Positions 1-7,911 of a DNA stretch of 7,911 nt are shown here, piece by piece. The position numbers were made by a program, and so were the translations under genes. The stretch spans positions 1 to 7,911 of the forward strand of contig CAZFVS010000049.1 in NCBI GenBank assembly GCA_964522265.1, read 5' to 3'. This DNA is from an uncultured Gammaproteobacteria bacterium (GTDB lineage: Bacteria > Patescibacteriota > Microgenomatia > Daviesbacterales > UBA10151). Numbering within the stretch: position 1 is the stretch's first letter; every line of letters begins with the position of its first letter. Below the pieces are notes generated by a model. It saw only the letters and a program-made list of their open reading frames with translations, did not search any database and was not told the DNA's origin.

Positions 1-74
1 CTTACCTGGATACATCATAACTTTTTGGAAACTCCTGAACAGCTACGACAAACTGAACACAGAGTTAGTGTCTA

Positions 75-257
75 TTAAATTATTATGCCATGCCACCAGA
101 CCATATCTGCTAAATATCTTTCTTCGTCTCCCTCGTAACAGTCTGCTATTACCTCACAAGGCCACCTGTCGTCAAGTTGCATGTTTTGATAGATAACTCC
201 ATAAACCAGCATCTTCTGCTGGGTGGTTAAAAGCTCGGGTTTCATTCTCTCGTTCAT
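75..257 (-). CDS. hypothetical small protein (60 aa), acidic, Trp/Cys-containing; no family recognised
   Basis: The ORF is not shadowed by a larger ORF. On the minus strand a Shine-Dalgarno-like GGGGGTGA (plus coords 262-269) lies 4 nt upstream of the ATG at 257. A second in-frame ATG at 245 has an identical duplicated context, so the start could be 257 or 245. Confidence 0.5.
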   Translation of the reverse strand: MNERMKPELLTTQQKMLVYGVIYQNMQLDDRWPCEVIADCYEGDEERYLADMVWWHGIII

Positions 258-278
258 TCTCTCACCCCCTTTGGTCAG

Positions 279-309
279 GTTTTAAAACTAGCATTAGGGT
301 TTAAACCCT
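279..309. promoter_or_regulatory. two perfect palindromes in the divergent intergenic region; candidate operator sites
   Basis: GTTTTAAAAC (279-288) and AGGGTTTAAACCCT (296-309) are each exactly self-complementary. They sit between the minus-strand small ORF and the plus-strand P-loop enzyme gene. No known operator consensus was recognised, and they are not an ARG box. Confidence 0.3.
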
Positions 310-322
310 GCTTGATTTTTTC

Positions 323-349
323 CTGACACAAACAGGACAATGCTATAAT
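323..349 (+). promoter_or_regulatory. sigma-70-like promoter with extended -10 for the 359..2616 operon
   Basis: TGcTATAAT spans 341-349 (TG 341-342, TATAAT 344-349). A weak -35 CTGACA lies at 323-328 with a short 15-nt spacer. Only 9 nt separate the -10 from the ATG at 359 and there is no usable SD, so a leaderless or very short-leader mRNA is implied. Confidence 0.45.
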
Positions 350-358
350 GACGGGGCT

Positions 359-1684
359 ATGGTCAGAACCAGAATAATTATTATGGGGGCAGCCGGCCGC
401 GATTTCCATAATTTCAACGTTTACTACCGCGATCATCCAAAATACCAAGTCGTTGCTTTTACAGCCTACCAGATCCCTAACATCTCTGACAGAAAATATC
501 CTGCCAAGCTTGCCGGCAAATTATACCCTCATGGCATCCCTATCCACCCGGAAGACGAACTGAATGATCTAATTCAGAAACATAGCGTGAACGGGGTCAT
601 TTTTGCCTATTCTGATATCTCTTATGAATATGTTATGCATAAAGCTTCTTTGGTAAATGCTGCCGGTGCAAATTTTACCCTGTTGGGGATGAAACAAACT
701 ATGTTGCATTCCAAAAAGCCTGTTGTGTCTATCTGTGCAGTAAGAACCGGCTCAGGCAAAAGCCAGGCTTCAAGAAAGGTCACAAGATACTTGCTCAAAA
801 AAGGGCTTAAAGTTGTGGCAGTAAGACACCCTATGCCTTACGGCAACCTGACCAAGCAGACCACCCAAAGGTTTGCATCATATGAAGACTTGGACAAAAA
901 TGAATGCACGATTGAAGAGCGGGAAGAATATGAACCATATATTGAGCAGGGTATGGTGGTTTTTGCCGGGGTGGATTACGGGAAAATTTTAGAGCTGGCT
1001 GAAAAAGAAGCTGATGTCATAATCTGGGACGGCGGGAACAATGATACCCCTTTTTATAAACCTGACCTGCATATTGTGATTGCCGATCCACACAGGAGCG
1101 GGCATGAAAGCACTTATTACCCCGGTGAAACCAATGCCAGGATGGCTGATGTACTGATCATAAACAAGGTCAATACAGCCAAGGCTGAAAATGTTAATGC
1201 TGTTTTTACAAACCTAAAACTTTTAAACCCTAAAGCCATTATTATCAAATCTGATTCCGTTATAAACGTTGTAGAGCCGGAAATAATCAGGAATAAAAAA
1301 GTGTTGGTTATAGAAGACGGCCCAACAGTCACCCATGGTGAGATGGCTTACGGTGCAGGTTTTTTTGCAGCCAAAAAATATGGCGCCAGAGTAATCGATC
1401 CGAGAAAATTCGCAGTAGGGTCTATAAAAAAGACATTTGAGCAATTTCCCCACCTAAAAGAGGTACTTCCCGCAATGGGTTATAGTGATAAACAGAGGGG
1501 CGAGCTGCAAAAAACAATCAATACTTCAAATGCACAAGCTGTTATTATCGGTACCCCAATAGATCTGGCAAAACTTATCAAATTAAACAAACCGTCTGTC
1601 AGAGTCACTTACGATATAAAAGAACGCGGCAGTGTTACACTGGATGATATACTGGCAAAATTTGTCAAAACACACAATTTATGA
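359..1684 (+). CDS. COG2403-type P-loop NTPase-fold enzyme (cyclic 2,3-diphosphoglycerate synthetase / arginine synthetase ArcE family; often annotated 'predicted GTPase')
   Basis: 441-aa ORF. The N-terminus IIIMGAAGRDFHNFNV is characteristic of this family. It has a P-loop CAVRTGSGKSQ (nt 737-766), a Walker-B-like ADVIIWDGGNND and an NKxD-like LIINKVN. The stop overlaps the next start in ATGA (1681-1684). Confidence 0.85.
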   Translation: MVRTRIIIMGAAGRDFHNFNVYYRDHPKYQVVAFTAYQIPNISDRKYPAKLAGKLYPHGIPIHPEDELNDLIQKHSVNGVIFAYSDISYEYVMHKASLVNAAGANFTLLGMKQTMLHSKKPVVSICAVRTGSGKSQASRKVTRYLLKKGLKVVAVRHPMPYGNLTKQTTQRFASYEDLDKNECTIEEREEYEPYIEQGMVVFAGVDYGKILELAEKEADVIIWDGGNNDTPFYKPDLHIVIADPHRSGHESTYYPGETNARMADVLIINKVNTAKAENVNAVFTNLKLLNPKAIIIKSDSVINVVEPEIIRNKKVLVIEDGPTVTHGEMAYGAGFFAAKKYGARVIDPRKFAVGSIKKTFEQFPHLKEVLPAMGYSDKQRGELQKTINTSNAQAVIIGTPIDLAKLIKLNKPSVRVTYDIKERGSVTLDDILAKFVKTHNL

Positions 1685-2616
1685 CCTCCCTTGAAAAACA
1701 GACTACCTCTGCATTGCTTATGATCAGACCTGCTAATTTTGGCTTTAATGAGGAGACTTTTGCAACATGCCCATTCCAAAAAAGAATGGACCTGCCCGCG
1801 GAGGAGGTGCAAAAAAGGGCCTTGCATGAATTCGACCTGCTGGCTGGCAAACTTAAATCCGAAGGGGTCAATGTTATAGTATTTGAAGATACTCCGGAGC
1901 CGAAGAAACCCGACGCGATATTCCCCAACAATTGGGTCACTTTTCATGAAAACGGCACTATTGCCCTCTACCCAATGCTGGCACCAAAAAGAAGGCTAGA
2001 GCGCAGAATAGATATTTTGGCCAGTTTAAAAAAAGATCGTCAATACCGCGCTTCAGATATCTGCGATCTCACACCATTTGAAAAAAAAGGAGAGTTTCTA
2101 GAAGGAACCGGCAGTATGGTCCTGGACCGGATTAACAGGATTGTTTATGCTTGTTTATCACCCAGAACGCATCAGGAACCGCTTAAAAAGTTTGCTGAAA
2201 TATTTGGCTACAAAACAGTTACTTTCCATACCCGTGACATGATGGAAAAACCGGTTTACCATACAAACGTGGTTATGAGCGTGGGCGAAAAATATGCAGT
2301 TGCCTGCCTTGAAGCCGTTTCAGAAAAACAGGAAAAAACAAGGCTTTCACAAAGCCTTAAAAAAACCGGCCATGAGCTGATTCCTATCACGCTTGACCAG
2401 ATGTACAGGTTTTGCGGGAATATCCTGCAGATAAAAAACCTGCTTGGGGAACCGTTAACGATTATGTCAGATCAGGCCTGCAAAACCTTCACCAAAAAAC
2501 AGCTTGGGGTAATAAAAAAATACACCCGGACAGTAACCTCCCCAGCGGAAACAATCGAAACAATAAGCGGAGGAGGCGTCAGGTGTATGATGGCAGAAAT
2601 TTTCCCGCAGATTTAA
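1681..2616 (+). CDS. guanidino-group modifying enzyme superfamily hydrolase (arginine deiminase-related protein; resembles proteins annotated citrulline utilization hydrolase CtlX)
   Basis: 311-aa ORF. Family-typical motifs are present: KQTTSALLMIRPANFGFNEET, PDAIFPNNW, LEGTGSMVLD, PVYHTNVVM (catalytic His region) and the C-terminal GGGVRCMMAEIF with the nucleophile Cys302 (nt 2584-2586). It is translationally coupled to the upstream gene. Confidence 0.85.
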   Translation: MTSLEKQTTSALLMIRPANFGFNEETFATCPFQKRMDLPAEEVQKRALHEFDLLAGKLKSEGVNVIVFEDTPEPKKPDAIFPNNWVTFHENGTIALYPMLAPKRRLERRIDILASLKKDRQYRASDICDLTPFEKKGEFLEGTGSMVLDRINRIVYACLSPRTHQEPLKKFAEIFGYKTVTFHTRDMMEKPVYHTNVVMSVGEKYAVACLEAVSEKQEKTRLSQSLKKTGHELIPITLDQMYRFCGNILQIKNLLGEPLTIMSDQACKTFTKKQLGVIKKYTRTVTSPAETIETISGGGVRCMMAEIFPQI

Positions 2617-3230
2617 ACTGGAGGATTTTTCCTCTTAAGAAAAATAAAAACTCCTGCCGTACTCATTAAGGCTCCTGAAACCATACCAAACACAAGCAGA
2701 ATCTGGGTGGGTGAAATATTTGTTGGGGATGTTTTGATAATCTTTTTTGCGTTTGGATCAACTACTTCTATTGTCGCTCCCCTGCTTTTTGTTAAATCCA
2801 GGGAGTTTTTATTTTCAACCCCGGTTGGGATAGCTGATTCCGGATTAATGCTTATCTTGGCCTGGCCGTCTTTGATGGTGCGGAAGGTTAATTTTGCCAC
2901 CAACAGGTCCCCGTTTTGAGAAACAATATTGGCTCTGGTAATTTTCATTTTGCCGGGGGTTAGTTTTTCTTTGGCCTGCATCGAAAAAGCAGAAGATTCA
3001 TAATCAATTTTTGTCAGGCTTAATATACTGCTATTGTAATCAAGTGTCACTCCTATAGCATTTACCAACTCCCCTTCACTATTTAACCTAAGCTCCAATT
3101 CTATCTGGTCACTGATGGTTTTACTCGGAAGACTCTCCGGTAAAAGATAAAGTGTGGATGCTGATACTGTTTTGGGCAGCATTAAAACTAACAATAGTAA
3201 AAGTGGCAAAATTATGTTTTTTTTAATCAT
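2613..3230 (-). CDS. cohesin-domain surface protein with N-terminal signal peptide and C-terminal membrane anchor
   Basis: 205 aa. Signal peptide MIKKNIILPLLLLLVLMLPKTVSA. A cohesin-like beta-sandwich segment covers roughly aa 25-150 (YLLPES..QIELELRLNS..VNAIGVTLDYNSSILSL..LLVAKLTFRTIKDGQAKISI). The C-terminal hydrophobic helix ILLVFGMVSGALMSTAGVFIFL is followed by KRKN. An AAGGA RBS lies 5 nt upstream of the ATG. The gene overlaps the upstream gene by 8 nt. Confidence 0.8.
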   Translation of the reverse strand: MIKKNIILPLLLLLVLMLPKTVSASTLYLLPESLPSKTISDQIELELRLNSEGELVNAIGVTLDYNSSILSLTKIDYESSAFSMQAKEKLTPGKMKITRANIVSQNGDLLVAKLTFRTIKDGQAKISINPESAIPTGVENKNSLDLTKSRGATIEVVDPNAKKIIKTSPTNISPTQILLVFGMVSGALMSTAGVFIFLKRKNPPV

Positions 3231-3984
3231 CCATGTCCTTGATTAATATAGCAAAGTCAAAAGAATTAATTACAAAATTTCTATCCATATCGCCATCGCT
3301 TATACTGGCTAAATGTTTACCCCAATTGTTAAATAATGTCCGTACATCAAAAACATCAACTTTGTCATCCTCATTTAGGTCAGCCTTTCTCTTTGGTTTT
3401 CGAGGAGTGGCAGAAGGACTGGCAGAATCTGATGCCTCAGTGATATCAATAGTTAGCGGAAAGGGGTTGGCATTTTGGATAAGACCGGTGTTGGACTGAA
3501 ATTTAGCGAATAAGGATTTTGTTCGGTTTGAAGCATCTTTCAAAAATGTATAAATAACCGTGCTGTCTCTAAACTGCTCATAATTATATTCTTTTTTATT
3601 GATATGGAAACGTTCATCTTCTGCTAAAACAGCAGATTTAGTAGCAACACTGTCTATCGGCGCAGAGATTGCAGCGGCTGTTAAATTCCAATTGGGAGAT
3701 ATTAACTTAATTTCTGCCTCTCTTGAGGAAATCCTGGTAACACTGTTCCCCAAAGAATCAAGCACAAAAATATTCTGCTCACTGGCTTTAGATTGAGGCT
3801 TAAAGAAGAGATTGGTAAAAAGGTTATTTTTAAAAGAGAAGGCCATGGCAGAGATAAAAAATACGATCAGACCCAGGGTAGCAACTATTATTGGTAATCT
3901 GCTGGTTTTTAGAAGAGAGTCTGTTTGGCTTGATTGTTCCGGGAACTGTTGGGTTTGGACTGGATCTGGATTATTAATAACCAT
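3223..3984 (-). CDS. membrane-anchored protein with uncharacterised extracytoplasmic domain and C-terminal dockerin module
   Basis: 253 aa. N-terminal TM helix LPIIVATLGLIVFFISAMAFSF. The C-terminus carries two EF-hand-like dockerin repeats, DLNEDDKVDVFDVRTLFNNW and DGDMDRNFVINSFDFAILIKDM (about nt 3226-3387), preceded by a Ser/Pro/Lys linker. Confidence 0.8.
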   Translation of the reverse strand: MVINNPDPVQTQQFPEQSSQTDSLLKTSRLPIIVATLGLIVFFISAMAFSFKNNLFTNLFFKPQSKASEQNIFVLDSLGNSVTRISSREAEIKLISPNWNLTAAAISAPIDSVATKSAVLAEDERFHINKKEYNYEQFRDSTVIYTFLKDASNRTKSLFAKFQSNTGLIQNANPFPLTIDITEASDSASPSATPRKPKRKADLNEDDKVDVFDVRTLFNNWGKHLASISDGDMDRNFVINSFDFAILIKDMDD

Positions 3985-4005
3985 CTTTAGTGACTTCTAA
4001 TTTTG

Positions 4006-4017
4006 ATGATATATCAT
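4006..4017. promoter_or_regulatory. 12-bp perfect palindrome ATGATATATCAT abutting the -10 of the dockerin/cohesin operon promoter; candidate operator
   Basis: The sequence is exactly self-complementary. It covers the predicted transcription start region of the minus-strand promoter at 4017-4045. Confidence 0.3.
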
Positions 4018-4045
4018 TTATACTAATACCGCCACCATAAATCAA
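4017..4045 (-). promoter_or_regulatory. sigma-70-like promoter for the dockerin/cohesin operon
   Basis: The minus strand reads TTGATT (plus 4040-4045), a 17-nt spacer, then TATAAA (plus 4017-4022). An A/T-rich UP-like tract (4051-4065) lies upstream. The promoter sits about 33 nt upstream of the ATG at 3984. Confidence 0.5.
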
Positions 4046-4076
4046 TCTGGAAATTTTAAAAACTTACAGTGAATAT

Positions 4077-4622
4077 TTACTCAAGAATACGGACACCACC
4101 ATAAGGATAAATCCATACTTGGACAGTCCTATCCCGTTGTAGGGTACTCCCTGTCCCATCCCTCCCATCAAATTCAAAAATACCTATATCCTGAAATCTT
4201 CCAAGCTGCAACTCATTATTCATGATAGGTACAAAAACTCCTGGTTGAGAAAATAGCAATGCCCTTAAATGCCTTCCAGCGTTTGCATCGTTTTCTTCTT
4301 CATCTGGTCTCAAGCGCGGATTATCACCACACCAATGTTTATAAACTCGCGGAATTCCGTCATAATTTTTTTCTTTAAACCAGTTTCCTCTTAGATCTTC
4401 CCCTACCAAGCTTAAGGAAAAATCGATCATATCATCTCTTAAATTTGGTTCTATTACTTCAGTCAAAATAACACCTAAAGTTGTATGCAACGAACGGACA
4501 AATGTCAATCCTGTTTCTACTTCAGATTTTTTCACTGCTTCCCTAACTTCAGGGGTGATATCCTGAATATAGGTAGGCTCAAGGGATTTAAACTTTAATT
4601 CTTTTAAATATACTTCCAACAT
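4077..4622 (-). CDS. YjbQ/UPF0047 family protein (secondary thiamine-phosphate synthase-like), with extra internal segments
   Basis: 181 aa. Family-like motifs: IQDITPEVREAVKKSEVETGLTFVRSLHTTLGVILTEVIEPNLRDDM, then YKH...NAGRHLRALLFSQPGVFVPIMNNELQLGRFQDIGIFEFDG. It is longer than typical members of about 140 aa. Confidence 0.75.
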   Translation of the reverse strand: MLEVYLKELKFKSLEPTYIQDITPEVREAVKKSEVETGLTFVRSLHTTLGVILTEVIEPNLRDDMIDFSLSLVGEDLRGNWFKEKNYDGIPRVYKHWCGDNPRLRPDEEENDANAGRHLRALLFSQPGVFVPIMNNELQLGRFQDIGIFEFDGRDGTGSTLQRDRTVQVWIYPYGGVRILE

Positions 4623-4628
4623 AATTTT

Positions 4629-4637
4629 TGATATATT
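4629..4637 (+). promoter_or_regulatory. possible extended -10 element (TGaTATATT) for the sigma-factor gene
   Basis: TG at 4629-4630 and TATATT at 4632-4637, 13 nt upstream of the ATG at 4651. No clear -35 and no SD. The region is AT-rich, so a chance match is plausible. Confidence 0.3.
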
Positions 4638-4645
4638 ATTAGTCT

Positions 4646-4673
4646 ATTATATGCCAAAAATCCCACGAATCAA
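4646..4673 (-). promoter_or_regulatory. sigma-70-like promoter for the YjbQ-family gene, overlapping the start of the divergent sigma-factor gene
   Basis: The minus strand reads TTGATT (plus 4668-4673), a 16-nt spacer, then a consensus TATAAT (plus 4646-4651). The -10 overlaps the A of the sigma-gene ATG (4651-4653). Confidence 0.45.
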
Positions 4674-5247
4674 GCACAAATCTTTAAGGCATGAGCGCAG
4701 CTCTACTTTGTATAAAGGCTTTGAATTGGTTTATAAAGAGCTGGCGCTGCCTTTAATGAAGTTTTTAGTAAAAAGAATGGGTGGTGAAAAGCAAGCTGCA
4801 GAGGAGGTATTCTCAAATACAACTTATGCAGCTTTAAAAGGCTGGCATACTTTTTCTCATAAAAGCAGTTATTTTACCTGGATTTGCAAGATCGGCTTAA
4901 ATAAGATTGCAGATTATTACCGTTCTCAAATTCATGAAAAATCCATTATTATAGCTCCCCTTTTGGAGGAGCTTTCAGAAAGACACAGTGATGAACTCTC
5001 CATCGAAGAAAAATTAATTCTAAAAGAGCTAAGAATAAACGTCAGAGCTTGTTTGATGCTCCTACCGGGAGAAAAAAGAAAGCTTATATATTTAAGATTT
5101 TATAAGCAGTTAACAATCAAAAAGATTGCTGAAATTTTTAACACATCAGAAAGATCAGTTGAGGGAAAGATTTACAGAGCAAAGCTTGAGTTAAAAGAAA
5201 CAATCTCTCTTAAACATCCCTATTTAGCTTATCGAAAAAATCCATAA
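4651..5247 (+). CDS. ECF-type (group 4) sigma-70 family RNA polymerase sigma factor
   Basis: 198 aa. Region 2-like AEEVFSNTTYAALKGWHTFSHKSSYFTWICKIGLNKIADYYR. Region 4 LPGEKRKLIYLRFYKQLTIKKIAEIFNTSERSVEGKIYRAKLELK with a helix-turn-helix. Confidence 0.85.
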   Translation: MPKIPRIKHKSLRHERSSTLYKGFELVYKELALPLMKFLVKRMGGEKQAAEEVFSNTTYAALKGWHTFSHKSSYFTWICKIGLNKIADYYRSQIHEKSIIIAPLLEELSERHSDELSIEEKLILKELRINVRACLMLLPGEKRKLIYLRFYKQLTIKKIAEIFNTSERSVEGKIYRAKLELKETISLKHPYLAYRKNP

Positions 5248-5316
5248 ATAATTCTCGCACGCATACACCCCTTGCAAAACTATTTTCATTTTGTTTACAT
5301 TAAATTATGTAGAAAA

Positions 5317-5553
5317 ATGAAAAACAAAAAAGTCGCTGCCCTGCTTTCACTACTTTTTCCCGGTCTTGGTCATTTGTATATTGGTAAACACATTGATGGA
5401 ATAATATTTCTAATCGCCGGTTTGTTTTTGTGGTTTGTTACTTACTTAAAGAGCGAGCTCATATTCCAATTTAATAACCAGGCAGTTATTGTTCTGATGG
5501 CTTTGGCGGGTATTTATATCTACACAATTTTTGACTCCTACAGAAAAGCATAA
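5317..5553 (+). CDS. small integral membrane protein (78 aa) with LLFPGLGHLYIGK motif; function unknown
   Basis: The track ORF begins at a TTG (5272). I prefer the ATG at 5317 (MKNKKVAALL...), which gives a Lys-rich N-terminus followed by 2-3 hydrophobic helices. The stop is 6 nt before the next ATG, which suggests an operon with the peptidase. Confidence 0.6.
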   Translation: MKNKKVAALLSLLFPGLGHLYIGKHIDGIIFLIAGLFLWFVTYLKSELIFQFNNQAVIVLMALAGIYIYTIFDSYRKA

Positions 5554-5559
5554 AAAAGG

Positions 5560-6465
5560 ATGATTTATTTATTCGGGGCGATAACTTTATTCGTGATCCT
5601 TGATTCTCTCAGGGGATATTTTACGGCTAAAAACAAAAAGCGGTATCTTATACAACTTTTTGTAGGGCTCCCACTGATCATCATCTTACTCTTTTTATTT
5701 GGTCCTTTTTTTATTCTGTCGCCTCTTAAAATCGGCTACTCAGCCCTAAAAAATGACAACATTACTCTTTACTACCCGGGGGATAGAATGGATTTTGCCA
5801 AGGAAATGATGAAGCAACTTCAAGAAGCAGACTCATACAACAAAGGTTTTTATAAAACCACTTATCCAATGCCTATTTTGGTCGCCACCTCGGAACTTGA
5901 TATGTTGAGGTTCGGTTCTTATCCCAAGGCAGGCGGAACAGGCAATGAGCTGGGAATAAATATCCGGGAAGGAAGAATGAGCGTGGGAAAAATCGCCCAT
6001 GAGATGTCACACCGCAATCTTGTTTCACTTACCGGTAAATCAGCTATTACATTCCCCCGTTGGTTTGATGAAGGCTTGGCTTCTTATATAGGGAAAATGG
6101 ATGATTATAAAAAACCGCAAGATCTTCAAGATGATATAAAAAAAGGGGTATATGCCAAAGATATTCTTAACATACGCGGAATTTTCGGCACTATCCAATG
6201 GCTGAAAAGAGTTGATTTTAATAAAGAGAGTAGAGTTTTCTACGGACAGAGCTATTTGATGGTTAAATACCTGTTTGATAAATATGGCCAGGATAAGGTC
6301 TATGAGTTTGTGCAGTCTTTAAAAAATAATGATTTTGAAAAAGCTTTTATACAATCTTTTGGTGTAACTGAAGAACAATTTCTACAAGAATTTACCAACT
6401 ATATCCAAAACTATACTGATAATCCTATCCATAGCGCTCCTGATAATCCGCCTCAGATTCCTTGA
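5560..6465 (+). CDS. membrane-anchored zinc metallopeptidase, gluzincin (peptidase MA-like)
   Basis: 301 aa. Two N-terminal TM helices (IYLFGAITLFVILD, LIQLFVGLPLIIILLFLFGPFFIL). HEMSH at aa 147-151 (nt 5998-6012), followed 19 residues later by Glu171 in WFDEGLASY (nt 6070-6072). This gives an HExxH-x19-E arrangement, close to the M1-type HExxH-x18-E. Confidence 0.8.
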   Translation: MIYLFGAITLFVILDSLRGYFTAKNKKRYLIQLFVGLPLIIILLFLFGPFFILSPLKIGYSALKNDNITLYYPGDRMDFAKEMMKQLQEADSYNKGFYKTTYPMPILVATSELDMLRFGSYPKAGGTGNELGINIREGRMSVGKIAHEMSHRNLVSLTGKSAITFPRWFDEGLASYIGKMDDYKKPQDLQDDIKKGVYAKDILNIRGIFGTIQWLKRVDFNKESRVFYGQSYLMVKYLFDKYGQDKVYEFVQSLKNNDFEKAFIQSFGVTEEQFLQEFTNYIQNYTDNPIHSAPDNPPQIP

Positions 6466-6533
6466 AATAGACCACCTTCCATTTGAACTAGGTTGACACC
6501 TACTCTTTTTCAGGATTGGGCTTCTAAAGGTAA

Positions 6534-6573
6534 AAGTCAATGAGGCTCCGCGGAGCTTCATACAAGTTGACTT
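6534..6573. repeat. composite inverted repeat / hairpin overlapping the -35 of the methyltransferase promoter
   Basis: The outer arms AAGTCAA (6534-6540) and TTGACTT (6567-6573) are complementary. The inner arms TGAGGCTCC (6541-6549) and GGAGCTTCA (6552-6560) are complementary with one G-T pair, around a CCGCGG centre. A 6-nt asymmetric bulge TACAAG lies at 6561-6566. No T-tract follows, so it is not a classical terminator. Confidence 0.5.
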
Positions 6574-6594
6574 GAAGCGGTTGTATGCTAGAAT
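6567..6594 (+). promoter_or_regulatory. strong sigma-70-like promoter with extended -10, positioned for a leaderless methyltransferase mRNA
   Basis: TTGACT (6567-6572), a 16-nt spacer, then TGcTAGAAT (6586-6594). The -10 ends 7 nt before the A of ATG 6602, and there is no SD. Confidence 0.5.
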
Positions 6595-6601
6595 AAAAAC
6601 C

Positions 6602-7447
6602 ATGTTAGCAGAGCGTATTGAAATAACAGGTAGGTCTTATCAGGAAGGTGAACGAGCGGGATTAGAGGAATTGGCTAATAGACATGGCGTTCCCGGCATA
6701 GAAAGAAACACAGACCAGTATAGTGATATTGGTAAGAAAGGATGGTGGGATCTGAAAAATGGTCTTCATCCAGCACTTCACTTGTTAAATCCAACAAGGG
6801 TGGGATTCGCTGCGGGTGTTTTTGAGAGGTTTAAAGTATCAAAAGATAGGCCGGTTCTTGAGGGTGGTTCCGGCGGTGGAGTTTTTGCTGAGGCTTTGGC
6901 AAGGAGGGGATATCGTGTTATGGGCGTTGATATATCAGAAGGGGCTATAAAAGTTGCCAGAGAGCATGCCAGACAATCCGGGCTTAATAATCTTATTACA
7001 TATAAATACGGAAGTTTATATGCGTTGCCATTCCCAGATGCCTCTTTCCAAGCTGCTGTCTACCCTGATGTCTTGGAGCACCTCGAAGATCTAGACCGTG
7101 CAATGAAGGAAATTAGCAGGGTTTTGGTGGTAGGAGGTGTGTGGGTATTTGATACTATCGAAAGGGATGAAGGGGCTGTGGAACGGTTTATGGGACTGGA
7201 ACAAAACGGGACAATCCCGCCTGGCACGCATGATCCGAAATTATTTATCAAACCTCGTGAATTGGCGGAGGCTGCCCGGAGGCATGGTCTGGAAATACCA
7301 AGAGACCCAGATAATCCATATGGTATTAAGATACTATCTGTGGCTGCTTCTCAGAGACCTGATGAAGGATTAAACTTTGTATTAGAAGAAATTCATAGAG
7401 ACTCACCACCAATAGGGCATTATATAGGATATGCCATCAAGAGTTAG
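6602..7447 (+). CDS. class I SAM-dependent methyltransferase, UbiG/COQ3-like
   Basis: UbiG-like signature WWDLKNGLHPALHLLNPTRVGF. Motif I VLEGGSGGGVFAEALA. Acidic post-I residue in YRVMGVDIS. Also PDVLEHLEDLDRAMKEISRVLVVGGVWVF and a FIKPRELAEAA tail. The track start is a TTG at 6572. I prefer the in-frame ATG at 6602 because a near-consensus promoter occupies 6567-6594. Confidence 0.8.
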   Translation: MLAERIEITGRSYQEGERAGLEELANRHGVPGIERNTDQYSDIGKKGWWDLKNGLHPALHLLNPTRVGFAAGVFERFKVSKDRPVLEGGSGGGVFAEALARRGYRVMGVDISEGAIKVAREHARQSGLNNLITYKYGSLYALPFPDASFQAAVYPDVLEHLEDLDRAMKEISRVLVVGGVWVFDTIERDEGAVERFMGLEQNGTIPPGTHDPKLFIKPRELAEAARRHGLEIPRDPDNPYGIKILSVAASQRPDEGLNFVLEEIHRDSPPIGHYIGYAIKS

Positions 7448-7493
7448 AAAATGAACCCCTCCCCACTGCTTGCAGCGAGGTATTCTGCTTCTG

Positions 7494-7530
7494 CAAATAA
7501 CAAACAACCCACCGATTTCTCGATGGGTTG
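7494..7530 (-). terminator. rho-independent terminator for the minus-strand ORF ending at 7543
   Basis: The minus strand reads CAACCCATCGA-GAAA-TCGGTGGGTTG. This is an 11-bp stem (plus 7505-7515 / 7520-7530) with one G-U pair and a GNRA tetraloop, followed by TTTGTTATTTG. On the plus strand the same position is a C-A mismatch and no T-tract follows, so it is oriented for the minus-strand gene. Confidence 0.7.
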
Positions 7531-7542
7531 TACAAAACTACA

Positions 7543-7911
7543 TCACGGAATCAAATTGTGCTCGAACAGATAAGCACCCGGATGCCAACCAGTCAGATGT
7601 CCTCCGCTAACATCACTAGACAGAACGAGCCAAATCTTGTACAGACCTGATGTTTCTCCACCTGATCCTACGTCAGCCGTACCTGCTATGTGAACGTTCC
7701 CTGCGGCGTCTGCCACATCACTCCCAATCACAGTCACACTCGGCCAGCCATTATATTCAACCAAGGTATAATCCGTGCCAGGAACAAGTCCATGCCCATT
7801 AAAAACACCTGAGATTGTTTGGTCAGAAAGCTTGAAGTTGTATTTCGCCCAAGCACCATCCCAGACGATATTCCAACTTGTATCTTTCTGATACAGATAC
7901 AGGTTTTGTGT
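7543..7911 (-). CDS. hypothetical protein, C-terminal fragment (5' end outside window)
   Basis: My manual translation shows the frame stays open from the window edge (7911) to the TGA at 7543-7545, giving 122 aa: TQNLYLYQKDTSWNIVWDGAWAKYNFKLSDQTISGVFNGHGLVPGTDYTLVEYNGWPSVTVIG...KIWLVLSSDVSGGHLTGWHPGAYLFEHNLIP. The track start at 7764 is only an internal TTG. The protein is beta-strand-like and Gly/Ser/Asp-rich. A good terminator follows. No family was recognised. Confidence 0.6.
   Translation of the reverse strand, partial: TQNLYLYQKDTSWNIVWDGAWAKYNFKLSDQTISGVFNGHGLVPGTDYTLVEYNGWPSVTVIGSDVADAAGNVHIAGTADVGSGGETSGLYKIWLVLSSDVSGGHLTGWHPGAYLFEHNLIP

Follow-up and report, generated by a model that had tools for sequence, protein, structure and literature searches.

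The window analysed here is an entire NCBI contig of 7,911 nt, and our statements about neighbouring genes in the window are confined to that contig. It carries two overlapping genes that probably form a single operon for the two-step, energy-conserving conversion of arginine to ornithine. ORF1 encodes a homologue of the ArcE-type arginine synthetase and ORF2 a member of the CtlX family of putative citrullinases, an arrangement in which a producer of citrulline would be translationally coupled to the proposed consumer of citrulline. The first-pass annotation had taken this pairing to be uncharacterised, and in the literature searched we likewise found no published description of an ArcE-CtlX arrangement. 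Both ORFs, their overlap and every motif quoted in that annotation were located in the window sequence (positions in Table 1 and the text).

In the proposed pathway, ORF1 would catalyse the near-equilibrium reaction arginine + ADP + Pi -> citrulline + NH3 + ATP, and ORF2 the irreversible hydrolysis citrulline + H2O -> ornithine + CO2 + NH3. By removing citrulline irreversibly, the second step would pull the first toward ATP formation. The net reaction would be arginine + ADP + Pi + H2O -> ornithine + CO2 + 2 NH3 + ATP. Two proteins would suffice to gain one ATP from each arginine, and OTC, carbamate kinase and carbamoyl phosphate would play no part. What the two enzymes catalyse in this clade, which way flux runs and what the pathway is for are inferred; its purpose may be the supply of ATP or, instead, that of ornithine/polyamines or ammonia. 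Much the same single pathway, ATP-yielding arginine deimination followed by citrulline breakdown, had been suggested in the first-pass annotation; the family membership of the two proteins, their coupling, its conservation throughout the clade and the parallel with arginine deiminase (ADI)-CtlX gene pairs all speak for it.

Table 1. Sequence features of the ArcE-CtlX gene pair and its upstream region.
Feature	Position	Strand	Remarks
Promoter-like element	323..349	+	CTGACA 323-328; extended -10 TGcTATAAT 341-349; predicted from sequence
ORF1	359..1684	+	441 aa; ArcE-type arginine synthetase homologue, COG2403 'predicted GTPase' family P-loop enzyme
N-terminal family signature GAAGRDFHNFN	386..418	+	ORF1 residues 10-20
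Walker A / P-loop TGSGKS	746..763	+	ORF1 residues 130-135
VIIWDGG motif	1016..1036	+	ORF1 residues 220-226
NKVN motif	1163..1174	+	ORF1 residues 269-272
ATGA stop/start overlap	1681..1684	+	ORF1 stop TGA 1682-1684; ORF2 start ATG 1681-1683
ORF2	1681..2616	+	311 aa; CtlX, putative citrullinase, guanidino-group-modifying fold
Cys30 of ORF2	1768..1770	+	Coupled-clade marker: Cys in 4/4 ArcE-coupled, Asn in 116/116 other CtlX
FPNN	1921..1932	+	ORF2 residues 81-84; replaces FTRD of guanidino-binding enzymes
HTN	2260..2268	+	ORF2 residues 194-196; replaces HLD
Catalytic Cys302 in GGGVRCMMAE (297-306)	2584..2586	+	Catalytic role inferred from superfamily

Overlap and conservation of the gene pair

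No Shine-Dalgarno sequence was seen upstream of the ORF2 start at the ATGA junction. The overlap is predicted to couple translation of ORF2 to that of ORF1, so that both enzymes would be co-translated. The same junction is found at L087, L088/L089/L090 and L094, which together with the window represent four lineages. The CtlX proteins of the three further coupled lineages show 80, 68 and 54% identity, and for ArcE identity goes down to 72%. Because an identical 4-nt junction accompanies CtlX proteins that have diverged this far, the overlap is not a product of chance. Bootstrap support is 99/100 for the coupled CtlX clade and moderate (76/100) for the coupled ArcE clade, and within the coupled clade the two trees have the same branching order. 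The clade is a small, Daviesbacteria-like group, and its members are likely ultra-small bacteria of the CPR.

Outside this clade the genes are found apart. ArcE linkage is absent at 79 of the 80 other CtlX loci and loose at the remaining one (L142), and none of the 86 other ArcE loci has a CtlX partner. Conservation of the pair, on which the first-pass annotation had made its reading depend, holds in four lineages of one small CPR clade; as a general association across the 86 ArcE and 80 CtlX loci it does not stand. A degenerate junction pattern that matches every coupled lineage had no match in JGI metagenome contigs, and the coupled clade therefore appears to be rare there. At L142, ctlX and an ArcE gene from a distant branch are 1.5 kb apart, and an ornithine aminotransferase gene directly follows ctlX. 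A 448-aa protein encoded between ArcE and CtlX at this locus was considered as a transporter and rejected, since it has no TM segments and contains a HEIGHE metalloprotease motif.

Pfam and NCBIfam scans detected neither OTC nor carbamate kinase in the window, as had been noted from the sequence before. A standard ADI-type locus, which the first-pass annotation had considered as an alternative, was looked for as well: there is no arcA, arcB or arcC in the window, and no arcB or arcC within 10 kb of the pair at L088 (Daviesbacteria). An Rfam scan of the window returned only a sub-threshold snoRNA-like match, outside the gene pair.

ORF1 as an ArcE-type enzyme

ArcE was discovered in 2024 and has been characterised from one hyperthermophile, Thermococcus kodakarensis (PMC11032458). 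The characterised enzyme is TK2200; the tag TK2185 given in the first-pass annotation is wrong. The reaction of TK2200 has been measured at 80 C, with a Keq of ~10 toward citrulline (Michimori et al. 2024, PMC11032458; 2026, PMC13260591). Searches of Pfam and NCBIfam with ORF1 gave no significant match, only sub-threshold ones to ResIII and CobW, and its family was consequently set by homologues and the literature. ORF1 is 61% identical (80% positives) to Thermococcus sp. P0353 over 436 aa with one gap, and 62% identical (82% positives) to P. furiosus P0296 over the full length. P0353 stands for 201 Thermococcus/Palaeococcus sequences clustered at 90% identity, and the 15 cluster members listed do not include TK2200; the link from ORF1 to TK2200 runs via these Thermococcales orthologues, and its second leg is the occurrence of arcE homologues throughout the Thermococcales (Michimori et al., PMC11032458; PMC13260591). 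The full-length identity of 61-62% to Thermococcales ArcE orthologues supports the earlier placement of ORF1 in the ArcE family, and ORF1 presumably catalyses arginine + ADP + Pi <-> citrulline + NH3 + ATP.

In the family alignment A1, M9-N18 and N20 of ORF1 are invariant, as are G131, G133, K134 and S135 of the P-loop, which reads TGCGKS in the Thermococcales. A query of species genomes with MGAAGRDF yielded 595 confirmed relatives, none of them above 65% identity, and did not retrieve the Daviesbacteria genome. ORF1 retains 77 of the 77 family-invariant columns, and P350K is the sole conserved position specific to the coupled-clade ArcE; there is accordingly no hint of a change of substrate. 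We found no structure or mutagenesis of ArcE, and the text of the ArcE paper names no catalytic residues; the invariant columns were taken as a proxy for the residues that bind arginine or citrulline.

Databases name homologues of ORF1 'cyclic 2,3-diphosphoglycerate synthase' or 'GTPase', and ORF1 might be read as a cyclic 2,3-diphosphoglycerate synthetase (cDPGS) or a regulatory GTPase that lies next to ORF2 without any metabolic connection. The AF2 model of ORF1 (pLDDT 91.9) does have cDPGS as its best structural match in the PDB (Foldseek, 8oru, E 4e-18, 18% identity), followed by LpxK (4ehy, E 8.5e-10). These matches agree with those published for TK2200 itself, whose fold is reported as LpxK-like (4EHY) with low similarity to cDPG synthetase (PMC11032458; PMC13260591). 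The cDPGS of Methanothermus fervidus (PDB 8oru/8ork, 9sxb) is the closest solved fold to ORF1, with a P-loop and a comparable length; it differs in substrate and in genomic context, and in fold alignments it is only 17-18% identical. A phmmer search against the PDB reached 9sxb at E=0.012 over ~100 residues only. With 61-62% identity to ArcE orthologues on the other side, the check for ORF1 among the cDPG synthetases proposed in the first-pass annotation places it outside them, and its identification as a cDPGS is essentially refuted. The family also adjoins arcC, arcB and argS, and the 4-nt overlap is kept in four lineages with congruent trees, all of which makes a functionless adjacency or a regulatory GTPase extremely improbable.

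ORF2 as a member of the CtlX family

ORF2 scores 388.2 bits against the NCBIfam equivalog NF046062, for which the cut-off is 334, and the match covers profile positions 2-299 of 299; its match to Pfam PF19420 is 7e-98. Together with the FPNN/HTN/Cys signature, this supports its assignment to the CtlX family, as the first-pass annotation had it, and its putative activity is the hydrolysis of citrulline to ornithine, CO2 and NH3. CtlX proteins are marked by Asn in place of both guanidino-binding Asp residues (FTRD->FPNN and HLD->HTN; Price et al. 2022, PMC9007349). FPNN, HTN and C302 are invariant across 120 CtlX sequences, and ORF2 keeps all 45 invariant CtlX residues. Other motifs in ORF2 are QTT (7-9), LMIRPANFGFN (13-23), DAIFPNNW (78-85), LEGTGS (140-145) and YHTNV (193-197). 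The best folds for its AF2 model (pLDDT 87.9) are DDAH-1 and the arginine dihydrolase domain of ArgZ/AgrE, at a TM of about 0.7. Mutant fitness and sequence arguments underlie the citrullinase assignment of CtlX, for which its proponents call for biochemistry (PMC9007349). The ArcE-CtlX operon and the ADI-CtlX pairs provide independent support for it, and the decarboxylase and aminotransferase genes found as further neighbours of ctlX are in line with it.

The pair might act on a different guanidino/ureido couple and serve to make polyamines, as in agmatine -> N-carbamoylputrescine -> putrescine. The coupled CtlX clade has private changes, including N30C, where other CtlX have Asn, and a two-residue insertion (residues 120-121). 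At L087 a fused MFS / spermine-synthase-like gene comes after the pair, and a decarboxylase of the Orn/Arg type often follows other ctlX genes, which gives the wider family a link to polyamines. The spermine-synthase neighbour is confined to that one lineage, however, ORF1 keeps all family-invariant residues with one conserved position differing, and ORF2 lies above the CtlX equivalog cut-off with its invariant residues complete. We therefore regard a switch to another couple as quite unlikely and retain arginine and citrulline as the probable substrates.

Gene neighbourhoods of ctlX and of ArcE homologues

At 30 of 80 unrelated CtlX loci, and at L179 by tblastn, the gene directly preceding ctlX belongs to the ADI family; by Pfam, the ADI family accounts for 34 of 70 ORFs upstream of ctlX. 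These genes encode a divergent arginine deiminase of ~480 aa and come from metagenome loci of the Bacteroidota type. The gap between ADI and CtlX is roughly 10-180 nt, with one outlier at about 550 nt. Further neighbours of ctlX are Orn/Arg-type decarboxylases (7) and class-III aminotransferases (3), which consume ornithine. No published description of the ADI-CtlX pairing was found in the literature searched.

The ADI-CtlX pairs and the window share gene order, strand, CtlX and, by inference, the sequence arginine -> citrulline -> ornithine. In the former, ornithine-consuming genes often follow, the genes are spaced apart, and a hydrolytic deiminase comes first, so that the energy of deimination is lost; in the window, the genes overlap and the first place is taken by the unrelated P-loop enzyme ArcE, which would keep this energy as ATP. 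Since ctlX elsewhere commonly follows ADI and ArcE fills that slot here, an ATP-conserving ArcE appears to have displaced ADI upstream of ctlX. Through such a swap an ADI-CtlX module that is neutral in ATP would come to yield ATP, an example of non-orthologous displacement that raises the energy yield of a pathway. The ADI-upstream-of-ctlX context was absent from the first-pass annotation, and we consider it the strongest argument for the logic of the module.

The homologues of ORF1 are themselves embedded in arginine metabolism. Carbamate kinase is encoded directly downstream at five loci (L012, L046, L049, L057 and L074) and OTC at two (L058 and L083); the homologues that precede carbamate kinase or OTC are 59-63% identical to ORF1. 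Arginyl-tRNA synthetase makes up 16 of the 150 ORFs flanking ArcE homologues, and the ArcE homologues of Anaerolineae adjoin it.

This last association would also suit a branch point at citrulline, at which scavenged citrulline is shared between ArcE, making arginine for an auxotroph, and CtlX, making ornithine and ammonia. ArcE is reversible and supports the formation of arginine from citrulline in vivo (Michimori et al., PMC11032458; PMC13260591), its authors suggest that it serves biosynthesis in certain bacteria without argG/argH (PMC11032458; PMC13260591), and CtlX was found as a gene of citrulline utilisation (PMC9007349). Yet the slot before ctlX is elsewhere taken by arginine deiminase, which converts arginine to citrulline irreversibly, and arginine is therefore favoured as the input. 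With a Keq of ~10 toward citrulline and a co-expressed irreversible sink, net flux to arginine would presumably need high ammonia and citrulline. It would also be wasteful to tie the translation of a synthetase strictly to that of an enzyme which breaks down the compound the synthetase needs. Taken together, a citrulline branch point is unlikely, and degradation of arginine to ornithine remains the preferred reading.

Comparison with known arginine-degrading systems

The arginine synthetase pathway of T. kodakarensis (TK2200 + ArcB + ArcC; PMC11032458, PMC13260591) has the same first enzyme as the window. There, citrulline is phosphorolysed by OTC and carbamate kinase follows, whereas CtlX would hydrolyse it irreversibly without carbamoyl phosphate. 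Because hydrolysis by CtlX replaces OTC and carbamate kinase, the window pair is expected to gain one ATP from each arginine, against two in T. kodakarensis. The window pair is also translationally coupled and its CPR host likely mesophilic, while T. kodakarensis is a hyperthermophilic archaeon.

The classical ADI pathway (ArcA-ArcB-ArcC), including that of Saccharibacteria (PMC8764695), is likewise fermentative, yields one ATP per arginine, occurs in a CPR host with a reduced genome and leads to the same end products, ornithine, CO2 and 2 NH3. It employs three enzymes and carbamoyl phosphate and forms ATP last, by carbamate kinase; the window pair would employ two unrelated enzymes and form ATP first. 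The CtlX proteins of Pseudomonas and Phaeobacter (Price et al. 2022, PMC9007349) belong to the same NCBIfam equivalog family as ORF2 and share FPNN/HTN with it. Their genes adjoin ornithine cyclodeaminase or aruG and serve external citrulline, in contrast to the window, where citrulline would come from ArcE. Cyanobacterial ArgZ/AgrE (PDB 6juy, 6lrf) has the fold of ORF2 and performs the same overall conversion of arginine, by way of citrulline, to ornithine + CO2 + 2 NH3, from which it follows that this fold is able to cleave a ureido group. It uses a single active site for the two hydrolyses, keeps no ATP and is only 14-18% identical to ORF2.

A route from arginine to ornithine of this kind was not found described in the literature searched, and its ArcE form would yield one ATP. 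CPR bacteria have a sparse energy metabolism, and for them it would be a plausible source of ATP; the importance of arginine catabolism in Saccharibacteria, which acquired an ADI system, has been documented (PMC8764695). More tentatively, and with less than even confidence, we suggest that ArcE-CtlX is a self-sufficient system of substrate-level phosphorylation that arose by displacement of ADI and serves as a major ATP source for Microgenomates (CPR) without OTC or carbamate kinase, the two enzymes possibly forming a citrulline-channelling complex. If true, this would be the smallest known route of arginine fermentation and the first physiological role of ArcE in bacteria.

Promoter-like element

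A generic promoter and terminator scan of the window gave counts no higher than in shuffled sequence. The promoter-like element upstream of ORF1 has a spacer of 15 nt (12 nt plus the TGc extension), and the consensus scanner missed it because the spacer is short. The element ends 9 nt ahead of the ORF1 ATG, which suggests that the operon mRNA is leaderless or near-leaderless. At L088 (Daviesbacteria), a TGgTATAAT stops 6 nt short of the ATG, and the uncoupled sister L002 carries an AAAGGAG ribosome-binding site in place of such an element.

Gene organization

The 7911-nt window is a complete NCBI contig. Its two longest ORFs are ORF1, the gene for an ArcE-type protein, and ORF2, the gene for CtlX, a putative citrulline hydrolase. 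Both are present where the first-pass annotation had placed them, joined by an ATGA overlap, and every motif it had quoted from the two proteins is found at the expected residues. No Shine-Dalgarno sequence is present upstream of ORF2, and an overlap of this kind without a ribosome-binding site implies that ORF2 is coupled to ORF1 by termination-reinitiation. A similar extended -10 element to that predicted before ORF1 (TGnTATAAT) ends 6 nt before the ArcE ATG of L088 (8620-8678), a locus with the same gene pair, also without a Shine-Dalgarno sequence; in L002, a sister locus that lacks the coupling, ArcE is instead preceded by AAAGGAG. The spacing of the -10 elements in the window and L088 suggests a leaderless operon transcript, a prediction from sequence only.

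Features of the window and of two loci with an arginine deiminase (ADI)-like gene upstream of ctlX
Feature	Position	Strand	Description
Extended -10, TGcTATAAT	341-349	+	Predicted; ends 9 nt before ORF1 ATG, no Shine-Dalgarno; promoter region 323-358
ORF1	359-1684	+	441 aa
ATGA	1681-1684	+	Shared ORF1 stop/ORF2 start, read from sequence
ORF2	1681-2616	+	311 aa
205-aa protein	2613-3230	-	Signal peptide, C-terminal hydrophobic anchor, no family match
253-aa protein	3223-3984	-	Weak dockerin type I match (E 1.8e-4, just below cut-off)
YjbQ/UPF0047-like protein	4077-4622	-	Pfam 9.5e-19; below NCBIfam YjbQ cut-off
Gene run	4651-6465	+	ECF-type sigma factor (198 aa), TM2/DUF6677 membrane protein (93 aa), membrane-anchored Peptidase_MA_2 (301 aa)
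UbiG-like class I methyltransferase	6572-7447	+	107.3 bits (UbiG equivalog cut-off 102.95); TTG start
Partial ORF	7543-7911	-	Runs off contig 3' end; C-terminal ~120 aa without family match
L179, ADI-like	1767-3218
L179, CtlX	3275-4195
L104, ADI-like	4440-5876
L104, CtlX	6001-6897

ORF1 belongs to the ArcE family

ORF1 matches no model in Pfam or NCBIfam, and its sole PDB relative by sequence is cyclic 2,3-diphosphoglycerate synthetase (cDPGS; E=0.012, ~100 residues). Its many homologues are unusually conserved (57-70% identity across Archaea and Bacteria) and carry the database names 'predicted GTPase' and 'cyclic 2,3-diphosphoglycerate synthase'. It is in this family that Michimori et al. 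identified the arginine synthetase ArcE, TK2200 (PMC11032458); the locus tag TK2185, given in the first-pass annotation, is wrong. Thermococcales orthologues of ArcE, found by searching from a Desulfurococcales sequence of the family, align with ORF1 along 436 residues, with one gap of one residue, at 61% identity and 80% similarity for the Thermococcus sequence P0353 and at 62% and 82% for the P. furiosus sequence P0296. The cluster that P0353 represents (90% identity) holds 201 Thermococcus/Palaeococcus sequences; T. kodakarensis is absent from the 15 cluster members listed, so the link between ORF1 and TK2200 runs via genus-level orthologues. The AF2 model of ORF1 (pLDDT 91.9) matches cDPGS 8oru (E 4e-18) and then LpxK 4EHY, the structure from which the ArcE authors inferred nucleotide binding (PMC11032458). 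In a 94-sequence alignment, ORF1 keeps 77 of 77 family-invariant columns.

The ORFs flanking 80 species-genome ArcE homologues include arginyl-tRNA synthetase (16), AA_kinase-domain (6) and OTCase-fold (3) proteins. Inspected one by one, seven loci have carbamate kinase directly after the ArcE homologue (L012, L046, L049, L057, L074) or ornithine carbamoyltransferase after it (L058, L083), all above equivalog cut-offs. Based on the Thermococcales identity, the fold matches, the invariant columns and the arginine-gene neighbours, we assign ORF1 to the ArcE family and not to cDPGS, to which (8oru) it is only 18% identical. That ORF1 is the cDPGS or GTPase of its database names, adjoining ORF2 by chance, is hardly credible.

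Misnaming of ArcE proteins as 'cyclic 2,3-diphosphoglycerate synthase' or 'GTPase' is widespread in public annotation and extends to the orthologues of TK2200 in Thermococcales. Since release 20 of NCBIfam lacks a model for these proteins, the misannotation is being propagated. In Anaerolineae (L010, L014-L016, L019, L020, L022, L030 and others), ArcE adjoins arginyl-tRNA synthetase (16/150 flanking ORFs) and sometimes an Obg GTPase (6), a distinct conserved context, perhaps in keeping with a role of ArcE in biosynthesis or arginine supply there.

ORF2 is a CtlX protein

ORF2 covers the whole profile of the NCBIfam equivalog NF046062, 'citrulline utilization hydrolase CtlX' (388 bits, cut-off 334), and matches Pfam PF19420 at 7e-98. 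CtlX was defined genetically, by mutant fitness on citrulline, by Price et al. (PMC9007349), who stress that its activity still needs biochemical proof; it has Asn in place of both guanidino-binding Asp residues of arginine deiminase-type enzymes, FTRD being changed to FPNN and HLD to HTN (PMC9007349). ORF2 has FPNN (81-84), HTN (194-196) and Cys302, the putative catalytic cysteine, all invariant across 120 CtlX sequences. DDAH-1 and the ArgZ/AgrE arginine dihydrolase domain have folds similar to that of its AF2 model (pLDDT 87.9; TM ~0.7). ArgZ and AgrE convert arginine via citrulline to ornithine, so the fold has precedent for cleavage of a ureido group.

CtlX proteins of the coupled lineages (the window, L087, L088 and L094) carry N30C (window 1768-1770), where 116 of 116 other CtlX proteins compared have Asn, a two-residue insertion at residues 120-121 (window 2038-2043) and the further private changes M248I/V, L270F and G296S. 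In ArcE, P350K (ORF1 Lys350, window 1406-1408) is the sole highly conserved position private to this clade. These changes are candidates for an interface or for a change in specificity. A shift of the pair to other guanidino or ureido substrates, with which they could be consistent, seems to us quite improbable beside the CtlX-defining residues kept by ORF2.

The pair is confined to one clade

Each of the three proteins most similar to ORF2 is encoded directly after an ArcE homologue, the two genes sharing the identical ATGA overlap: in the metagenome contig L087 (CtlX 80% identical to ORF2; ArcE, a C-terminal fragment only, 86% to ORF1), in the Candidatus Daviesbacteria MAG GCA_016186955.1 (L088; 68% and 82%) and in the metagenome contig L094 (54% and 72%). 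CtlX relatives beyond the coupled lineages are at most 51% identical to ORF2 and of Bacteroidota type. The pairing is therefore conserved in four lineages, but not family-wide: no CtlX-like sequence was found within 10 kb of ArcE in any of 86 other loci, from 80 species genomes and six contigs with the three closest metagenomic relatives (one contig ends at the ArcE stop). Two more close ArcE relatives, P0009 (71%) and P0005 (70%), are likewise uncoupled.

In neighbour-joining trees, bootstrap support is 99/100 for the coupled CtlX clade, 76/100 for the coupled ArcE clade and 100/100 for coupled ArcE together with the uncoupled sisters L002 and L004. Given this support and the identical branching order of the coupled lineages in both trees, we conclude that the pair arose once and was co-inherited with its 4-nt junction. 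The coupled lineage most likely belongs to the Microgenomates (CPR). It is rare: a search of JGI metagenome contigs for the junction pattern found nothing. Neither arcB nor arcC lies within 10 kb of the pair in L088.

ArcE occupies the slot of arginine deiminase

Among 80 other metagenomic CtlX loci (L095-L174; 43-51% identity to ORF2), ArcE is present in one, L142 (3049-8180). This ArcE is 51% identical to ORF1, on a distant branch beside a Caldisericia sequence; ctlX lies 1.5 kb downstream and is directly followed by ornithine-oxo-acid transaminase. L142 is a second ArcE/CtlX association, independent and looser. An unrelated minus-strand HEIGHE protein is encoded between its two genes, and a PDDEXK_2 transposase gene just upstream of ArcE.

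In 30 of these 80 loci, as in L179 with the next-closest CtlX to ORF2, the gene directly before ctlX is on the same strand and encodes a ~480-aa arginine-deiminase-family protein. By Pfam, 34 of 128 flanking ORFs of CtlX loci (70 of them upstream ORFs) are ADI, and about 40-50% of Bacteroidota-type CtlX loci have an ADI-like gene directly upstream. Arginine deiminase models recognise these proteins at E ~1e-70, but with scores under the equivalog cut-offs; in the one sequence read, that of L179, the aspartates are retained (FSRD, HID) and GGFHCM is present. Further recurrent neighbours are Orn/Arg-type PLP decarboxylase (7) and class-III aminotransferase (3). The recurrence of the ADI-like gene indicates that many bacteria hold an ADI-CtlX module, an adjacency not mentioned by Price et al. 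(PMC9007349). From its gene content, the module reads most obviously as a route from arginine via citrulline and ornithine to putrescine or glutamate-semialdehyde.

In the window's clade, ArcE fills the ADI slot, a non-orthologous displacement that argues for the arginine-degrading, ATP-forming direction there. The reaction of ArcE lies close to equilibrium (Keq ~10, deltaG0' = -6.8 kJ/mol at 80 C). A rival reading, in which the two enzymes share citrulline as a substrate and ArcE runs in the biosynthetic direction, we consider unlikely beside the displacement. The first-pass proposal of an arginine/citrulline module is thus supported by the family assignments and the ADI-CtlX parallel, once the locus tag and the restriction to one clade are corrected. 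Both families are already known. No earlier description seems to exist of their combination or of its relation to the widespread ADI-CtlX module, and our literature search found no paper that connects ArcE to CtlX or to a citrullinase.

We infer that flux through the pair is arginine-degrading. ArcE would convert arginine, ADP and Pi to citrulline, NH3 and ATP, and irreversible citrulline hydrolysis by CtlX downstream would hold citrulline low and pull ATP formation, giving the net reaction arginine + ADP + Pi + H2O -> ornithine + CO2 + 2 NH3 + ATP. Going by published stoichiometries, the pair would forfeit one ATP relative to the ArcE-ArcB-ArcC pathway (2 ATP) but gain thermodynamic drive and need fewer genes, and would gain one ATP over ADI-CtlX (0 ATP). 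Its yield of one ATP would equal that of the classical three-enzyme ADI pathway, which is known from Saccharibacteria (PMC8764695); the pair would need just two enzymes and make no carbamoyl phosphate.

In one coupled lineage, L087 (1247-3526), ctlX is directly followed by an inserted gene for a 759-aa fusion of an MFS transporter domain (weak match) and a spermine/spermidine-synthase domain, a weak hint that ornithine from the pair may feed polyamine metabolism.

Other genes in the window

The genes for the 205-aa and 253-aa proteins overlap each other and converge on the ORF1-ORF2 operon. Both are 76% identical to L087 genes, so the region (2613-3984) is syntenic with that contig, and their products may be a pair of CPR surface proteins resembling cohesin and dockerin. 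The match of the YjbQ/UPF0047-like protein to its profile is split in two, suggesting that the conserved core holds an insertion. The sigma factor, membrane protein and peptidase genes that follow may form a sigma/anti-sigma/protease signalling module. The methyltransferase ORF as delimited here is absent from the protein collection, and the deposited call therefore probably starts elsewhere. GC content at 6500-7750, the part of the contig in which the methyltransferase gene lies, is 0.44-0.47, clearly above the 0.32-0.37 mid-contig (4500-5500).
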